From: Planctomycetota bacterium
GTDB lineage: Bacteria; Planctomycetota; UBA1135; UBA2386
NCBI GenBank assembly: GCA_965228735.1
Contig: OZ245838.1
Location: 736,001-800,000, forward strand
DNA length: 64,000 nucleotides
Direction: 5' to 3'
Made by a program: the position numbers and the translations under genes. How positions within the stretch are numbered: position 1 is the stretch's first letter; every line of letters starts with the position of its first letter. The notes beneath the pieces are model-generated. The model was given only the letters and a program-made list of their open reading frames with translations, was not told the origin of the DNA and made no database searches. This document shows positions 1-64,000 of the stretch, one piece after another.

Positions 1-710
1 ACGCGGCAGCTTTGCTCGCGGCTGGCGCCGACGTGATCGACCTCGGCGCCGAATCGACCCATCCGGCGGCGGCCGACGTCCCCGACGAAGTGCAGATCGG
101 CCGGCTCGAGCCGGTGGTCACGGCGCTCGTCGAACGCGGCGCGAGGGTCAGCATCGACACCTGGCGACCCGGTGTCATGGCGGCGTTCGTCGAGCGCGGC
201 ATCGCGTGGCTCAACTGCGTGCACGGCTTCCGCACGGCGGGGGCGCTCGACGTCGCTGCCGCGGCGCCCGCGAGCGTGCGGTTCGTCGTCATGTTCCAGC
301 GCGGTGACGGCGCGCGGGCGAGCGGCGAGGGGGTTGGCGACGACGGTGACATCATCGCGGAGCTGCGCAGCTACTTCCGGGAGCGCATCGCGGCGTTCGC
401 CGATCGCGGCATCGGGGTCGAACGCCTCGTGCTCGATCCCGGCATGGGCTTCTTCCTCGGGGCGACGGCCGCGCCGAGTCTGGCGGTGCTGCGCCGGCTG
501 GACGAGCTCGCGGATCTCGGGGCCGAACGGATGATCTCCGTGTCACGCAAATCGGTGATCGGCGAGGTCACGGGACGGGCGGTCGCGGAGCGCGGGCCCG
601 GCTCGCTCGCGACCGAACTCTGGGCGGCGCGGCGCGGCGTCGAATGGATCCGGACGCATGACGTCGGCGCGCTGCGTGACGGCCTGCTCATGGAGCAGGC
701 ACTCGGGTGA
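1..710 (+). CDS. folP: Dihydropteroate synthase, 5'-truncated by window edge; Sul-like motif
   Basis: GADVIDLGAEST, SIDT, LDPGMGFFLG, SRKS and IRTHDV motifs; frame is open to the window start. Confidence 0.93.
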   Translation, partial: AAALLAAGADVIDLGAESTHPAAADVPDEVQIGRLEPVVTALVERGARVSIDTWRPGVMAAFVERGIAWLNCVHGFRTAGALDVAAAAPASVRFVVMFQRGDGARASGEGVGDDGDIIAELRSYFRERIAAFADRGIGVERLVLDPGMGFFLGATAAPSLAVLRRLDELADLGAERMISVSRKSVIGEVTGRAVAERGPGSLATELWAARRGVEWIRTHDVGALRDGLLMEQALG

Positions 711-1474
711 TCCCGCTCCGTGACAACGTGCCGGCGAGCCGGCGGCCGGTGGTCACCCAGGCGATCGTGATCGCCTGCTCGGTCGTGTGGCTCGTGCAGC
801 TCGCGCGACCCGAACTCGTCTACGAGCTCGGCATGGTGCCAGCACGGGTGTTCGATCCGACCGCGCCGCTGCGGGTGCCGGTGAGCGCGACCCGCTACGC
901 GCTGGTCGACGCGCCGGCGGCCGTGCCGGACTGGTTCACCCTGCTGACGTGCACGTTCCTGCATGGCGGCTGGTTCCACTTCCTCGGCAACATGCTGTTC
1001 CTGTGGATCTTCGGCGACAACGTCGAAGATCGCCTGGGGCGTCCCGGTTTCGTGGGCTTCTATCTCGGCTGCGGCATCGCGGCCTCGGCGGCGCACCTGC
1101 TGATCTCACCGGATTCCGCGGTGCCGACAATCGGCGCGTCGGGGGCGATCGCCGGGGTGATGGGCGGCTACATGCTGCTCTATCCCCGCGCCCGGGTGGA
1201 GGTGCTGATCTTCCTGTTCTTCATCATCGACATCGTGTCGCTGCCCGCGGTGTTCTTCCTCGGCTTCTGGTTCGTGCTGCAGTTCATCCAGGGCACGCAA
1301 TCGCTCCGGGTCAGTCATGGCGGCGGGGTCGCGTTCTGGGCCCACATCGGCGGCTTCGTGGCCGGGGTCCTGGTGGTGCTGCTGCTCAAGCAGAACGGCT
1401 GGCTGCGACCGGAGCGGATCGCGACCCCGTTCCAACGGCGGCGGGTCCTGCGGCCCACGCGGCGCTTCTACTGA
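707..1474 (+). CDS. Rhomboid family intramembrane serine protease
   Basis: FLHGGWFHFLGNM, catalytic GASG, AHIGGF; multiple TM segments; GTGA overlap with folP stop. Confidence 0.93.
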   Translation: MIPLRDNVPASRRPVVTQAIVIACSVVWLVQLARPELVYELGMVPARVFDPTAPLRVPVSATRYALVDAPAAVPDWFTLLTCTFLHGGWFHFLGNMLFLWIFGDNVEDRLGRPGFVGFYLGCGIAASAAHLLISPDSAVPTIGASGAIAGVMGGYMLLYPRARVEVLIFLFFIIDIVSLPAVFFLGFWFVLQFIQGTQSLRVSHGGGVAFWAHIGGFVAGVLVVLLLKQNGWLRPERIATPFQRRRVLRPTRRFY

Positions 1475-1679
1475 CCGGCGCGGCAGTTCGGCGGCCGTTT
1501 CGCGATCGGTTGTCCAGAATTGCTCCTGGCTTCGGGTGATCCCGCACCGGGCCGTGCGATGGGCGGTGTGCCGGCCGTGGTTTCACCCGGTGCGGCGAGG
1601 CGAGAGCGGGCCTCTCAAGTCGCGCGGCGCGTTCGTCGAAAGTGCTCCCATAGCGCCGCTTTGCCGCGCGATTGGAGCC

Positions 1680-2645
1680 ATGGAAACGGTCAACGAGATC
1701 AAGGAACGGCTTTCTGCCAAGTCGCGCACTGCGACGCTCGAGGAGCTGCGGAGCGAAGGGCGGAAGCAGGTCCGTCTGATCCGGGCCGAGCACATCGCGG
1801 CGATGGTGTCGCAGGCCGTTCATGCGGCAATCGAGAACTCCGGCCTGATCGACCCTGCCGAGCACGAGCAGCTGGTCGAGAAGAGCCGCGAGGAGTTCAA
1901 GGAGATCCTCTCGGAGCGTCAGGCGGAGGCCAAGCGTGCCGAAGAGGTCGAACGTCGCCTCGCGGAGCGCACCGAGGAGCTCGAGGCGTTCCGCAGCCAG
2001 GTGACCTCGCTGGACGAGGCGCTCAACCAGGCCAAGGCCGAGCTCGCGGAGAAGGGCGACGGCGGTCCGGAGATCAAGAACGAGCTCGAGCTCGCGCAGC
2101 GCAGCGTGATGTCGCTCGAAGCCGAGGTCGAACGGTGCAAGGGCGAAGCGGAGTCGGCGCGCACTGAGGCCGAGGCTGCCAAGGCGAGCGCGCAGCAGCT
2201 GCAGATGCAGATGCAGCAGCTCCAGCAGATGCAGGCGCAGATGCCGCAGCAGGTGCCGGCGATGCCGATGCCCATGCAGCAACCGCAGGCTGCCGGCAAC
2301 ACCGACATGATGATGTCGCTGTTCCAGGAGATGGCCAACCTCAAGGCCAGCATGCAGGCCGGTCAGCAGCAGGTCGCTGCGGCCCCGGCCGACTCGAGCG
2401 GCGCCGATGTCGGCGCGATGCTCGAGAAGCTCACGAGCTCGCTCAACGACCGCCTCGAGACCTTCGGCAAGAAGATGGGGATCAGCGCGGCGGTCGAGAG
2501 CGACGTTCCGACGGACTTCAGCGGCCTGTTCAAGGGCGCGGAGGCAAACCTCGAATCCAACATGGACAACGTCGAGGTGAAGAAGAAGACCGGCGGCGGC
2601 ATCGCGGCCAACCTCGCCAAGCTGAAGAAGCTCAAGGGCGGCTAA
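1680..2645 (+). CDS. Coiled-coil protein with Q/M/P-rich linker and basic C-terminal helix; putative partner of downstream actin
   Basis: ATG at 1680 after GGAG; E/K/A-rich heptad region; ends IAANLAKLKKLKGG; host-like codon usage. Confidence 0.75.
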   Translation: METVNEIKERLSAKSRTATLEELRSEGRKQVRLIRAEHIAAMVSQAVHAAIENSGLIDPAEHEQLVEKSREEFKEILSERQAEAKRAEEVERRLAERTEELEAFRSQVTSLDEALNQAKAELAEKGDGGPEIKNELELAQRSVMSLEAEVERCKGEAESARTEAEAAKASAQQLQMQMQQLQQMQAQMPQQVPAMPMPMQQPQAAGNTDMMMSLFQEMANLKASMQAGQQQVAAAPADSSGADVGAMLEKLTSSLNDRLETFGKKMGISAAVESDVPTDFSGLFKGAEANLESNMDNVEVKKKTGGGIAANLAKLKKLKGG

Positions 2646-2736
2646 CCGCGCCGGCCGTGGCCCGGGTCGGGCCGCGACGGGGACGGGACGAAGAACACTT
2701 CAGGGGACCAACGAACTTCACGGGTAGGACTGACAG

Positions 2737-3780
2737 ATGACGGAAGAAAACGACAACATCGATCCGAGCACGAACAACGCAACCGAGACCGAGATCGGTC
2801 TTGGCAAGGGCCTCGACGTCGGCACGGCCAACCTCGCGGCAGCCGTCCAGAACGAAGAGGGCGGCATCACGGTCAACGTCGAGCGCAACGCGTTCCTGGA
2901 CATCCCGAGCGACGTCTACAGCAAGAACATGCTGAGCAAGCTCAAGGTGCCGTACGTCGTGCACAACACGAAGCTCGTCGTGATCGGCGAGGCCGCGTTC
3001 GAGCTCGCCAACGTCTTCGGGCGCGAGACGCGCCGCCCGATGATGGACGGCCTGATCAGCCCGCAGGAGCAGGACGCCTTGCCGATGATGAAGATGATCA
3101 TCAGCAAGATCCTCGGTGAGCCGCAGGTGCAGGGTGAGAACTGCTACTTCTGCGTGCCGGCCGAGTCGCTCGACGTGGACAACAACATCGTCTACCACCA
3201 GGGCCTGTTCGAGACGATGATCAACAGCATGGGCTACCAGGCCCACGCCATCAACGAGGCGCACGCCGTGGTCTTCTCGGAACTCGCCGAGAACGACTTC
3301 ACCGGCATCGGCCTCTCGTTCGGCGGCGGCATGGCCAACGCCTGCATCGCCTACAAGTCGATCCCGTGCCTGTCGTTCTCGGTGGCGCGCGGCGGCGACT
3401 GGATCGACAAGAACGTGTCGGGCGTCCTCGGTGTGCCGCGCAGCAAGGCGACGCACATCAAGGAGCGCGGCATCGACATCCGCGATCCGAAGAGCCGCGA
3501 GGAAGAGGCCGTGGCGATTTACTACCGCAGCCTCATCAACTACGTGCTCAGCAACATCAAGACCCGCTTCGAGTCGGGCCAGAACATGCCGAGCTTCAAC
3601 GATCCGGTCGACATCGCCTGCGCGGGCGGCACGTCGATGATCGGCGGCTTCATCGAGGTCTTCCGCGACGAGTTCGCGAAGATCGACTTCCCGATCCCGG
3701 TCGGTCGCATCTTCCGCAGCGAAGAAGCCCTGACGGCGGTCGCGAAGGGCTGCCTGGTCGCGGCTGCGATCGGCGAGTAG
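2737..3780 (+). CDS. Actin-fold ATPase, volactin-like
   Basis: Phosphate-1 GLDVGTAN, connect-1 INEAHA, phosphate-2 SFGGGMAN, RGGDWID, adenosine AGGTS, AVAKG. Confidence 0.88.
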   Translation: MTEENDNIDPSTNNATETEIGLGKGLDVGTANLAAAVQNEEGGITVNVERNAFLDIPSDVYSKNMLSKLKVPYVVHNTKLVVIGEAAFELANVFGRETRRPMMDGLISPQEQDALPMMKMIISKILGEPQVQGENCYFCVPAESLDVDNNIVYHQGLFETMINSMGYQAHAINEAHAVVFSELAENDFTGIGLSFGGGMANACIAYKSIPCLSFSVARGGDWIDKNVSGVLGVPRSKATHIKERGIDIRDPKSREEEAVAIYYRSLINYVLSNIKTRFESGQNMPSFNDPVDIACAGGTSMIGGFIEVFRDEFAKIDFPIPVGRIFRSEEALTAVAKGCLVAAAIGE

Positions 3781-3891
3781 CCCCAGTTTCGGGACCCAGT
3801 TCCGGGGCCCCGCTCCGGGAGTTCGTTCGAGCCCGCTTGCCGGTGACGGCGGGCGGGCTTCACTCGTGTACGGTCCGAATCGGCAGCGGGC

Positions 3892-5244
3892 CTACCGCGG
3901 GCTCTTGGCGAGCTTCTCGCGCAGCAGCTCGAGCCCGCGCTCGAGGATCGGATCGCGGGTCTTCAGGTCGTCGGCCGTCGCCTCGACCACGACGTCGGGC
4001 GCGATGCCCTCGCCCTCGAAGCAGGTCCCGTCGGGCCGCAGGGCCTGCCAGCTCGGCAGCACGATCGTCACGCCGTTGCTCAGCTCGTGGGGCTTGGGGT
4101 TGCCGCTGCTGCCGTACGTCGGCTGGCCGACCTGCACGCAATCCGGGGCCTGGCGCATCATGAGCACGAAGGCCTCGTTGCTGCTCATCGCGTAGCGGCT
4201 CGTCAGGAGCGCGACCGGACCCGTGTAGCGCTCCTCGGGATTCGTGTGCCCGGTGATCGTGCGGTCGAGAATGCGGCCGAAGCCGTTCTTGCCGGCCCGC
4301 TCGCGGTAGCGGTTCCTGGCGTAGACCTTCTTGCCCTCGACGAACCACTCGGCGATGCGGATGGCCAGCAACTCGTTGCCGCCGGAGTTGACGCGGGCAT
4401 CGACGATCATGGCGCGGCAGTCGCGCATCGAGTCGAGGGCGTCCTCGATCGCGTCCATGTCGAGCGCGTCGGTCCACGAGGTCGTCATCAGATACCCGAT
4501 GCCGTCCTCCGTGCGGCCGTGGAGCGCGCGGTCGTTGCCGGCCGGTTTCACCGTCAGGTACTGGCCGAGGATGTTCGTCCGGATGAGCGGATCGACCGCG
4601 CGCCGCGCGGTCGCATAGTGCCGGTTCCCGAGCCGCAGGTAGACGTGGAGGTCGCCCGCCGACTCGAGCGTCCGGGCCACGGCGCCGGCCCAGCTCGCAT
4701 CCGTGGGGGAGGCGAGGATGGCCTTGCTCTTCGCCTTGAACTCCTTGCGCCAGTCGTCGACGCGCAGATCGTAGTACGAGTAGCGCCGGGCCATGACCTT
4801 CTGCAGCTCGTCGAGCGCCGCCTTGTTGCGCTTCTTCTGTTCGCGCGGATCGCGCAGCTCCGTCGGCAGGGTCGTGAACGTCCAGGCCACCGGCTCGAGG
4901 GCGACGCCGCGGGCGCTGCGGAAGTTCGTGAAGGTGTGGCTGTTCAGCCCGAAGCGGTACTCCTGATCGGCGTCGAGCTCGACGTCGATGACGAACGTCT
5001 TGCTGTTCTTCCATTTCACGCCCGTGATCTTGGGGAAGTTCGGGCCGCCGCCGACGACCGAGCGACCCTGGCCCATGGCCTGATCGAAGGTCACGACGAG
5101 CTGGGTGACCTCCTTGCTGTCGACGTCGAGTTGGCCGTTCGCCGGTGCCATCGACACGACGGTCGGTGGCTCCTGCGCTGGTGCGGCAGCGGGGGCGAGG
5201 GTGAGAACGGCCGGCAACAGCCAGCGGGCGCGCGATTCCGACAT
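3892..5244 (-). CDS. Secreted S41 family peptidase with N-terminal Ig-like domain
   Basis: Signal peptide; VVTFDQAM Ig-like start; IVDARVNSGG, MSSNEAF, GQPTYG and EGEGIAPD S41 motifs. Confidence 0.85.
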   Translation of the reverse strand: MSESRARWLLPAVLTLAPAAAPAQEPPTVVSMAPANGQLDVDSKEVTQLVVTFDQAMGQGRSVVGGGPNFPKITGVKWKNSKTFVIDVELDADQEYRFGLNSHTFTNFRSARGVALEPVAWTFTTLPTELRDPREQKKRNKAALDELQKVMARRYSYYDLRVDDWRKEFKAKSKAILASPTDASWAGAVARTLESAGDLHVYLRLGNRHYATARRAVDPLIRTNILGQYLTVKPAGNDRALHGRTEDGIGYLMTTSWTDALDMDAIEDALDSMRDCRAMIVDARVNSGGNELLAIRIAEWFVEGKKVYARNRYRERAGKNGFGRILDRTITGHTNPEERYTGPVALLTSRYAMSSNEAFVLMMRQAPDCVQVGQPTYGSSGNPKPHELSNGVTIVLPSWQALRPDGTCFEGEGIAPDVVVEATADDLKTRDPILERGLELLREKLAKSPR

Positions 5245-5401
5245 GACACCTCCGGGTTCGGTCAGTGTAGTCCGATGCCCGGCGGCCGGCCACGAGCCGC
5301 GCCCGATCGTGGGCGGCTACGGCTGCGGCGGCGGAACGAGGGACTCGAGCGCGGGCAGGTCATGGGGTGGCAGCGCCTTCGCGACGCCCTCACCCGTTCC
5401 G

Positions 5402-8400
5402 CTACGGCCCGAGCACCACCCGCACCCAGTTCGTGACCTCGCGGTCGACGAGGCTCACCGGATCGGCCGTGAACGCGGCGAACCAGACCTCGAGACCCGT
5501 GAGGAACGCGAGATTCGGGACGTCGACGAACGCGCTGGCCTGACCGTTCGAATCGAGGGTGCCGAGGAAGTTGCCGAACACCGGGCTCGCCGGGTTGAGG
5601 CTCGCGCCGATCAGGAAGCCGGGGCGCAGCGGCAGCAGGTTGCCGCCTATGAGCGGGATTCCGACGTCGTTGCCCTCGCTCGCGAGCAGCAGGTACAGCT
5701 GGCCGTTCTCGCCCGGAATAGTGAGATCGAGGTCGAGCCGTTGGCCGAGCGGCGCGTTCTCGCCGCTGCTCGTGAGCTCGCGCGGCTCGAGCAGGAAGGC
5801 GAGGCTCTGCTGCACGAGCCGGTCGCGCGCGCCGGCGTTCTGCATCGTGTCGAGCGGGAAGCCGAAGTGCACGACGCGGGCGCCGGTCACGGGATCGACG
5901 CGCTGAATGCCGGCGGCCTGGCCGTTGAAGTAGCGCAGGCAGACGTTGCCGCCCGTGCCGGCGGTCGGGCCGATCACGTCGGGGTAGTCGACGTCGTAGG
6001 TGCCGCCGGTGCCGTTGTCGAACGCGCTCGGCGGGATCCCCGCGGAGACGGTGCCCGCGATGCCGCCCATGAGTCCGTAGGTGTTGGCGTCATCGGCGAT
6101 GTAGGTCGCACCGATCTGGTTGCGATAGAACGCGCGGTCGCTCGCGGAGCCTTGCGAGTCGAGGTCCCAGCCGACCTCGGCGCCGGTCACGAGCAGCCCG
6201 CCGCCCTGCGCGAGGTAGGACTGCACGATGCTCTGCTCCGCCGCCGAGAACGTCTCGTCGGCCGTGCTCTCCTCACCGAGCGACCAGACGACGGCGCCGT
6301 AGGCCAGCGGCACGCGGCCGAGTGCGACGGCCTCGTTGGAGGCCGCATCGAAGCCGAGCGACGTGAACGCGCCGGCCCGGATCGAGCCGCCGATCAGTCG
6401 CAGGTAGTCGCGCGTGTTCTCCGGGCCCTTCACGTAGCGCCCGACGCGGTCGAAGCCCTGCACGAGCAGCGCCTGGGCCGTGCCGGTGTGATCCGTGCCG
6501 GCGGTGAGCACCTCGGTCGGGATCGATTGGCCCGAACCGTTCGTAGCCCGCACGCGGAACGAGCGCACGGTGTCGTAGGGCAGCGGGCCCGTCGACCAGC
6601 TCGTCGAGACGGTCGTGCCGGCCTCGACGAAGCTCTTGCCGTCCGGTGACCATTCGACGATGTAGCCGGTCGCGCTCGCGGCCTGGTCCCAGGCCACGAG
6701 CAGGCCGCGGCTGCCGTCCTGGGTCACGCGCAACGCGCGCGGCGGCTCGGGCACGAACGGCGCAGTCGGCGCGAAGTAGCGCATGATGCCGCGGGCGATC
6801 GCGCGGGCGCCGAGGTAGCGGAAGTCGGGGTCGTGCAGCGAGCGGTGATCGAACGAGCCGGCCGTGTCGTGGAACGCGAGCTCGAGCAGCACGCCCGGCA
6901 TCGTGCTCAGCAGGCGCACCTCGCCGAAGTTGGCCGATTGCTGGCCACGGTCGGTCCACGTCGCACTCCACTCGCTGCGCAGGTCGCTGATGATCTGGGT
7001 GTGGATGCGACTCTGCAACGTCGACGAGCCCGGCGTGGCGCCGCCCGAGTAGATGAACGAGCTCGTGCCCGCACCGCCGCCGGCGTTGGTGTGCAGCGAC
7101 ACGAAAGCGTCGGCGCCGCGCCACTCGGCGAACCGCGGGCGCGTCGTCACGTCATCGGCGTTGTCCTGGCCGGCCGTGTTGTAGACCGAGCTCGGCGCGC
7201 CGGCGAACTGCGTCCAGTAGCGGGCGCACTCCTGCCACCGCGGGCGACCGCTCGTGCTGCCGCCGCGGGCGATCGTGCCCACGCCGCCGCCGAGGCGCAT
7301 TGCGTCGGCGATCACGACGCCGCTGAGGAATGACTGGTTGCTGAGGGTGACCACCGCGTCGGACCCGGCGTCGAACCACCAGTTGCCGAGGTGGACCCAC
7401 GTGAGGTTGTCGACGGTCTGGTCGACCACGACCTCATCCGTTCCGGCCGCGTGCGTCACCCGGTAGAGCGCGGTCGGCGTGCGGTTGCCGCTCGCCCGGA
7501 ACCACGCGTAGATCGGATAGACGCCGCTCGTCGTCACCGGGATCGTCCAAGTTGCCGTGGCGGTCTCGGTCGGCGACGTGCCCGCGAAGCGGTACGTGCC
7601 GCCCAGGTAGCCCGAAGAACCGGACAGCGACCACGCGCCGTTCTCGGTGTAGCCGGGCGCGCCGCCGTCGTTGTCGGCGACGGCGTCGACGGTCAGCTCG
7701 CCGGTCTCGCGGCAGAGGATGACCTCGGCACCCATGTTTCGCAGCATCGGGATCAGATACCGGTTGCAGATCTCGGCGACGTGGATGTCTTCGAGCAGGC
7801 CGTCGATGAGCGGCCGTTGCGTTGTCCAGCCGAGCGTGCTGTGCCAGTAGTAACCGTGCCCGGGTGAGATCGCGATGCGGCGGCCGTTCAGAATGCCGCT
7901 CGCGACGCTCGCGGCCGCGGTCGAGCCCTGGCCGTTCTGTGGAACGTTCGGGCTCCGGTCGAGCGCGGGCCGTTGCCGCGCTGGTCGCTGCCGTGCTGGC
8001 GGGTGGCCGAGCAGCGTGCCGAGGTCGCTCTCCGTGCCGTCGGCGTTCTGGAGGCGCAGCTCGACGTGCTGGATGGCAGGGTCGGAGAGCGCGGTCTTCT
8101 GGATCTGCTCGAGGGCGTCTTCGCGCGCGGTCGCGGTGAGGAGGTCGGAAGTGAAGACCAGCGTCGCGCGGCCCGTGCCGTTCGGGTCGGTCGTGATCCG
8201 ACAGTCGACGAGCCGGGTCGCGCGGGGCACATGCGTCGTCCACCCGTGCGCGCGCTGACCCGCGTCGGGGCCGCGCAGCAGACGTTGGACTGCGGCCCGC
8301 GCGCCGGCATGCGTCGCGTCGTCCGCGACGAGCCCGCCGGCTTGGATGAACAGCGCGCGTTGCGCGGTCACCGCGCCGGTGGCGAGCGCGATGGCGCAGA

Positions 8401-8449
8401 TCGTCGCGAGGGTGCGGGGACGGGGTGAGGGTGCGGTGACGGCGAGCAT
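5402..8449 (-). CDS. Secreted N-acetylmuramoyl-L-alanine amidase (Amidase_3) with inserted beta-sandwich, FN3 domain and C-terminal accessory domains
   Basis: IAISPGHG, LEDIH, FVSLHTNA and GVLLELAFHD zinc-amidase motifs; VIADAMRL beta-sandwich motif; FN3-like W...Y...FRVRATN. Confidence 0.85.
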   Translation of the reverse strand: MLAVTAPSPRPRTLATICAIALATGAVTAQRALFIQAGGLVADDATHAGARAAVQRLLRGPDAGQRAHGWTTHVPRATRLVDCRITTDPNGTGRATLVFTSDLLTATAREDALEQIQKTALSDPAIQHVELRLQNADGTESDLGTLLGHPPARQRPARQRPALDRSPNVPQNGQGSTAAASVASGILNGRRIAISPGHGYYWHSTLGWTTQRPLIDGLLEDIHVAEICNRYLIPMLRNMGAEVILCRETGELTVDAVADNDGGAPGYTENGAWSLSGSSGYLGGTYRFAGTSPTETATATWTIPVTTSGVYPIYAWFRASGNRTPTALYRVTHAAGTDEVVVDQTVDNLTWVHLGNWWFDAGSDAVVTLSNQSFLSGVVIADAMRLGGGVGTIARGGSTSGRPRWQECARYWTQFAGAPSSVYNTAGQDNADDVTTRPRFAEWRGADAFVSLHTNAGGGAGTSSFIYSGGATPGSSTLQSRIHTQIISDLRSEWSATWTDRGQQSANFGEVRLLSTMPGVLLELAFHDTAGSFDHRSLHDPDFRYLGARAIARGIMRYFAPTAPFVPEPPRALRVTQDGSRGLLVAWDQAASATGYIVEWSPDGKSFVEAGTTVSTSWSTGPLPYDTVRSFRVRATNGSGQSIPTEVLTAGTDHTGTAQALLVQGFDRVGRYVKGPENTRDYLRLIGGSIRAGAFTSLGFDAASNEAVALGRVPLAYGAVVWSLGEESTADETFSAAEQSIVQSYLAQGGGLLVTGAEVGWDLDSQGSASDRAFYRNQIGATYIADDANTYGLMGGIAGTVSAGIPPSAFDNGTGGTYDVDYPDVIGPTAGTGGNVCLRYFNGQAAGIQRVDPVTGARVVHFGFPLDTMQNAGARDRLVQQSLAFLLEPRELTSSGENAPLGQRLDLDLTIPGENGQLYLLLASEGNDVGIPLIGGNLLPLRPGFLIGASLNPASPVFGNFLGTLDSNGQASAFVDVPNLAFLTGLEVWFAAFTADPVSLVDREVTNWVRVVLGP

Positions 8450-8503
8450 GCGCAGACGAGTCTATCCCGTCCGCGCGGCCTTAGAACCCCGGGGGCGCGG
8501 GTG

Positions 8504-9277
8504 CTACCTGGCGATCACGCGTGGGGCGGAACCGACCGTCGCATCGATGTCACCAAACCGCGTCGGTCCGCCGTACGGCTGCGTCTCGGGCTGCGCGACC
8601 GGCCGTTCTTCGAGCACGGCATCCAGCGCATTCCGGACGTGATTGCCCGCGCGCGTCGGATCGAGTCCGCGGCCGTCGTCGTCGAGCGCGCCGCGATACG
8701 CGAGCCGCCCGTTCTGGTCGAACACGAACACCTCGGGCGTCGTGCGCGCGCCGAGTGCGCGGGCTAGCCGCGCGCCGTGATCGACGAGAATCGGGTGGTT
8801 GAGCTCGCTGGTTGCGGCCTTCTGCCGCAGATTGCCGTACGGCCGATCCGCGGGCGCCGCGCGAAACGCGGCCGGCGCAGGCTCGCGGCCGACCTCGCGC
8901 GCGTTCGCCGCGAGGCCCAGCACCGCGACGTCGCGGTCGCGGTAGTCGCGCGCGATCGCGTTGAGCTTGGGCTCGGCCACGAGCTCCCACGGGCACGTGC
9001 TCGACCAGCTGTGCAGCACGACCGGCTGGCCGCGCAGGTCGCCGAACGCGCGCCGGTCACCATCGAGGTCCGGCAGCGCCAGGTCGGCCGGCACCACGTC
9101 GCCGATGCGGAGTGTCGGCAGCGCCGATGGCAACGACGTCGTATCGGCATGCCGATCGGCGTCGGGGGCGCGGTGGCCGCGCTCGCCGGTCGTCTGCTGA
9201 TCTTCAGGACCGGGCTGATGGTGGGCCGCGGCGAGGCCGCTGGCGAGAAGTGCCGCTACTGCGAGCCTGACGTTCAT
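8504..9277 (-). CDS. Exported redoxin (thioredoxin/peroxiredoxin-like) protein
   Basis: Signal peptide; LPDLDG, SSTCPW, GARTTPEVFVFD, YRGALDD. Confidence 0.8.
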   Translation of the reverse strand: MNVRLAVAALLASGLAAAHHQPGPEDQQTTGERGHRAPDADRHADTTSLPSALPTLRIGDVVPADLALPDLDGDRRAFGDLRGQPVVLHSWSSTCPWELVAEPKLNAIARDYRDRDVAVLGLAANAREVGREPAPAAFRAAPADRPYGNLRQKAATSELNHPILVDHGARLARALGARTTPEVFVFDQNGRLAYRGALDDDGRGLDPTRAGNHVRNALDAVLEERPVAQPETQPYGGPTRFGDIDATVGSAPRVIAR

Positions 9278-9328
9278 CGCTCTGGATATGGCGCACGACG
9301 GGTCGTACCCAGGTGGAATCGGGCGCGA

Positions 9329-9775
9329 TCACTCGGAATCGCCGTCGTCGGGCTCCGGATCGGCCTTGGCCTGACGCTCGAGCACCTCGTGGATGCGCTG
9401 CAGGAAGCTGCAGTAGGCGGCGCCGAACGCGCACGCGGCGTGCCAGAACGCGCGCATGGGCAGCGCCACCGCGGTCTTGCGGTAGTCGTCGACGAAGTAC
9501 TCGACGCCGAGACCGAGCGCGCCGACGAACACGCCGACGATCGCGGCCGCGAACAGCGCGAGCGGCGCCGGGTTGCTGTTCTTCGGCAGCCGCGGCATCG
9601 GGCGTCGGTTGCGCGACCGGTTCGAGATCACCTGCATCGCGAGGCCGAACGCGACGATCGCGGCCCACTCGATCGGCTGCATCTCGAACTCGTGGAACTG
9701 CGTCGTGCCCGCCAACCAGAGCAGGGCGACGAGCAGCGGGCAGAGCCGCAGTAGGCGACGGGTCCAGGTCGTCAC
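9329..9775 (-). CDS. Hypothetical integral membrane protein
   Basis: About 4 hydrophobic segments; same strand as neighbours. Confidence 0.6.
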   Translation of the reverse strand: MTTWTRRLLRLCPLLVALLWLAGTTQFHEFEMQPIEWAAIVAFGLAMQVISNRSRNRRPMPRLPKNSNPAPLALFAAAIVGVFVGALGLGVEYFVDDYRKTAVALPMRAFWHAACAFGAAYCSFLQRIHEVLERQAKADPEPDDGDSE

Positions 9776-9938
9776 CGGAAACTACGGTTGTGAGCGGGTG
9801 GCGGGGCAGTTCGACATGGCTCGCCATCGTGCGGGCTGCCGAGGTCGTGCGCCAGCACCGAGCCCGGTAGGGGGGGCGGAACAACGAGCGACATCAGCCT
9901 TTCAACGTTCCCCGCGGAGTCCTACCTTCAACGTCCTG

Positions 9939-11273
9939 ATGAAGGTGCTCGTCGTCGGTTCTGGCGGTCGTGAACACGCCCTGGTCTGGAAGATCGGCCA
10001 GTCGCCGCTGGTTTCGAAACTGTTCTGCGCGCCCGGCAACCCCGGGACCCGGGAGCTCGCCGAGAACGTCGACGTCGCCGCGGACGACATCGCCGGAATC
10101 GTGCGATTCGCCAACGCCGAGTCCATCGACCTCGTCGTCGTCGGGCCCGAGGCCCCGCTCTGCGACGGCCTCGCCGACGAGCTCGAGAAGAACGGGCGGC
10201 TGTGCTTCGGCCCTTCGCGTGCGGCGGCGGAGATCGAGGGCAGCAAGGTGTTCGCGCGCGAGCTCTGCCGCACGCATCGCATCCCGGGGCCGAGCTTCTG
10301 GTCGTTCGACGATGTCCATCGGGCGAAGTCGTTCCTGCAGAACCGCGAGGACGGCCCGATCGTCGTCAAGGCGTCGGGGCTCGCCGCGGGTAAGGGCGTC
10401 GCGGTGTGCAAGAACAACGCGGAGGCGCTCGCGGCCGTCGCGGATTGTCTCGAGCAGGGGCGCTTCGGCGATGCCGGCGCGACGGTCGTGCTCGAGGAGT
10501 GTCTCGCAGGGCCCGAGGTCTCGCTCATCACGATCACGGATGGTCGCACGATCGTGCCGCTCGAGCCGGCGCGCGATCACAAGCCGGTGTTCGACGGCAA
10601 CGAGGGCCCCAACACCGGCGGCATGGGCGTCGTGAGCCCGGTGGATCTCATGCCGCGGCTGCGTTCGCAGATCGAGAACCAGGTCGTGTTCCCGGCCGTG
10701 CACGCGATGAATCGCGTCGGTCGCACCTACCGCGGGTTCCTCTACGCGGGGCTCATGCTGACTCCGCAGGGGCCGCGCGTTCTCGAGTTCAACTGTCGCC
10801 TCGGGGATCCCGAGACGCAGCCGCTGTTGATGCGCTTTTCGAGCGATCTGCTGCCGTATCTGCTGGCGGTCGCCGAGGGCAAGCTCGAAGCGCTCGAGGC
10901 GCCGAAGTGGGATTCGCGCGCGGCCGTTTGCGTCGTCGCGTGCAGCGAGGGTTATCCCGGCAGCTACCCCAAGGGCCGCCCGATCCTCGGTATCGACAAG
11001 GTCGCGACCGGTCCCGACCTGCAGGTGTTTCACGCCGGCACCGCGCAGCAACTCGGCGGCGATCTCGTCACGGCGGGCGGTCGCGTGCTCGCGGTCACGG
11101 GGCTCGGCGACGACGTCGAGTCGGCGCGGCAGCGCGTCTACGGCGCGCTCGAGCAGATCGAGTTCCAGGGCATGCACTTTCGCAAGGACATCGGTCTCCC
11201 GCTTGACCGGCAGGGGCTCGAGCGGCAGGGGCTCGAGCGGCATGGGCACGATCGGCATGGGGCGGATCGGTAG
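9939..11273 (+). CDS. purD: Phosphoribosylamine--glycine ligase
   Basis: MKVLVVGSGGREHAL, LAAGKGV, GPNTGGMG, EFNCRLGDPE. Confidence 0.97.
   Translation: MKVLVVGSGGREHALVWKIGQSPLVSKLFCAPGNPGTRELAENVDVAADDIAGIVRFANAESIDLVVVGPEAPLCDGLADELEKNGRLCFGPSRAAAEIEGSKVFARELCRTHRIPGPSFWSFDDVHRAKSFLQNREDGPIVVKASGLAAGKGVAVCKNNAEALAAVADCLEQGRFGDAGATVVLEECLAGPEVSLITITDGRTIVPLEPARDHKPVFDGNEGPNTGGMGVVSPVDLMPRLRSQIENQVVFPAVHAMNRVGRTYRGFLYAGLMLTPQGPRVLEFNCRLGDPETQPLLMRFSSDLLPYLLAVAEGKLEALEAPKWDSRAAVCVVACSEGYPGSYPKGRPILGIDKVATGPDLQVFHAGTAQQLGGDLVTAGGRVLAVTGLGDDVESARQRVYGALEQIEFQGMHFRKDIGLPLDRQGLERQGLERHGHDRHGADR
11208..11270 (+). repeat. 15-bp tandem repeat x4 in the 3' end of purD
   Basis: CGGCAGGGGCTCGAG x2, then CGGCATGGGCACGAT and CGGCATGGGGCGGAT; encodes RQGLE RQGLE RHGHD RHGAD. 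Confidence 0.8.
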
Positions 11274-11279
11274 GACGGC

Positions 11280-11756
11280 GTGAAGACCGAGCAGGAACAG
11301 CGCATCGTCGAGGAGCACCTCAGGAAGAACGGCTTCCGCTGGACGAGCCAGCGCGAGCTGATCGTGCAGAAGGCGCTCGAGACGCATGAGCACTTCACCG
11401 CGGAAGAGCTGCTCGATCGCTGCCGCATGGTCGACTCCAAGGTCTCGCGCGCGACGGTCTATCGCACGCTCGCCGTGCTCGAGAAGGCCAACTTCGTCGA
11501 GGGGCTCGATACGGGCGACGGCGGCCGCAAGTTCGAGCACGTGATCGGGCACGAGCACCACGACCACATGGTCTGCAGCAAGTGTGGCTCCATCTTCGAG
11601 TTCCACGACGAGGAACTCGAGCGTCGCCAGGTCGCGGCGGCGCGCCGGCTCGGCTTCCGGATCGAACACCACAGTCTGCGGATCTACGGCACGTGCAAGA
11701 AATGCGTGGCCCGCGATCGCAAGAAGAAGCGCAAGCCGGGGAGCGCGCGGCGGTGA
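11280..11756 (+). CDS. Fur family transcriptional repressor
   Basis: TSQRELI, HFTAEEL, SRATVYRTL, HHDHMVCSKCG, C-terminal CxxC. Confidence 0.93.
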   Translation: MKTEQEQRIVEEHLRKNGFRWTSQRELIVQKALETHEHFTAEELLDRCRMVDSKVSRATVYRTLAVLEKANFVEGLDTGDGGRKFEHVIGHEHHDHMVCSKCGSIFEFHDEELERRQVAAARRLGFRIEHHSLRIYGTCKKCVARDRKKKRKPGSARR

Positions 11757-13159
11757 GTGGCAGCGCGGCGCGGGTGCTCGTCGTCGACGACGAGCGGGAC
11801 CTCGCGGAGTCGTGCGCGTTCTTCCTCGAGCGCGCCGGGCACGAGGCCAGGTGCGTGACCAGCGGCGAGGCCGCGCTCGAGCTACTCACCGAATCGGCGT
11901 TCGAGCTCGTGATCACCGACGTGCGCATGCCGCGCATGACCGGCATGGAACTGCTGTCGGCGATCAAGCAACGTGATCCCGACATCGAGGTGCTGATCAT
12001 CACCGGGTTCCCGGACCTGCAGATGGCCGTGCAGGCGATCAAGCAGGGCGCGTTCGACTACCTCGCGAAGCCGTACGGTGAGCAGGACCTCATGGCGAGC
12101 GTGAACAAGGCGATCGCGCACCGCCGGATGAAGGAGGGCAACGAGGGGCTCAAGGAGCGCCTGCGCGGCGGCGTGGAGAGTCGACGGCTGATCCACCGGT
12201 CCAAGGCGTTGGGCGAAGTCGTGCAGATGCTCGAGCGCGCGGCGCGGACGGACGCGTCCGTGCTGCTGCTCGGCGAGAGCGGCACCGGCAAGGAAGTGCT
12301 CGCGCATCACCTGCACGACAGCAGCGCGCGCGTGGACAAGCCGTTCGTGCCCGTCGACTGCGCGTCGATCCCGGCCGAACTCTTCGAGAGCGAGCTCTTC
12401 GGTCACAAGAAGGGCGCGTTCACGGGCGCGGAGTCGGACAAGCTCGGCCTGTTCCAGGTCGCCGATGGCGGCACGCTGTTCCTCGACGAGCTCGGCGAAC
12501 TGCCGCTGCCGTTCCAGCCCAAGATGCTGCGGGCGATCCAGGAGATGTCCGTTCGGCCGGTTGGCGCGAACGAGCAGGTGGACATCGATGTGCGGATCGT
12601 CGCCGCGACGAACCGCGACCTGCAGAAGGAGGTCGACGACGGCAACTTTCGGGCGGATCTGTTCTACCGGCTCGACGTCGTGCGCGTGCCGATCCCGCCG
12701 CTGCGAGAACGCAGCGAGGATGTAGCCGTGCTCGCGGAGCACTTTCTGCAGCGCTTCGGCCAGCACGTCGGCATCGACCGGATCACGAGCGAGGCCATGC
12801 GGCTGCTGCGCGAGTGCCGCTGGCCCGGCAACGTTCGGCAGCTGCGCAACGCGATCGAGCGCGCCTGCGCCCTCGGTCAGCCGCCGGAGCTACGCGCCGC
12901 GGACCTGCCGCCCGAGGTCCTGAGCGGCGGCGGCGAGGCCGCACCGACCGTGAGCCCGATCGACGTCGAGGGCGCGGGCACGTTCCAGGAGATGAAGGCG
13001 CGCAAGATCGCCGCGATGGAGAGCGCCTACATCGAGACGTTGTTGAAGAAGCACGGCGGCAATGTCACGCACTGCAGCGAAGAGGCCGGCATGGCCCGCA
13101 GCGCGTTCCAGAAGCTCATGCAGAAGCACGGCATCAAGAGCTCCGACTACCGCGGGTGA
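11753..13159 (+). CDS. NtrC-family sigma-54-dependent response regulator
   Basis: REC domain (VLVVDDE, TDVRMP), GESGTGKE, ESELFGHKKGAFTGA, WPGNVRQL, C-terminal HTH; GTG overlaps the Fur stop. Confidence 0.93.
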   Translation: MSGSAARVLVVDDERDLAESCAFFLERAGHEARCVTSGEAALELLTESAFELVITDVRMPRMTGMELLSAIKQRDPDIEVLIITGFPDLQMAVQAIKQGAFDYLAKPYGEQDLMASVNKAIAHRRMKEGNEGLKERLRGGVESRRLIHRSKALGEVVQMLERAARTDASVLLLGESGTGKEVLAHHLHDSSARVDKPFVPVDCASIPAELFESELFGHKKGAFTGAESDKLGLFQVADGGTLFLDELGELPLPFQPKMLRAIQEMSVRPVGANEQVDIDVRIVAATNRDLQKEVDDGNFRADLFYRLDVVRVPIPPLRERSEDVAVLAEHFLQRFGQHVGIDRITSEAMRLLRECRWPGNVRQLRNAIERACALGQPPELRAADLPPEVLSGGGEAAPTVSPIDVEGAGTFQEMKARKIAAMESAYIETLLKKHGGNVTHCSEEAGMARSAFQKLMQKHGIKSSDYRG

Positions 13160-13252
13160 ACATACCGAACCCGCCAACGGGGGCTCTCGGTTGTTTCACG
13201 CCGCGGCGTGAGCCAACCGACCGCCCCCGTTGGCGGGTTCGGTATGTTCACC
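13155..13252. repeat. 98-bp palindromic element (family A) between convergent genes
   Basis: 30-bp perfect inverted arms GGTGAACATACCGAACCCGCCAACGGGGGC plus a near-perfect inner stem; contains both flanking TGA stops. Confidence 0.9.
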
Positions 13253-14048
13253 GTTCGCCGAGCAGGACGTTCGGCTTGCGGCGGTCGCGCGTCTGCAGGT
13301 GCTTGCTCGCGCCCTTCAGGATGTGAGCGGTCGCCGCAGCGACGTCGTCCGTCACGAGGATGCGGTCGACGTCGGCCTGGGCGATCGTGCCCTCCTGCAC
13401 CATCGTGTCGCGGACGAAGTCGAGCATCGGCTCCCAGTAGTCCTTGCCCATGAGCACGATCGGAAAATCCTCGATCTTGCCCGTCTGGATCAGGGTCGCG
13501 GATTCGAACAGCTCGTCGAGCGTGCCGAAGCCGCCGGGCATCACGATGAAGGCGTAGCTGTATTTCACCAGCATGACCTTCCGCACGAAGAAGTAGCGGA
13601 ACTCGACGAAGCGATCGAGGTAGGGGTTGCAGCTCTGCTCGTGTGGCAGCGTGATGTTGCAGCCGACCGACAGGCCGCCCGCGTCGCGCGCGCCGCGGTT
13701 GGCGGCCTCCATGATGCCCGGGCCGCCGCCCGTCATGATCGTGAAGCCGCTGCGGCTGACCTCCGCGGACACGGCCCGCGCCATCCGGTACCAGCGGTTG
13801 TTCTCGTCGAAGCGCGCGGAGCCGAACACCGTGACGCACGGCGGCACGAAGTGCAGCGCGCGGAAGCCGCGGATGAACTCGAGCGTGATGCGCAGCACGC
13901 GCCCGAGCTCGCGCAATCGGCTGCGCGGCCCGGCGAGGAACTGCTGGTCCGCGGAATCTCGCGAGCGTTTGCCCCAGTCGGGCACACCAGGCCGGTCCGG
14001 CGGCGAGCCGCCGCCCGGTGGTGGGCTCGGATCGTCGGTCGTCGTCAC
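13248..14048 (-). CDS. LOG family (TIGR00730) Rossmann-fold nucleotide phosphoribohydrolase
   Basis: VTVFGSAR, TGGGPGIMEA, FFVRK, PGGFGTLDE; GTG overlaps the purQ stop. Confidence 0.92.
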   Translation of the reverse strand: MTTTDDPSPPPGGGSPPDRPGVPDWGKRSRDSADQQFLAGPRSRLRELGRVLRITLEFIRGFRALHFVPPCVTVFGSARFDENNRWYRMARAVSAEVSRSGFTIMTGGGPGIMEAANRGARDAGGLSVGCNITLPHEQSCNPYLDRFVEFRYFFVRKVMLVKYSYAFIVMPGGFGTLDELFESATLIQTGKIEDFPIVLMGKDYWEPMLDFVRDTMVQEGTIAQADVDRILVTDDVAAATAHILKGASKHLQTRDRRKPNVLLGER

Positions 14049-14842
14049 GCCTGCCCCGCGGCCTTCACGAGCTCGCGGAACACCACCATGCCGTCGCCAT
14101 CCTCGGGCAGGCTGCCGCCGGCGCGCTGGCGCTCGCGCCAGTCCGGCATGTGCGTCGGCAGGTAGGCGCGGTCGGGGTGCGGCATCATGCCGAGCACGCG
14201 GCCCGTCGAATCCGTGAGTCCCGCGATCCCGAGCGGCGCGCCGTTCGGGTTCTGCGGGTAGCTCTCGGTCGGCTCCCCGTGCTCGTCGACGTAGCGCAGC
14301 GCCGTGAAGCCTTCGTCGACGAGCATCTGCTCGAACGCGCGGTCCTTGCCGATGAGCCGCCCTTCGCCGTGCGCGGCGGGCCAACGCAGGGTCAGACCCG
14401 CGGGCAGGAACTGGCAGCGCGATTGCGCGGTGCGCAACGTGACCCAGCGGCACTCGTAGTGGTTGCTGATGTTGTGCGTGAGCGACACCTCCTCGCGCAG
14501 CTCGCCCGTCGACCGCGGCAGCAGGCCGAGGCGCACGAGCACCTGGAAGCCGTTGCAGATGCCGAGCACGAAGCCGCCGTCGTCGACGAAGCGCAGCAGG
14601 CGGTCGCCGAGCCGATACTTCATCTCCTGGGCGAGCACGCGGCCCGAGCTGATGTCGTCGCCGTAGGCGAAGCCGCCGGGCACGCACAGCGCCTGGAACC
14701 GATCGAGCGCCGCGGGGTCCTGCAGCAGCTGCTGGATGTGCAGGTACTCGGGGTCGCCACCGGCGCGGGCGATCGCGTGATGGGTCTCGCGCTCGCAGTT
14801 GATGCCGGGCGCGCGCAGAACGAGGATTCGTGGGGCGCTCAT
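14045..14842 (-). CDS. purQ: FGAM synthase glutaminase subunit
   Basis: LRAPGINCE, PGGFAYGD, GICNGFQ, AHGEG, MMPHPDR. Confidence 0.95.
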   Translation of the reverse strand: MSAPRILVLRAPGINCERETHHAIARAGGDPEYLHIQQLLQDPAALDRFQALCVPGGFAYGDDISSGRVLAQEMKYRLGDRLLRFVDDGGFVLGICNGFQVLVRLGLLPRSTGELREEVSLTHNISNHYECRWVTLRTAQSRCQFLPAGLTLRWPAAHGEGRLIGKDRAFEQMLVDEGFTALRYVDEHGEPTESYPQNPNGAPLGIAGLTDSTGRVLGMMPHPDRAYLPTHMPDWRERQRAGGSLPEDGDGMVVFRELVKAAGQA

Positions 14843-17742
14843 CGGGCACCTCCGGCGGGCGTGCCGGTCAACGTGCCGTCGAAGTCGAGCGGCGCGCGCC
14901 ACCGCTGTTTGGCGTCGTCGATGGGCACCTTCGCGAGCTCGGTCGCGCCCTTCACGAACACGATTTCCGGCGCGGCGGTGACCTCGCCGATCACGGCGAA
15001 CGGCACCTTGTGCAGGTTGGCCGTGAGGTCGTCCATGCGATCGGCCGGCACCTCGAGCAGGATGCGGCTCTGCGACTCGCTGAACATGACGGTCGTGGCG
15101 TCCAGTTCACCGGCCGTCTGCGCGCGGCCGAGGTCCACGCGCGCGCCGAACCCGCCGGCGATGGCCATCTCCGCGACCGCGGCGCCGAGGCCGCCCTCGC
15201 TGAGGTCGTGCGCGGACAGCGCGCAGCGGGCCGCGATCGCGCGGTGGCAGCCGATCAGGACATCGCGGCCGAGCTCCTTGTCGACGCGCGGCACGTTCTT
15301 GCCGAGCTGACCCTTGGTCTTGTAGTAGACCGAGCCACCGAGCTCGTCCTTGGTCACGCCGACGAGCACGAGCTGCGAGCCGGGCTTGCTGAACGCGGAG
15401 TCGAGCGACAGCCGGACGTCGGGGATCACGGACAGCGCGGACACGAGGATGCAGCCGGGGATGCGGATCGTCCGATCGCCGGTCCGGAACTCGTTGTGCA
15501 GCGAGTCCTTCCCGGACACGAACGGCGTCTTGTAGTGCAGCGCGAGGTCGCAGAGCGCCTCGGTCGCCCGCACGAGCTCGCCGAGCGCCTGCGGGTCGCG
15601 CGTGTTGCCCCAGCAGTAGTTGTCGAGCACCGCGGTGTAGTCGGGATCGCCGCCGGCGACAACGAGGTTGCGCATCGCCTCGTCGAGCGCGCACTCGGCC
15701 ATCGCCGCGGGGTCGATGCGCGAGTAGCGCGGGTTGAGGCCGTTGCTGAGCACGACGCCGCGCCAGGAACCGAGCTTGGGCGCGATCACCGCGGCATTGG
15801 CGGGGCCGTCCTCGCCGGGGCCGCAGAGCGGCTTGCCCGCCGAGCCGGCCTGCACCTCGTGGTCATACTGCCGGATGATCCACTCCTTGCTGCAGACGCC
15901 GTAGTCCGAGAGCACGTCGAGCAGCGCGTTGCCGAGGTCGTCGGTCGCGGGCAGGGTGGGTTCGTGATGGTCGCCCGGCGTGTAGCTCGCCTCCTGCTCG
16001 CGGGCCGGCACGCCATCGTGCAGGAAATGGCTGTCGAGGTCGGCGTGCACCTCGCCCGCGAACTTCACGACGAGCCGGCCCGTGCCCGTGAACGTGCCGA
16101 GCACGGTCGCCTCGCACGTCTCCGCCCTGCACACCGCGAGCAGGCGGTCGAGCTTGTCGGGCGGCACGGCGAGGACCATCCGTTCCTGCGCCTCGCTGAT
16201 CCAGATCTCCCACGGCGCGAGGCCCGCGTACTTGAGCGGCGCGTCCTGCAGCTCGACCTCGGCGCCGAGCTCCTCGGCCATCTCGCCGATCGCCGAACTG
16301 AACCCGCCCGCGCCGCAGTCGGTGATCGCCGAGAACAGGTCCTCCTCGGCGCAGGCGAGCACCGCGTCCATGACGATCCGTTCGGTGATCGGGTCGCCGA
16401 TCTGCACCGCGCCCGAGCTCTGCATTTCGCTGTCGGTGTGCAGCTCGAGCGAGCTGAACGTCGCGCCGTGGATGCCGTCGCGGCCCGTGCGACCGCCGAG
16501 CGCGACGATGACGTCGCCCTTGTTCGGCGCCTTGTGCGCGCGGGCCGTCGGCAGGATGCCGACGTTGCCGACGTAGACGAGCGGGTTGCCGATGAAGTTC
16601 TCGTCGAAGTGCACGCTGCCGTTCACCGTCGGAATGCCCATCGGGTTGCCGTAGTCGCGCACGCCGGCGACGACGCCTTCCATGACGCGGCGCGGATGCA
16701 GGCAGCCCTGCGGCACGTGGTCGTTCGGCAGGTCCGGCGGCGCGAAGCAGAACACGTCCGTGTTGGCGATCGGGCGCGCGCCGAGCCCGGTGCCGAGCAC
16801 GTCGCGGATCACGCCGCCGACCCCGGTGCCGGCACCGCCGAACGGTTCGATCGCCGACGGCCGGTTGTGGGTCTCGACCTTGATGCAGACCGAGTCCTCG
16901 TCGTCGAAGCGGATGATGCCCGCATTGTCGACGAACACGCTCACGCAGAAGTCGCGCTGCAGCGTGTTCGTCACGTTCGCGATCGTGCTCTTCAGCAGGT
17001 TCTCGATGCGCCGGCCCTCGAACGTCACGTTGCCGGTCAGCGTCTTGTGCTTGCAGTGTTCGCTCCAGGTCTGCGCCAGGGTCTCGAGCTCGAGGCGCGT
17101 GGGGGCGCGACCGAGCTTTCCGAAGTGCGCCTGGATCGCGAGCATCTCGGTGCCGTCGAGCGCGAGGCCGCCGTCCTGCGAGAGCTTCTCGAGTGCTGTG
17201 CGATCGAGCCCCGCGAGGTCGATACTCTGCACCGAGAGGTCGGGTTCGCCAGCCGGGCCTGGCAGACCGGCCGGCAGGCCATCCGGGAGCACGTCCTGGA
17301 TCACGTCGTTGCTCAGCGCGCGGCGCGCCGCGGTGACGAGCGCGTCGGCGGCGACGTCGCCGGCGACGTCGAACACCTGGTAGGTGCCGGCGGGAGCCGC
17401 CGGCAGCTGCATGTCGCGCAGTGCCTTCTCTACGGAGTGCGCGACCGGGTCGGTCACGCCGGGCCGCGGAACGATGGCGATCGTGTGGCCGTTCTCGGGA
17501 GCCGGGACCTCGGCGCCGGGCGCGTGGATCGCGAAGTCGTCGGCGATCGGATCACTGAGGACCGCGCGCGTGAACTCTTCGACCTGCGCCCTTTCGAGCT
17601 CGTCGCCGAGCAGGTAGCCGCGCCGGGTGCGCACGCCGGTGATTCCGGTCACGCCGGCGGCCGCGAGCGCCCTCTGAGCCGCATCCGCGGCAGGGTCGGG
17701 CCGACCTTCTTTGACGAGAACATCGACGCGCCACGCCTGCAT
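14839..17742 (-). CDS. purL: FGAM synthase synthetase subunit with N-terminal PurS-like domains
   Basis: WSEHCKH, KVETHN, RDGIHGA, DCGAGG, SEAQERM, GKDSL, HDLSEGG; N-terminal K/RxGxxDP repeats. Confidence 0.95.
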   Translation of the reverse strand: MQAWRVDVLVKEGRPDPAADAAQRALAAAGVTGITGVRTRRGYLLGDELERAQVEEFTRAVLSDPIADDFAIHAPGAEVPAPENGHTIAIVPRPGVTDPVAHSVEKALRDMQLPAAPAGTYQVFDVAGDVAADALVTAARRALSNDVIQDVLPDGLPAGLPGPAGEPDLSVQSIDLAGLDRTALEKLSQDGGLALDGTEMLAIQAHFGKLGRAPTRLELETLAQTWSEHCKHKTLTGNVTFEGRRIENLLKSTIANVTNTLQRDFCVSVFVDNAGIIRFDDEDSVCIKVETHNRPSAIEPFGGAGTGVGGVIRDVLGTGLGARPIANTDVFCFAPPDLPNDHVPQGCLHPRRVMEGVVAGVRDYGNPMGIPTVNGSVHFDENFIGNPLVYVGNVGILPTARAHKAPNKGDVIVALGGRTGRDGIHGATFSSLELHTDSEMQSSGAVQIGDPITERIVMDAVLACAEEDLFSAITDCGAGGFSSAIGEMAEELGAEVELQDAPLKYAGLAPWEIWISEAQERMVLAVPPDKLDRLLAVCRAETCEATVLGTFTGTGRLVVKFAGEVHADLDSHFLHDGVPAREQEASYTPGDHHEPTLPATDDLGNALLDVLSDYGVCSKEWIIRQYDHEVQAGSAGKPLCGPGEDGPANAAVIAPKLGSWRGVVLSNGLNPRYSRIDPAAMAECALDEAMRNLVVAGGDPDYTAVLDNYCWGNTRDPQALGELVRATEALCDLALHYKTPFVSGKDSLHNEFRTGDRTIRIPGCILVSALSVIPDVRLSLDSAFSKPGSQLVLVGVTKDELGGSVYYKTKGQLGKNVPRVDKELGRDVLIGCHRAIAARCALSAHDLSEGGLGAAVAEMAIAGGFGARVDLGRAQTAGELDATTVMFSESQSRILLEVPADRMDDLTANLHKVPFAVIGEVTAAPEIVFVKGATELAKVPIDDAKQRWRAPLDFDGTLTGTPAGGAR

Positions 17743-17814
17743 GGACCCAACATGCCGACCGCCAGGGGTGAAGGCAAGATCGCGGCCGGGCGGATGCCCC
17801 GGTCCGATCCACGT

Positions 17815-18627
17815 TCAGCTGTAACTCTCGTCGGCGCTCGGGAAGTCGTGGCGCTTGACGTCGCTCGTGTAGCCCTTGACGGCGCCCTCGATCTCTTCGG
17901 CGAGCTCGAGATAACGGCGGACGAAGCGCGGGCGGAAGCGCGTGAACAGCCCGAGCATGTCGTGCGTTACGAGGATCTGCCCGTCGGTGTCCGGGCCGGC
18001 GCCGATGCCGATGACCGGGATGTCGACGGCCTGCTGCACGGCCTGGCCGAGATCGGCCGGGACCTTCTCGAGCACCATCGCGAACGCACCGGCCTGCTGC
18101 AGCGCGGCGGCGTCCGCGAGGATGCGGTCGCGTTCTTCGGGCGTCGTCCCGCGCGCCTTGTAGGTGCCGAACTGATGGATGCTCTGCGGGGTGAGGCCGA
18201 GGTGACCCATGACCGGGATGCCGGCGTCGACCAGGGCCCGGACCGTGTCGGCGCGTTCTTGCCCGCCCTCGAGTTTGACCGCCTCGGCGAGACCCTCCTT
18301 GAGCATGCGGCCGGCGTTCTGCAGCGCCTTCGCCGTCGTGACCTCGTAGCTCATGAACGGCATGTCGCAGACGACGAGCGCGCGCTCGACGGCGCGGCCG
18401 ACGAGCTCGCAGTGGTAGACCATCTGGTCCATCGTCACGGGCACCGTCGTGTCGCGGCCCTGCATGACCGTCGCGACGGAGTCGCCGACGAGGATCACGT
18501 CGATGCCCGCCCGATCGAGCAGGCTCGCGAGCAGGTAGTCGTAGGCCGTGAGCGCGGCGATCCGTTCGCCCTCGGCCTTCATCTCGCGCAGGCTCGCGGT
18601 CGTGATCTTCGAACGGCTGGTGGCCAT
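17815..18627 (-). CDS. panB: 3-methyl-2-oxobutanoate hydroxymethyltransferase
   Basis: LTAYD, LVGDS, DMPF, VKLEGG, GHLGLTPQ, IGIGAG, DGQILV. Confidence 0.97.
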   Translation of the reverse strand: MATSRSKITTASLREMKAEGERIAALTAYDYLLASLLDRAGIDVILVGDSVATVMQGRDTTVPVTMDQMVYHCELVGRAVERALVVCDMPFMSYEVTTAKALQNAGRMLKEGLAEAVKLEGGQERADTVRALVDAGIPVMGHLGLTPQSIHQFGTYKARGTTPEERDRILADAAALQQAGAFAMVLEKVPADLGQAVQQAVDIPVIGIGAGPDTDGQILVTHDMLGLFTRFRPRFVRRYLELAEEIEGAVKGYTSDVKRHDFPSADESYS

Positions 18628-18678
18628 GGCTGTCTCCTGTTGCGCTACCGGCTGCTGTCGCGCCGCCCGCGTGTCGCG

Positions 18679-21282
18679 CTACCAGTCGCCGAACGTGTCG
18701 GAGTCGTCCGGCTTGCCCTGGTCGGGCGGCGGCGGCGCGCTCGGGCCGGAGCCCGGTGGGGGCGGCGGCTTGTAGTCGTCGACGCCGTCCTCCCGCACGC
18801 GCGGCGCGCGGCGCTTCGGGCGACCCTTGCCCTCGACGATCGTGCCGAAGGTCGGCACGCGTTTCGGATCGAGTTCGACGTCGAACGCGGTCAGGTCCAT
18901 CGGCGCGGGCTCGATGACTTCGACCTTGCCGCGCCGGTCGCGCGACCGCGGAACGACGTCGACATCGCGACCGCCGCGGCGGCGTTCGCGCCGGTCGCGG
19001 CGCTTCTTCTTGCCGTTCTTGTCCTCGGGCTCGCGGGCCTTCTTGCGGGAACGCTTGGCCTTCTTGCCGCGCGTCCTACGCGGCCCGTCGTCGCCGTCGG
19101 GGTCGCTCGCGTCGGTTTGGTCTTCGGCCTGTGACCCGGCGTCGGTCTCGCGATCGTCGTCGCTGCCCTTGCGTCGGCCGCGCCTGCGGCGGCGCCGTCG
19201 CCGACGGGGTTCGTCACCGTCAGCATCGGCCGCGGCGCTGTCATCGTCGGCGTCGTCGTCGCCCTCGCGGCGGTCGTCCTCACCGTCGTGGTCGTCACCG
19301 GCATCCCCGGCAGCCGATTCTTCGGTGTTCGCGACGGCCTCGTCGTCGTCCTCGTGCCGGCGGCGCCGGCGGCGGCGCCGCCGGCGCTTGCGCGGGCGAT
19401 CCTCGTCGTCGCCCGCAGTCGCAGCGTCGTCGTCAGCAACCCGGTCGTCGGCGTCGCCATCGTCAGGATCGCCGTCTTCAGGATCGCCGTCGTCCGTCGC
19501 CGCGTCGCCGAGGTCGAGTTCCGCCGCGAAGTCGGTGTCGCCGTCGTGATCATCGTTGTCGATCTCGAACCCGGCGTCGCTGTCGTCCCGGTCGGTGTCG
19601 TCCCGGTCGCCGTCGTCCAGATCGGTGTCGGCCGGCTCGGCGTCGCCTGCCGCGGGGCCGCCGAAGATCACATCGACTGCGTCGTCGGGCGTCGACGTCT
19701 TGGTGGCGGCGCCCTTCTTGCTCGCCTTGGCCTTCTTCTTCCTGGTGGTCTTCTTCGCAGCCGACCGGCGCGGAGTGTCGGTCGCGGCGTCGTCATCGGT
19801 CACCTCCGCGGCGTCGTCGTCGCCCGCGCTGCCGGCGGCAATTTCGTCGTCCGATGGCTGCGCGCTCTTCTTCGACCGGCGCTTCCGGCGCGGTTTCTTG
19901 CTCGCGGTCTCGGCATCCGCGGACTCGGCCCCAGCCGCGTCGTCCTCGCCAGCGGGCGCATCCCGATCGTCACGGCGGTCCGCATCGTCATGGCGATCCG
20001 CATCGTCGCGGCGGTCATCGTCACGACGGCGCCGCGCCCGGCGCTTCTTGCCGCTGTTCCGACCCGGCTGCGGGGCGACTGCCTCCTCGAGATCGATGCC
20101 GTGTTCGTCGGCGATGTCGCGCCATCGCTCGAGTTCGTCGGCGTTCCCGGAACCCGCGGCGACGCGTAGCGCGAGCAGTTCGAGCGCCTCGGCGAAGTAG
20201 GGGCCGCGCACGAAGCCGCCGACGCGGAAGCGCCGTTTCTTCTCCGGCGCCGCGAAGCGATGCTGCACGCCACAGATGCGCTTGAGGCAGCCGGCGTCGC
20301 GGCGCGGCAGCTTGAGCGCCTGGCTCAGAGGGCCGAGCAGTTCTTCGGCGATCGACGACGGGCTACGGCCGTTCTCCTGCTCCACGCGCGCGATCACGGC
20401 GCCGAAGTGCAGCACGCCGAGCAGGACCGCGTTGTTGGGCACGTAGCCGCTCGCGACGCGATCGTCGAGCGCGCCGAGCAGGCGCCAGAAGCCGTCACGG
20501 TGCTCGTCGTCGGCATCCGCCAGGAAGTCGGCGACGACGGGCACGAGGCTCTCGAGTGCGCCGACATCCTGCAGCAGCTCGAACGAGCTGACGGCGTGGC
20601 CGCCGCGCAGCAGCCGCAGGATCTCTTCGAGCACGCGCGGGGGCGCGGCGCGGACGAGATCGCCGGCGGTCTCCTTCATCGCCTCGAACGTCTCGGTCTC
20701 GACGTCGAAACCGAGGCGACCCGCGAACTTGGCCGCCCGCAGGATGCGCACCGGGTCCTCGCGGAAGCGCACGGCCGGATCGCCGATCGTGCGGATCACG
20801 CGGGCTTCGAGGTCGGACAGCCCGTCGCACCAGTCGAGGATCTCGTCCTTGGTCGGATCGAGGAACAGCGCGTTGATCGTGAAGTCGCGCCGCAGCGCGT
20901 CTTCTTCGGCCGTGCCGAACTCGTTGTCGCGCGTGATCAGCAGGTCGTCTTCGCTGCCGTCCGCCTCGGGCGGACGGCGGAACGTGCTGACCTCGAGGAT
21001 CTTGGTGTTGCGATCGAAGTGCAGGTGGGCGAGCTTGAACCGCCGGCCGATGATCCGGCAGTTGCGCGGGAACGTGCGCTTGACCTGCTGCGGCCGCGCG
21101 GACGTCGCGATGTCGAAGTCCTTGGGCGCGCGATCGAGCAGCAGGTCACGGACGCAGCCGCCGACCAGGTACGCCTCGAAGCCGCGGCTCGCGAGGCGCT
21201 GCGTCGCCTTCACGGCGTCGCTGTCGAGCTTGCCCAGGTCGGCCCCCGTGGGCGAGAGTACTGTCGGTTCTATCTTCGCCAA
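18679..21282 (-). CDS. pcnB: Poly(A) polymerase with very long acidic/Arg-rich disordered C-terminus
   Basis: YLVGGCVRDLL, KDFDIAT, PAP-diagnostic IIGRRFKLAHL, RRDFTINAL, EDPVRILR. Confidence 0.88.
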   Translation of the reverse strand: MAKIEPTVLSPTGADLGKLDSDAVKATQRLASRGFEAYLVGGCVRDLLLDRAPKDFDIATSARPQQVKRTFPRNCRIIGRRFKLAHLHFDRNTKILEVSTFRRPPEADGSEDDLLITRDNEFGTAEEDALRRDFTINALFLDPTKDEILDWCDGLSDLEARVIRTIGDPAVRFREDPVRILRAAKFAGRLGFDVETETFEAMKETAGDLVRAAPPRVLEEILRLLRGGHAVSSFELLQDVGALESLVPVVADFLADADDEHRDGFWRLLGALDDRVASGYVPNNAVLLGVLHFGAVIARVEQENGRSPSSIAEELLGPLSQALKLPRRDAGCLKRICGVQHRFAAPEKKRRFRVGGFVRGPYFAEALELLALRVAAGSGNADELERWRDIADEHGIDLEEAVAPQPGRNSGKKRRARRRRDDDRRDDADRHDDADRRDDRDAPAGEDDAAGAESADAETASKKPRRKRRSKKSAQPSDDEIAAGSAGDDDAAEVTDDDAATDTPRRSAAKKTTRKKKAKASKKGAATKTSTPDDAVDVIFGGPAAGDAEPADTDLDDGDRDDTDRDDSDAGFEIDNDDHDGDTDFAAELDLGDAATDDGDPEDGDPDDGDADDRVADDDAATAGDDEDRPRKRRRRRRRRRRHEDDDEAVANTEESAAGDAGDDHDGEDDRREGDDDADDDSAAADADGDEPRRRRRRRRRGRRKGSDDDRETDAGSQAEDQTDASDPDGDDGPRRTRGKKAKRSRKKAREPEDKNGKKKRRDRRERRRGGRDVDVVPRSRDRRGKVEVIEPAPMDLTAFDVELDPKRVPTFGTIVEGKGRPKRRAPRVREDGVDDYKPPPPPGSGPSAPPPPDQGKPDDSDTFGDW

Positions 21283-21347
21283 TCGTTCGAACGCTTAGGT
21301 CTGACAACGGTTTATCCGGGCCTTCGGCAGCCGCAAACAGTTTGTCG

Positions 21348-22016
21348 TCAGATCTGCAGACCGCCGTCGACGGTCAGCACCTGGCCGGTCACGTAATCGG
21401 CTTCGGGCGAAAGCAGATAGCGCACCAGCGGCGTGACATCCGCAGGGCTGCCGAGGCGGCCGGCCGGCACTTTCTGCAGCAGGCGGGCCTGCGACTCGGC
21501 GTGGCTCTGTGGGTGGGCGATCAGGCCGGGCGAGATCACGTTCACCGTGACCCCGCTGCTGGCCACCTCGCCCGCGAGCGACTGCGCGAGCTGGATCACG
21601 GCCGCCTTGGTCGCGAAGTAGACCGGGGCGCGCAGCATGGCGCGGTGGCGGTTGGCGCCCGCGGCGGCGAACAGGATCACGCGGCCGCGGCCGGCCTCGA
21701 CCATGCTCGGCACGATGGCCTGCAGGCAGTGGAAGACGGTGTCGACGTTGGAGGCGAACTGGGCGCGGTAGGTCGAGCTGTCCGTCTGCAGCAGCGGCGC
21801 CTCGGCGAAGTCGCCGATCGTGTGGATCAGCGCGGTTGGAGTACCATGCTGTTGCTGGAACTCGGCGAACGCCCGCGTCACCGAGTCGGGGTCGGTCGCG
21901 TCGACCCCGGAGCTGCGCGTCCAGACGACCGCGCGATCGCCGAGGTCGTCGGCGATCGCCTTGCCGATGCCCTGGCCGCCGCCGACGACGACGATGCGTT
22001 CGTTGCGGTTGGCCAA
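21348..22016 (-). CDS. Short-chain dehydrogenase/reductase
   Basis: GGGQGIG, YxxxK (YFATK), VNVISPG, YVTGQVLTVDGG. Confidence 0.9.
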   Translation of the reverse strand: MANRNERIVVVGGGQGIGKAIADDLGDRAVVWTRSSGVDATDPDSVTRAFAEFQQQHGTPTALIHTIGDFAEAPLLQTDSSTYRAQFASNVDTVFHCLQAIVPSMVEAGRGRVILFAAAGANRHRAMLRAPVYFATKAAVIQLAQSLAGEVASSGVTVNVISPGLIAHPQSHAESQARLLQKVPAGRLGSPADVTPLVRYLLSPEADYVTGQVLTVDGGLQI

Positions 22017-22019
22017 GGG

Positions 22020-23516
22020 CTACTTCTCGCGCAGCCAGCCGATGATGTCGCGGATCTTCGGCGGGTTGCCAGTCATCAGAATGCCGATGCGGAAGATCTT
22101 GCCGGCCGCCTTGAACGCGAACCAAACGCTGAACAGGATCAAGGCCGTCGTGATCACGTACTCGATCGTCGAAGGGGGGCCACTAGCGCGGTTCATCATC
22201 GCGAACGGCGTGTAGATCGGGATGTAGGTGAAGACCTTGGCCATGAGCCCGTTGGGCTCCTGCACGATCGGCACCATCGCGAGCAGGGGCACCATGAGCA
22301 GCAGGATGACGGGCTGCTGCAGGTTTTGTGCTTCCTTGAGGCTGTTGCAGACCGAACCGAGCGCCACGAGCATCGCGGCGAACATCAGGTAACCGGTGAA
22401 GAAGTAGGCGATGAACGACGCCAGGTAGAGCGGGTCGGACGCGATCGCGAGCAGCTTGAGGTTGGCGACGAACGGCACGAACTCCGCGCCGATGTACATC
22501 CCGAGCACGCCGAATATGGCCCACGAGACCACGATCGTCAGGCCGGTGGCACCTATGCCCCAGATCTTGCCGGCCATGAGCTCGCTTGGCGAACACGACG
22601 ACAGCAGCACTTCGATGATGCGGTTACTCTTCTCTTCGACGGTGTTCGTAAGTAGGAATTGGGCGGCGGTGAACACCGCGATCCAGAGGAGGTAGACGAA
22701 AAAGACGGGGGCGAAGTTGTAGGCGCGGTCAGCCGCTTCGATGTCCTTCGTCGCGGCGCTGCCTTGTTCCGCGGGAGGGGCCTTGGCGACGAAAGACACG
22801 CTCTCACTCACGAACTTCGCGGTAGCCGGTGAGATGTCGGCTTGCGCCAGACGCTGCCCGCGGATGACGCGTGTTGCGGCGCTGCCGTACCAGTTCTTGA
22901 GATCGTTGTCGTTCGTGTTCTCGCAGATGAACTGGACGTTGCTCTTCCTGACCTGCTGTGGCTTGCCGTCCTCGCCCTCTTCCGTGATCTCGTAGGTGAG
23001 GTCTGCGACCGGGTCGTTTCGCAGTACGAAGAACCCGAACAGCTTGCCGTCGCGCACCCGGTCGTTGAGTGCGGCCATGATCTCACTCTCCGACTTGCCG
23101 GTGAGTTCCAAGTCCTCGAGGCTGCGGTAGCGGAACTTCTCTTTTCGTTCGGCGAGCTTCTTGTCGAGCATCTGCCGCTGCTCGGCCGGCATGAGTGACA
23201 TGCCGGCCTCGATCTGCTCGATCGTGATACTCTTGGCCGCGTCGCGATACTCCGCCGGGAACTGATCGATGTTTTCCGTGATCAGATCCAGGATGTCGCC
23301 GTTGCGCGCGGACTCCTCGATCGCCGTTCCGAGCTTGGACACGGTGAAGTCGGCGACCGTGTAGACCTGCGTCTCCTTGGTCTGCTCCATGAGCCAGCCG
23401 ATGAAGATCGCGACGGCGAAGATCAGCGGGAACGAGAGGATGCCGAGCCAAAACGTCTTGGTCCGGACCATCTCGACATATTCGCGTTGCGCGACGAGGA
23501 ACGTACGGCTGGCCAT
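22020..23516 (-). CDS. ABC-2 type exporter permease (NatB-like)
   Basis: AQREY, VEEKSNRIIEVLLSS, LMAGKI; one N-terminal TM, large loop, several C-terminal TMs. Confidence 0.9.
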   Translation of the reverse strand: MASRTFLVAQREYVEMVRTKTFWLGILSFPLIFAVAIFIGWLMEQTKETQVYTVADFTVSKLGTAIEESARNGDILDLITENIDQFPAEYRDAAKSITIEQIEAGMSLMPAEQRQMLDKKLAERKEKFRYRSLEDLELTGKSESEIMAALNDRVRDGKLFGFFVLRNDPVADLTYEITEEGEDGKPQQVRKSNVQFICENTNDNDLKNWYGSAATRVIRGQRLAQADISPATAKFVSESVSFVAKAPPAEQGSAATKDIEAADRAYNFAPVFFVYLLWIAVFTAAQFLLTNTVEEKSNRIIEVLLSSCSPSELMAGKIWGIGATGLTIVVSWAIFGVLGMYIGAEFVPFVANLKLLAIASDPLYLASFIAYFFTGYLMFAAMLVALGSVCNSLKEAQNLQQPVILLLMVPLLAMVPIVQEPNGLMAKVFTYIPIYTPFAMMNRASGPPSTIEYVITTALILFSVWFAFKAAGKIFRIGILMTGNPPKIRDIIGWLREK

Positions 23517-24439
23517 CAGGCTGCTCCTCCCGCGAGCGCGGCATCGCGTTCTTCGACCGTCTGAACGAACACCTCGTGCAGTGACGGTTCGCCGTAGTCG
23601 AAGCTGCGGACCTCGACCTGGTCCATGATCCAGCGTAGAGCCTGCTGTGGGTCAGCGCCGTCCTGAAGGAAGATCTCGGCGCTGCGGCCCTGATCGTTGA
23701 TGCGAGACATGCCCGGCAGCGCCTTCAAGGCCTGGCCGTCGCCGTCGTAGCTGATGCGAATCCCGAAGTCGCGGCCCGCCTTGATCTCCGGGATCGTCCC
23801 CGCGAACGCCAGCTTGCCCTTGTGGATCATCATCGCGGCGTCACACAGCTGCTCGGCCTGCTCCATCACGTGCGTGCTGAAGATCACGGTCCGCCCCTCC
23901 TGCTTCATCTGCAGGATCGTGTCGCGCATCACGTCACGATTGACCGGGTCCAAGCCGCTGAACGGCTCGTCGAGGATCACGAGGTCCGGGTCGTGGATGA
24001 TCGTGCCGAGGATCTGGACCTTCTGGCCCATGCCCTTGCTCATCGCCTCGCACTTCTTGTCGAGCCAATCGCCGAGGCCGAAGCGCGTCAGCAGCTCCTT
24101 GGCCTTCTCGTTGGCCGTGCTGCTGTCCATGCCCTTGAGCTTGCCGAAGTAGGCGACGATCTCCGCCGTCTTCATCTTCTTGTAGAGGCCCTTCTCCTCC
24201 GGCAGGTAGCCCAGGCGGTCCTTGACCTCCTTGGCGTCGGAATGCCCGAGCACCGATATGGTGCCCGAATCCTGATGGAAGATGCTCATCACCATGCGGA
24301 TGGTGGTCGTCTTGCCGGCGCCGTTCTGGCCGAGGAAGCCATAGATGCAGCCGGTAGGGACCGAGAGCGAGAGGTCGTCGACGGCGACGAACTTCCCGAA
24401 CCGCTTGGTGACGCCTGAGAGTACGAGGGCGTCGCTCAT
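23516..24439 (-). CDS. ABC exporter ATP-binding subunit (NatA-like)
   Basis: GQNGAGKTT, MSKGMGQK, ILDEPFSGLDP, STH, C-terminal EPSLHEVF. Confidence 0.95.
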   Translation of the reverse strand: MSDALVLSGVTKRFGKFVAVDDLSLSVPTGCIYGFLGQNGAGKTTTIRMVMSIFHQDSGTISVLGHSDAKEVKDRLGYLPEEKGLYKKMKTAEIVAYFGKLKGMDSSTANEKAKELLTRFGLGDWLDKKCEAMSKGMGQKVQILGTIIHDPDLVILDEPFSGLDPVNRDVMRDTILQMKQEGRTVIFSTHVMEQAEQLCDAAMMIHKGKLAFAGTIPEIKAGRDFGIRISYDGDGQALKALPGMSRINDQGRSAEIFLQDGADPQQALRWIMDQVEVRSFDYGEPSLHEVFVQTVEERDAALAGGAA

Positions 24440-24487
24440 GATTCGTTGCGGCCGTGGAGTGGCCGCGCGCTCGGGAACTTTGTCGGG

Positions 24488-24829
24488 TCAGTCGCGCTCG
24501 AACAAGAGCGCCGCTGCGCGATCGTTCTCGAGGTCGTGCAGCGCGTTCGGGAGCGCCGGACGCGCCGGCGGCGCGGGCAGCAGCGAGGGCGCGGGGCCGA
24601 GGCGTTCGCGCAGCCGCTCGGCGACCGCGACGGCCTGGGCGATGCCGAAGCCGGCGTCCTCGGGGCCGGGCCCACGCTCGCGATCGACCGCGAGCAGGAA
24701 GTCGGGGCCGAACGACGACGCGTCGACGCCCGTTCCCGAACCGAGCTCACGCCCGAGCGACGGCAGCACCGGCGCGCTCAGGATGCGCGAGAGATCGGGC
24801 CGCGGGCTGCTGTCGACGGAGTCTGCCAC
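24488..24829 (-). CDS. Hypothetical protein
   Basis: 113-aa ORF filling the gap on the operon strand; no motif recognised. Confidence 0.4.
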   Translation of the reverse strand: MADSVDSSPRPDLSRILSAPVLPSLGRELGSGTGVDASSFGPDFLLAVDRERGPGPEDAGFGIAQAVAVAERLRERLGPAPSLLPAPPARPALPNALHDLENDRAAALLFERD

Positions 24830-24877
24830 GGCGGGGCCTTCGGGCCGATCTGCGAGATCCTTGAGCGCGAAGTCTCA

Positions 24878-24985
24878 GAGTGACCCGTACGGAACCTGGT
24901 TCATGCTGCCGGCCGCCGCAACGCCAACCGGCGAGGTAACGCCCTCGCGGCCGGCAGCATGAACCAGGTTCCGTACGGGTCACTC
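24878..24985. repeat. 108-bp palindromic element (family B)
   Basis: 39-bp perfect inverted arms GAGTGACCCGTACGGAACCTGGTTCATGCTGCCGGCCGC with a 30-nt spacer. Confidence 0.9.
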
Positions 24986-26209
24986 CTGGAAGCGGCGCGG
25001 GGCGAACATCGGTAGCGCGGGGGCGTCGCAGTCGCCGTCAGTGATCAACTCCGCGAGGCAGCGGCCGGCCAGGAACGCGAAGCTCAGGCCGTAGCCGTTG
25101 AACGCTAGCAGCGCGAAGTGGCCGGACGCGCCGGGCAGCGCGCCGAGTAGCGGCAGGCCGTCGGGCGTGCCGGCCATGATGCCGGTCCACTGGTGGGGGA
25201 ACGTGGCGTCGCGCAGGACCGGGAAGTGCCGGTCGACGTAGCCGCGCAGGTTCTCGGTGATCGCGGGATTGACGACGGAATCGTCGGTCGTGCCCTGTTC
25301 TTCGCCGGGCACCGACCAGCGCATGCCGCCGATCACGAAGCGGCCGCGGTGCACGCGGAAGTACTCGTAGCAGAAGTTGCTCGACATCGCGTAGGGCGGG
25401 AACTTCGTCGCGAGCTCCAACGGCAGCGGGTCGGTTGCGATGACCTGGCCGCGGAACGGAAAGACCGTGCGCGCGAGCAGGCCGCTCGGGTCGACGTCGC
25501 GACCGAGCGCCGAGGTGCAGTGCGCGACCATCGCGGCTTCGACCTTGCGGCCGCCCGCGACCGTGAGTTCGAGCGCGCCGGCCTCGCCAGTGATCCGTTC
25601 GACGGCCGCGTTCTCGTGCAGCGTCGCGCCGGCCGCCTGCGCGCTGCCCGCGATGCCGCGCACGAGCCGGGCCGGCTGCAGCACGGCCTCCTCGGGCAGA
25701 TGCAGCGCGCCGTGGAAGCCTTCGCCGAGCGGCAGCCACTGCCCGAGGTCCCGCGCTTCGACGAGCTCGAACGGGCGGCGCTCGCGCGCCAGCAGTTCGG
25801 CCGCCTCCTCGAGCTCGGTCCATTCGTGCTCGGTCTCGGCGAGGCGCAGGCCGCCGAGCTGGGCGAAGTCACATTCGATGCCCGCGCGCTCGAGGTGCGC
25901 GCGCAGTGCTACGTGATTGTCGCGCAGGAAGTCCCAGAGCAGGGGCGCCTTCTCGGCGCCGAATTGGCTGTGGATCCGGTGGTAGTGCTCGCCGAGTCCG
26001 AGCAGCAGCTGGCCGTCGTTGCGGCCGCTCGCCCGCCCCGCGATCATCCCGGACTCGAGCAGCGCGACCCGCACGCCGCGCTCGGCGAGGTGTAGCGCCG
26101 TCGAGACACCCGCGATGCCGCCACCGATCACGGCGACGTCGACCCGGTCGGGCAGTTCGCCCGCGGGGGCCACGGGAGCGGATTCGGTCAACCAGAGGGA
26201 CGCGCTCAC
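24980..26209 (-). CDS. FAD-dependent oxidoreductase (DAO/PuuB-like)
   Basis: VAVIGGGIAG, ASGRNDG, QWTGIM, TPDGLP, FNGYG; GTG start inferred before SLW. Confidence 0.88.
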   Translation of the reverse strand: MSASLWLTESAPVAPAGELPDRVDVAVIGGGIAGVSTALHLAERGVRVALLESGMIAGRASGRNDGQLLLGLGEHYHRIHSQFGAEKAPLLWDFLRDNHVALRAHLERAGIECDFAQLGGLRLAETEHEWTELEEAAELLARERRPFELVEARDLGQWLPLGEGFHGALHLPEEAVLQPARLVRGIAGSAQAAGATLHENAAVERITGEAGALELTVAGGRKVEAAMVAHCTSALGRDVDPSGLLARTVFPFRGQVIATDPLPLELATKFPPYAMSSNFCYEYFRVHRGRFVIGGMRWSVPGEEQGTTDDSVVNPAITENLRGYVDRHFPVLRDATFPHQWTGIMAGTPDGLPLLGALPGASGHFALLAFNGYGLSFAFLAGRCLAELITDGDCDAPALPMFAPRRFQE

Positions 26210-26400
26210 CCGCGTGATCCTGCCGCCGGTCGCTGGCCGGCGAAAGGGCGGGGCCACGCGAATCGGCCCTCGAGATCGGCCCGAATGCGAGACGAACCAA
26301 TCCCGGATCTCGCCGGACTCGGAGTCCTCGGCGGCGGATCGATACGAGGTGGCTGGGGAAGAAAGGCGTCGGCGTTGCGCGGCAGCGGTGGTGATGGGAT

Positions 26401-26431
26401 GCCGCCGCGACCTGGTGGGGGTCGCGGCGGC
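26401..26431. terminator. GC-rich hairpin, possible terminator or stabiliser downstream of small ORF
   Basis: 12-bp perfect stem GCCGCCGCGACC/GGTCGCGGCGGC; no clear U-tract. Confidence 0.4.
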
Positions 26432-26483
26432 TCCCGGCTGCGCGCGCACGATCCTGACGCGAACTCGGGCGGTCCGTCCGGTG

Positions 26484-26582
26484 CTACTGCACGAAGAACA
26501 GGAGCGCGAGCAGGCCGATGGCGGCCAGGGTCAGGGTAACCGACGTGCGATTCAGCGCTGTGGTGGTGGTGGCTGTACGCAT
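26484..26582 (-). CDS. Putative 32-aa single-TM small protein
   Basis: MRTATTTTALNRTSVTLTLAAIGLLALLFFVQ; A/C-rich leader; downstream hairpin. Confidence 0.45.
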   Translation of the reverse strand: MRTATTTTALNRTSVTLTLAAIGLLALLFFVQ

Positions 26583-27031
26583 GGGGTCGAGAACGCCTTG
26601 GGTTCTTGGGTGTGGTGTAGGGATCGCTGCTGATCTGGTTGTGGTGCTCACGGTGGTGTCAGGACGTCGCCCCAGCGGCGGCGTCACGAACAAGTAGTCG
26701 GCCCCAACCCTGAGGTTGCAACCGGGCTTGTGAGAGAACGGGCGGGGTTCCCGGTGGGCTGCGGCGGGCGATGGCGCTTGCTGTCCACCGTTTGTCGTCG
26801 CGGGCGCGGCTTGGCTGTCGCAATCGCGGCCGGAATCCGTAGTCTCCTCGCGCCGAATCGGGCCGTCGGCCGGTTCCGTTCCCGCGGCGCCGGGTCTCGT
26901 GGCGCCAAATCGCGGTGAACCAGATCGCGCTGAACCGGTGTGGTGTCGGTTCTAGCGGGTGCTGACCCGCCTGCCGGCCCTGGGGTGCAGTAGTTGCGCC
27001 CATGCGTAAGAACATAGACGAAGTACCATCC

Positions 27032-28192
27032 ATGAGCAAGGAACTGCGACTCTTCACCAGCGAATCCGTGAGCGAAGGCCACCCGGACAAGGTCTGCGAC
27101 CAGATCTCGGACGCCGTCCTCGACGCGATCCTGACCCAGGACCCCGACTCGCGCGTCGCGTGCGAGACGATGACCTCGCGTGGCTTCGTGGTGGTGGCCG
27201 GCGAGATCACGACGAAGGCCGTGATCGACATCCAGTCGGTGGTCCGCGACACGATCAAGGAGATCGGCTACGACGACCCCGACGCCGGCTTCGACCACAA
27301 CTCCTGCGCGGTCCTCGCGTCGATCCAGAAGCAGTCGGCCGACATCGCGCTGGGCGTCGACGAGGCCACGTCGCAGAGCAACGACCAGGGCGCTGGCGAC
27401 CAGGGCATGATGTTCGGCTACGCGTGCCGCGAGACGGACGCGCTGATGCCGTTCCCGATCCACTACTCGCACCGCATCCTCGAGGCCCTCGCCGCGGCGC
27501 GGAAGAGCGGCAAGCACGGCTTCCTGCGCCCCGACAGCAAGAGCCAGCTCACGGTCGAGTACGACGACGCCGGCAAGCCGGTGCGCATCAACACGGTCGT
27601 CATCTCCCACATGCACACGGCCGACGCGAGCAACGAGGAGATCCATGGCGCGCTCAAGTCGGTCGCGACCGAGGTGCTGCCGCCGGCGATGATCGACGGC
27701 GACACCAAGTGGTTCCTCAACCCGACCGGCCGCTTCGTCGACGGCGGGCCGAAGGCCGACGCCGGTCTGACGGGCCGCAAGATCATCGTCGATACCTACG
27801 GTGGCATGGGGCGCCACGGTGGCGGCGCGTTCTCGGGCAAGGACTCGAGCAAGGTCGACCGCTCGGCCGCGTACGCGTCGCGCTGGGTCGCGAAGAACGT
27901 CGTCGGTGCCGGCTTCGCCGAGCGCTGCGAGATCCAGGTCGCCTACGCGATCGGCATCGCCGAGCCCGTGAGCATCCGCTGCGACACGTTCGGCACCAAC
28001 ACGGTCGACGAGGACAAGCTCACCGCAGCGATCCGCGAGGTGTTCGATCTGCGCCCGGCAGCGATCGTGCGCGACCTCGAGCTCAAGACGCCCAACTTCA
28101 AGCGCACCGCGGCGTACGGCCACTTCGGTCGGCCGGAGTTCGCCTGGGAGCGCCTCAATCGCGTCGACGCGCTGCGCGGCCAGCTCAGCTGA
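27032..28192 (+). CDS. metK: S-adenosylmethionine synthetase
   Basis: [42 protein letters not shown]. Confidence 0.98.
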
Positions 28193-28316
28193 GCCGCCGC
28201 GGTCGCGAATGCCGGGCGATTTCGGTCGACGGCTTGGTTTCGTTCCGCGGTGGCGCGACTATTGCTCATCGAAGCCCTTACGAACGGGCCGGTTTGCGGT
28301 CCGATGAGGTAACGCG

Positions 28317-29423
28317 ATGAGCGAACACGACGACGTCGAAGTCCAGTTCTGTGATCTCTGCGGCACTTCGGTGCCCCTCTCGGATCTCGAGAGCGGGGTG
28401 GCGATCCGGCACCAGGGCAAGACCATCGGAGTCTGTTGCCTCAAGGTGCTCCGGCAGGGCGAGTCGCCGCTCGCCGCGGTCGGAGTCCCGACCGCGACGC
28501 CGACCGCAGGTGCCGGCGCCAGGCGCAACGAGAACGGCCTGCTGCTGCCGGTCGCGATCGCGCTGCTCGCCGGCCTCGCTGGCGTCGCGATCTATCTCGA
28601 CCTCGAGATCCAGAGCGTCGCGGATCGCCAGGTGCGCGATCAGCAGGCCAACTCGGGATGGATGACCGCGAGTTCGGAGCGGCTCGGCGCGATCGACGAA
28701 GCGATGGACGGCGCCGCGCGCAAGACCGACATCGCGGCGCTGCGCGAGCAGGTCGTCAAGCTCGACAACGCGCTCGAGGTGGAACGCGAGCAGAGCCGGC
28801 AGCAGACCGAGACGTTCCGCAAGGCGATCGAGGACATGCGGCGCGGGGTCAAGCGGATCGACGAGGGCCATATCGACTACCGGCCGCTGTTCGACGACCT
28901 CCGGCAGCAGCTGCTGCGGGCCAACCACGCGATCACGGATCTGCGCGACGCCGGGATCGCCGCGCCGGGCATGGCCGAGCCGACCCCGACACCGGCTTCG
29001 GCCGACGTCACGGCCGACCCGGTCGACACCGGGCTGCCGCCGGAGTTGCAGGCCAACGTGCAGAAGCTCGCCGACGTCGACGCCGCGGTGCGCTTCGAGG
29101 CCGTCGATCTGCTGCTGCTGAGCAAGAACATGGACGTGCTGCCGCACCTGTTGCCGGTCGCGCGCGACGCGGACGTGTTCGTGCGGCGTCTCGTCGTCGA
29201 GGGGCTGCGCGACTTCCGTTCGAAGGACGCGGTCGACGTGCTGATCGATGCGCTCGCGGACGAGGACCCCGACGTTGCCGAGACGGCGTGGGGGTCGTTG
29301 AAGCGGCTCACGGGTCAGAAGATCCAGTTCGACGCGCGCGCGCCGAGTCGCGAGGTCCGCGCGCGCGCGCAGGCGCGCTGGCAGGACTGGTGGGCGAAGA
29401 ACAAGGACATGTTCACGCCGTAG
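28317..29423 (+). CDS. Membrane-anchored protein: N-terminal zinc ribbon, TM helix, coiled coil, HEAT repeats
   Basis: CDLC...CC, hydrophobic LLLPVAIALL segment, heptads, DADVFVRR and DEDPDVAE HEAT motifs, WQDWW end. Confidence 0.75.
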   Translation: MSEHDDVEVQFCDLCGTSVPLSDLESGVAIRHQGKTIGVCCLKVLRQGESPLAAVGVPTATPTAGAGARRNENGLLLPVAIALLAGLAGVAIYLDLEIQSVADRQVRDQQANSGWMTASSERLGAIDEAMDGAARKTDIAALREQVVKLDNALEVEREQSRQQTETFRKAIEDMRRGVKRIDEGHIDYRPLFDDLRQQLLRANHAITDLRDAGIAAPGMAEPTPTPASADVTADPVDTGLPPELQANVQKLADVDAAVRFEAVDLLLLSKNMDVLPHLLPVARDADVFVRRLVVEGLRDFRSKDAVDVLIDALADEDPDVAETAWGSLKRLTGQKIQFDARAPSREVRARAQARWQDWWAKNKDMFTP

Positions 29424-29611
29424 ACCGCGGTCGTGGGCCGGTCCCGCCGTAGTTCGGCTCTCGTTCGTGTGCCGGTGCTCCGCGCTGCGACCCCGGTCGG
29501 GGCCCGCCGCGTGCCGGGCATGACAAAAAGGCCCGGGCATCCGTTTGCCCGGGCGTTACAAGGTCTGGTGCGGCCGCCCCTTCGACCCCGGGGATGGCCG
29601 CGACCCTCGGC

Positions 29612-31054
29612 ATGACCTGGAACAATCGGACCAAAATCGTCGCCACGCTCGGTCCGGCCTCGAACTCGGAAGCGAAAGTGACCGATCTCGTGAAGGCCGG
29701 CGTCGACGTCTTCCGCATCAACTGTGCGCACGCCGACCACGCGACGATCGCCGCCACCGTGCGGCGCGTGCGCAAGATCAGCCGCAAGCTCAACGTCGGT
29801 GTCGGCATCCTCGCGGACCTGCAGGGTCCCAAGATCCGCGTCGGCAAACTGAAGAACGCCGAGCCGGTCTATCTGCGGCGCGGCGCGACGATCACGATCG
29901 ACACGACGCCGGGCATCGTCGGTGAGGCGCGCGACGACGGCTCGGTCGTCATCGGCACGGGCTATGCCAAGCTCGCGCGCGACGTCAAGGTCGGGGAGCG
30001 CATCCTGCTCGACGACGGCAACCTCGAGGTCAAGGTCACCGAGGTCAGTCCGCCGCTCGTGCGGGCGCGGGTCGTCTACGGCGGCACGCTGCTGCAGTTC
30101 AAGGGCATCAACCTGCCGGGCAGCAACGTGTCGGCGGACCCGCTGTCGAGCAAGGACCTCGACGACCTGAAGTGCGTGCTCGGCAACGAGGTGGACTTCG
30201 TCGCGCTGTCGTTCGTGCGCACCGCGGCCGACGTCGAGATGCTGCGCAAGCGGATCGACAAGACCGGCGCGGACGTGCAGATCATCGCCAAGATCGAACG
30301 GCCCGAGGCGGTGAAGAACATCCAGTCCATCCTCGACGCCGCGGACGGGATCATGGTCGCGCGCGGCGACATGGGCGTCGAGATCGGCGCCGAGGCCGTG
30401 CCGCAGGTGCAGAAGAAGATCATCGAGCTGGCCGGCGAAGCGCGGAAGCCGGTGATCACCGCGACGCAGATGCTCGAGTCGATGGTCGTCAATCCGCGCC
30501 CGACCCGCGCGGAGGCCTCGGACGTCGCGAACGCCATCTACGACGGCACGACGGCGGTGATGCTCTCGGCCGAGACCGCGTCCGGGAAGCACCCGGTGCG
30601 GAGCGTCAAGGTGATGGAGAAGATCATCCGGCAGGCCGAGATCCACGCCTACGCCGACCTCGCGGAGCGCCGGCGGCGGACCAGCGGCCCGGCGCTGTCC
30701 GTCGCGCACGCGACCGTGCGGGCGGCGGCCTACGCGGCCTACCATGCCAAGGCGCAGGCGATCGTCGTCTACACCGAGACCGGCACGACGGCGCGGCTGC
30801 TCGCCGGCGAACGGCCGCCGACGCACATGCTCGCGTTCACCCCGTCCCTCAAGACGATGCAGCGGCTCGCGCTGATCTGGGGCATCGAGCCGCGCAAGGT
30901 GCCGCCCGGCCGGACGTCGAACGAGCTGACGCTCAACGGCGATCGCATCCTGCGCAAGGAGGAGTGGGTGAAGGACGGCGATCGGGTGGTCCAGATCGCC
31001 GGCACCGTGCGGCAGGCCGGTCTGACCAACACGATGAGCATCCGGGAGATGTAG
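29612..31054 (+). CDS. pyk: Pyruvate kinase
   Basis: TKIVATLGPAS, DLQGPKIR, IIAKIE, MVARGD, ATQMLESM, MLSAETA. Confidence 0.97.
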   Translation: MTWNNRTKIVATLGPASNSEAKVTDLVKAGVDVFRINCAHADHATIAATVRRVRKISRKLNVGVGILADLQGPKIRVGKLKNAEPVYLRRGATITIDTTPGIVGEARDDGSVVIGTGYAKLARDVKVGERILLDDGNLEVKVTEVSPPLVRARVVYGGTLLQFKGINLPGSNVSADPLSSKDLDDLKCVLGNEVDFVALSFVRTAADVEMLRKRIDKTGADVQIIAKIERPEAVKNIQSILDAADGIMVARGDMGVEIGAEAVPQVQKKIIELAGEARKPVITATQMLESMVVNPRPTRAEASDVANAIYDGTTAVMLSAETASGKHPVRSVKVMEKIIRQAEIHAYADLAERRRRTSGPALSVAHATVRAAAYAAYHAKAQAIVVYTETGTTARLLAGERPPTHMLAFTPSLKTMQRLALIWGIEPRKVPPGRTSNELTLNGDRILRKEEWVKDGDRVVQIAGTVRQAGLTNTMSIREM

Positions 31055-31173
31055 CGCGATCGGCGCCGGCCGGCCAATCGCCGCTCGTCGGGCTGTGGCG
31101 AGCGGTTGGGGGGTCGGCGGTCGGGGTCGCCGTCGGGGCCGCCGTTGGGGTCGCAGTAGCCGGAAATCCTGGA

Positions 31174-31201
31174 TTGACAACCCTGGAGCGCCCGCTAGCA
31201 T
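31174..31201 (+). promoter_or_regulatory. Sigma-70-type promoter for rplM-rpsI
   Basis: TTGACA (31174-31179), 16-bp spacer, TAGCAT (31196-31201), about 100 nt upstream of rplM. Confidence 0.7.
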
Positions 31202-31297
31202 CTTCGCCCCGTTCCGCGGCACCGCACCGTGGCTACGGCTCTCGGCCCCCGGCGTTCGGCGGCGGTTCGGGGGCCCCGAACCGGACTTCAGACAGGC

Positions 31298-31804
31298 ATG
31301 ACCAAGACCACTATCGCCAGCGTCGACGTGCACAACGCCGCCATGAACTCATGGCGCGTGGTGGACGCGACGGGTCAGACCCTCGGCCGCATGGCCACCG
31401 AGGTCGCGACGATCCTCATGGGCAAGCATCGCCCCGACTACACGCCGAACATCCTGGTCGGTGAGGGCGTCGTCCTGATCAACGTGAGCAAGATCCGGAT
31501 GAGCGGCAACAAGGCCGAGACCCGGATCTACACCAAGTACACGCATTACACGAACGGCCTGCGCAGCCGCACAATGGGCCACTACCTCGAGCACAACCCC
31601 GAGGAGCTCGTGAAGAACGCCGTGCGCCGCATGCTGCCGAAGAACAAGCTGGCCAAGCGCATGATCAGCCGCCTCAAGGTCTACGCCGGCGATCAGCACC
31701 AGCAGCAGGGTCAGCAGCCGCACGTGACGGACACGACCCAGAGCATCCACCCGGCGATCACGCCGGCCAGTCAGCCCAAGGCTCAGGCCAAGGCCGACGC
31801 GTAA
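31298..31804 (+). CDS. rplM: 50S ribosomal protein L13
   Basis: WRVVDA, LGRMA, GKHRPDYTP, AVRRMLPKN. Confidence 0.96.
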   Translation: MTKTTIASVDVHNAAMNSWRVVDATGQTLGRMATEVATILMGKHRPDYTPNILVGEGVVLINVSKIRMSGNKAETRIYTKYTHYTNGLRSRTMGHYLEHNPEELVKNAVRRMLPKNKLAKRMISRLKVYAGDQHQQQGQQPHVTDTTQSIHPAITPASQPKAQAKADA

Positions 31805-31834
31805 CCGCATCCGAGCCAGCAACTCCAAGCACCA

Positions 31835-32233
31835 ATGGCAGTCACCAACCCGTACATCTGGGGCACCGGTCGCCGCAAGACGTCGACCGCCCGGGTCCGC
31901 ATCAAGGCCGGCACCGGCAAGTTCCTGGTCAACGGCAAGGAGCTCGACGAGTTCTTCTGCACGGCCGACACGCGGTCGCGCGCGCAGCAGCCGCTCGTCG
32001 TGACCGAGACCCGCAACACCTACGACGTCTGGGTGCGCGTGGCCGGCGGCGGCATCACGGGCCAGTCCGGCGCCGTGAGCCTCGGCGTCGCGCGCGCGCT
32101 GCGCAGCGAGAACGAGAACTTCGAGCGCCTGCTCCGCGAGCACGGCCTGCTCACGCGCGACTCGCGCGAGGTCGAACGCAAGAAGTACGGTCGTCACGGC
32201 GCCCGCCGTTCGACGCAGTTCAGCAAGCGCTGA
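31835..32233 (+). CDS. rpsI: 30S ribosomal protein S9
   Basis: GTGRRKTSTARV, GGGITGQ, ERKKYG...QFSKR. Confidence 0.98.
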   Translation: MAVTNPYIWGTGRRKTSTARVRIKAGTGKFLVNGKELDEFFCTADTRSRAQQPLVVTETRNTYDVWVRVAGGGITGQSGAVSLGVARALRSENENFERLLREHGLLTRDSREVERKKYGRHGARRSTQFSKR

Positions 32234-32301
32234 TCGGGCTGCTCGATCGCTCGGGCCGGCCGCGGATTCGCGGCGGCCCGCCGGTCGCGCCCGGAGCCAC
32301 G

Positions 32302-33087
32302 ATGGCTGGCCACTCCCATTCGTCGAACATCCGGTTCCGCAAGGATCGGGTCGACGCCAAGCGGGCCAAGAACTTCGCCAAGCTGTCCCGCATGATCACC
32401 GTGGCCGCGAAGCTCGGCGGCGGCGACCCCGAGGCCAACCCGCGGCTGCGCCTCGCGATGGACAAGGCGCGCGTCCTGTCGATGCCCAAGGACGTGATCG
32501 AGCGGGCGATCAAGAAGGGCACGGGCGAGGGCGATCTCGGCAACTTCGAGGAGGTCGTCTACGAGGGCTACGGCCCCGGCGGCGTCGCGTTGATGCTCGA
32601 GATCCTGACCGACAATCGCAATCGGTCGGCGGCCGACGTGCGCATGGTGTTCGACAAGTACGGCGGCAACCTCGGCACCTCGGGTGCGGTCGCGTGGATG
32701 TTCGACCGGCGCGGGCGCTTCGTGATCGATCCGGGCAAGGACCGCGCGGAACCGCTGACCGAGGACGCGTTGACCGAGCTGTTGCTCGAGGCCGGCGGTG
32801 AGCACCTCGAGCCGCTCGGCGACGGTGGTGGGGACGACCTGCGGTATCTGGCGCTGTGCGGCGCGACCGACTTCATGGCGGTCAAGGCGGAGCTCGATCG
32901 GCTCGAAGTGCCGCTCGTCGAGGCCGAGCTCGCCTACGTGCCCAACCAGCTCGCGAAGGTCGATGATCGCAAGATCGCCGAACGGGTGCTGAAACTGATC
33001 GACGGTCTGGAAGACAATGACGACGTGCAGAGCGTCTTCAGCAACGAGGACTTCACGGCCGAGGTCGTGGCGCAACTCGACTCGTAG
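32302..33087 (+). CDS. yebC: YebC/PmpR family protein
   Basis: MAGHS, DPEANPRLR, YEGYGPGGVA, TDNRNR, DDVQSV. Confidence 0.96.
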   Translation: MAGHSHSSNIRFRKDRVDAKRAKNFAKLSRMITVAAKLGGGDPEANPRLRLAMDKARVLSMPKDVIERAIKKGTGEGDLGNFEEVVYEGYGPGGVALMLEILTDNRNRSAADVRMVFDKYGGNLGTSGAVAWMFDRRGRFVIDPGKDRAEPLTEDALTELLLEAGGEHLEPLGDGGGDDLRYLALCGATDFMAVKAELDRLEVPLVEAELAYVPNQLAKVDDRKIAERVLKLIDGLEDNDDVQSVFSNEDFTAEVVAQLDS

Positions 33088-33129
33088 CATTTCCGTTCTC
33101 GGGCCCTTCCGTGTCCTTTGGGGGGAAGC

Positions 33130-34095
33130 ATGACAGACAAGCAGTGGTTCTTCATCGGGACGCGTGACGGCGTGCGCGCGGCGCTCGAACGCGAGTTCGG
33201 CTCGGCACCGGGTCCGGCCGAGCAGGCGACCGAGGTGGACGGCACCGTCGTCATCGACGCGGTCGCCGGGTTGCCCGCGACCGCGGATCTGTTCGGTGGG
33301 CACGCGTTCGGCGGCGTGCTCGACCTGAAGCGCAGCCGCGAACGCCGGTCGCGCGTCGCCGTCGTCGTCGATCAAGGCGACGACATCGGTCCCCAGCTCG
33401 CGCGCTTCTGCCTGGCCGACGCCGTGCTCGTCTGGGATCCGTTGAACGCCGCGCTCGATTGCAGCGAGCTCGAGGCCGGGCGGGCGCGGGCGGGCGGCCG
33501 GCCGTCGGTCGACGAACTGCTCGCGCGGCTCGAACAGAAGGTGACGACCGAGGGCGGCCGCGAGAGCACCGTGCAGCGGCTGCTGCGGTTCGAGAGTCAG
33601 AACCCGGCGCTGCAGACGCTGCAGGACCCGGACACGGGCCTGTTCGACGGGCCCTACGCGACGTGGAAGCTCGACGAGGAATGGAAACGCAGCCAGCGGT
33701 TCCATCAGCCGCTGTCGCTCGTCCTGCTCGACATCGGCGACACGGTGAGCGAGCTGGCGGAGCCCGACCGCCGCGTCGTGCTCGCGGACGCCGCGAGCGT
33801 GTTCCTCAACGAGTGCCGCGACATCGACGTGCTGTCGCGCTTCACGCCGTCGACGTTCCTGTTCCTGCTGCCGGGCACGGGCGCGGATGGCGCGACGATC
33901 CTGGCGCAGCGGATGATCGCGCAGCTCCAGGAACGGCTGCCGCCGGCCGTGAAGCCGCAGCTCGCGGCCGGGGTCGCGACGGCGCCGCACGCCCAGATTC
34001 CCCATCGGAAGGCGTTTCTGGCCGTCGCGGAGGCCTGTCTCGAGCGCGCCCGGGAGGCGCCCGGGGGTGGTCAAGTCGAGACGACTTGGCAATAG
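33130..34095 (+). CDS. GGDEF-domain protein with degenerate active site
   Basis: DPDTGLF, PLSLVLLDI, RDIDVLSRF-TPSTF-LFLLP, AGVA. Confidence 0.75.
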   Translation: MTDKQWFFIGTRDGVRAALEREFGSAPGPAEQATEVDGTVVIDAVAGLPATADLFGGHAFGGVLDLKRSRERRSRVAVVVDQGDDIGPQLARFCLADAVLVWDPLNAALDCSELEAGRARAGGRPSVDELLARLEQKVTTEGGRESTVQRLLRFESQNPALQTLQDPDTGLFDGPYATWKLDEEWKRSQRFHQPLSLVLLDIGDTVSELAEPDRRVVLADAASVFLNECRDIDVLSRFTPSTFLFLLPGTGADGATILAQRMIAQLQERLPPAVKPQLAAGVATAPHAQIPHRKAFLAVAEACLERAREAPGGGQVETTWQ

Positions 34096-34155
34096 TCGCG
34101 CGGGCCCTTCGCATGGGCGGCAGATCAGGCGGCGTGATCGCGCCGTCACTGCGCT

Positions 34156-36849
34156 ATGTTCGATCGCTTCATCAGGCTGGCACGGGCTCGCAAGGCCCTG
34201 CAAGAAAAACGCTTCGAGGATGCTCTGCAGCTCGCGGACGATCCGCTGATCGCAGGCACCCGGCGCGCCGAGACGATTCGCGACAAGGCTCGGGCCGCGC
34301 TGCTCACCCGCGCGCGCGAGCGGCTGGCTCAGGGTGAGATTCCGGCGGCGCGGAAGCTCGCCGAACGGCTGCGGCAGGCCGGCGCGGATGCCGGCGTGCA
34401 GACGCTGATCGGCGATCTCGACGCGGCCGAGTCGCGCGACCAGGAGGTCTCGACCGAGGCCCGGAAGGTCGCGGAAGAGGCCCGCAAGCTGCTGCAGCGC
34501 GGCGAGCTCGCGGCGGCGGCGGCGGCCGTGGCGGGGATGCCCGAGGGTGGTCCGGCCGGATTGCAGAGGCAGCTCGAGGCGCAGGTCCAGGAGAGCAAGC
34601 TTCAAGCCAAGGAGCAGCTCGATCACGTCGCGCGCCATCTCGCGCAGACGCGGGTCGACGAGGCGCAGAAGGCGTTCGCCAAGGCGGCGGCGCTCGATCG
34701 CGATGCAGCTGCGAACGCGACCGTGCGCGGCCGGTTGTTCGACGCGCTCGCCGACGGTGCGGGCGGCCGGATCCGCGAGCAGATCGAGCGCGGTGACCTG
34801 CTCGCGGCGTGCGCTGCGGTGCGGGCCGTTCGTGGGCAGGCGGCGACGTTCGAGATCGGGCAGGCGGTGGGCGACGTGCGCGCGCTGAAGAAGCCGCTCA
34901 GCGGTCTCGAGTCCGCGTTGGTCGCCGAGTGGCGGCGCGCGACGGACATCACGGCCGCCGCGGAGCTTGCCGAGGCGGCGCACGAGGCCGGGCTCGAACT
35001 GCCCGCGGCGACGGCGGAGCTGGTGGCCGCGCTGCGCACGGTCCACGCGGCCGGCGCGGGCGATCCGGAACTGCTGCAGAAGCTGCGCGACGTCGCGCGG
35101 ACTGCTGGGTGCAAGTCGCTCGGCAAGGCCGTCGACGGCAAGCTGCTGCGCCTCGACGATCAGGATCAGCGCGTCACGGCAGCCCGTGAGCTCATGGCGC
35201 AGGGCGATCTCGACGCTGCGCGCGAACGGCTGACCGCGGTCCTCGCGGACGACCCGCTGCACGAAGCGGCCCGGCGCGAGCTCGACCTCGTCGAGCAGGG
35301 CATCGGTTCTCTGAGCGAGCAGCTCACGGCGGCCCGCACGGCGGCCCGTGAGGGCCGGCTGCGCGCGGCGTGCAGCCAGGCGCTCGCGCTCGGCACGGCG
35401 GGGCGACTCGGCAACGAGGCGCAGCTGCTGCTGACCGACGTGCGCGCGCGCATGGCGCTGGTCGATCGCGGCCTCGACGAGGTGCGGACGACGCTGCACG
35501 GCAAGGCGGCCGGCAGTCTGCAGGGCGTGCGTCACTGTCTCGCGCGGCTCGAGGAGCTGCGCAAGGTGCAGTGCGATCACGACGAGCTCGATCGCGTCGT
35601 GCTGGCCATCGAGACCGAGATCCAGGGCCTCGAGGCCTGCGATCGCGCGGCCGCCGCGCTGGCCGATGACGATCTCGTGACCGCGGCAGCGAGCCTGTCC
35701 GAGGTGCTCGGTTCGCGCCGCGATCTGCTCGTTCCCGAGCGGCTCGACGCGCGCGTGCTCACGCTCGCCGATCGCTTCCACGCGCACGGCGAACGCGCGC
35801 TCGCGGCCGGCCGCGGCGGCGATCTCGAACGGTGCGCGGCCGTGCTCGACGGCCTCGCCGCCGTGAAGTCCGACTTCGGCGAGACCGCCGCGCACTGGCG
35901 TCGCGACGCCGAACGGCGCAAGCAGGCGGCGGACGACAAGGCCGCGGCGGCGCGCGCCGCGATCGCGGAGCGCGACCTCGCGACGGCCGAGCAGTGCCTC
36001 GAGGAGGCAACTGAACTGTGGGCCGACTGCGCCGCCGTGCGCACGCTGCGGGGCGAGCTCGCGGGGCACCAGCGGCGCCACGACGAGCTCGAACAGGTCG
36101 AGGCGCTGGCCGCCGAGGCGGACTACCAGGGCGCGGCCGAGAAGCTCGCGGCCATGCCGCCGACGCCGGCGCTGCTGCGGACGAGGATCTTCGACATGAA
36201 GCAGCAGCTCGCGCGGGCGCAGGGCCTCGAGGGCGCGTTCCTCATGCGCGTCGACGAAGGCGGTGAACATCTCGTCGTGCGCGGCGAGAGCATCTCGATC
36301 GGCAACGTGCGCCAGAACCGCGCGGACCTGCCCGTGCTCGCGAACGTCGCGGGGCGGCATGCGACGATTCGTCGCAGCATGTCGTTCCACGGCGGCATGG
36401 AGGACACCGTCGTCGCCGAGGATGGCGAGGTGCGCGTGCGCGGCCGCCGCGTGCAAAAGCACAAGCTGCAGGACGGCGACACGATCCAGTTCGGTCCGTC
36501 GCTCGCCGCGAGCTACCGGCAGCCGACCGAGCGGTCGCTGACCGCCGGCCTCGTGCTCCAGGGCGGGTTCCAGATCGCCGGCACCGAGCGCGTGCTGCTG
36601 ATGAAGGACCGCGGCAAGGACGGCCGCATCCTGGTGGGCCCCGGCCGCGACGTGCACGTGCGCGTCACCGGCGCCTCGCACGAGGTCGAGCTGTTCGCCG
36701 CGAGCACGGGCCAGATCCGCGTGCACTGTCCGGCCGGCGGCACGATCGACGGCTCGCCGTTCAAGGGCGAGCACCCGGTCGACGCCGGCCAGGTCGTGAC
36801 CGCGGGTGGCGTAACGTTCGTGCTCCTGCCCTGGCGCCCGTCGCCGTAG
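34156..36849 (+). CDS. Large alpha-helical (TPR-like) protein with C-terminal FHA-like domain(s)
   Basis: About 690 aa of Ala/Leu/Arg/Glu helical repeats, then ISIG...RHATIRR...LQDGDTIQFG and a second beta-rich repeat. Confidence 0.75.
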   Translation: MFDRFIRLARARKALQEKRFEDALQLADDPLIAGTRRAETIRDKARAALLTRARERLAQGEIPAARKLAERLRQAGADAGVQTLIGDLDAAESRDQEVSTEARKVAEEARKLLQRGELAAAAAAVAGMPEGGPAGLQRQLEAQVQESKLQAKEQLDHVARHLAQTRVDEAQKAFAKAAALDRDAAANATVRGRLFDALADGAGGRIREQIERGDLLAACAAVRAVRGQAATFEIGQAVGDVRALKKPLSGLESALVAEWRRATDITAAAELAEAAHEAGLELPAATAELVAALRTVHAAGAGDPELLQKLRDVARTAGCKSLGKAVDGKLLRLDDQDQRVTAARELMAQGDLDAARERLTAVLADDPLHEAARRELDLVEQGIGSLSEQLTAARTAAREGRLRAACSQALALGTAGRLGNEAQLLLTDVRARMALVDRGLDEVRTTLHGKAAGSLQGVRHCLARLEELRKVQCDHDELDRVVLAIETEIQGLEACDRAAAALADDDLVTAAASLSEVLGSRRDLLVPERLDARVLTLADRFHAHGERALAAGRGGDLERCAAVLDGLAAVKSDFGETAAHWRRDAERRKQAADDKAAAARAAIAERDLATAEQCLEEATELWADCAAVRTLRGELAGHQRRHDELEQVEALAAEADYQGAAEKLAAMPPTPALLRTRIFDMKQQLARAQGLEGAFLMRVDEGGEHLVVRGESISIGNVRQNRADLPVLANVAGRHATIRRSMSFHGGMEDTVVAEDGEVRVRGRRVQKHKLQDGDTIQFGPSLAASYRQPTERSLTAGLVLQGGFQIAGTERVLLMKDRGKDGRILVGPGRDVHVRVTGASHEVELFAASTGQIRVHCPAGGTIDGSPFKGEHPVDAGQVVTAGGVTFVLLPWRPSP

Positions 36850-37020
36850 CCGGGCTCTGGCACGCGAACGCGGGATCCACACCCAACCCAGCACCCGGTC
36901 CTGGCGGGCAGATTACGGTATAGCGGAAAATAGAATGCGGGGAGAGGGAACAAGGGTTGGCCCCGACTTTCCTTCGAATAGTCGCCCGTCGAGCCCGTAT
37001 GCGGCGACAGGAGGTCCCCG

Positions 37021-37641
37021 ATGTTCGCAGTCCTCACAGCCGCCACACTCTGCTTCGCCCCGCAAGGCCCCGCCGACGACTTCGGCGCGTCCGATTCCGC
37101 CCGTTCGGAATCCGTTGCGGTCGCCGCCACCGCCGTCGCGGTGCAGGGCGAGACCGAGCTCACGCCGGCCGAGGCCTACGCGTCGGCGTCCCGCGCGGCG
37201 TCCGCGCACGTCCGCGAACGCTGGAACGAGCGGGCCAATCGGGCGGCCGAACTGCGCCGGCCGTTCTGGCTGCCGCAGATCCTGGTCGACGAGCACGTGC
37301 GGCGCTGGCTCGCGGATCTGCCGATCGAGCGCCTCGCGCAGGTCGTCGATCGCGACGACAAGAAGCGCATCCACGAGTTCGGCAACAGCTACCAGACGAC
37401 CTTGTGGGTGGCCGAAGAGCCGCGTCGGGTCGCGCAGGGCGAAGAACGGCTGCAGCGCACGCTGCGCCGGCTCGAGCGGACCACGGCCTACAAGTACGGC
37501 GGCATCGTCGCGGGTTGGGCCCTGCTCGCGTTCGTCGTGAACTGGCTGGATCGGCTCTCGCGCGGCTACATGACCGGGCGGTTGCGGTGCATCGGTCTGC
37601 TCTGTGGCGCCGCGTTCCCGGCCGCGCTGTTTCTCGTGTAA
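37021..37641 (+). CDS. Exported/membrane protein of the kinase-ECF cluster
   Basis: AGGAGG SD; signal peptide; C-terminal TM-LDRLSRGYMTGRLR-TM. Confidence 0.7.
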   Translation: MFAVLTAATLCFAPQGPADDFGASDSARSESVAVAATAVAVQGETELTPAEAYASASRAASAHVRERWNERANRAAELRRPFWLPQILVDEHVRRWLADLPIERLAQVVDRDDKKRIHEFGNSYQTTLWVAEEPRRVAQGEERLQRTLRRLERTTAYKYGGIVAGWALLAFVVNWLDRLSRGYMTGRLRCIGLLCGAAFPAALFLV

Positions 37642-37665
37642 CCTACTGCAACCCCGAAGGACCCC

Positions 37666-39078
37666 ATGGAGGCACCTCGCATCGACTCCGAAGGCCAGGC
37701 CGACGCGCCCGACCGCGTCGACTGGGAAGCCTTCTACCAGAGCTACCGCAAGCCGGGCTACGTGCCCGGCTTCGAGATCATCCACAAGCTGGGTGGCGGG
37801 ATGTTCGGCCTCGTCTTCAAGGCGCGGAAGGAGTCGATCGGCAAGGACTACGCGATCAAGTTCCTGAAGGTCGACGACGAGACCGTGCGCGATGCGGTCG
37901 CGCGCGAGCTCGACACGGTGCGGTTCTTCGCCCAGATCGACCACCCCAACCTCGTGTCGATCGAGGACAAGGGCATCGTCGACGGCATCCCGTTCCTCGT
38001 GATGAGCTACGCCGGGCAGGAGACGCTGCAGAAGCGCCTGCAGGCCGGGGGCCAGCCGGGCGAGCGCCTGCCCCGCGAGGAAGCGCTGCGGATCTTCGCG
38101 CAGGCCGCGCGCGGCGTGCAGGCGCTGCACGAGCATTCGCTCGTCCACTTCGATCTCAAGCCGGCCAACATCTTCCTGAAGGGCGACGTCGCGCGCGTTG
38201 GTGACTACGGGCTCAGCAAGCTCGTCAGCGAGTCGCGCAACTCGCTGAGCTTCAGCCGCGGCACGCCGTACTACATGGCGCCGGAGATGCTGCAGCGGCG
38301 CGGCGACAGCAAGAGCGACATCTATTCGCTCGGCGTCATCCTCTACGAGTGCCTCTACGGCGACGTGCCGTTCCGCGGGGATTCGGAGTGGGAGGTGCTG
38401 CGCAAGCACGAGACGGCGCAGCCCGAGTTCCCGGCCGATGCGATCGCGGGCGACCGCGAGATCGTGCTGCGCTGCATGGCGAAGGACCCGGCCGATCGGT
38501 TCGACTCGGTGGCCGAACTGCTGCGCGCGCTGCAGGCGCCCGTCGCGCTCGGTGAGAGCCTGGTGTTCGATCGTCGTCCGGCGCCGCCAGCTTCCGCCCC
38601 AGCGCCGTCCGCAAACGGGCAGCGCCCGGCGGTCCGGCCGCTCGGTGCGCCGCCGGCGCGCCCGTTCCCGACGCCGCCGCCGTTGCCGCGGCCGGACGCG
38701 ATGCCGGTGCCGCCGCCGCCGCCGCCAGTTGGCGATGCCGAGAACGTGGCTCTTGCCGGGCCGGGTGCCCTGCCCGCCGGCCAACGCGACCCCGCCGACA
38801 GCCCCTACGGCATGCCGTGGCGCGAAGAGCCGCGCAAGAGCGGTGGCCCGGTCGGGCTGCTCGTGCGCGGGATGTTCGGGCTGATCGACCTCGTCATCGC
38901 GCTCGTGATGCTGCCCGTGCGGGTGGTGAGCTGGTTCGCCAGCCGCGGCGTCGGGATGCTCGTTCGCCTGCCGGGCCGCGTGCTCGCGGTCGCGGCCCAG
39001 CTCATCGGGCTGCTCGTGGTCGCGGGGCTCGCGCTGCTCGTCGTGGTCACGGTGCTGCAACTGCTCGGAGCGGTCTGA
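37666..39078 (+). CDS. Hanks-type Ser/Thr protein kinase (non-RD) with Pro-rich linker and C-terminal TMs
   Basis: LGGGMFGLV, AIK, HFDLKPAN, DYG, GTPYYMAPE, DIYSLG. Confidence 0.93.
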   Translation: MEAPRIDSEGQADAPDRVDWEAFYQSYRKPGYVPGFEIIHKLGGGMFGLVFKARKESIGKDYAIKFLKVDDETVRDAVARELDTVRFFAQIDHPNLVSIEDKGIVDGIPFLVMSYAGQETLQKRLQAGGQPGERLPREEALRIFAQAARGVQALHEHSLVHFDLKPANIFLKGDVARVGDYGLSKLVSESRNSLSFSRGTPYYMAPEMLQRRGDSKSDIYSLGVILYECLYGDVPFRGDSEWEVLRKHETAQPEFPADAIAGDREIVLRCMAKDPADRFDSVAELLRALQAPVALGESLVFDRRPAPPASAPAPSANGQRPAVRPLGAPPARPFPTPPPLPRPDAMPVPPPPPPVGDAENVALAGPGALPAGQRDPADSPYGMPWREEPRKSGGPVGLLVRGMFGLIDLVIALVMLPVRVVSWFASRGVGMLVRLPGRVLAVAAQLIGLLVVAGLALLVVVTVLQLLGAV

Positions 39079-39169
39079 CCCGCGCTGCTGGCCCGATCGG
39101 CGGTGCGCAGCCGGCCCCGGATTCGGGCCGCGCGAACTGCCCCGGGCCGCTATCCTGCTACCTCCCGCG

Positions 39170-39838
39170 ATGAGCGATCGATCCTTCGACATGGACCGCC
39201 TGCAGGCGATGGACGAGGCCGCCTGGTCCGAGCTGCAGGGTGAGTACTACCGGCGCATCTACTTCTACGTGAAGCGCTTCGTCACGGACCACCAGACGGC
39301 CGAGGACCTCACGCAGGACGTCTTCCTCGGCGCGGTGCGGGGCATCGGCGGATTCGACCCGAGCTACTCGCTGGACCAGTTCCTGTTCGGCATCGCGAAG
39401 AACCGGGTCATCGATCATTACCGCAAGCACAAGATCGCGCTGATCCCGAGCAAGGCCGATGGTGACGGCAGCGGCGGGGATTCGGACCGCAGCCAGATCT
39501 GGCTCGAGAACATGCCCAACGAGGCCGCGCCGCAGCCGAAGGAGCGCGTCGTCGAATCCGAGGACGGCGGGCGCCAGCGCAAGGTGCTCGCGACGATCCT
39601 GCGGGACATGGTGTCGGACCTCTGGAGCAACGGCGAGTTCCAGAAGCTCATGGTCCTCGAGTTCCTGTTCGTGCTCGGCGGCCGCAACAAGGACGCCGCG
39701 ACGCGCTTCGGCATCGCGGACGAGAAGCACGTCGCGGGGATCAAGTTCCGGGCCGTGGATCGGCTGCGCGGCCTGGCGCGGCAGCACGACCCGAACCATT
39801 CGCTGTTTCGCGGGCTCTGGCAGCCGGGGGCCCGGTAG
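39170..39838 (+). CDS. ECF RNA polymerase sigma factor
   Basis: AEDLTQDVF, FLFGIAKNRVIDHYRK, divergent region 4. Confidence 0.88.
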   Translation: MSDRSFDMDRLQAMDEAAWSELQGEYYRRIYFYVKRFVTDHQTAEDLTQDVFLGAVRGIGGFDPSYSLDQFLFGIAKNRVIDHYRKHKIALIPSKADGDGSGGDSDRSQIWLENMPNEAAPQPKERVVESEDGGRQRKVLATILRDMVSDLWSNGEFQKLMVLEFLFVLGGRNKDAATRFGIADEKHVAGIKFRAVDRLRGLARQHDPNHSLFRGLWQPGAR

Positions 39839-39843
39839 GACCG

Positions 39844-40179
39844 ATGAGCACCGATCCGACGAATCCCGGCAGCGGTGGCGACGGCAGCGAGATCGAGATC
39901 GATCCGCACCTGACGTTCACGGTGGCCTCGGTCTGGCGCGATGAGCGGATCTCGTGCCCGCACCCGCACGTGCTCCAGAGCTACATCCAGGGTGGCCTCG
40001 ACGGGGGTGCGGCCGAGTTCGTGCGCTTCCATCTCGACGAGAGCCAGTGCCCGTACTGCAACGCGATCGTCGAGGACCTGCAGGCCCGGGACAGCGAGGC
40101 CAAGGAGCAGCAGCTCGAGGATCTGAAGGATCGGCTGCTGCGGTCGACGGCCACGGCGCTGCGGAAGGGCCGCGCCTGA
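39844..40179 (+). CDS. Small soluble zinc-binding anti-sigma-like protein
   Basis: CP...L..Y..G.L...FHLDESQCPYC (ZAS-like H-x5-CxxC) directly after the ECF gene. Confidence 0.7.
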   Translation: MSTDPTNPGSGGDGSEIEIDPHLTFTVASVWRDERISCPHPHVLQSYIQGGLDGGAAEFVRFHLDESQCPYCNAIVEDLQARDSEAKEQQLEDLKDRLLRSTATALRKGRA

Positions 40180-40364
40180 CGGCCAGAACAGCCCGTGGCA
40201 TCGGGCGTTCTGCCCGACCTGGCCCGCCCGATTGGGTCGCAATCCGGGCCGCGATCCGGCTGTCGAGCGCAATTCCTGAGCCGGCGCCGAATATCCGGAG
40301 CGGTCGTTCGCAGAGGGGGGGAGTGGCACCGAGAGCGGTGCCCGACAACCACAGCGAGAACGAC

Positions 40365-41207
40365 ATGATCCGCAAGACTTTCAAGGTGGCGCTTCTGACC
40401 GGTGCGGTGCTCGGCGGGGCAGGATTCCTTTTCTTCGGCACCGCCTTCCCCAGCTACGTCAGCTCGATGGCCACGTCCGTGCGTGAGTCGGTCGCTGGCC
40501 AGATCCCGATCGAACTCGAGATCAAGCGGGCCGAGGGCCTCATCAAGCAGATCGATCCGCAGATCGACAACTGCAAGCGTGACCTCGCCCGTTCGGAGGT
40601 CGAGCTCGAGGATCTGCAGGAGTCGATCCAGGAGCTCGAGGAGCGCGTCGCGGTCGAACAGCGCAAGCTGAAGCGCGGCTACAAGCTGTTGCAGGACGGC
40701 GGCGACATCGAGCTCGCGGCCAACTACGGCGCCCGCCGTCGCGTGACGCTCGACCTGCAGCGCACCAAGGACAGCTACGTCAACAACACCGCGATCCTGA
40801 AGGCCAAGCGCATGCTGGTCACCCGCGAGACGCGCAACGTCGAAGCCGCGAAGGAGAAGCTGATCGCGGTCCGCACGCAGCGCGAGTCGCTGATCGACCA
40901 GATCCGTTCGCTCAAGACCCAGCAGCGCGAGATCGAGACCCTGGCCGCGAACAGCGACCGCTTCGACCTCGACAGCTCGGCGCTGAGCCAGGCCAAGGAA
41001 GTGATCGAGACGGTGCGCAAGCGCCTCGACGTCGCCCAGCGCGTGCTCGAGAACGACATGGCGTTCCACGGTGAAGACCCGGACGCCCCGGTCGTCAGCC
41101 AGCGCGACATGATGTCGGAGCTCGAAGAACTCTTCGCCGCGGAAGCTGCGCCGAACAGCGCGAGCGCGGAGGTCATCGAGATCCCCGCCGAGACGCGCGG
41201 CCGCTGA
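40365..41207 (+). CDS. Membrane-anchored coiled-coil protein (PspA/IM30-like architecture)
   Basis: N-terminal signal/TM segment, then long heptads; start at MIRKTFK. Confidence 0.65.
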   Translation: MIRKTFKVALLTGAVLGGAGFLFFGTAFPSYVSSMATSVRESVAGQIPIELEIKRAEGLIKQIDPQIDNCKRDLARSEVELEDLQESIQELEERVAVEQRKLKRGYKLLQDGGDIELAANYGARRRVTLDLQRTKDSYVNNTAILKAKRMLVTRETRNVEAAKEKLIAVRTQRESLIDQIRSLKTQQREIETLAANSDRFDLDSSALSQAKEVIETVRKRLDVAQRVLENDMAFHGEDPDAPVVSQRDMMSELEELFAAEAAPNSASAEVIEIPAETRGR

Positions 41208-41254
41208 GCTCTCGCCAACGGAATCATCGCGGCGGCGACCTTCGCTGCCGCACC

Positions 41255-41302
41255 AACGCCAAACGGCGCGACCGGCTTCGGCCGGGCGCGCCGTTCGGCG
41301 TT
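41255..41302. terminator. Hairpin with TTCG loop between convergent genes
   Basis: AACGCCAAACGGCGCGACCGGC-TTCG-GCCGGGCGCGCCGTTCGGCGTT. Confidence 0.6.
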
Positions 41303-41324
41303 CGGTAGGGGAGGCGAGCGCGAG

Positions 41325-43766
41325 TCAGCGAGCCCGGATCTTCACCGAACCCCGGATGATCGGGGTGATCATCCGGAGCGCGAGGCGGAACGCCTTCGCG
41401 TTGGACTCGGCCTCGTTGGGCAAGCCCTTCGAACGCCCGTTGCGGCGCCGGCGCCCGTTGCGGCGCTTGCCACCGCGGCGGCTGCTGCCACCGCCGAGGA
41501 GGTTCGACAGCGCGTTCGTCGCCGCGGGCTTCACCACGTCGACGATGTGCGGTGCCATGCTCGCGAGCAGGCCGAACGCCTTCTGGGCCACCTCGTCGTC
41601 GATTTCGTCGCCGTCGCCGTCGCCGAAGTCGGCGTCGCCATCCGGGTCGTAGGCGTCGTCGTCATCGTCGCCGACGCCGGCGATCTGCAGGCTCGACAGC
41701 CAGTCGTCCTGGTCGTCGTCGTCCACGACGTCGAAGTCCTTCTTGCGGCGCCGGCGCTTGCCGGCGTTGCCGAGCGCCGCGGTGGCGCCCTGGATGAGCA
41801 GCGGAGCGAGCGCGGCCAGAACGGGCAGCGCCTTCTCGGTGGTCTCGTCGTCGAGTAGTTCGTTGGTCATGTCAGTCTCCTTCATCAGGTTCTGCAACCG
41901 CGCGAGGAGCCGCGTCCACACGTCTCCTTCGCGTCGATTGGTCTCGTGGTCGCCCGCCGTGGGGCGGGCCGTGACGTCGCGCAGCGCGAGGAACGTGCGC
42001 TCCGCGAGCCGGAACGGGCCCGGCGGCTCGTGGATCGTCGGGGTCTGGCGGAACCCGTGATCCGCGAGGGTCGACCGCACGCTCCCCAGCAGGCGCGACG
42101 CGGTCGCGTCCGGACCGTGCTCGTCGATCGCTTCGAGCAGCGCGTAGGTGAACGCGGACAGTCCGCGGGTGCGGGCCGTCGACGCCGACGCGGTCTCGTT
42201 CTCGGAACAGGCGGCGAGCACGAGGCCCTTGAGCGGGGTGTCGCTGAGCTCGTCGGCGGTCGATTTGCTCGCGCCGAAGCGCCGATAGCCCGTGATCTCG
42301 ATGGGTTCGTTGCCGGCCGATCTCTGGTTCGCGTCCGGGTTCGCTTCCGGGGGCGACGTCGCGTCGATCGCCCAGCGCTTCGGCGCCGCGAAGTCGGCCG
42401 TTCCATCGACGCTCCCGAAGACGATCTTGTCCATGCCGCCCGAGAAGCACGAATCGAGCACGGCCGTGAACACGCCGTCCGGCAGCTGCTGGCTGCGCTC
42501 GGCGAGCACGTCGTCGATGTAGAAGCCGTCGCGCAGCACGAGGACCTCGGTCAGCACGCCGTCGATCGGCAGCTGGTGGCCGTGCCCGGAGTAGTAGAAG
42601 ACGGCGCGGTCGTTCTCGGTGAGGCCGTCGAACAGCCACGCGAGTCCGTCCTCGACCGCCGTGAGCGTCGCGTCCTCGTCGGTGATCACGCGGATGTCGT
42701 CCTGCCGGTAGCCGACGCGTTCGAGGTGGGCCTGGAACGCGCGCGCGTCCGCGACGCAGCTGGGCAGGTTGTTGCGCGGGTTGCCGTAGTCGTTGAGCGC
42801 GACGAGCAGCGCGCGCCGTTGACCCGTCGCGCCGTCGGGCAGCGCCTTGTCGTTGCCGAGCAGCGCGGTCCACGTCTGCGGACCGACGATGCCGTCGGCC
42901 TGCAGCCGTTCGGCGCGCTGGAACGCGATCACGGCGCGCTCGGTCTTGCGGCCGAAGATGCCGTCGACGCTGCCCGGCGGGTGGTCGAGATCGGCGAGCC
43001 GGCGCTGCAGTTCGCGGACCTCGGTGCCCGTCGAACCGACCCGCAGCAACGGCCGGGAGCTCGAGCGTCCGGGTGCCGGCTCGGTGGCGGGCGGCGCCGT
43101 CAACGCGCCGTCGCTGTAGCTGTGCCCGAGGACCGCGCGGTCGACGAGCGTGTAGTAGATCGTGTCGGTCGGATGGTCGTCGGCGAGCTCGAGCAGCTCC
43201 TGCCACGCCGTGCCCGTGCGGCCGCCGTGCACGACCTGGCAGCCCGCGGACCACTTGCCGACGCGGCTGCCCGTGCCGGCATCGTGGATGTTGATGCCGA
43301 AGTAGCCGGTCTCGACCGTCTCGCCCGCGCCCTGCTCGTGGTCGCGGTCACCGTCGCGCCAGATCGTGACGGGCCCGGCCTGCACGAGGCCCGGGCGCCC
43401 CTTGTGGAGGCCGGTCTTGTAGCGGTACTGGCCGTCGACGAGATGGGCGCACCCGGCGCTGCGCATCGGGTTGTCGGTCCAGTACTGGCCCGGGTCGACC
43501 GACGCGAGGAACTCGCGCACCCGCTTCCTGCCCGCGGCGTCGCGCCAGATCACCGCGATCGTGTCGTTGTAGCGGTCGGGTGAGTTGCTCACGGGCCGCC
43601 CGTCGCGATAGCCGCGGATGCCGAGCAGGTTGATCGCGCGTCGGCGCGAGTCGAAGCGGCCGATGCGTTCGATGACCGCCTTGTAGCGGCCGTAGAGAGT
43701 CGCCTCGGAGGCGCCGGATCTGCTGAGCCCGGAGTCGTCCCTGGGCCGTGTCGTCGTCTGGGTCAT
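41325..43766 (-). CDS. Multidomain protein: YkuD-like domain + peptidoglycan-binding domain + metacaspase (C14) + repeated peptide-cassette tail
   Basis: GINIH...SAGCQV; LRVGSTGTEVRELQ...DGIFG...DGIVGPQTW; RALLVALNDY, YYSGHG, LDSCFSG, LAAC, SAFTYAL, QTP. Confidence 0.85.
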   Translation of the reverse strand: MTQTTTRPRDDSGLSRSGASEATLYGRYKAVIERIGRFDSRRRAINLLGIRGYRDGRPVSNSPDRYNDTIAVIWRDAAGRKRVREFLASVDPGQYWTDNPMRSAGCAHLVDGQYRYKTGLHKGRPGLVQAGPVTIWRDGDRDHEQGAGETVETGYFGINIHDAGTGSRVGKWSAGCQVVHGGRTGTAWQELLELADDHPTDTIYYTLVDRAVLGHSYSDGALTAPPATEPAPGRSSSRPLLRVGSTGTEVRELQRRLADLDHPPGSVDGIFGRKTERAVIAFQRAERLQADGIVGPQTWTALLGNDKALPDGATGQRRALLVALNDYGNPRNNLPSCVADARAFQAHLERVGYRQDDIRVITDEDATLTAVEDGLAWLFDGLTENDRAVFYYSGHGHQLPIDGVLTEVLVLRDGFYIDDVLAERSQQLPDGVFTAVLDSCFSGGMDKIVFGSVDGTADFAAPKRWAIDATSPPEANPDANQRSAGNEPIEITGYRRFGASKSTADELSDTPLKGLVLAACSENETASASTARTRGLSAFTYALLEAIDEHGPDATASRLLGSVRSTLADHGFRQTPTIHEPPGPFRLAERTFLALRDVTARPTAGDHETNRREGDVWTRLLARLQNLMKETDMTNELLDDETTEKALPVLAALAPLLIQGATAALGNAGKRRRRKKDFDVVDDDDQDDWLSSLQIAGVGDDDDDAYDPDGDADFGDGDGDEIDDEVAQKAFGLLASMAPHIVDVVKPAATNALSNLLGGGSSRRGGKRRNGRRRRNGRSKGLPNEAESNAKAFRLALRMITPIIRGSVKIRAR

Positions 43767-43793
43767 TCTTCGTCCCTCGGTTGGTCAGAGGGA

Positions 43794-43821
43794 CAACGAC
43801 ACGGCGGCGTCAGGTCCGCCA
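43794..43821 (-). promoter_or_regulatory. Candidate ECF promoter TGGCGGA-N14-GTCGTTG upstream of the metacaspase fusion
   Basis: Identical half-sites and spacing also occur upstream of the ECF gene (47573-47600). Confidence 0.6.
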
Positions 43822-43931
43822 AGGGGCCCGCGAATCTCCGGGGAAGCCCGCAAAACCGCGACCGCGCGCCGGGAGTCGGACTCCGGGCGCGCGGTCGCGG
43901 TCATCGGGCAGCGGGGGTGGCGTGCCGACGC

Positions 43932-44720
43932 TCAGGCCTCGGCGTCGTGCTCCATGTGCCGATCCAGGACGTGCTGCAGCGGCAGGTTCATCACGAAGCG
44001 GAAGTGGATCTGGAACTTGGCCGTCAACTTCCGGTCCGGATCGATCTCGCGCATCACCGCGTCGTCTTCGTCGTTGAACAGCTCGTCGAAGACGTTGAAC
44101 GGGCGCCGCCCCGCCCGCACGACGCGCGGCAGCCGCGTGGCCTTCGCGATCTTCGCGCCCTTGCGGGGCGCGAACCGTGGCACGCGGGCTATCCGTGTGC
44201 GGCCGCCATCATCGTCGTCCGCGGGTTCGACCTCGTAGTTGTATTGCACGATCGCGCGACCGCGTTCGTCGTAGGTCACGGTGACGCACGTGTGGTTGCT
44301 GTCGCCGTCGTCGCCGCTCCGGCTCCGACTGCTCTTCTTCGCGGTGCTCGTCTTGCCCTTCTTCGCCGCCTTGCGGGGGCGGACGGCCGGCAGTGCGCCG
44401 AGGTTGTAGATGCCGATGTCGGTATCGAACCGCAGGCCGAAGTTGCCCGTGTTGTACTTCTTCAGCGCCTCCCCGACCGCGTCGTGCACCTTGTCGTTGA
44501 GCGGGTGGAAGCTGGTCGGGTCGATGCGCACACGCGGGTTCCACCACACGGATCCCATGAGGTTGCGAAACGCCGTGGTCTTGCCGCCGCGCAAGCGGCG
44601 GCCTGCGAGCTCGATCACGCGGCAGCGATCGAGGTTGCTCAGCGCGTTGAAGTACGGCATGCACGTGCGTTCGTAGTCGAGCACGAAGCGCAGCTGACAG
44701 TTCTGGAACGACTGGTTCAT
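43932..44720 (-). CDS. Hypothetical protein, 262 aa, with basic and acidic low-complexity patches
   Basis: AGGAGA SD; ATGA overlap with the kinase stop; no family recognised. Confidence 0.7.
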   Translation of the reverse strand: MNQSFQNCQLRFVLDYERTCMPYFNALSNLDRCRVIELAGRRLRGGKTTAFRNLMGSVWWNPRVRIDPTSFHPLNDKVHDAVGEALKKYNTGNFGLRFDTDIGIYNLGALPAVRPRKAAKKGKTSTAKKSSRSRSGDDGDSNHTCVTVTYDERGRAIVQYNYEVEPADDDDGGRTRIARVPRFAPRKGAKIAKATRLPRVVRAGRRPFNVFDELFNDEDDAVMREIDPDRKLTAKFQIHFRFVMNLPLQHVLDRHMEHDAEA

Positions 44721-46909
44721 CGGTTCTCCTTCTGGGTGGACGAGGGGTCGGTGGAGCCGGGCTTCGCCGCGGTGGCGGTGCGCGGTGGCGCCGGCGTGAG
44801 GCTCTTGGCGCAGCGCAACCCGAGATCGCCGGTGGCGTCGAAGGTCGGGCTGCTCCGGGGGAACCCGAACATGAAGAGCTTCTCGGCGGAGACGGCCCAG
44901 GAACCACCGGTCGCGAGCCTCCCCGTCCGCGAAGCGACTTTGAACTCCGACGGATCGGCGAGCCACTCCCGCACGTTGCCGAACGGCTGCAGGATGCCGC
45001 GCTCCGCGTAGGTGCCCGCGCGATCCGCGGGCACGGCGTGCCGCACGAAGTGGCTCACCTCCTGATCGCTGCCGCGCCCCAGCACGAACGGTGTCGTCGC
45101 ACCGTCGGTGAGATGGTCCTCGAGCCAGGTCTCGGCGCGTCCCATGGCCAGGTCCCATTCGACCGCCGTGGGCAGTCGCTTGCCGACCCACTCGGCGTAC
45201 TCGCGGGCCTCGCGCCATTCGACGAACACCATCGGGAGTTCGTCCCAGTCGGCGCGCGGCGGCTCGTCCCAGATCTTCTGCAGCCCAGAGATGGTCCAAC
45301 TGCTCGGCCGTTCCCGGCCGACGGCCTGCAGGAACGTCCGGTATTGCCCGATCGTGACCGGCGCCCGGTCGATGAGGAACGGTCGGCAGTCCTGCATTGC
45401 CGAACTCAGCTGGGTGCCGGACGGCGTTCCGACGAGGTTCCACATCTCGAGGGCGCCGCCGTCGACGCGCACCATCTCCGACTCGACTTCGGCAACCGTC
45501 GCGAAGCGCACGTGAGCGAGATCGATCGCCGACTCGTCCGCCCGTCGCCGGAGCTCCGCGAACGCCCCGCGCTCGTCGACGAGCACGATGCGGGCCTCGC
45601 CGGACCGCATGTCGAAGGTCCGCTCGTTGCGCTCGACGGTCGCGCGTTCCGGTGGCGCCCAACCCGCCGCGGCGCCGAGCCACGGACTCACCGTCACAGC
45701 GAGCGACTGGGTGCCGGACACGGTGACGGCGCGATCGGCGTCCTCGGCCGCCGCGGTTTCGCCGCCGGCGAACGCCGCGAACCCGGCCAGGGCGAGCAGT
45801 GCTCCGGCGAGCGCCGCGAGCGTCACCGCGCGGCGGCCGGCGAAGCGCTGCAGCCGATACCAGAGGCTCGGCGGGCGGGCCGCGACCGTCGCGCCGGCGA
45901 GGTACCGCTCGAGGTCACGCTGCAGTTCGGCGGCGCTGGCGTAGCGGTCGTCGCGATCGCGACGCAGCGCCTTCAGGGTGACGAGCTCGAGGTCGCGCGG
46001 CACGTTGTCGCGCAGTCGCCGCAGCGGTCGCGCATCCTCGTGCGTGATGCGATGCAGGATCTCCTCGACGCTCGCGCCGGGGAACGGCGGCTCACCCGTG
46101 AGCAGCTCGTGCAGCACGGCGCCCGCGGAATACACGTCGGTGCGCGCGTCGACCGGTTCACGTTCGGCGCGCACCTGCTCGGGGGACATGTAGAGCGGCG
46201 TGCCCGCGCTGTGCCCGGACCGACTGATCGCGTCGAGGTGCAGGACCTTGGCGAGCCCGAAGTCGATCACGTGCGGCCGATGGTCGCGATCGACGAGGAT
46301 GTTCTGCGGCTTGATGTCGCGATGCAGCACACCGCGTTCGTGGCTGTAGGCGAGTGCCTCGGCGACGTCGCGCATCAGCCGCGCACAGACCACCGGGTCG
46401 CCGAAGTCCGGTCCACCGGCGACGGCACCGTCCATGAGCTGGCGCAGATTCCAGCCCGCGACGAGCTGCATCGCGTAGTAGAAGAGGCCGTTGGCCTGCC
46501 CGAACGCGAGCACGGGCACGATGCGCGGATGCACCAGTCGCGACGCCGCGAGCGCCTCGCGCTTGAAGCGCTCGGTCGCGAGCGGATCGCTGGGCACGCG
46601 CGGGTCGAAGACCTTGACCGCGACCGGCCGGTCGAGCTCGAGCTGCGTCGCGCGATACACGACGCCCATGCCGCCGCGGCCGATGAGCTCGTGCAGCTCG
46701 AAGTCGCCGAGGCGGGTGCCGGCGAGCGACGGCGGCGGGGCGTCGAGGTCGGTGAGGAAACCGGCGGTCTGGGCGGCGCACAACCGCGCGACCTCGGCGG
46801 CGAGTTCGCGATCGGGCTCGCCTGCCAGAAGGGCATCGCGTTCAGACCCGGGCAGGTCCGCGACGCGGTCGAACAAGGCCTCGACCTTAGCCCAGCGTTC
46901 GGCGTTCAA
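44717..46909 (-). CDS. Ser/Thr kinase with TM helix and C-terminal FGE-sulfatase-like domain
   Basis: MNAERWAKVEALF N-terminus typical of ECF43-linked kinases; GRGGMG, HRDIKPQN, DFG, GTPLYMSPEQ; VTIGQY, KRLPT, GNVREW, GGSW, GLRC. Confidence 0.92.
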   Translation of the reverse strand: MNAERWAKVEALFDRVADLPGSERDALLAGEPDRELAAEVARLCAAQTAGFLTDLDAPPPSLAGTRLGDFELHELIGRGGMGVVYRATQLELDRPVAVKVFDPRVPSDPLATERFKREALAASRLVHPRIVPVLAFGQANGLFYYAMQLVAGWNLRQLMDGAVAGGPDFGDPVVCARLMRDVAEALAYSHERGVLHRDIKPQNILVDRDHRPHVIDFGLAKVLHLDAISRSGHSAGTPLYMSPEQVRAEREPVDARTDVYSAGAVLHELLTGEPPFPGASVEEILHRITHEDARPLRRLRDNVPRDLELVTLKALRRDRDDRYASAAELQRDLERYLAGATVAARPPSLWYRLQRFAGRRAVTLAALAGALLALAGFAAFAGGETAAAEDADRAVTVSGTQSLAVTVSPWLGAAAGWAPPERATVERNERTFDMRSGEARIVLVDERGAFAELRRRADESAIDLAHVRFATVAEVESEMVRVDGGALEMWNLVGTPSGTQLSSAMQDCRPFLIDRAPVTIGQYRTFLQAVGRERPSSWTISGLQKIWDEPPRADWDELPMVFVEWREAREYAEWVGKRLPTAVEWDLAMGRAETWLEDHLTDGATTPFVLGRGSDQEVSHFVRHAVPADRAGTYAERGILQPFGNVREWLADPSEFKVASRTGRLATGGSWAVSAEKLFMFGFPRSSPTFDATGDLGLRCAKSLTPAPPRTATAAKPGSTDPSSTQKENR

Positions 46910-46913
46910 CGGT

Positions 46914-47522
46914 TCACTCCTGGTCCTCCCCGAGCTCGGCGGCGAGCCAGGCGCGCGCCGCCGTCCACTTCCGTTCGAAGGTCCGCTTGCTCAGCCCCAG
47001 GGCATCGGCGGCTTCCGCCACGCTCGCGCCGCCGAAGAACCGCAGCTCGACCGCGCGTGACATCTCGGCGTTGAACGTCTGCAGCCGTTCGAGCGCGTCG
47101 TCGAGCGCGACGAGGTCGCCGCTGCGCAGCTCGGCGGCAGCCGCGATACCGTCGAGCGCGACCCGCTTCGCGCCGCCGCCGCGCTTGTCCCGGAGCTTGC
47201 CGCGCGCGTGATCGACGAGCACCTGCCGCATCGCGTGAGCCGCGACATTGAGGAAGTGGGCGCGGTCCGCGAAGCGCGAGTCGTCGGTGGCCGCGACCTT
47301 GAGCCACACCTCGTTGAGCAGGGCGGTCGCCTGCAGCGTGTGCCCCTCCGGCTGGGCGGCCATGTTCCGCCGCGCGAGCGCGTGCAGTTCGCGATGCAGC
47401 CAGATGGCCAGGCGCTCGCGCGCTTCGGCATCGCCGTGCTGCGATCGCCGGATCCAGTGCGTGATCGTTCCGTCGCCGGGCTCCGGCGTCGTTCCCGCGG
47501 ATGACTCTGAGGGCATTGGCAT
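46914..47522 (-). CDS. ECF sigma factor, TIGR02999/ECF43 type
   Basis: HTLQATALLNEVWLK, DRAHF...AMRQVLVDHAR, KRGGG, VELRFFGG, W..ARAWL. Confidence 0.92.
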   Translation of the reverse strand: MPMPSESSAGTTPEPGDGTITHWIRRSQHGDAEARERLAIWLHRELHALARRNMAAQPEGHTLQATALLNEVWLKVAATDDSRFADRAHFLNVAAHAMRQVLVDHARGKLRDKRGGGAKRVALDGIAAAAELRSGDLVALDDALERLQTFNAEMSRAVELRFFGGASVAEAADALGLSKRTFERKWTAARAWLAAELGEDQE

Positions 47523-47572
47523 GGTCCTGGTGGTGGCGGCGCCACCGCTCCGGGCCCGCGCGTCGACCTCTC

Positions 47573-47600
47573 CAACGACGAATCGCCGCGCGTTCCGCCA
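47573..47600 (-). promoter_or_regulatory. Candidate autoregulatory ECF promoter TGGCGGA-N14-GTCGTTG
   Basis: 50 nt upstream of the ECF start; matches the motif at 43794-43821. Confidence 0.6.
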
Positions 47601-47710
47601 TGATACGCGACAACCGGCTCCGGCGGCGCCGGGGGGGTGTGGAATCACGAAATCACGCCGCCGAGGAGGTTGGATTCGGCTCCCCGCGGTCGCTAGCCTC
47701 CTTCGCCCGA

Positions 47711-48871
47711 ATGAACATCCACGAGTATCAGGCCAAGCAGGTCTTGGCGGAGTTCGGCGTGCCGGTCTCGCGGGGGATCCCGTGCCAGACCCCCGACGAG
47801 GTCGCCAAGGCGTTCACGGAGCTCGACGAGCCCCTCGCGGTCGTCAAGGCCCAGATCCACGCTGGCGGTCGCGGCAAGGCCGGCGGCGTCAAGCTGGTGA
47901 AGAGCGCCGACGAGGCGAAGTCGGTGGCCGAGGGGCTGTTCGGCAAGGCGCTCGTCACGCACCAGACCGGCCCCGAGGGCCGCGTCGTGCACACGATCTA
48001 CGTCGAGTCCGGCAGCGACATCGATCGCGAGATGTATCTCGCGGTGCTCATGGACCGCGCCGCCGAAGCGCCCGTCGTGATCGCGGCGGCCGAGGGTGGC
48101 GTCGACATCGAAGAGCTCGCGGAGACCAACCCCGAGGCGATCGCGCGTCACCGCGTGCACCCGGTCAAGGGACTCATGCCGTTCCAGGCGCGGGCGATCT
48201 GCAAGCACCTCGGACTGTCGGGTGATCAGGCCAAGCAGGGCGGCAAGCTCATCACGGCGCTCGTCAAGGCCTTCATGGCGAAGGACTGCTCGCTCGCCGA
48301 GATCAACCCGTTGATCACGACCAAGCAGGGCGAGGTCAAGGCGCTCGATGCCAAGATGGGCTTCGACGACAACGCGCTGTTCCGGCACCAGGACATCGTC
48401 GAGCTGCGCGATCTCAACGAGGAGGATCCGAAGGAGGTCGAGGCCAAGAAGTTCGACCTCAGCTACATCGCGCTGACGGGCAACATCGGCTGCCTCGTCA
48501 ACGGCGCGGGCCTCGCGATGGCGACCATGGACGTCGTGCAGCAGAAGGGCGGCATGCCGGCCAACTTCCTCGACGTCGGCGGCGGCGCCAGCGCGGAGCA
48601 GGTGACCAACGCGTTCAAGATCCTGCTCAGCGACGAGAACGTGAAGGGCATCCTCGTCAACATCTTCGGCGGGATCATGAAGTGTGACACGATCGCCGAG
48701 GGCGTGATCACCGCGGCCAAGGAGGTCAACCTCTCGGTGCCGCTCGTCGTGCGCCTCGAGGGCACCAACGTCGAGCTCGGCCGCAAGCTGCTCGACGAGT
48801 CCGGGATCGATCTCAAGACCGCGTCGTCACTCGACGAGGCGGCCGAGGCGATCGTCGCGGCCATCCAGTAA
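47711..48871 (+). CDS. sucC: Succinyl-CoA synthetase beta subunit
   Basis: [48 protein letters not shown]. Confidence 0.97.
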
Positions 48872-48895
48872 CCAGAAGACCTCGAGGAACAACCA

Positions 48896-49780
48896 ATGAG
48901 CGTACTCATCGACGGCGACACGAAGGTCCTCTGCCAGGGCTTCACCGGCGGCGCCGGTCTCTTCCACAGCAAGAACTCTCTCGACTACGGGACCAAGCTC
49001 GTGGCCGGCGTGACGCCGGGCAAGGGCGGCCAGGAGATCGAGGGCGTGCCCGTGTTCGACACGGTCGCCGAGGCCAGGAAGGCCACGGGTGCGACGGTGT
49101 CCATGATCTACGTGCCGGCCGCGTTCACGGCCGACGCGATCTGCGAGGCGGTCGACGCCGAGATGGACCTCGTCGTGACGATCACCGAGGGCATCCCGGT
49201 CGCCGACATGGCCTTCGTGAAGGACTTCTCGCAGGGCAGCAAGACGCGCCTCGTCGGGCCCAACTGCCCGGGCGTGATCACGCCGGTCACCAAGGACAGC
49301 GGCTGCAAGATCGGCATCATGCCGGCCTACATCCACCAGCCGGGTCGGGTCGGCATCGTGTCGCGCAGCGGCACGCTGACCTACGAGGCCGTGTGGCAGG
49401 TCACGAGTGCGGGCATGGGGCAGTCGACCTGCATCGGCATCGGTGGCGACCCGATCAAGGGGCTTGATTTCATCGAGTGCCTGCAGCTGTTCCAGGACGA
49501 CCCCGACACCGACGGCATGATCATGATCGGCGAGATCGGCGGCACGGCCGAGGAGGAGGCCTGCGAGTTCATCACCGAGTACGTGAAGAAGCCGGTCGTC
49601 GGCTTCGTCGCGGGTGCGACCGCGCCGCCCGGCAAGCGCATGGGCCACGCCGGCGCGATCATCAGCGGCGGCAAGGGCACGGCGGCCGACAAGAAGGCCG
49701 CGATGAACAAGGCCGGCGTGCACGTCTGCGACACGCCGTCGATCCTCGGCGAGACGATGAAGCAGGTGCTTTCTGCCTGA
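48896..49780 (+). CDS. sucD: Succinyl-CoA synthetase alpha subunit
   Basis: [26 protein letters not shown]. Confidence 0.97.
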
Positions 49781-49793
49781 GCCGGTTCGACCC

Positions 49794-50285
49794 TTGGCCA
49801 ACCCGATGAAGGTCCCCGGCGGGATGGACGCGCTGTTCCGCCAGGTCACGCCGCTCTTCCTGCTGCTCGTCATCGGCTGCGTCGTCTTCGAGCCGTGGGT
49901 GCCCGGTGGCGATTGGCTCCGCGGTACGTTCGGTGACCAGATCATCGTCCGGGGCGCGGTCGCGATGTTCGGGCTCTACATCCTGCTGCTCTGGGGTGAG
50001 TCGCTGCGGCTGAACGCGCTGCTCACGGGCGTGCTCAAGGCGTTCCGCGAGCACCACGCGGGTGCCGGCGGCGGCGCGGCCGGGGCCGAGGCGGGGAGCG
50101 GGGCGCGCAATCCGAAGGCCCGGCTCGAGGCCGCCAAACTGCTCATCGCCGCGTTGGCGTCGGACGATGCCGACATCCGCGAGACCTCGCGCCACAACCT
50201 CGGCCGGCTCGCCGGCAAGGACCTTGGCACCGACCCCGGCCCGTGGCAGGACTGGCTGGCCGCGGAAGAGCGCAAACTGTCGTGA
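49794..50285 (+). CDS. Hypothetical membrane protein with C-terminal HEAT-like motif
   Basis: Two TMs; ALASDDADIR...LGRLAGKDLGTDPGPWQDW; start may be the ATG at 49806. Confidence 0.65.
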   Translation: MANPMKVPGGMDALFRQVTPLFLLLVIGCVVFEPWVPGGDWLRGTFGDQIIVRGAVAMFGLYILLLWGESLRLNALLTGVLKAFREHHAGAGGGAAGAEAGSGARNPKARLEAAKLLIAALASDDADIRETSRHNLGRLAGKDLGTDPGPWQDWLAAEERKLS

Positions 50286-50310
50286 ACATACCGGGTTCGG
50301 TATGTTCACG
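50281..50310. repeat. Short family A palindrome
   Basis: CGTGAACATACCG-GGTT-CGGTATGTTCACG; same termini as 13155-13252. Confidence 0.85.
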
Positions 50311-50384
50311 GCGGGCGCGAAAGTCGCGCTCCGCACCGGCGTTGCCTTTTCGTCTCCGCGTTTCCTCCGTAGACTCGTAGCTTC

Positions 50385-50609
50385 ATGATCGGTTTCGGAC
50401 TCCCCAATGGTTGGGAGTGGATCATCATTCTCGTGGTGATCCTGCTCCTGTTCGGCCACCGGCTTCCCGGCATGGCGAGGTCGCTCGGGTCCGGTATCAC
50501 CGAGTTCAAGCGTGGGTTGAAGGACGGCGGCAAGGAGGCTGCGTCCGGTCAGGCCGGCGGCGACGACAAGTCGAACGCGGCCGACGACGCAACGCCCCCC
50601 AAGTCCTGA
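50385..50609 (+). CDS. tatA: Twin-arginine translocase TatA/TatE subunit
   Basis: EWIIILVVILLLFG..LP..ARSLG.GI.EFK. Confidence 0.93.
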   Translation: MIGFGLPNGWEWIIILVVILLLFGHRLPGMARSLGSGITEFKRGLKDGGKEAASGQAGGDDKSNAADDATPPKS

Positions 50610-50735
50610 AACCCCGAGCGACCTGTCGCGTCCCGACGGGCGTGGCCTATCGAGGCGCTCGACGGCTGCCGGCCGCTTCGCGGTCGCATCGGTCGAGAGC
50701 CGCCAACGTCCGCTGCCAGCACCGCCCTCACCACC

Positions 50736-51749
50736 GTGACCGACACCCTGCCACTGCACGATCTGACCGCCCTGGTGCGGCCTCAGCTCGACCGTCTCAA
50801 TCGCGAACTCGTCACGGACCTCGCGCCCGGCCATCGCGAGATGCTGCCGCTGATCGAGCACGTCGGTGGCTACCGCGGCAAGCAGTTACGCCCGGTGCTC
50901 ACGTTCCTGTCCGGGATGGCGATCCGCGGCGCGCAGCACGGCGGCGGTCTCGGCGACGATGTCGTTACGGTTGCCAAGGTCGTCGAGCTGCTGCACACGG
51001 CGACGTTGCTGCACGACGACGTGCTCGACAGCGCGACCGTGCGGCGCCGCATTCCGACGATCAACCAGATGAGCGGCACGGAGATCGCCGTTCTGCTCGG
51101 GGACTACATCTACGCCCGCGCGTTCCACATGGCCGTGCAGCTGCCCGATCCGACAGCGGCGCGCTGGCTCGCCGAGACGGTGCGGGTGATCTGTCAGGGC
51201 GAGATCACGCAGGTCCTGCACCGCTTCGATCGCTCGTGGACCGAGGCGCAGTACTTCGAAGTCATCGCCGAGAAGACCGCGAGCCTCTACGCCGCGGCCT
51301 GCCGGCTCGGCGGCTACTACGCCGTGGCGGCGAACGATGGCGACGCGACCGAGGCCCGGCTGCGCGCGCTCGAGGAGTACGGGCTCGAGCTCGGCATCGC
51401 GTTCCAGATCGTCGACGACTGCCTCGACCTCGACGGCGACGAGAAGGTCGTCGGCAAGTCGCTCGGCACCGATCTCAGCAAGGGCAAGATCACGCTGCCG
51501 CTGCTCTACCTGATGCAGCGCGGGCCCGACGAGGCCAGGCGTCTCGAGGCCGTGCTCGGCAAGTCCGAGGCCGAAGCGCTGCGGCTGCTGCGGAGCGAGT
51601 TCGCGCTCGAACACGGCGTCGCCTACGCGCTCGAGGAAGCCCAGCGCCGCATCGCGAAGGCGCAGGCCTCGCTGTCCGTGCTGCCGGCCGGTCCGGCGCG
51701 GGACGCGCTGCACCGGCTCGCGGGCTTGATGGTGGCCCGCCGGGTCTGA
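50736..51749 (+). CDS. Polyprenyl diphosphate synthase
   Basis: GKQLRP, HDDVLD...RR, KTA, FQIVDDCLD, GKITLP. Confidence 0.93.
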   Translation: MTDTLPLHDLTALVRPQLDRLNRELVTDLAPGHREMLPLIEHVGGYRGKQLRPVLTFLSGMAIRGAQHGGGLGDDVVTVAKVVELLHTATLLHDDVLDSATVRRRIPTINQMSGTEIAVLLGDYIYARAFHMAVQLPDPTAARWLAETVRVICQGEITQVLHRFDRSWTEAQYFEVIAEKTASLYAAACRLGGYYAVAANDGDATEARLRALEEYGLELGIAFQIVDDCLDLDGDEKVVGKSLGTDLSKGKITLPLLYLMQRGPDEARRLEAVLGKSEAEALRLLRSEFALEHGVAYALEEAQRRIAKAQASLSVLPAGPARDALHRLAGLMVARRV

Positions 51750-51897
51750 GCCGGTCGCGCCCATTCTGTCGCACTCGGGCGGTCCCATTCGGTTGGTCGG
51801 GGAGGCCGCCGGGCTGCAATTCGGCGGTCGCCGTGGAGTTTTCCACTCTTGCGGTCCGATGATGCCCTTGGCACCGGGCCTATACTGCACTCCCGAC

Positions 51898-53079
51898 ATG
51901 CGTTCGCCGCGATCCCACCATTCGTGCTCCCCGCGCTCGCTCGCGGGCGGGCGGTTGACCGGGCTGGTTCCCCTGCTGGCCTTCACACTCCCGGCCTTCA
52001 CATCGTTGGGGATCCTGGGCGGTTGCGGCGCGCCGGCGCCGGAGTTCGGGCCCGAACGGCGTATTCCGGCCGACGAACGCGCCATCATCTGGGAGGCGTC
52101 GACCACCCAGCGGCTGCTCATCGAGGAGGAGCCGAAGCGCTGGACCGGGGATCTGCCGGCCGGCTGGGAGGAGCGCCCCGCGGATCCGCAGCGCTTCAAG
52201 GACGCGGTCTGGGCGGTTTCCGGCGACGACGGCCAGACGGCACAGTGCTGGCTCACGGCCGGCGTCGGCGGCGGGTTGGCCGGCAACATGCAGCGCTGGT
52301 ATCGCCAGTTCGAGCAGCCCGTCGGCAACGCCGACGACCTGCCCGAGATCCCGTTCGCGGGTGAGCGCGGCCAGCTGCTCGAGCTCACCGGGACCTACAG
52401 CGGCACGCCGGGGCACGCGATGCTGCTCGCGTTCCGCGCCAAGGGCCAGCAGGTGCGGACGCTGAAGTTCGTCGGCCCGGAGGCGCTCGTGAAGCAGAAC
52501 CGCGAGAAGTTCCTCGCGCTCGCCGGGTCGCTGCGGCAGGAGGCCGGGGCACCGGTGACGAGCAGCACCAGCAGCGGTTCGATGGGCGCGGCGGGCGAGA
52601 ACCCGCACGCCGGCAACCCGCACGCTTCGAACCCGAAGAACGAGCCCGCGGACTCCCCGTTCGAGGCCGACGTCCCCGCGGCGTGGCAGGCGACCAACTC
52701 CGGGCGGATCCTGCATCACACGTTCGGTGCGGACGGCCAGGGCGAGATCTACGTCTCGCAGCTGTCGGGCGAGCTCAACCCGATGATGCTCGGCATCTGG
52801 CGCGCGGAGCTCGGCGCGCGCGGCGACCTGACCCAGGAGCAGTTCGACGCGCTGCCGCGCTGCGAGCTGCTGGGCGAGGGCGCGATCTGGCTCGACCTGT
52901 CGGGCGACTACAGCAACAACATGACCGGCAAGACCATCACCAACGCGCGCTCGCTCGTCGCGGTGCAGGCCGTCGGCTCGACGATCGTGTTCGCCAAGAT
53001 GCTCGGGCCCGCGACGGACGTGATGGCCGAGGCCGCCGCGTTCCGCGAGTTCTGCAGGTCGATCCGGAGGAAGGAATGA
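51898..53079 (+). CDS. Putative lipoprotein upstream of cytochrome c maturation genes
   Basis: LGGC lipobox; two related halves (N..RW..Q / K..GP) separated by an NPHAG-NPHA linker; stop overlaps next start. Confidence 0.65.
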   Translation: MRSPRSHHSCSPRSLAGGRLTGLVPLLAFTLPAFTSLGILGGCGAPAPEFGPERRIPADERAIIWEASTTQRLLIEEEPKRWTGDLPAGWEERPADPQRFKDAVWAVSGDDGQTAQCWLTAGVGGGLAGNMQRWYRQFEQPVGNADDLPEIPFAGERGQLLELTGTYSGTPGHAMLLAFRAKGQQVRTLKFVGPEALVKQNREKFLALAGSLRQEAGAPVTSSTSSGSMGAAGENPHAGNPHASNPKNEPADSPFEADVPAAWQATNSGRILHHTFGADGQGEIYVSQLSGELNPMMLGIWRAELGARGDLTQEQFDALPRCELLGEGAIWLDLSGDYSNNMTGKTITNARSLVAVQAVGSTIVFAKMLGPATDVMAEAAAFREFCRSIRRKE

Positions 53080-54425
53080 CCAGCGCCTCGGTGCAAGCCC
53101 GCTCGCTGCCGACCGAGTCCGCGGCCGGTTCGGAGTCCGCGCCTGCCGCGACGAGTCCCGTCGTGGCGGTGGGGCGCGCGGTCGTCGGCTTCTTCGCGTC
53201 GATGAAACTGTCGGTGACGCTGATCATCCTGCTCGGCGTGCTCACCTGGCTCGGCACGCTCGCGCAGGTGAACTACGGCCTGTTCCAGGTGCAGAAGGAC
53301 TACTTCGAGTCCTGGTTCGTGATCGCCGAACTGCCGGTCGCCGTCTGGGGGCACGATCTGCTGTCGTTCCCGCTCAAGATCCCGTTGCCCGGCGCCTATC
53401 CGGTGATGTTCCTGCTCGGCATCAACCTGCTCGTCGGCGGGATGGTGCGCATGAAGCTGAAGCTGCGCAACATCGGCGTGTTCGTGACGCACATCGGCAT
53501 CGCCGGTCTGCTCGCCGCGGGCTTCGTCAAGATGCACTACTCGGTCTCCGGGCACGTCCGGCTCTATGAGTCGATCCCGGTGAACGAGGGCACGGACAAG
53601 GCGATCCGCACGTCGCAGTTCGTGAGCTTCCACGACTACGAGCTCGCGCTGCTGCGCGACGACGGCTCGACGATCGTCGAACGCACGATCCCGGAAAGAG
53701 CACTCGTCGCCGCGCGCGACGAGACGGTCAAGATCACGGATCCCGACCTGCCGTTCCAGATCGAGCTGCATCACTGGCTCGACAACTGCACGGCGGTGGG
53801 GATGCGTCCCGGCCGCCGCGCGACGACGCCCGTCGTGGACGGCGCGTTCCTGCAGGAGCAGAAGATCCGGCCCGAGCGCGAGGCCAACATCGCGGGGTGC
53901 TACGCGATCGTGACCGCGGCCGAGGGCGCGCGGCACGAGGGCATCCTCATGGGCTACGAGCTGCGGCCCTACACGCGCTACCGGTATCCGTTCGTGTTCG
54001 AGATCGGCGAGGTGCGCTACGCGCTCGACCTGCGCCGCGTCGTGCGCGAGCTCCCGTTCGAGGTGCAGCTCGACGAGTTCCGCAAGACGGACCACCCGGG
54101 CACGCTGACGCCGGCGGACTTCCGCAGCTTCGTCACGGTGCGCGACGGCGACGTCGAGCAGCCGGTGCAGATCTACATGAACACCCCGCTGCGGAAGGAC
54201 GGCTACGTCATGTATCAGACGAGCTGGGGCCCGCAGCTGCCGGGCGGGCGCCCGGGGCAGCCGCCGTATTTCTCGGTGTTCGAGGTGTCCGAGAACCCGA
54301 GTGACAAGTGGCCGGAGTATGCGACGTGGGTGATCTTCTTCGGCATCCTCGGTCACCTCGTGATCAAGCTCATGGGCTTCCTGTCGCAGATCGCGCGACG
54401 GGGCATGCTGGGGAGTCTGCAGTGA
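53076..54425 (+). CDS. Cytochrome c biogenesis protein ResB/CcsB-like
   Basis: FFASMKLSV, LGTLAQ, THIG, LPFEVQLDEF...HPGT, IYMNTPLRKDGY..YQTSW. Confidence 0.85.
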   Translation: MTSASVQARSLPTESAAGSESAPAATSPVVAVGRAVVGFFASMKLSVTLIILLGVLTWLGTLAQVNYGLFQVQKDYFESWFVIAELPVAVWGHDLLSFPLKIPLPGAYPVMFLLGINLLVGGMVRMKLKLRNIGVFVTHIGIAGLLAAGFVKMHYSVSGHVRLYESIPVNEGTDKAIRTSQFVSFHDYELALLRDDGSTIVERTIPERALVAARDETVKITDPDLPFQIELHHWLDNCTAVGMRPGRRATTPVVDGAFLQEQKIRPEREANIAGCYAIVTAAEGARHEGILMGYELRPYTRYRYPFVFEIGEVRYALDLRRVVRELPFEVQLDEFRKTDHPGTLTPADFRSFVTVRDGDVEQPVQIYMNTPLRKDGYVMYQTSWGPQLPGGRPGQPPYFSVFEVSENPSDKWPEYATWVIFFGILGHLVIKLMGFLSQIARRGMLGSLQ

Positions 54426-56452
54426 TGGCGTCCCCGAAGAGGAACTCCGCGATGCATCGTTCACCGCTCACCCGATCGTTCGCTGCGGTCTTCGCAGTCC
54501 TCGCGCTGCTGCTCGCCGGCTGCTCGCGCGCGCCCGCGAAGTTCGAGGGCGAGATGCAGCGTCAGGCGCCGTGGGATCCCGAGCTCGTCGCGACGATGGG
54601 AGCCCTGCCGGTGCAGGACAACGGCCGCATCAAGCCGCTGTCGACGTTCGCGTCGTTCCTGCTCTATGCAGTGCACGGTCGGCGCGACATGAAGTTCATG
54701 ATCGGGGAGGAGCGCTACAAGCTCGACCCGATGGAGTGGATCCTGGACGTCTGGTGCTACCCGGACCAGGCGGCGGACTACCCGCTGTTCCGCATCGAGA
54801 ACGTCGGTGTGCTCGACGCACTGCGGATCGAGAACGAGGGGCAGACGCAGGGCTTCGTCTATCTGACCTACCGCGAGTTGCTGAAGAACAGCGAGGAGCT
54901 CGGTCGGCTCGCACGACAGTACTCGGAGCTCGACCGGGCGACACGCAATGCGGTGCAGGAGCACCTCGTGCAGTCCTGGCGGCAGCTCAATGCGTATCAC
55001 GTCGCGCATCAGCAGCTCGGGGTGTTGCACCACGACTTCCTCGTCGAGGGGCAGCAGCTGCAGCAGGCGTTCGGCGGTGGGCGGGTGCGGCTCGGGTCGA
55101 TCGTCGCGAACGCCAAGCAGTTTCGCGAGCTCGTGCGCAGCGTCGGTGGGCAGAACATCGAGAACGATGAGCGCCTCGGCAACGCCGTGGAGATCATGGA
55201 CACGCTCGGGCGGCTCGTCGATCAAGGCGGTGGTGGCCCGGGTCTGCTGCCGCCGCTCGACGCGGGCGCGGAGCAGTGGCTCGACTTCGGGCCGGCGGTC
55301 GATCGCGCGTTGCGCGGCCAGATCGACGACCGCCACGTGCAGATGTTCACCGCGCTGCAGTCGGCGGTCGCGGCGGCGCCGAGCGATCCGGCGGCTCGGG
55401 ATGCGGGCCTGCGCGGCTTCTTCGCGGCGTCCACGGCGGTTGCGGGGGCGCGCGCGGACAGCGCCGCGCTCGAGACCGAGGCCAAGTATTACCGGAGCCA
55501 ATACCATTACCTGGCGCTCCACTTCTTCATCACGGCGTTCCTCGTGGCCGCGATCTCGTGGTTCGTGCCGCGCGCGAAGTGGGTCTGGTGGCTGTCCTTC
55601 GGGCTGTCGGTGATCGGCCTGTCGCTGCTGACCTACGACATCTACCTGCGCTGCATCATCACGGGGCGGCCGCCGATCAAGAACCTCTACGACACGTTCT
55701 TGTTCATCGCCGCGGTCGTGGTCGCCGTGACCCTCGCGGTCGAGTGCATCGTGCGCTACCGCATCGCGCTCGCGCTGGCGCCGCTCGGCGGCGCGCTGTT
55801 GATCATGCTGGCACGCATGTTCGAGGTGAACGACGGCAAGGACACGATGGATCCGCTCGTGGCCGTGCTCGACAGCAACTACTGGCTCGCGACCCATGTC
55901 ACGATGATCAACGTCGGCTACGGCACGGCGCTCGTCGGCGGCGTGCTGCTGAGCACGGCCTACATCGTGGTCCAGTTCTTGCGCCTGAAGGACCAGACCG
56001 CGACCAAGCTCGTCGCGCGGTTCATCTACGGCGTCACGTGCTTCAGCCTGCTGTTCACGGTCGTCGGCACGATCTACGGCGGCGTCTGGGCCAACGACTC
56101 GTGGGGGCGCTTCTGGGGCTGGGATCCGAAGGAGAACGGCGCCCTGATGATCTGCCTGTCGCAGATCGCGATGCTGCACGCCCGCTTCAGCGGCATGATC
56201 CGCGACTTCGGAGTCGCGATGTGGGCGCTCGTCACGTCGGGCATCGTGGTGTTCAGCTGGATGCACACCAACCTCCTCGGCGTCGGCCTGCACAACTACG
56301 GCTTCTCGTCGGCCCTGCTCGACGGCGTCTGGTACAGCTACTCGACGATCGGCCTCCTCATGGTCGTCGGCACCGTGCACTACGTCATCCGCCAGGGCTG
56401 GCAGACGGGCAGCCAGAAAGACGCCCCGCCGCCGCTGCCCGAGAGCGCGTAG
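54425..56452 (+). CDS. ccsA: System II cytochrome c biogenesis protein CcsA with large N-terminal soluble domain
   Basis: GRIKP, LDSNYWLATHV, WANDSWGRFWGWDPKE (WWD motif), GLHNYG. Confidence 0.92.
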   Translation: MASPKRNSAMHRSPLTRSFAAVFAVLALLLAGCSRAPAKFEGEMQRQAPWDPELVATMGALPVQDNGRIKPLSTFASFLLYAVHGRRDMKFMIGEERYKLDPMEWILDVWCYPDQAADYPLFRIENVGVLDALRIENEGQTQGFVYLTYRELLKNSEELGRLARQYSELDRATRNAVQEHLVQSWRQLNAYHVAHQQLGVLHHDFLVEGQQLQQAFGGGRVRLGSIVANAKQFRELVRSVGGQNIENDERLGNAVEIMDTLGRLVDQGGGGPGLLPPLDAGAEQWLDFGPAVDRALRGQIDDRHVQMFTALQSAVAAAPSDPAARDAGLRGFFAASTAVAGARADSAALETEAKYYRSQYHYLALHFFITAFLVAAISWFVPRAKWVWWLSFGLSVIGLSLLTYDIYLRCIITGRPPIKNLYDTFLFIAAVVVAVTLAVECIVRYRIALALAPLGGALLIMLARMFEVNDGKDTMDPLVAVLDSNYWLATHVTMINVGYGTALVGGVLLSTAYIVVQFLRLKDQTATKLVARFIYGVTCFSLLFTVVGTIYGGVWANDSWGRFWGWDPKENGALMICLSQIAMLHARFSGMIRDFGVAMWALVTSGIVVFSWMHTNLLGVGLHNYGFSSALLDGVWYSYSTIGLLMVVGTVHYVIRQGWQTGSQKDAPPPLPESA

Positions 56453-56469
56453 AACATACGGGGGCACCC

Positions 56470-56531
56470 CCCGTACGGTACCTGGTTCATCCTGCCGGCT
56501 AGCCGGCAGAATGAACCAGGTACCGTACGGG
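56470..56531. repeat. 62-bp family B palindrome between convergent genes
   Basis: CCCGTACGGTACCTGGTTCATCCTGCCGGCT and its reverse complement with one mismatch, no loop. Confidence 0.9.
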
Positions 56532-56533
56532 TC

Positions 56534-58048
56534 TCATGGCAGAGCGAAGTCGCTGCCGTCCGGGTGTCGCGGCACCTGCGCGCCGCACATGAGCAGGTGG
56601 TTGCGCAGCAGCTCACGCAGCCGCGCCGTGACATCCGACCGTGCGAACGCGAGGTTCTCGGTCTCGCCGATGTCGTGCTCGACGTCGTACAGCTCGACCC
56701 GACCGCCGTCGTAGAACCACAGCAGCTTGTAGTCCCCCCAGCGCACGCCGGAATACGGCTCGGCACCGGGCGCCATAGCACCCCAGTAGTGCGGATGGTG
56801 CCAGAAGATCGGGTGCTGCGGCTGGTCGCTGCCGAGCAGCGTCGGCGCGAAGCTGCTGCCGTCGGGGCACGCCGGGTCGGCGGCCACGAGCTCGCACAGG
56901 GTGGGAAACACGTCGTCGACGAGCACCTGGTGCGAGCTCGTCGCGCCGGCGGCGACGCGGCCGGGCCAGCGCACGGCGAGCGGCACGCGCACGCCGCCCT
57001 CGTAGGCCGACCCCTTGCCGCTCCGTAGCGGCGTGTTGTGGTGATGCTTCTCGCCGCCGCGCGCGACCGCGCTGAGGCCGCCGTTGTCGCTGAGGAACAT
57101 CACGATGGTGTCGTCCGCGAGGCCGCGTTCGTCGAGCCAGTCCATGACCCGGCCGAGCGAGTGGTCGATGCCCTCGACGAGCGCGGCGTAGCGCGCCTCC
57201 GGCTCCGGCAGGCCCTCGTCACGGTATTTCTGCACGAAGCGATCGTCGGGATCGAGCGGCGTGTGCACCGCGTAATGGGTGAGATACAGGAAGAACGGCT
57301 GCTCGTTCGCGAGACTCGCCTCGCACGCCGCGATCGACTCCGTCGTGAGGATGTCGGTGAGGAAGAGGTCCTGGCCGTGATACTCGTCGAGCCCGCGCAC
57401 CTGCCACACGGTCTGCTTGCCGCCGCGCAGGAACGCGTTCTTCGCGAGGTAGCTCGACGGCGCGCCGTTGGCGTAGCCCGCGATGTTGACGTCGAAGCCG
57501 AGGTTGCGCGGGTCGGCGCCCGGCGTGTCGACGGCGCCGAGGTGGGCCTTGCCCGCGAGGATCGTGCGGTAGCCGGCGTTCCGCAGTCGTCCGGGCAGGG
57601 TCGGCGCGAGCAGCGCGTTGGGCGTGCTCAGCGAGTTCGTCAGCCCGTTCATGTGCCACTTCGGGCGCTGCATGCCAGCGACCTGCCGATCCGTCTGCTG
57701 GTTCTTCCGCAGCGTCCAGTGCGTCACGCGATGACGGGCCGCCGCCATGCCGGTCATCAGGCTGATGCGCGTGGGGGAGCACACGCAGTGGGCGTAGGCC
57801 GCGTCGAACTTGGTGCCCTCGCGGCACAGGCGTTCGACGTTGGGCGTGCGGTAACGGTCGTTCCACGGCGTGCGCTCGCGCCAGAACGGTTCGCTGAGGT
57901 CCTGCCAGCCGAGGTCGTCGACGAGGAAGAGGACGATGTTGGGGTGCTTGGAGGCCGCGCTCCCGCCGAGCGAAGCGCAGCCGGCAACGGCGACCCCGGC
58001 GAGCGCGAGCAGCGCGGTGGCGAGCCCGCGCCGGAACGTGCGCCTCAT
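56534..58048 (-). CDS. Sulfatase, Cys-type, lipoprotein
   Basis: VAGC lipobox; PNIVLFLVDDLG, CSPTR (CxPxR), GKAHLG, SDNGG, YEGGVRVP. Confidence 0.93.
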   Translation of the reverse strand: MRRTFRRGLATALLALAGVAVAGCASLGGSAASKHPNIVLFLVDDLGWQDLSEPFWRERTPWNDRYRTPNVERLCREGTKFDAAYAHCVCSPTRISLMTGMAAARHRVTHWTLRKNQQTDRQVAGMQRPKWHMNGLTNSLSTPNALLAPTLPGRLRNAGYRTILAGKAHLGAVDTPGADPRNLGFDVNIAGYANGAPSSYLAKNAFLRGGKQTVWQVRGLDEYHGQDLFLTDILTTESIAACEASLANEQPFFLYLTHYAVHTPLDPDDRFVQKYRDEGLPEPEARYAALVEGIDHSLGRVMDWLDERGLADDTIVMFLSDNGGLSAVARGGEKHHHNTPLRSGKGSAYEGGVRVPLAVRWPGRVAAGATSSHQVLVDDVFPTLCELVAADPACPDGSSFAPTLLGSDQPQHPIFWHHPHYWGAMAPGAEPYSGVRWGDYKLLWFYDGGRVELYDVEHDIGETENLAFARSDVTARLRELLRNHLLMCGAQVPRHPDGSDFALP

Positions 58049-58887
58049 ACGTCGGCCCCGACCGCGCGCAGCGTGTTGCGCAGGAGCATCGCGACGGTGA
58101 CCGGCCCGACGCCTCCGGGAACGGGCGTGATGTAGCCCGCGACCGCGGCCGCGCTGGCGTAGTGGACGTCGCCGACGATCTTGCCGTCGTCGCCCTGATT
58201 GATGCCGACGTCGATGACGATCGAGCCCTCCTTCAGCATGTCCCCGTGCACGAGCCCGGCCTTGCCGACCGCGACGACGACGATGTCGGCGCGCCGCGTG
58301 TGGTTCGCGAGATTGCGCGTGCCGACGTGGCAGACGGTCACGGTCGACAGATGATGCAGCAGCAGCACGGCGATCGGCTTGCCGACGATCTCGCTGTGGC
58401 CGACGACGACGGTCTCGGCGCCGCGCAGGTCGACGCCGGTGCTGAGGATCAGCTGCTGCGCGGCCGCGGCCGTGCACGGCGGGAACGTCGGTTCGCGGTA
58501 GAGGATCGAGCCGAGGTTCTCCGGGTGCATGCCCTCGACGTCCTTGCCGGGCGCGATCGCCGACTGCACGACGCGCGGGTCGATGCCGGGCGGCAACGGG
58601 CGCTGCACGATCACGCCGGCGACCTCGGCGTCGGCGTTGCGCTCCGCGATCGCCGCGAGCAGCTCCGATTCATCGGCCGAGACCGGCAGCTGGACGTGCT
58701 CCATCGCGATTCCGACGTCCTCGGCCGCCCGCTGCTGATTGCGCACGTAGACCGCCGCCGCGGGGTTCTGCCCGACCTCGATCGAGACCAGGCGAACGGG
58801 CTGGGAGCCGAGGGCCTCGCGGGCCTGTCGGAGGCGTTCGCGGATGGACTTGCCGAGGGCTCGGCCGTCGAGAACTTGTGCGGTCAC
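58045..58887 (-). CDS. folD: Methylenetetrahydrofolate dehydrogenase/cyclohydrolase family protein with variant active site
   Basis: LDGR, VQRPLP, KDVEG, PCT, GHSEIVGKP, DVGIN, TPVPGGVGP. Confidence 0.92.
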   Translation of the reverse strand: MTAQVLDGRALGKSIRERLRQAREALGSQPVRLVSIEVGQNPAAAVYVRNQQRAAEDVGIAMEHVQLPVSADESELLAAIAERNADAEVAGVIVQRPLPPGIDPRVVQSAIAPGKDVEGMHPENLGSILYREPTFPPCTAAAAQQLILSTGVDLRGAETVVVGHSEIVGKPIAVLLLHHLSTVTVCHVGTRNLANHTRRADIVVVAVGKAGLVHGDMLKEGSIVIDVGINQGDDGKIVGDVHYASAAAVAGYITPVPGGVGPVTVAMLLRNTLRAVGADV

Positions 58888-58974
58888 GGGCTTCCTTTCG
58901 CGGCGCGGATGGCTTTTCTTGAGAGGCGGAATGGCCGAAAGATAGCCAGCGGGCGTCCGCGGCCCAACGACGAC

Positions 58975-59817
58975 ATGAGCTACCAAGAAGAGCGCCTCGC
59001 GTTCCCGCCGCTCACGCCGGCGATCAAGCATCTGTTGATCGCCAACGCCGTGGTGTTCGTGCTCAACGCGGTCGTCGCCGGGCGGTTGATCGATTGGCTC
59101 GGTTTCTCCGGCGCCGGGCTGGCCGACGGCTTCGGCCTCGGCGTGCTGCGCATCGTGAGCTATCAGTTCACGCACGCGTTCTACGACGCGTGGCACTTCC
59201 TGTTCAACATGCTGTTCCTCTACGTCTTCGGCACGATGGCCGAAGCGAGGCTCGGCTACCGCGGGACGATGAAGGTCTACTTCATCGCGGGCTTCGCCGG
59301 CGCGATCCTGCACCTCGTGCTGGCGGCGATCCTGGATGGCTGGCAGACCACGCTCGTCGGCGCGAGCGGCGCGTGCTACGGGCTCATGGTCTACGCGGCG
59401 ACGCATCGCCCGAAACAGCAGATCATCTTCCTCATCGTGACGATCCCGATCTGGATCCTGGCGGCGGTGCTCGTGTTCCTGGGGTTCTACTCGACCTACG
59501 TGGAGCTCGTGTCGGACATGCGCGACAGCACCTCCCACGCCGCGCACCTCGGCGGCGCGATCGCGGGCTTCGTGATCTGCAAGCAGGGCTGGTTCATCGA
59601 CTACGGCGGCTATTCCGAGGGGCCGGGGTTCGTGGCCCGGCTCAAGGCGCGGATGCGCGAGCGGCAGGAGAGCGCCCGGGCCCAGAAGAGCCAGGCCGAG
59701 GAGGAACTCCTCGACCAGATCCTCGAGAAGGTCAAGGAGCACGGCATCGGCTCCCTCACGCCGCAGGAACGCAAGTTCCTCGAGAAGAAGAGCGAGCAGA
59801 CCCGCCGGGGCGGGTAG
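58975..59817 (+). CDS. Rhomboid family protease with C-terminal soluble helical domain
   Basis: HFLFNM, GASG, AHLGG; tail LDQILEKV...SLT..ERKFL. Confidence 0.9.
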   Translation: MSYQEERLAFPPLTPAIKHLLIANAVVFVLNAVVAGRLIDWLGFSGAGLADGFGLGVLRIVSYQFTHAFYDAWHFLFNMLFLYVFGTMAEARLGYRGTMKVYFIAGFAGAILHLVLAAILDGWQTTLVGASGACYGLMVYAATHRPKQQIIFLIVTIPIWILAAVLVFLGFYSTYVELVSDMRDSTSHAAHLGGAIAGFVICKQGWFIDYGGYSEGPGFVARLKARMRERQESARAQKSQAEEELLDQILEKVKEHGIGSLTPQERKFLEKKSEQTRRGG

Positions 59818-59887
59818 CCGGCCGCAGCGAGCGCTGCCGGGGCGGCCGCGGCGTGCACGGGGCGACCCTGGCCGCTAGCATGGGCAT

Positions 59888-62029
59888 GTGATGTCCGGAA
59901 CCCACCCCTCGCCGCGGACCGCGCTCGCGGTCCTGCTCAGTCTGTTCTTCGCCACACTGCTCTTCGCCCCTGGTCTCGCCGCCCAGGCGATCAGCAAGGA
60001 CGACTTCCGTAGCGAGTTCTCGCAGGGCCTGCGCCTCGACGACAAGAAGTTGATGGACAAGGTCATGAAGAAGCAGGGCGCGCCCGCCCACGCGATGCTC
60101 TACCTCGAGGAGCTCTGCATCGAGCAACGCGGCGGTCAGGTCGACAACTCCGAGAAGCGCAACGCCCTGCTCGAGTCGTGGGGGCGCTGCTTCGAAGGCA
60201 ACGGCGCGCTGCTCAAGATGCAACGCTGGGTCGACAGTATGGGGCAGGACCAGCTCGACGCCCTGCAGCGCGGTCGCACCGAGTCGGCCAAGCTCTGGCG
60301 GCTCTACGAGAACATGGCCGAGCCGAATCGTGAGGAGCTGATGCAGATCGCGTCACAGTTCGGTCAGCTCGGCCGCAACGCCAAGGCGATGGGGCATCAG
60401 TCGGAAGCGGCGGAGTGCTACAGCCTGGGGGCCACCGTCGCCGGCAAGGTCAAGCGCAACGAGCGGACGCTGGACACCCGCCGCGAGGTCCTGCGGCTCT
60501 GCGAGGAGTTCATGTACGCGCGTGACGCGTGGGACTTCAAGTTCGACACCGTCTACCTGCAGATCCAGGCGTTCGTGAAGGACGAGAAGGTGCGGATCGA
60601 GGAGGACGAGAAGGAAGCCGACAAGCGCCGCGACGAGGGCTACGACGACGACATCAAGGGCATCGAGGCGCTCGTGATGCCGAACGTCCCGGCCAAGCAG
60701 GTGCCGTTCAAGTACGCCGCGCTCAAGGCGTGGGACAAGGAGATCGGCTACGGCCCGAAGAGCGGCATGTACCCGATGCTGTGGTGGAACGTCGTCTGTG
60801 AGGGCGTCGGCACGTCGAGCAAGATGGTGTGGTTCCAGGCCGCGGACATCCACTTCGGCCGCACGGGCGGCAACAAGTTCGTGATCGCGCTCAACCCGGA
60901 CGAGCTGGAGAAGGGCGACGAGCTCGAGGTGTCGAGCCGGCCCAAGCCGAGCACGTTCTACATCGATGCCGCGAAGGAGGTGCCCTACACGATGTTCTTC
61001 TGGATGGGCTCCGACCGGGAGCGGGTCGGCATCGCGGAGTGCAACGTCGCGCCGCGCGTCGATTACGCCAACGCCTACTACAAGAGCGGGGCGAGCTGGA
61101 CCGGGTCGATCGGTAAGGACGCGCTCACGTTCTACGACGACAACTGCAACGGCCGGCCGGGCGAGAGCGATCCGTTCGCGGACGCCCTCAAGATCAACAC
61201 GCTCGGCGAATGGGACAATGACGGCACCGTCGTGCCCAACCTCGACTCGATGCGGATCGGGAAGGGCCCGCGCGTGCCGGCGACGCAGTTCGTCAAGCTC
61301 ACGGACGGCTGGCACCTCGTCGAGGCCAAGGCGGCGCACCTCGAACACCGCCCGCTCAACCCCGAGTATTTCAAGACCGGCAAGGTCAAGCTGGCCTGGA
61401 AGGGCGGCAAGAAGTCGGCGCCGTCGCAGGTCGTGATCCAGGGTCAGGGTGCGTTCAAGACCGCGATCTTCGACATCGCCGACGGCAAGGAGCTCGAGGT
61501 GCCGGCGGGCAAGTACACCGTGATCTTCGGCCGCATCGTCAAGGGCAAGGGCTCGCGCGTGCAGAACGCGACGATGTACCCCGGCGAGACCCACGAGGGC
61601 TTCGTCGTCGAGGCCGACAAGACGACGACGGTCGAGATGGGGGCGCCGTTCCAGATCACCTACACCCGCCGCGGTGACCAGAACGCCTCCATCGACGCGC
61701 TCAAGATCTTCGTGCAGGAGAAGTCGGGCTGCATCTTCACCGAGCTGCACGGCATGGGGCTCGAACCCGAGGTCGTCTGGGCCAAGGAGGCCGGCGGCAA
61801 GGGCAAGGTCATCGCGGAGTTCAAGCAGCTCGCCAATGGTGACCTCGTCAACGAGGCCAGCAAGGCGCACAGCAAGCTCAGCATCCTGACCGCGCTGTTC
61901 CCCAAGCCCGAGGGCTACAAAGAGGGTCCGCTCCGTCTCGACGTCAAACTGCCGGAAGAAGGCCTCGTCCTCGGCCTGCAGCAGAAGAAGCACAGCGTCT
62001 TCGGCAAGCTCGAGCCCGTCTGGAAGTAG
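59888..62029 (+). CDS. Secreted hypothetical protein, 713 aa
   Basis: Signal peptide (LAAQA); helical N-half and beta-rich C-half; strong coding codon bias. Confidence 0.75.
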   Translation: MMSGTHPSPRTALAVLLSLFFATLLFAPGLAAQAISKDDFRSEFSQGLRLDDKKLMDKVMKKQGAPAHAMLYLEELCIEQRGGQVDNSEKRNALLESWGRCFEGNGALLKMQRWVDSMGQDQLDALQRGRTESAKLWRLYENMAEPNREELMQIASQFGQLGRNAKAMGHQSEAAECYSLGATVAGKVKRNERTLDTRREVLRLCEEFMYARDAWDFKFDTVYLQIQAFVKDEKVRIEEDEKEADKRRDEGYDDDIKGIEALVMPNVPAKQVPFKYAALKAWDKEIGYGPKSGMYPMLWWNVVCEGVGTSSKMVWFQAADIHFGRTGGNKFVIALNPDELEKGDELEVSSRPKPSTFYIDAAKEVPYTMFFWMGSDRERVGIAECNVAPRVDYANAYYKSGASWTGSIGKDALTFYDDNCNGRPGESDPFADALKINTLGEWDNDGTVVPNLDSMRIGKGPRVPATQFVKLTDGWHLVEAKAAHLEHRPLNPEYFKTGKVKLAWKGGKKSAPSQVVIQGQGAFKTAIFDIADGKELEVPAGKYTVIFGRIVKGKGSRVQNATMYPGETHEGFVVEADKTTTVEMGAPFQITYTRRGDQNASIDALKIFVQEKSGCIFTELHGMGLEPEVVWAKEAGGKGKVIAEFKQLANGDLVNEASKAHSKLSILTALFPKPEGYKEGPLRLDVKLPEEGLVLGLQQKKHSVFGKLEPVWK

Positions 62030-62078
62030 GTCCGTACGGGGTGAATCCGGCGGGGTGGGCGCTAGGATCGCGCGCCAC

Positions 62079-63371
62079 ATGCTCGACATCCGCACCCTGC
62101 GAGAGGATCCCGACGCCGCGCGCGCGGGGGCCATCAAGAAGCACCTTCCCGACCGCGCGGAGGCGGTCGATCGCGCGCTCGCGATCGACGCCGAGCTGCG
62201 CGGGCTCGTGCCAAGGCTCGACGGGATGCGCAGCGAGCAGAAGGCGGCCGGCAAGCAACTCGGCAAGCTCTCGCCCGACGAGCGCGAGGCGTTCCTCGCG
62301 AAACAGAAGGAGAAGAAGGTCGAGCTGCACGCGCTCGAGGAGCAGGAGAAGAAGCTCAAGCACGAGCTCGAAGCCCAGCTCATGCTCGTGCCCAACATCC
62401 CGGACGACGAGGTTCCCGACGGCAAGGACGACACGCTCAACGTCGAACTACGCAAGTGGGGGGAGCCGACGACGTTCGACGGCTTCGAGCCGCGCGCGCA
62501 CTACGACATCGGTGAGGGCCAGGGCTGGCTCGACTTCACGCGCGCGGCCGAGATGGCCGGCTCGCGCAACTACATGCTCTTCGGCGATCTCGCGCTGCTG
62601 CACGACGCGGTGTTGCGCTTCGCGATGGAGTTGATGGTGGCGCGCGGGTTCACCCCGATCGATCCGCCGCTGCTCGTGCGGGACGCGGCGATGCTCGGCA
62701 CCGGCTTCTTCCCCGGCGGCGAAGAGCAGACCTACCGGTGCGAGAAGGACGGGCTCAACCTCATCGGCACGAGCGAGGTGCCGGTCACGTCGCTGCACGC
62801 GGGCGAGATGCTCAAGGAGGACGAGCTGCCGAAGAAGTACGTCGCGCGGTCGGCCTGCTTCCGCCGCGAGGCCGGCACCTACGGCAAGGACACGCGCGGG
62901 CTCTACCGCGTGCACCAGTTCCAGAAGGTCGAGCAGGTCATCGTCGACGTCGCCGACCGCGACCGTTCGATCGAGCACCACCACGCGATCGTGCAGAACG
63001 CCGAGGACCTGCTGCAGGCGCTCGAGCTGCCGTACCGCGTCGTCGCGGTCTGCGGCGGCGATCTCGGCGTGCCGCAGGCGATGAAGTACGACATCGAAAC
63101 CTGGATGCCGTCGCGCGAGCACTACGGCGAGACCCACAGCGCGTCACGCTTCTACGACTACCAGGCCCGCCGCCTCGACCTGCGCTACCGGCCGAAGGCG
63201 AGCAAGAAGCCGCTGTTCTGCCACACGCTGAACAACACGGTGATCGCGAGCCCGCGCGTGCTCATCCCGCTGATCGAGTGCCACCAGCAGCAGGACGGGA
63301 CGGTCAAGTTGCCGCCCGCGCTCGTGCCGCTGATGGGCGGGCGCGAGATCATCGGCCGGCCGCTCGACTGA
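62079..63371 (+). CDS. serS: Serine--tRNA ligase
   Basis: MLDIR, LIGTSE, FRREAG..GKDTRGLYRVHQF.KVE, KYDIETW, HTLN. Confidence 0.97.
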   Translation: MLDIRTLREDPDAARAGAIKKHLPDRAEAVDRALAIDAELRGLVPRLDGMRSEQKAAGKQLGKLSPDEREAFLAKQKEKKVELHALEEQEKKLKHELEAQLMLVPNIPDDEVPDGKDDTLNVELRKWGEPTTFDGFEPRAHYDIGEGQGWLDFTRAAEMAGSRNYMLFGDLALLHDAVLRFAMELMVARGFTPIDPPLLVRDAAMLGTGFFPGGEEQTYRCEKDGLNLIGTSEVPVTSLHAGEMLKEDELPKKYVARSACFRREAGTYGKDTRGLYRVHQFQKVEQVIVDVADRDRSIEHHHAIVQNAEDLLQALELPYRVVAVCGGDLGVPQAMKYDIETWMPSREHYGETHSASRFYDYQARRLDLRYRPKASKKPLFCHTLNNTVIASPRVLIPLIECHQQQDGTVKLPPALVPLMGGREIIGRPLD

Positions 63372-63375
63372 CGGC

Positions 63376-63403
63376 CCCGATGCGAGGGGCCCGATGCGAG
63401 GGG
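63376..63403. repeat. 14-bp tandem duplication
   Basis: CCCGATGCGAGGGG x2 between convergent stops. Confidence 0.7.
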
Positions 63404-63415
63404 CCCGCGCCGGGT

Positions 63416-64000
63416 TCAGCGGCCGCCGAGGCCGCCGAAACCGCCGAATCCACCGAAGCCGCCGGCGCCGCCGGCGCCCCCGAGGATCTGGTTGATGTTG
63501 AAGCCCGGCGGCAGGTTCGTCGTCGTCGACGGCCGGTTGCCGCCGCCCGGGAAGCCGCCGCGACCAGCGCCGCGGCCGCCGTCGCCGCCGGCCCGGATGC
63601 CGTCGCCGCCAGGACCGCCGCGCTGCGTCGTCGCGCGACCCTGCGTGATCTCGATGTTGCCCTGACCGCCGGGACCGCCCGGTCCGCCGGGGCCACCGCC
63701 GCCACCGAGGCCCGGGGCGCCGCCGGGTTGCTCGCCGGCCATGCCCGTCGGGGCGCCCGGCGGGAGCACCGGCACCATCGCCTGGCCGCCGCGCAGGATC
63801 CTCGCCTGGTCGGGGTCGAACACGAAGTGGCGAATGTAGGTCTTCTCGGCCGATTCGAAGTCATCGATCTCGGCGTCGTTCACGACGTTGCGGCTGCCGC
63901 GGCGGCGCTCGATCGTGAACTCGACGCGGATGCGCCGCGGCAGCAGGTCGTTCTTGCTGCTGTCCCATTCGAGCTGCTCCTCGGCCTCGTAGCCGAGCTC
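63416..64000 (-). CDS. C-terminal part of a probable type II secretion pseudopilin GspJ-like protein with Gly-rich tail
   Basis: Frame open to window end; EWDS...LPRRIRVEF resembles the GspJ C-terminal motif. Confidence 0.55.
   Translation of the reverse strand, partial: ELGYEAEEQLEWDSSKNDLLPRRIRVEFTIERRRGSRNVVNDAEIDDFESAEKTYIRHFVFDPDQARILRGGQAMVPVLPPGAPTGMAGEQPGGAPGLGGGGGPGGPGGPGGQGNIEITQGRATTQRGGPGGDGIRAGGDGGRGAGRGGFPGGGNRPSTTTNLPPGFNINQILGGAGGAGGFGGFGGFGGLGGR

Follow-up and report, generated by a model that had tools for sequence, protein, structure and literature searches.

A predicted ECF43-like sigma factor promoter shared by a sigma–kinase operon and a metacaspase fusion gene in a planctomycete

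The locus and its gene products

The window analysed here is a stretch of 64,000 nucleotides from a Planctomycetota bacterium (assembly GCA_965228735.1, contig OZ245838.1, positions 736,001 to 800,000). Two DNA contigs from public runs, which may be the assembly's own source, cover nearly the whole of it with zero differences. On the minus strand an ECF43-like sigma factor gene, one of 17 such paralogues in this genome (the 16 others being of the TIGR02999 type), is followed by a kinase gene at position +1, 5 nt past the sigma stop codon, by a gene for a 262-aa protein and by a gene for an 813-aa fusion protein (Table 1). The bipartite motif TGGCGGA-N14-GTCGTTG precedes both the sigma gene (copy 1) and the fusion gene (copy 2). 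The label "ECF43-like" is based on the TIGR02999 match, the QATA motif and the kinase at +1 rather than on ECF group models. In this sigma factor QATA (residues 64–67) replaces the DAED of region 2.2, Thr66 being the predicted phosphosite, and the sigma4 helix reads SKRTFERKW.

Table 1. Features of the locus, in window coordinates; start sites are inferred with the C of CGTT set to -13
Feature	Position	Strand	Basis or details
ECF43-like sigma factor, 202 aa	46914..47522	-	TIGR02999, 190 bits (cut-off 126); PF07638, 157 bits
Hanks-type Ser/Thr kinase, 730 aa	44717..46909	-	kinase domain 70-324; GxGGMG, VAVK, HRDIKPQN and SPE motifs
262-aa protein, no family match	43932..44720	-	gene overlaps kinase stop codon
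Hairpin + UUUU, terminator-like	43852..43902	-	RNA fold z -4.67, 0/200 shuffles
Fusion protein, 813 aa	41325..43766	-	YkuD/L,D-peptidase-fold + PG_binding_1 + metacaspase C14 + tail
Candidate promoter copy 1	47573..47600	-	predicted -35 TGGCGG 47600-47595, -10 CGTT 47577-47574, start ~47564
Candidate promoter copy 2	43794..43821	-	predicted -35 43821-43816, -10 CGTT 43798-43795, start ~43785
TATCAT (minus) / CATGAT (plus), housekeeping-type -10-like hexamers	47599..47605	.	sequence
sucC, divergent neighbour	47711..48871	+	Pfam; not conserved in cassette

The kinase possesses a single hydrophobic segment (362–380) and an FGE/sulfatase-modifying-like domain (477–702), which is predicted to be extracytoplasmic and likely serves as the sensor; the domain-family search gave no TPR family match in this protein. 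The 262-aa gene is present in this genome (G000) alone among 61, the related loci carrying other genes in its place, and its product was therefore ruled out as a conserved regulator. The hairpin is located between the operon and copy 2, 30 nt ahead of the latter; a simple terminator scan did not match it, and a genome search ruled it out as a dispersed repeat.

The N-terminal domain of the fusion (approximately 21–219) has a predicted YkuD/L,D-peptidase fold with invariant His161 and Cys176, and is followed by PG_binding_1 at 246–302, by metacaspase C14 at 317–579 with His395 and Cys440, and by a tail of acidic spacers and amphipathic segments following K residues. A metagenome scan with the N-terminal part returned distant homologues only (31–46% identity), which served the folding alignment, and the alignment-based model reached a pLDDT of 93.5, compared to 30 for the single-sequence model. 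Foldseek returned zero matches to this model at E ≤ 0.001; in a wide structure search Pgp2 was matched with Z 9.7 and rmsd 3.7 Å over 125 aligned residues, and entries of the L,D-peptidase type filled the top 20 rows, after which Z dropped to 3.2. The modelled fold with its invariant His and Cys thus resembles the YkuD-family L,D-carboxy/transpeptidases Pgp2, Csd6 and Bd1075, as well as phage proteins of phrog_3000 and phrog_33083, but, unlike all of these, the domain is joined here to a peptidoglycan-binding domain, a metacaspase and a repeat tail in what is predicted to be an enzyme. A full-length orthologue is present in a genome of another genus (G019), and a further genome (G029) has matching halves on two contigs.

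Occurrence and conservation of the motif

Both copies of the motif reported in the original prediction were confirmed at their minus-strand places, with all 14 half-site bases identical and the spacers unlike. Copy 1 (47600–47573) lies 50 nt upstream of the sigma ATG at 47522 and 56 nt from a second ATG at 47516, while copy 2 (43821–43794) lies 27 nt upstream of the fusion ATG at 43766, with GAGGGA between them. Against shuffles, 0.01 exact matches would be expected in the window, and in the 7.19 Mb genome the N14 form was found exactly twice, both times in the window (0.22 expected per spacing); spacings of 5–30 gave three further matches of the half-site pair in total. Since the exact motif was derived from its own two sites, a post-hoc null was run, in which two upstream regions were scored as matching if they had the same two 7-nt half-sites at the same distance (12–18 nt) and differing spacers. 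Of 6462 upstream-region pairs lying no more than 6 kb apart, 13, the present one among them, matched in this way (about 0.2% per pair), so that the evidence from the window by itself is modest: suggestive, short of decisive.

More is gained from the comparison with related loci. The locus of G019 is syntenic, its sigma factor being 53% identical, and both copies of the motif are kept: TGGCGGA-N14-ATCGTTT 16 nt upstream of the sigma ATG and TGGCGGG-N14-CTCGTTT 36 nt upstream of the fusion ATG. No sucC stands alongside. The convergent second ECF gene of our window (39170–39838) was rejected as the cognate sigma factor because it is absent beside the fusion in G019. The fusion-gene site of G029 is weak (score 8.0). 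A search at class level yielded again what had been obtained at order level. Gibbs sampling of 26 upstream regions of the sigma clade, with this genome left out, recovered TGGCGGA..GTCGTT in 17. The leave-one-out score was at least 12 in 15 of the 26 members of this clade, which is weakly supported in a quick tree (SH-aLRT 81) and contains non-independent kin rows, versus 9 of 1040 shuffles and not one of 109 family members outside the clade; the other 11 members scored under 12. Among the 16 clade rows outside those building search alignment A1 the same score was reached by eight, and by kinase context it was reached by 15 of 21 members with a co-oriented kinase and by none of the five without. 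Extra local copies ahead of unrelated genes amounted to six sites in five of the 26 clade loci (29.7 kb of intergenic DNA; locus L098 carries three motif copies), compared with four sites across the 292 kb of 108 loci outside the clade, and with 0–1 at wrong spacings. In another clade, motif discovery gave TGACCG..CGCA in 7 of 10 rows, and in the family groups C, D, Acido1, Acido2 and Acido4 it gave nothing clearly above shuffles. From the five close rows of Acido3 it returned a motif.

The clade comparison narrows the motif. The two-part structure proposed originally stands, with ECF -35/-10 geometry, but the conserved -10 part is CGTT and not the full GTCGTTG, which leaves TGGCGG-N16/17-CGTT as the core.

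The original prediction had also offered the motif for finding the regulon of this sigma factor, to be judged by a genome-wide scan against background expectation. The degenerate form is common, with 542 genomic sites scoring at least 13, mainly in coding DNA, five of which outscore copy 2. With a position weight matrix (PWM) built without this genome, copy 2 (19.0) is the best intergenic upstream site and copy 1 (17.4) the second, six IS3 coding matches having been removed. Neither exact nor degenerate scans of the whole genome showed upstream enrichment at the true spacing, TGGCGG-N17-CGTT giving three intergenic upstream matches versus 0–5 at other spacings, and the motif does not serve as a finder of a genome-wide regulon. 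An apparent genome-wide excess (nine matches) arose from six copies within IS3 orfB coding sequence whose gene starts were miscalled, and these six were removed. Sites of the TGACCG type were likewise not enriched genome-wide in this genome. Given this absence of enrichment, the regulon looks local, and would comprise the sigma–kinase operon and the L,D-peptidase-fold/peptidoglycan-binding/metacaspase fusion, about four genes.

Sigma factor residues and the reading of the motif

In the published ECF code, Asp at the RpoE N84 position favours CG at -13/-12 (0.62; PMC7776599 Dataset S3) and Arg at R171 favours C at -31 (0.88), while Glu171 is without clear base preference and Arg172 has none. 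A bridged alignment places Asp at the N84 position of our sigma factor, whereas direct pairwise alignments place Gln there instead; the agreement of CG at -13/-12 with Asp84 therefore takes its register from the bridged alignment alone. The G at -31 and -34 is not positively predicted, because the code gives no clear preference for Glu171 and none for Arg172. A natural variant is found at a paralogous locus (C1:2288807-2289409), where the sigma factor has Arg at R171, unique in the clade, and TGGCCG-N17-CGTT occurs twice locally. Clade members with E, T or Q at this position have G at -31, and the C in TGGCCG appears just as the code predicts for Arg171. In the TGACCG clade, Arg occupies the R171 position in five of the seven motif rows and Gln in two.

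We consider, with a probability of roughly 0.8, that the motif is a promoter predicted to be read by the adjacent ECF43-like sigma factor upon activation by the kinase, and that it drives both the sigma factor's own operon and the fusion gene. The cognate-promoter claim of the original prediction gains support from the G019 synteny, from recovery de novo, from the clade counts given above and from a partial agreement with the code, at -13/-12 in the bridged register and at -31 for Arg171. If instead a different ECF sigma factor reads the same promoter in trans, the kinase–sigma operon and the fusion would be the lower tier of a cascade. There are many canonical ECFs in the genome, Asp occupies N84 in 18 of 40, and CGT-type -10 elements are common to other groups (CGTC in ECF41 and ECF42). 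Such a cascade nevertheless appears improbable to us, as the motif tracks a single ECF43 clade, its -31 base varies with the residue of that clade's own sigma factor, and the genome-wide regulon that a trans-acting stress sigma factor might show is absent.

It is very improbable that the motif is the site of a non-sigma transcription factor, with transcription driven by housekeeping promoters such as TATCAT. TATCAT/CATGAT does lie across the opening bases of copy 1, in the gap to the divergent sucC, and TAnnnT was noticed by eye (uncounted) shortly ahead of the start in several of the other 16 paralogues of TIGR02999 type. The motif, however, is asymmetric, directional and ECF-spaced, the sigma factor is the sole conserved DNA-binding protein among the genes listed for the cassettes inspected, and the hexamer is not kept, a TATCAT-type sequence being absent ahead of the 17 other clade sites listed and no housekeeping-type hexamer occurring at copy 2. 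Chance likeness in DNA of 69% GC, or a relic of local duplication, is hardly credible: at the frequency of the post-hoc null such a pair would occur in about one of ten 64 kb windows, but G019 keeps both copies with different spacers, recovery de novo was independent and a second self-consistent pair exists at the paralogous locus. Together with the clade specificity, these observations largely refute it.

Proposed mechanism and relation to known systems

Under the preferred reading, namely a promoter of the adjacent sigma factor, the FGE-like domain would perceive a signal, and the neighbouring membrane kinase would phosphorylate Thr66 and so activate the sigma factor. The active sigma factor may then transcribe its own operon from copy 1, creating positive feedback, and the fusion gene from copy 2, which is sited past the terminator-like hairpin. 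TGGCGG would act as the -35 element and be recognised by sigma4; sigma2 would recognise the -10 element CGTT, its CG through the Asp at the N84 position. The housekeeping -10 TATCAT overlapping copy 1 could supply basal sigma factor and kinase. An inducible envelope-stress or antagonism response is the likeliest role, judged from the payload, and is the weakest step of the scheme. A bolder version, which we regard as unlikely, holds that the cassettes are modular and insulated, each FGE-like sensor kinase activating its own sigma factor, which would turn on a nearby payload for antagonism or suicide from a private promoter that differs by one base (-31) from that of a paralogue. The metacaspase would then cut its own tail after lysines, releasing amphipathic membrane-active peptides, and the L,D-peptidase would act on the cell wall.

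Autoregulation of ECF sigma factors is an established regulatory logic, which limits the surprise of a promoter of this type at copy 1. The system is of a known kind, and we found no earlier description of a TGGCGG/CGTT promoter in the literature searched. As far as the available portions of the reports on EcfP/PknT of Vibrio parahaemolyticus and EcfK/PknS of Xanthomonas citri describe these ECF43 systems (PMC13147305, PMC8999054), they share with ours a PF07638/TIGR02999 sigma factor, a single-pass Hanks kinase at +1, the lack of an anti-sigma gene in the operon and the replacement of DAED by a Q-x-T-A type sequence (QATA here, QATE in EcfK, STTA in EcfP). Our system differs from them in its planctomycete host with 17 paralogues, in its FGE-like sensor instead of TPR, the latter being typical of the proteobacterial set and not of the mechanism, and in its predicted local target genes as opposed to a T6SS or polymyxin-resistance regulon. 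The targets of kinase-activated ECF sigma factors given in those portions come from proteobacterial models only, and the published ECF43 motif, GTC (-35)/CAG (-10), is a prediction for proteobacterial members that differs from TGGCGG/CGTT. The autoregulatory promoters of ECF41 and ECF42 (TGTCACA or TGTCGAT ... CGTC) are similarly bipartite, with a -35 element starting with TG, a CGT-type -10 and a small local regulon, but their other bases differ, and the C-terminal extension that controls those proteins is absent from this 202-aa sigma factor.

Kinase-activated ECF sigma factors are numerous in genomes of this sort, as the paralogues found here illustrate. The motif, its one-base natural variant tied to one sigma factor residue and a clean local target lend themselves to a reporter assay, which would suit the study of phosphorylation-controlled transcription and of how cross-talk among paralogues is prevented. 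The motif also points to candidate cassette targets elsewhere, namely a subtilase-containing cluster (L098) and a LodA-like oxidase (L056).

The motif pair and its locus

The original prediction placed an identical bipartite motif, TGGCGGA-N14-GTCGTTG, before the sigma gene and before the fusion gene, and both sites were borne out, 50 and 27 nt 5' of the respective ATG codons. The pattern matches twice in the window against 0.01 expected and, at spacing 14, nowhere else in the genome (7.19 Mb, 69% GC), counts to be read with the fact that it was derived from the very two sites counted. In a null based on genes predicted with our own gene caller, 13 of 6462 pairs of nearby upstream regions, the copy 1/copy 2 pair included, had an exact 7+7 word with equal gap in common, so that the window on its own is suggestive only. 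Contigs of two public DNA runs, possibly the source data, carry the stretch without any difference.

The sucC gene is transcribed divergently from the sigma gene, and the overlapping elements in the gap between them could be a bidirectional housekeeping promoter that overlaps the ECF site. The hairpin ahead of copy 2 was not picked up by a simple terminator scan.

Features of the locus (unprefixed window coordinates, minus-strand order) and sites elsewhere in the same genome (G000)
Feature	Coordinates	Strand	Remarks
Housekeeping-like TATCAT/CATGAT	47599-47605	both, overlapping	sigma-sucC gap, over start of copy 1
Copy 1	47600-47573	-	
Sigma gene	47522-46914	-	TIGR02999, 190 bits; PF07638
Ser/Thr kinase	46909-44717	-	one hydrophobic segment, FGE-like C-terminal domain
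262-aa orphan	44720-43932	-	overlaps kinase stop
Strong hairpin, then UUUU	43902-43852	-	z -4.67
Copy 2	43821-43794	-	
Ribosome-binding site		-	5' of fusion gene
Fusion gene, 813 aa	43766-41325	-	
Fusion tail	41325-41870	-	
Second kinase/ECF cluster	34156-41207	+	converges on fusion; FHA-tailed helical protein, Ser/Thr kinase, ECF (region 2 alone matched), small CxxC protein, coiled-coil protein
Paralogous sigma gene	G000:C1:2288807-2289409		
Paralogue cassette, sigma-kinase(FGE)	G000:C1:2283601-2289518		
Motif matches in IS3 orfB	G000:C1 341075, 559300, 3778631, 4808956, 6553227, 7180441		
Nested IS3, IS256-like transposase and group II intron reverse-transcriptase-like pieces	G000:C1:340545-344371		

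Conservation in relatives and in the sigma clade

Close orthologues of the fusion occur in 2 of the 60 relatives searched. G019, from another genus, has the same order sigma-kinase-small gene-fusion, with sucC not adjoining and a small gene unrelated to the 262-aa orphan; both motif copies are kept there with different spacers. In the second relative, G029, the sequence 31 nt 5' of the fusion gene is TGGCAAA-N14-GACGTTT, a weaker match (score 8.0), and the sigma is absent from that contig.

The sigma family set comprised 136 members (the order plus a broad scan) and 16 paralogues of this genome. In a quick tree our sigma groups with those of G019 and a further related genome, G030 (SH-aLRT 96), within a weakly supported (81) clade of 28 rows. 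Gibbs sampling found TGGCGGA-N13/14-GTCGTT in 17 of the 26 foreign clade rows, and a matrix was built from 16 of these sites, the one at locus L173 being dropped because it lies at a coding start. Leave-one-out scores of at least 12 were reached by 15 of the 26 clade rows, by none of the 109 rows outside the clade and by 9 of 1040 shuffles, although clade-row counts are not probabilities because the relatives are not independent. The search alignment contained ten foreign sequences, five of which were chosen once the motif had already been seen nearby; of the 16 clade rows outside this alignment, 8 score at least 12. The motif accompanies 15 of the 21 rows with a co-oriented kinase versus none of the 5 without one. 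Judged from sequence comparison, the motif is a real, conserved promoter-like element. The gene that follows the kinase in other clade loci is variable and mostly without family; similar 91-aa Thr/Ser-rich genes lie directly after it at L175:5326-5601 and L181:4031-4306 (oriented coordinates).

Specificity residues and the reach of the motif

According to Dataset S3 of PMC7776599, measured preferences favour CG at -13/-12 (0.62) with Asp at RpoE position N84 and C at -31 (0.88) with Arg at R171, Glu at R171 having no clear preference. With 40 canonical ECFs from this genome as a bridge, the D of LVDHAR aligns with N84 at a profile probability of 99.3. Aligning the sigma directly to RpoE alone moves the register by one helical turn and gives Gln, so the assignment of this Asp is likely but not certain. 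Numbering the C of CGTT as -13 brings the T that opens TGGCGG to -35/-36. The R171 residue of our sigma and the 26 foreign clade rows is Glu in 24, Thr in 2 and Gln in 1, and base -31 is G in the 18 best sites. Arg occurs in one clade member only, the paralogue of this genome, which has TGGCCG-N17-CGTT twice, before its own gene and 34 nt before the far-end gene of its cluster, where the second copy precedes a convergent gene pair. In 7 of the 10 rows of a separate ECF43-like clade, TGACCG..CGCA occurs with the same geometry and faces the divergent gene (5 Arg, 2 Gln; upstream regions L025, L027, L029, L031, L032, L039 and L040). The promoter base thus appears to vary with the sigma's own residue, as one paralogue and one related clade indicate, and, since the base at -31 tracks this residue, recognition by a sigma acting in trans is not an easy explanation. 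Together with the two copies in G019 and the clade specificity, this tracking makes the predicted cognate-promoter role likely: we give a probability of about 0.8 that TGGCGGA-N14-GTCGTTG is the promoter of the adjoining, presumably kinase-activated sigma, serving a local regulon. Several of the divergent genes behind TGACCG..CGCA start like secreted proteins. Five close acidobacterial ECF43-like genes (L079, L089, L109, L082, L070) have in common an upstream motif ending in AAGCGAC, above shuffles.

The motif had also been proposed as a means of finding the regulon, and here it marks putative local targets without revealing a dispersed set. Among intergenic upstream sites of this genome copy 2 ranks first (19.0) and copy 1 second (17.4) after removal of six IS3-coding matches; 542 sites, mainly in coding DNA, score at least 13, and upstream scans gave no genome-wide excess at the true spacing and thus no sign of a dispersed regulon. 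Additional local copies, six in all, were found at 5 of the 26 loci of the clade, whose intergenic DNA totals 29.7 kb; non-clade intergenic DNA has 4 sites in 292 kb, and wrong spacings give 0-1. Three of the six face a divergent neighbour, away from the sigma gene. The copies precede unrelated genes, which in L098 are a pair of small genes followed by a subtilase and in L056 a LodA-like oxidase. In six IS3-family copies a strong match falls within orfB, with an ATG in frame 29 nt further on, and was set aside as coincidence in coding sequence.

Predicted activation and the fusion protein

By sequence and synteny the sigma-kinase pair belongs with ECF43, and it would work in the same mode as EcfP/EcfK, although its sensor domain and promoter differ from theirs. 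ECF43 sigmas, as described in PMC13147305 and PMC8999054, are without the acidic motif required for core polymerase binding and are activated when the adjacent kinase phosphorylates the Thr of a QTTA-like motif; in our sigma this motif is QATA, with Thr66. Basal expression would come from the housekeeping-like -10, the FGE-like kinase domain would sense the signal, and the phosphorylated sigma would then act on copy 1 in positive feedback and on copy 2, inducing the fusion independently beyond termination at the hairpin. The predicted promoter of the proteobacterial ECF43 set is GTC/CAG (PMC7826278), and TGGCGG, GGCGG and TGACCG are absent from the portion of that ECF classification paper's supplement that was examined. 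No published account of the motif was found in the ECF43, EcfK/EcfP, TIGR02999, planctomycete-ECF and metacaspase/peptidoglycan-binding literature, covered largely by listing, and Datasets S1/S2 of PMC7776599 could contain it.

For an alignment-based model of the fusion's N-terminal domain (pLDDT 93.5), the first 20 rows of the structural match list are all L,D-peptidases, the best with Z 9.7, rmsd 3.7 A and 125 residues aligned, and the first unrelated row stands at 3.2; His161 and Cys176 are invariant across 72 sequences. PG_binding_1 follows, then a metacaspase with its His/Cys pair. Metacaspases cleave after Lys/Arg. The tail has three amphipathic segments, each beginning after K (KAL, KAF, KAF), separated by acidic or basic spacers; in G019 and G029 it is in frame with the rest of the protein and keeps the repeat pattern of K and hydrophobic segment. 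The tail may be a peptide precursor that the protein processes itself, or else a product translated on its own, and self-processing into membrane-active peptides is a possible but speculative outcome. An internal AAGGAG lies 5' of an ATG where the tail starts.
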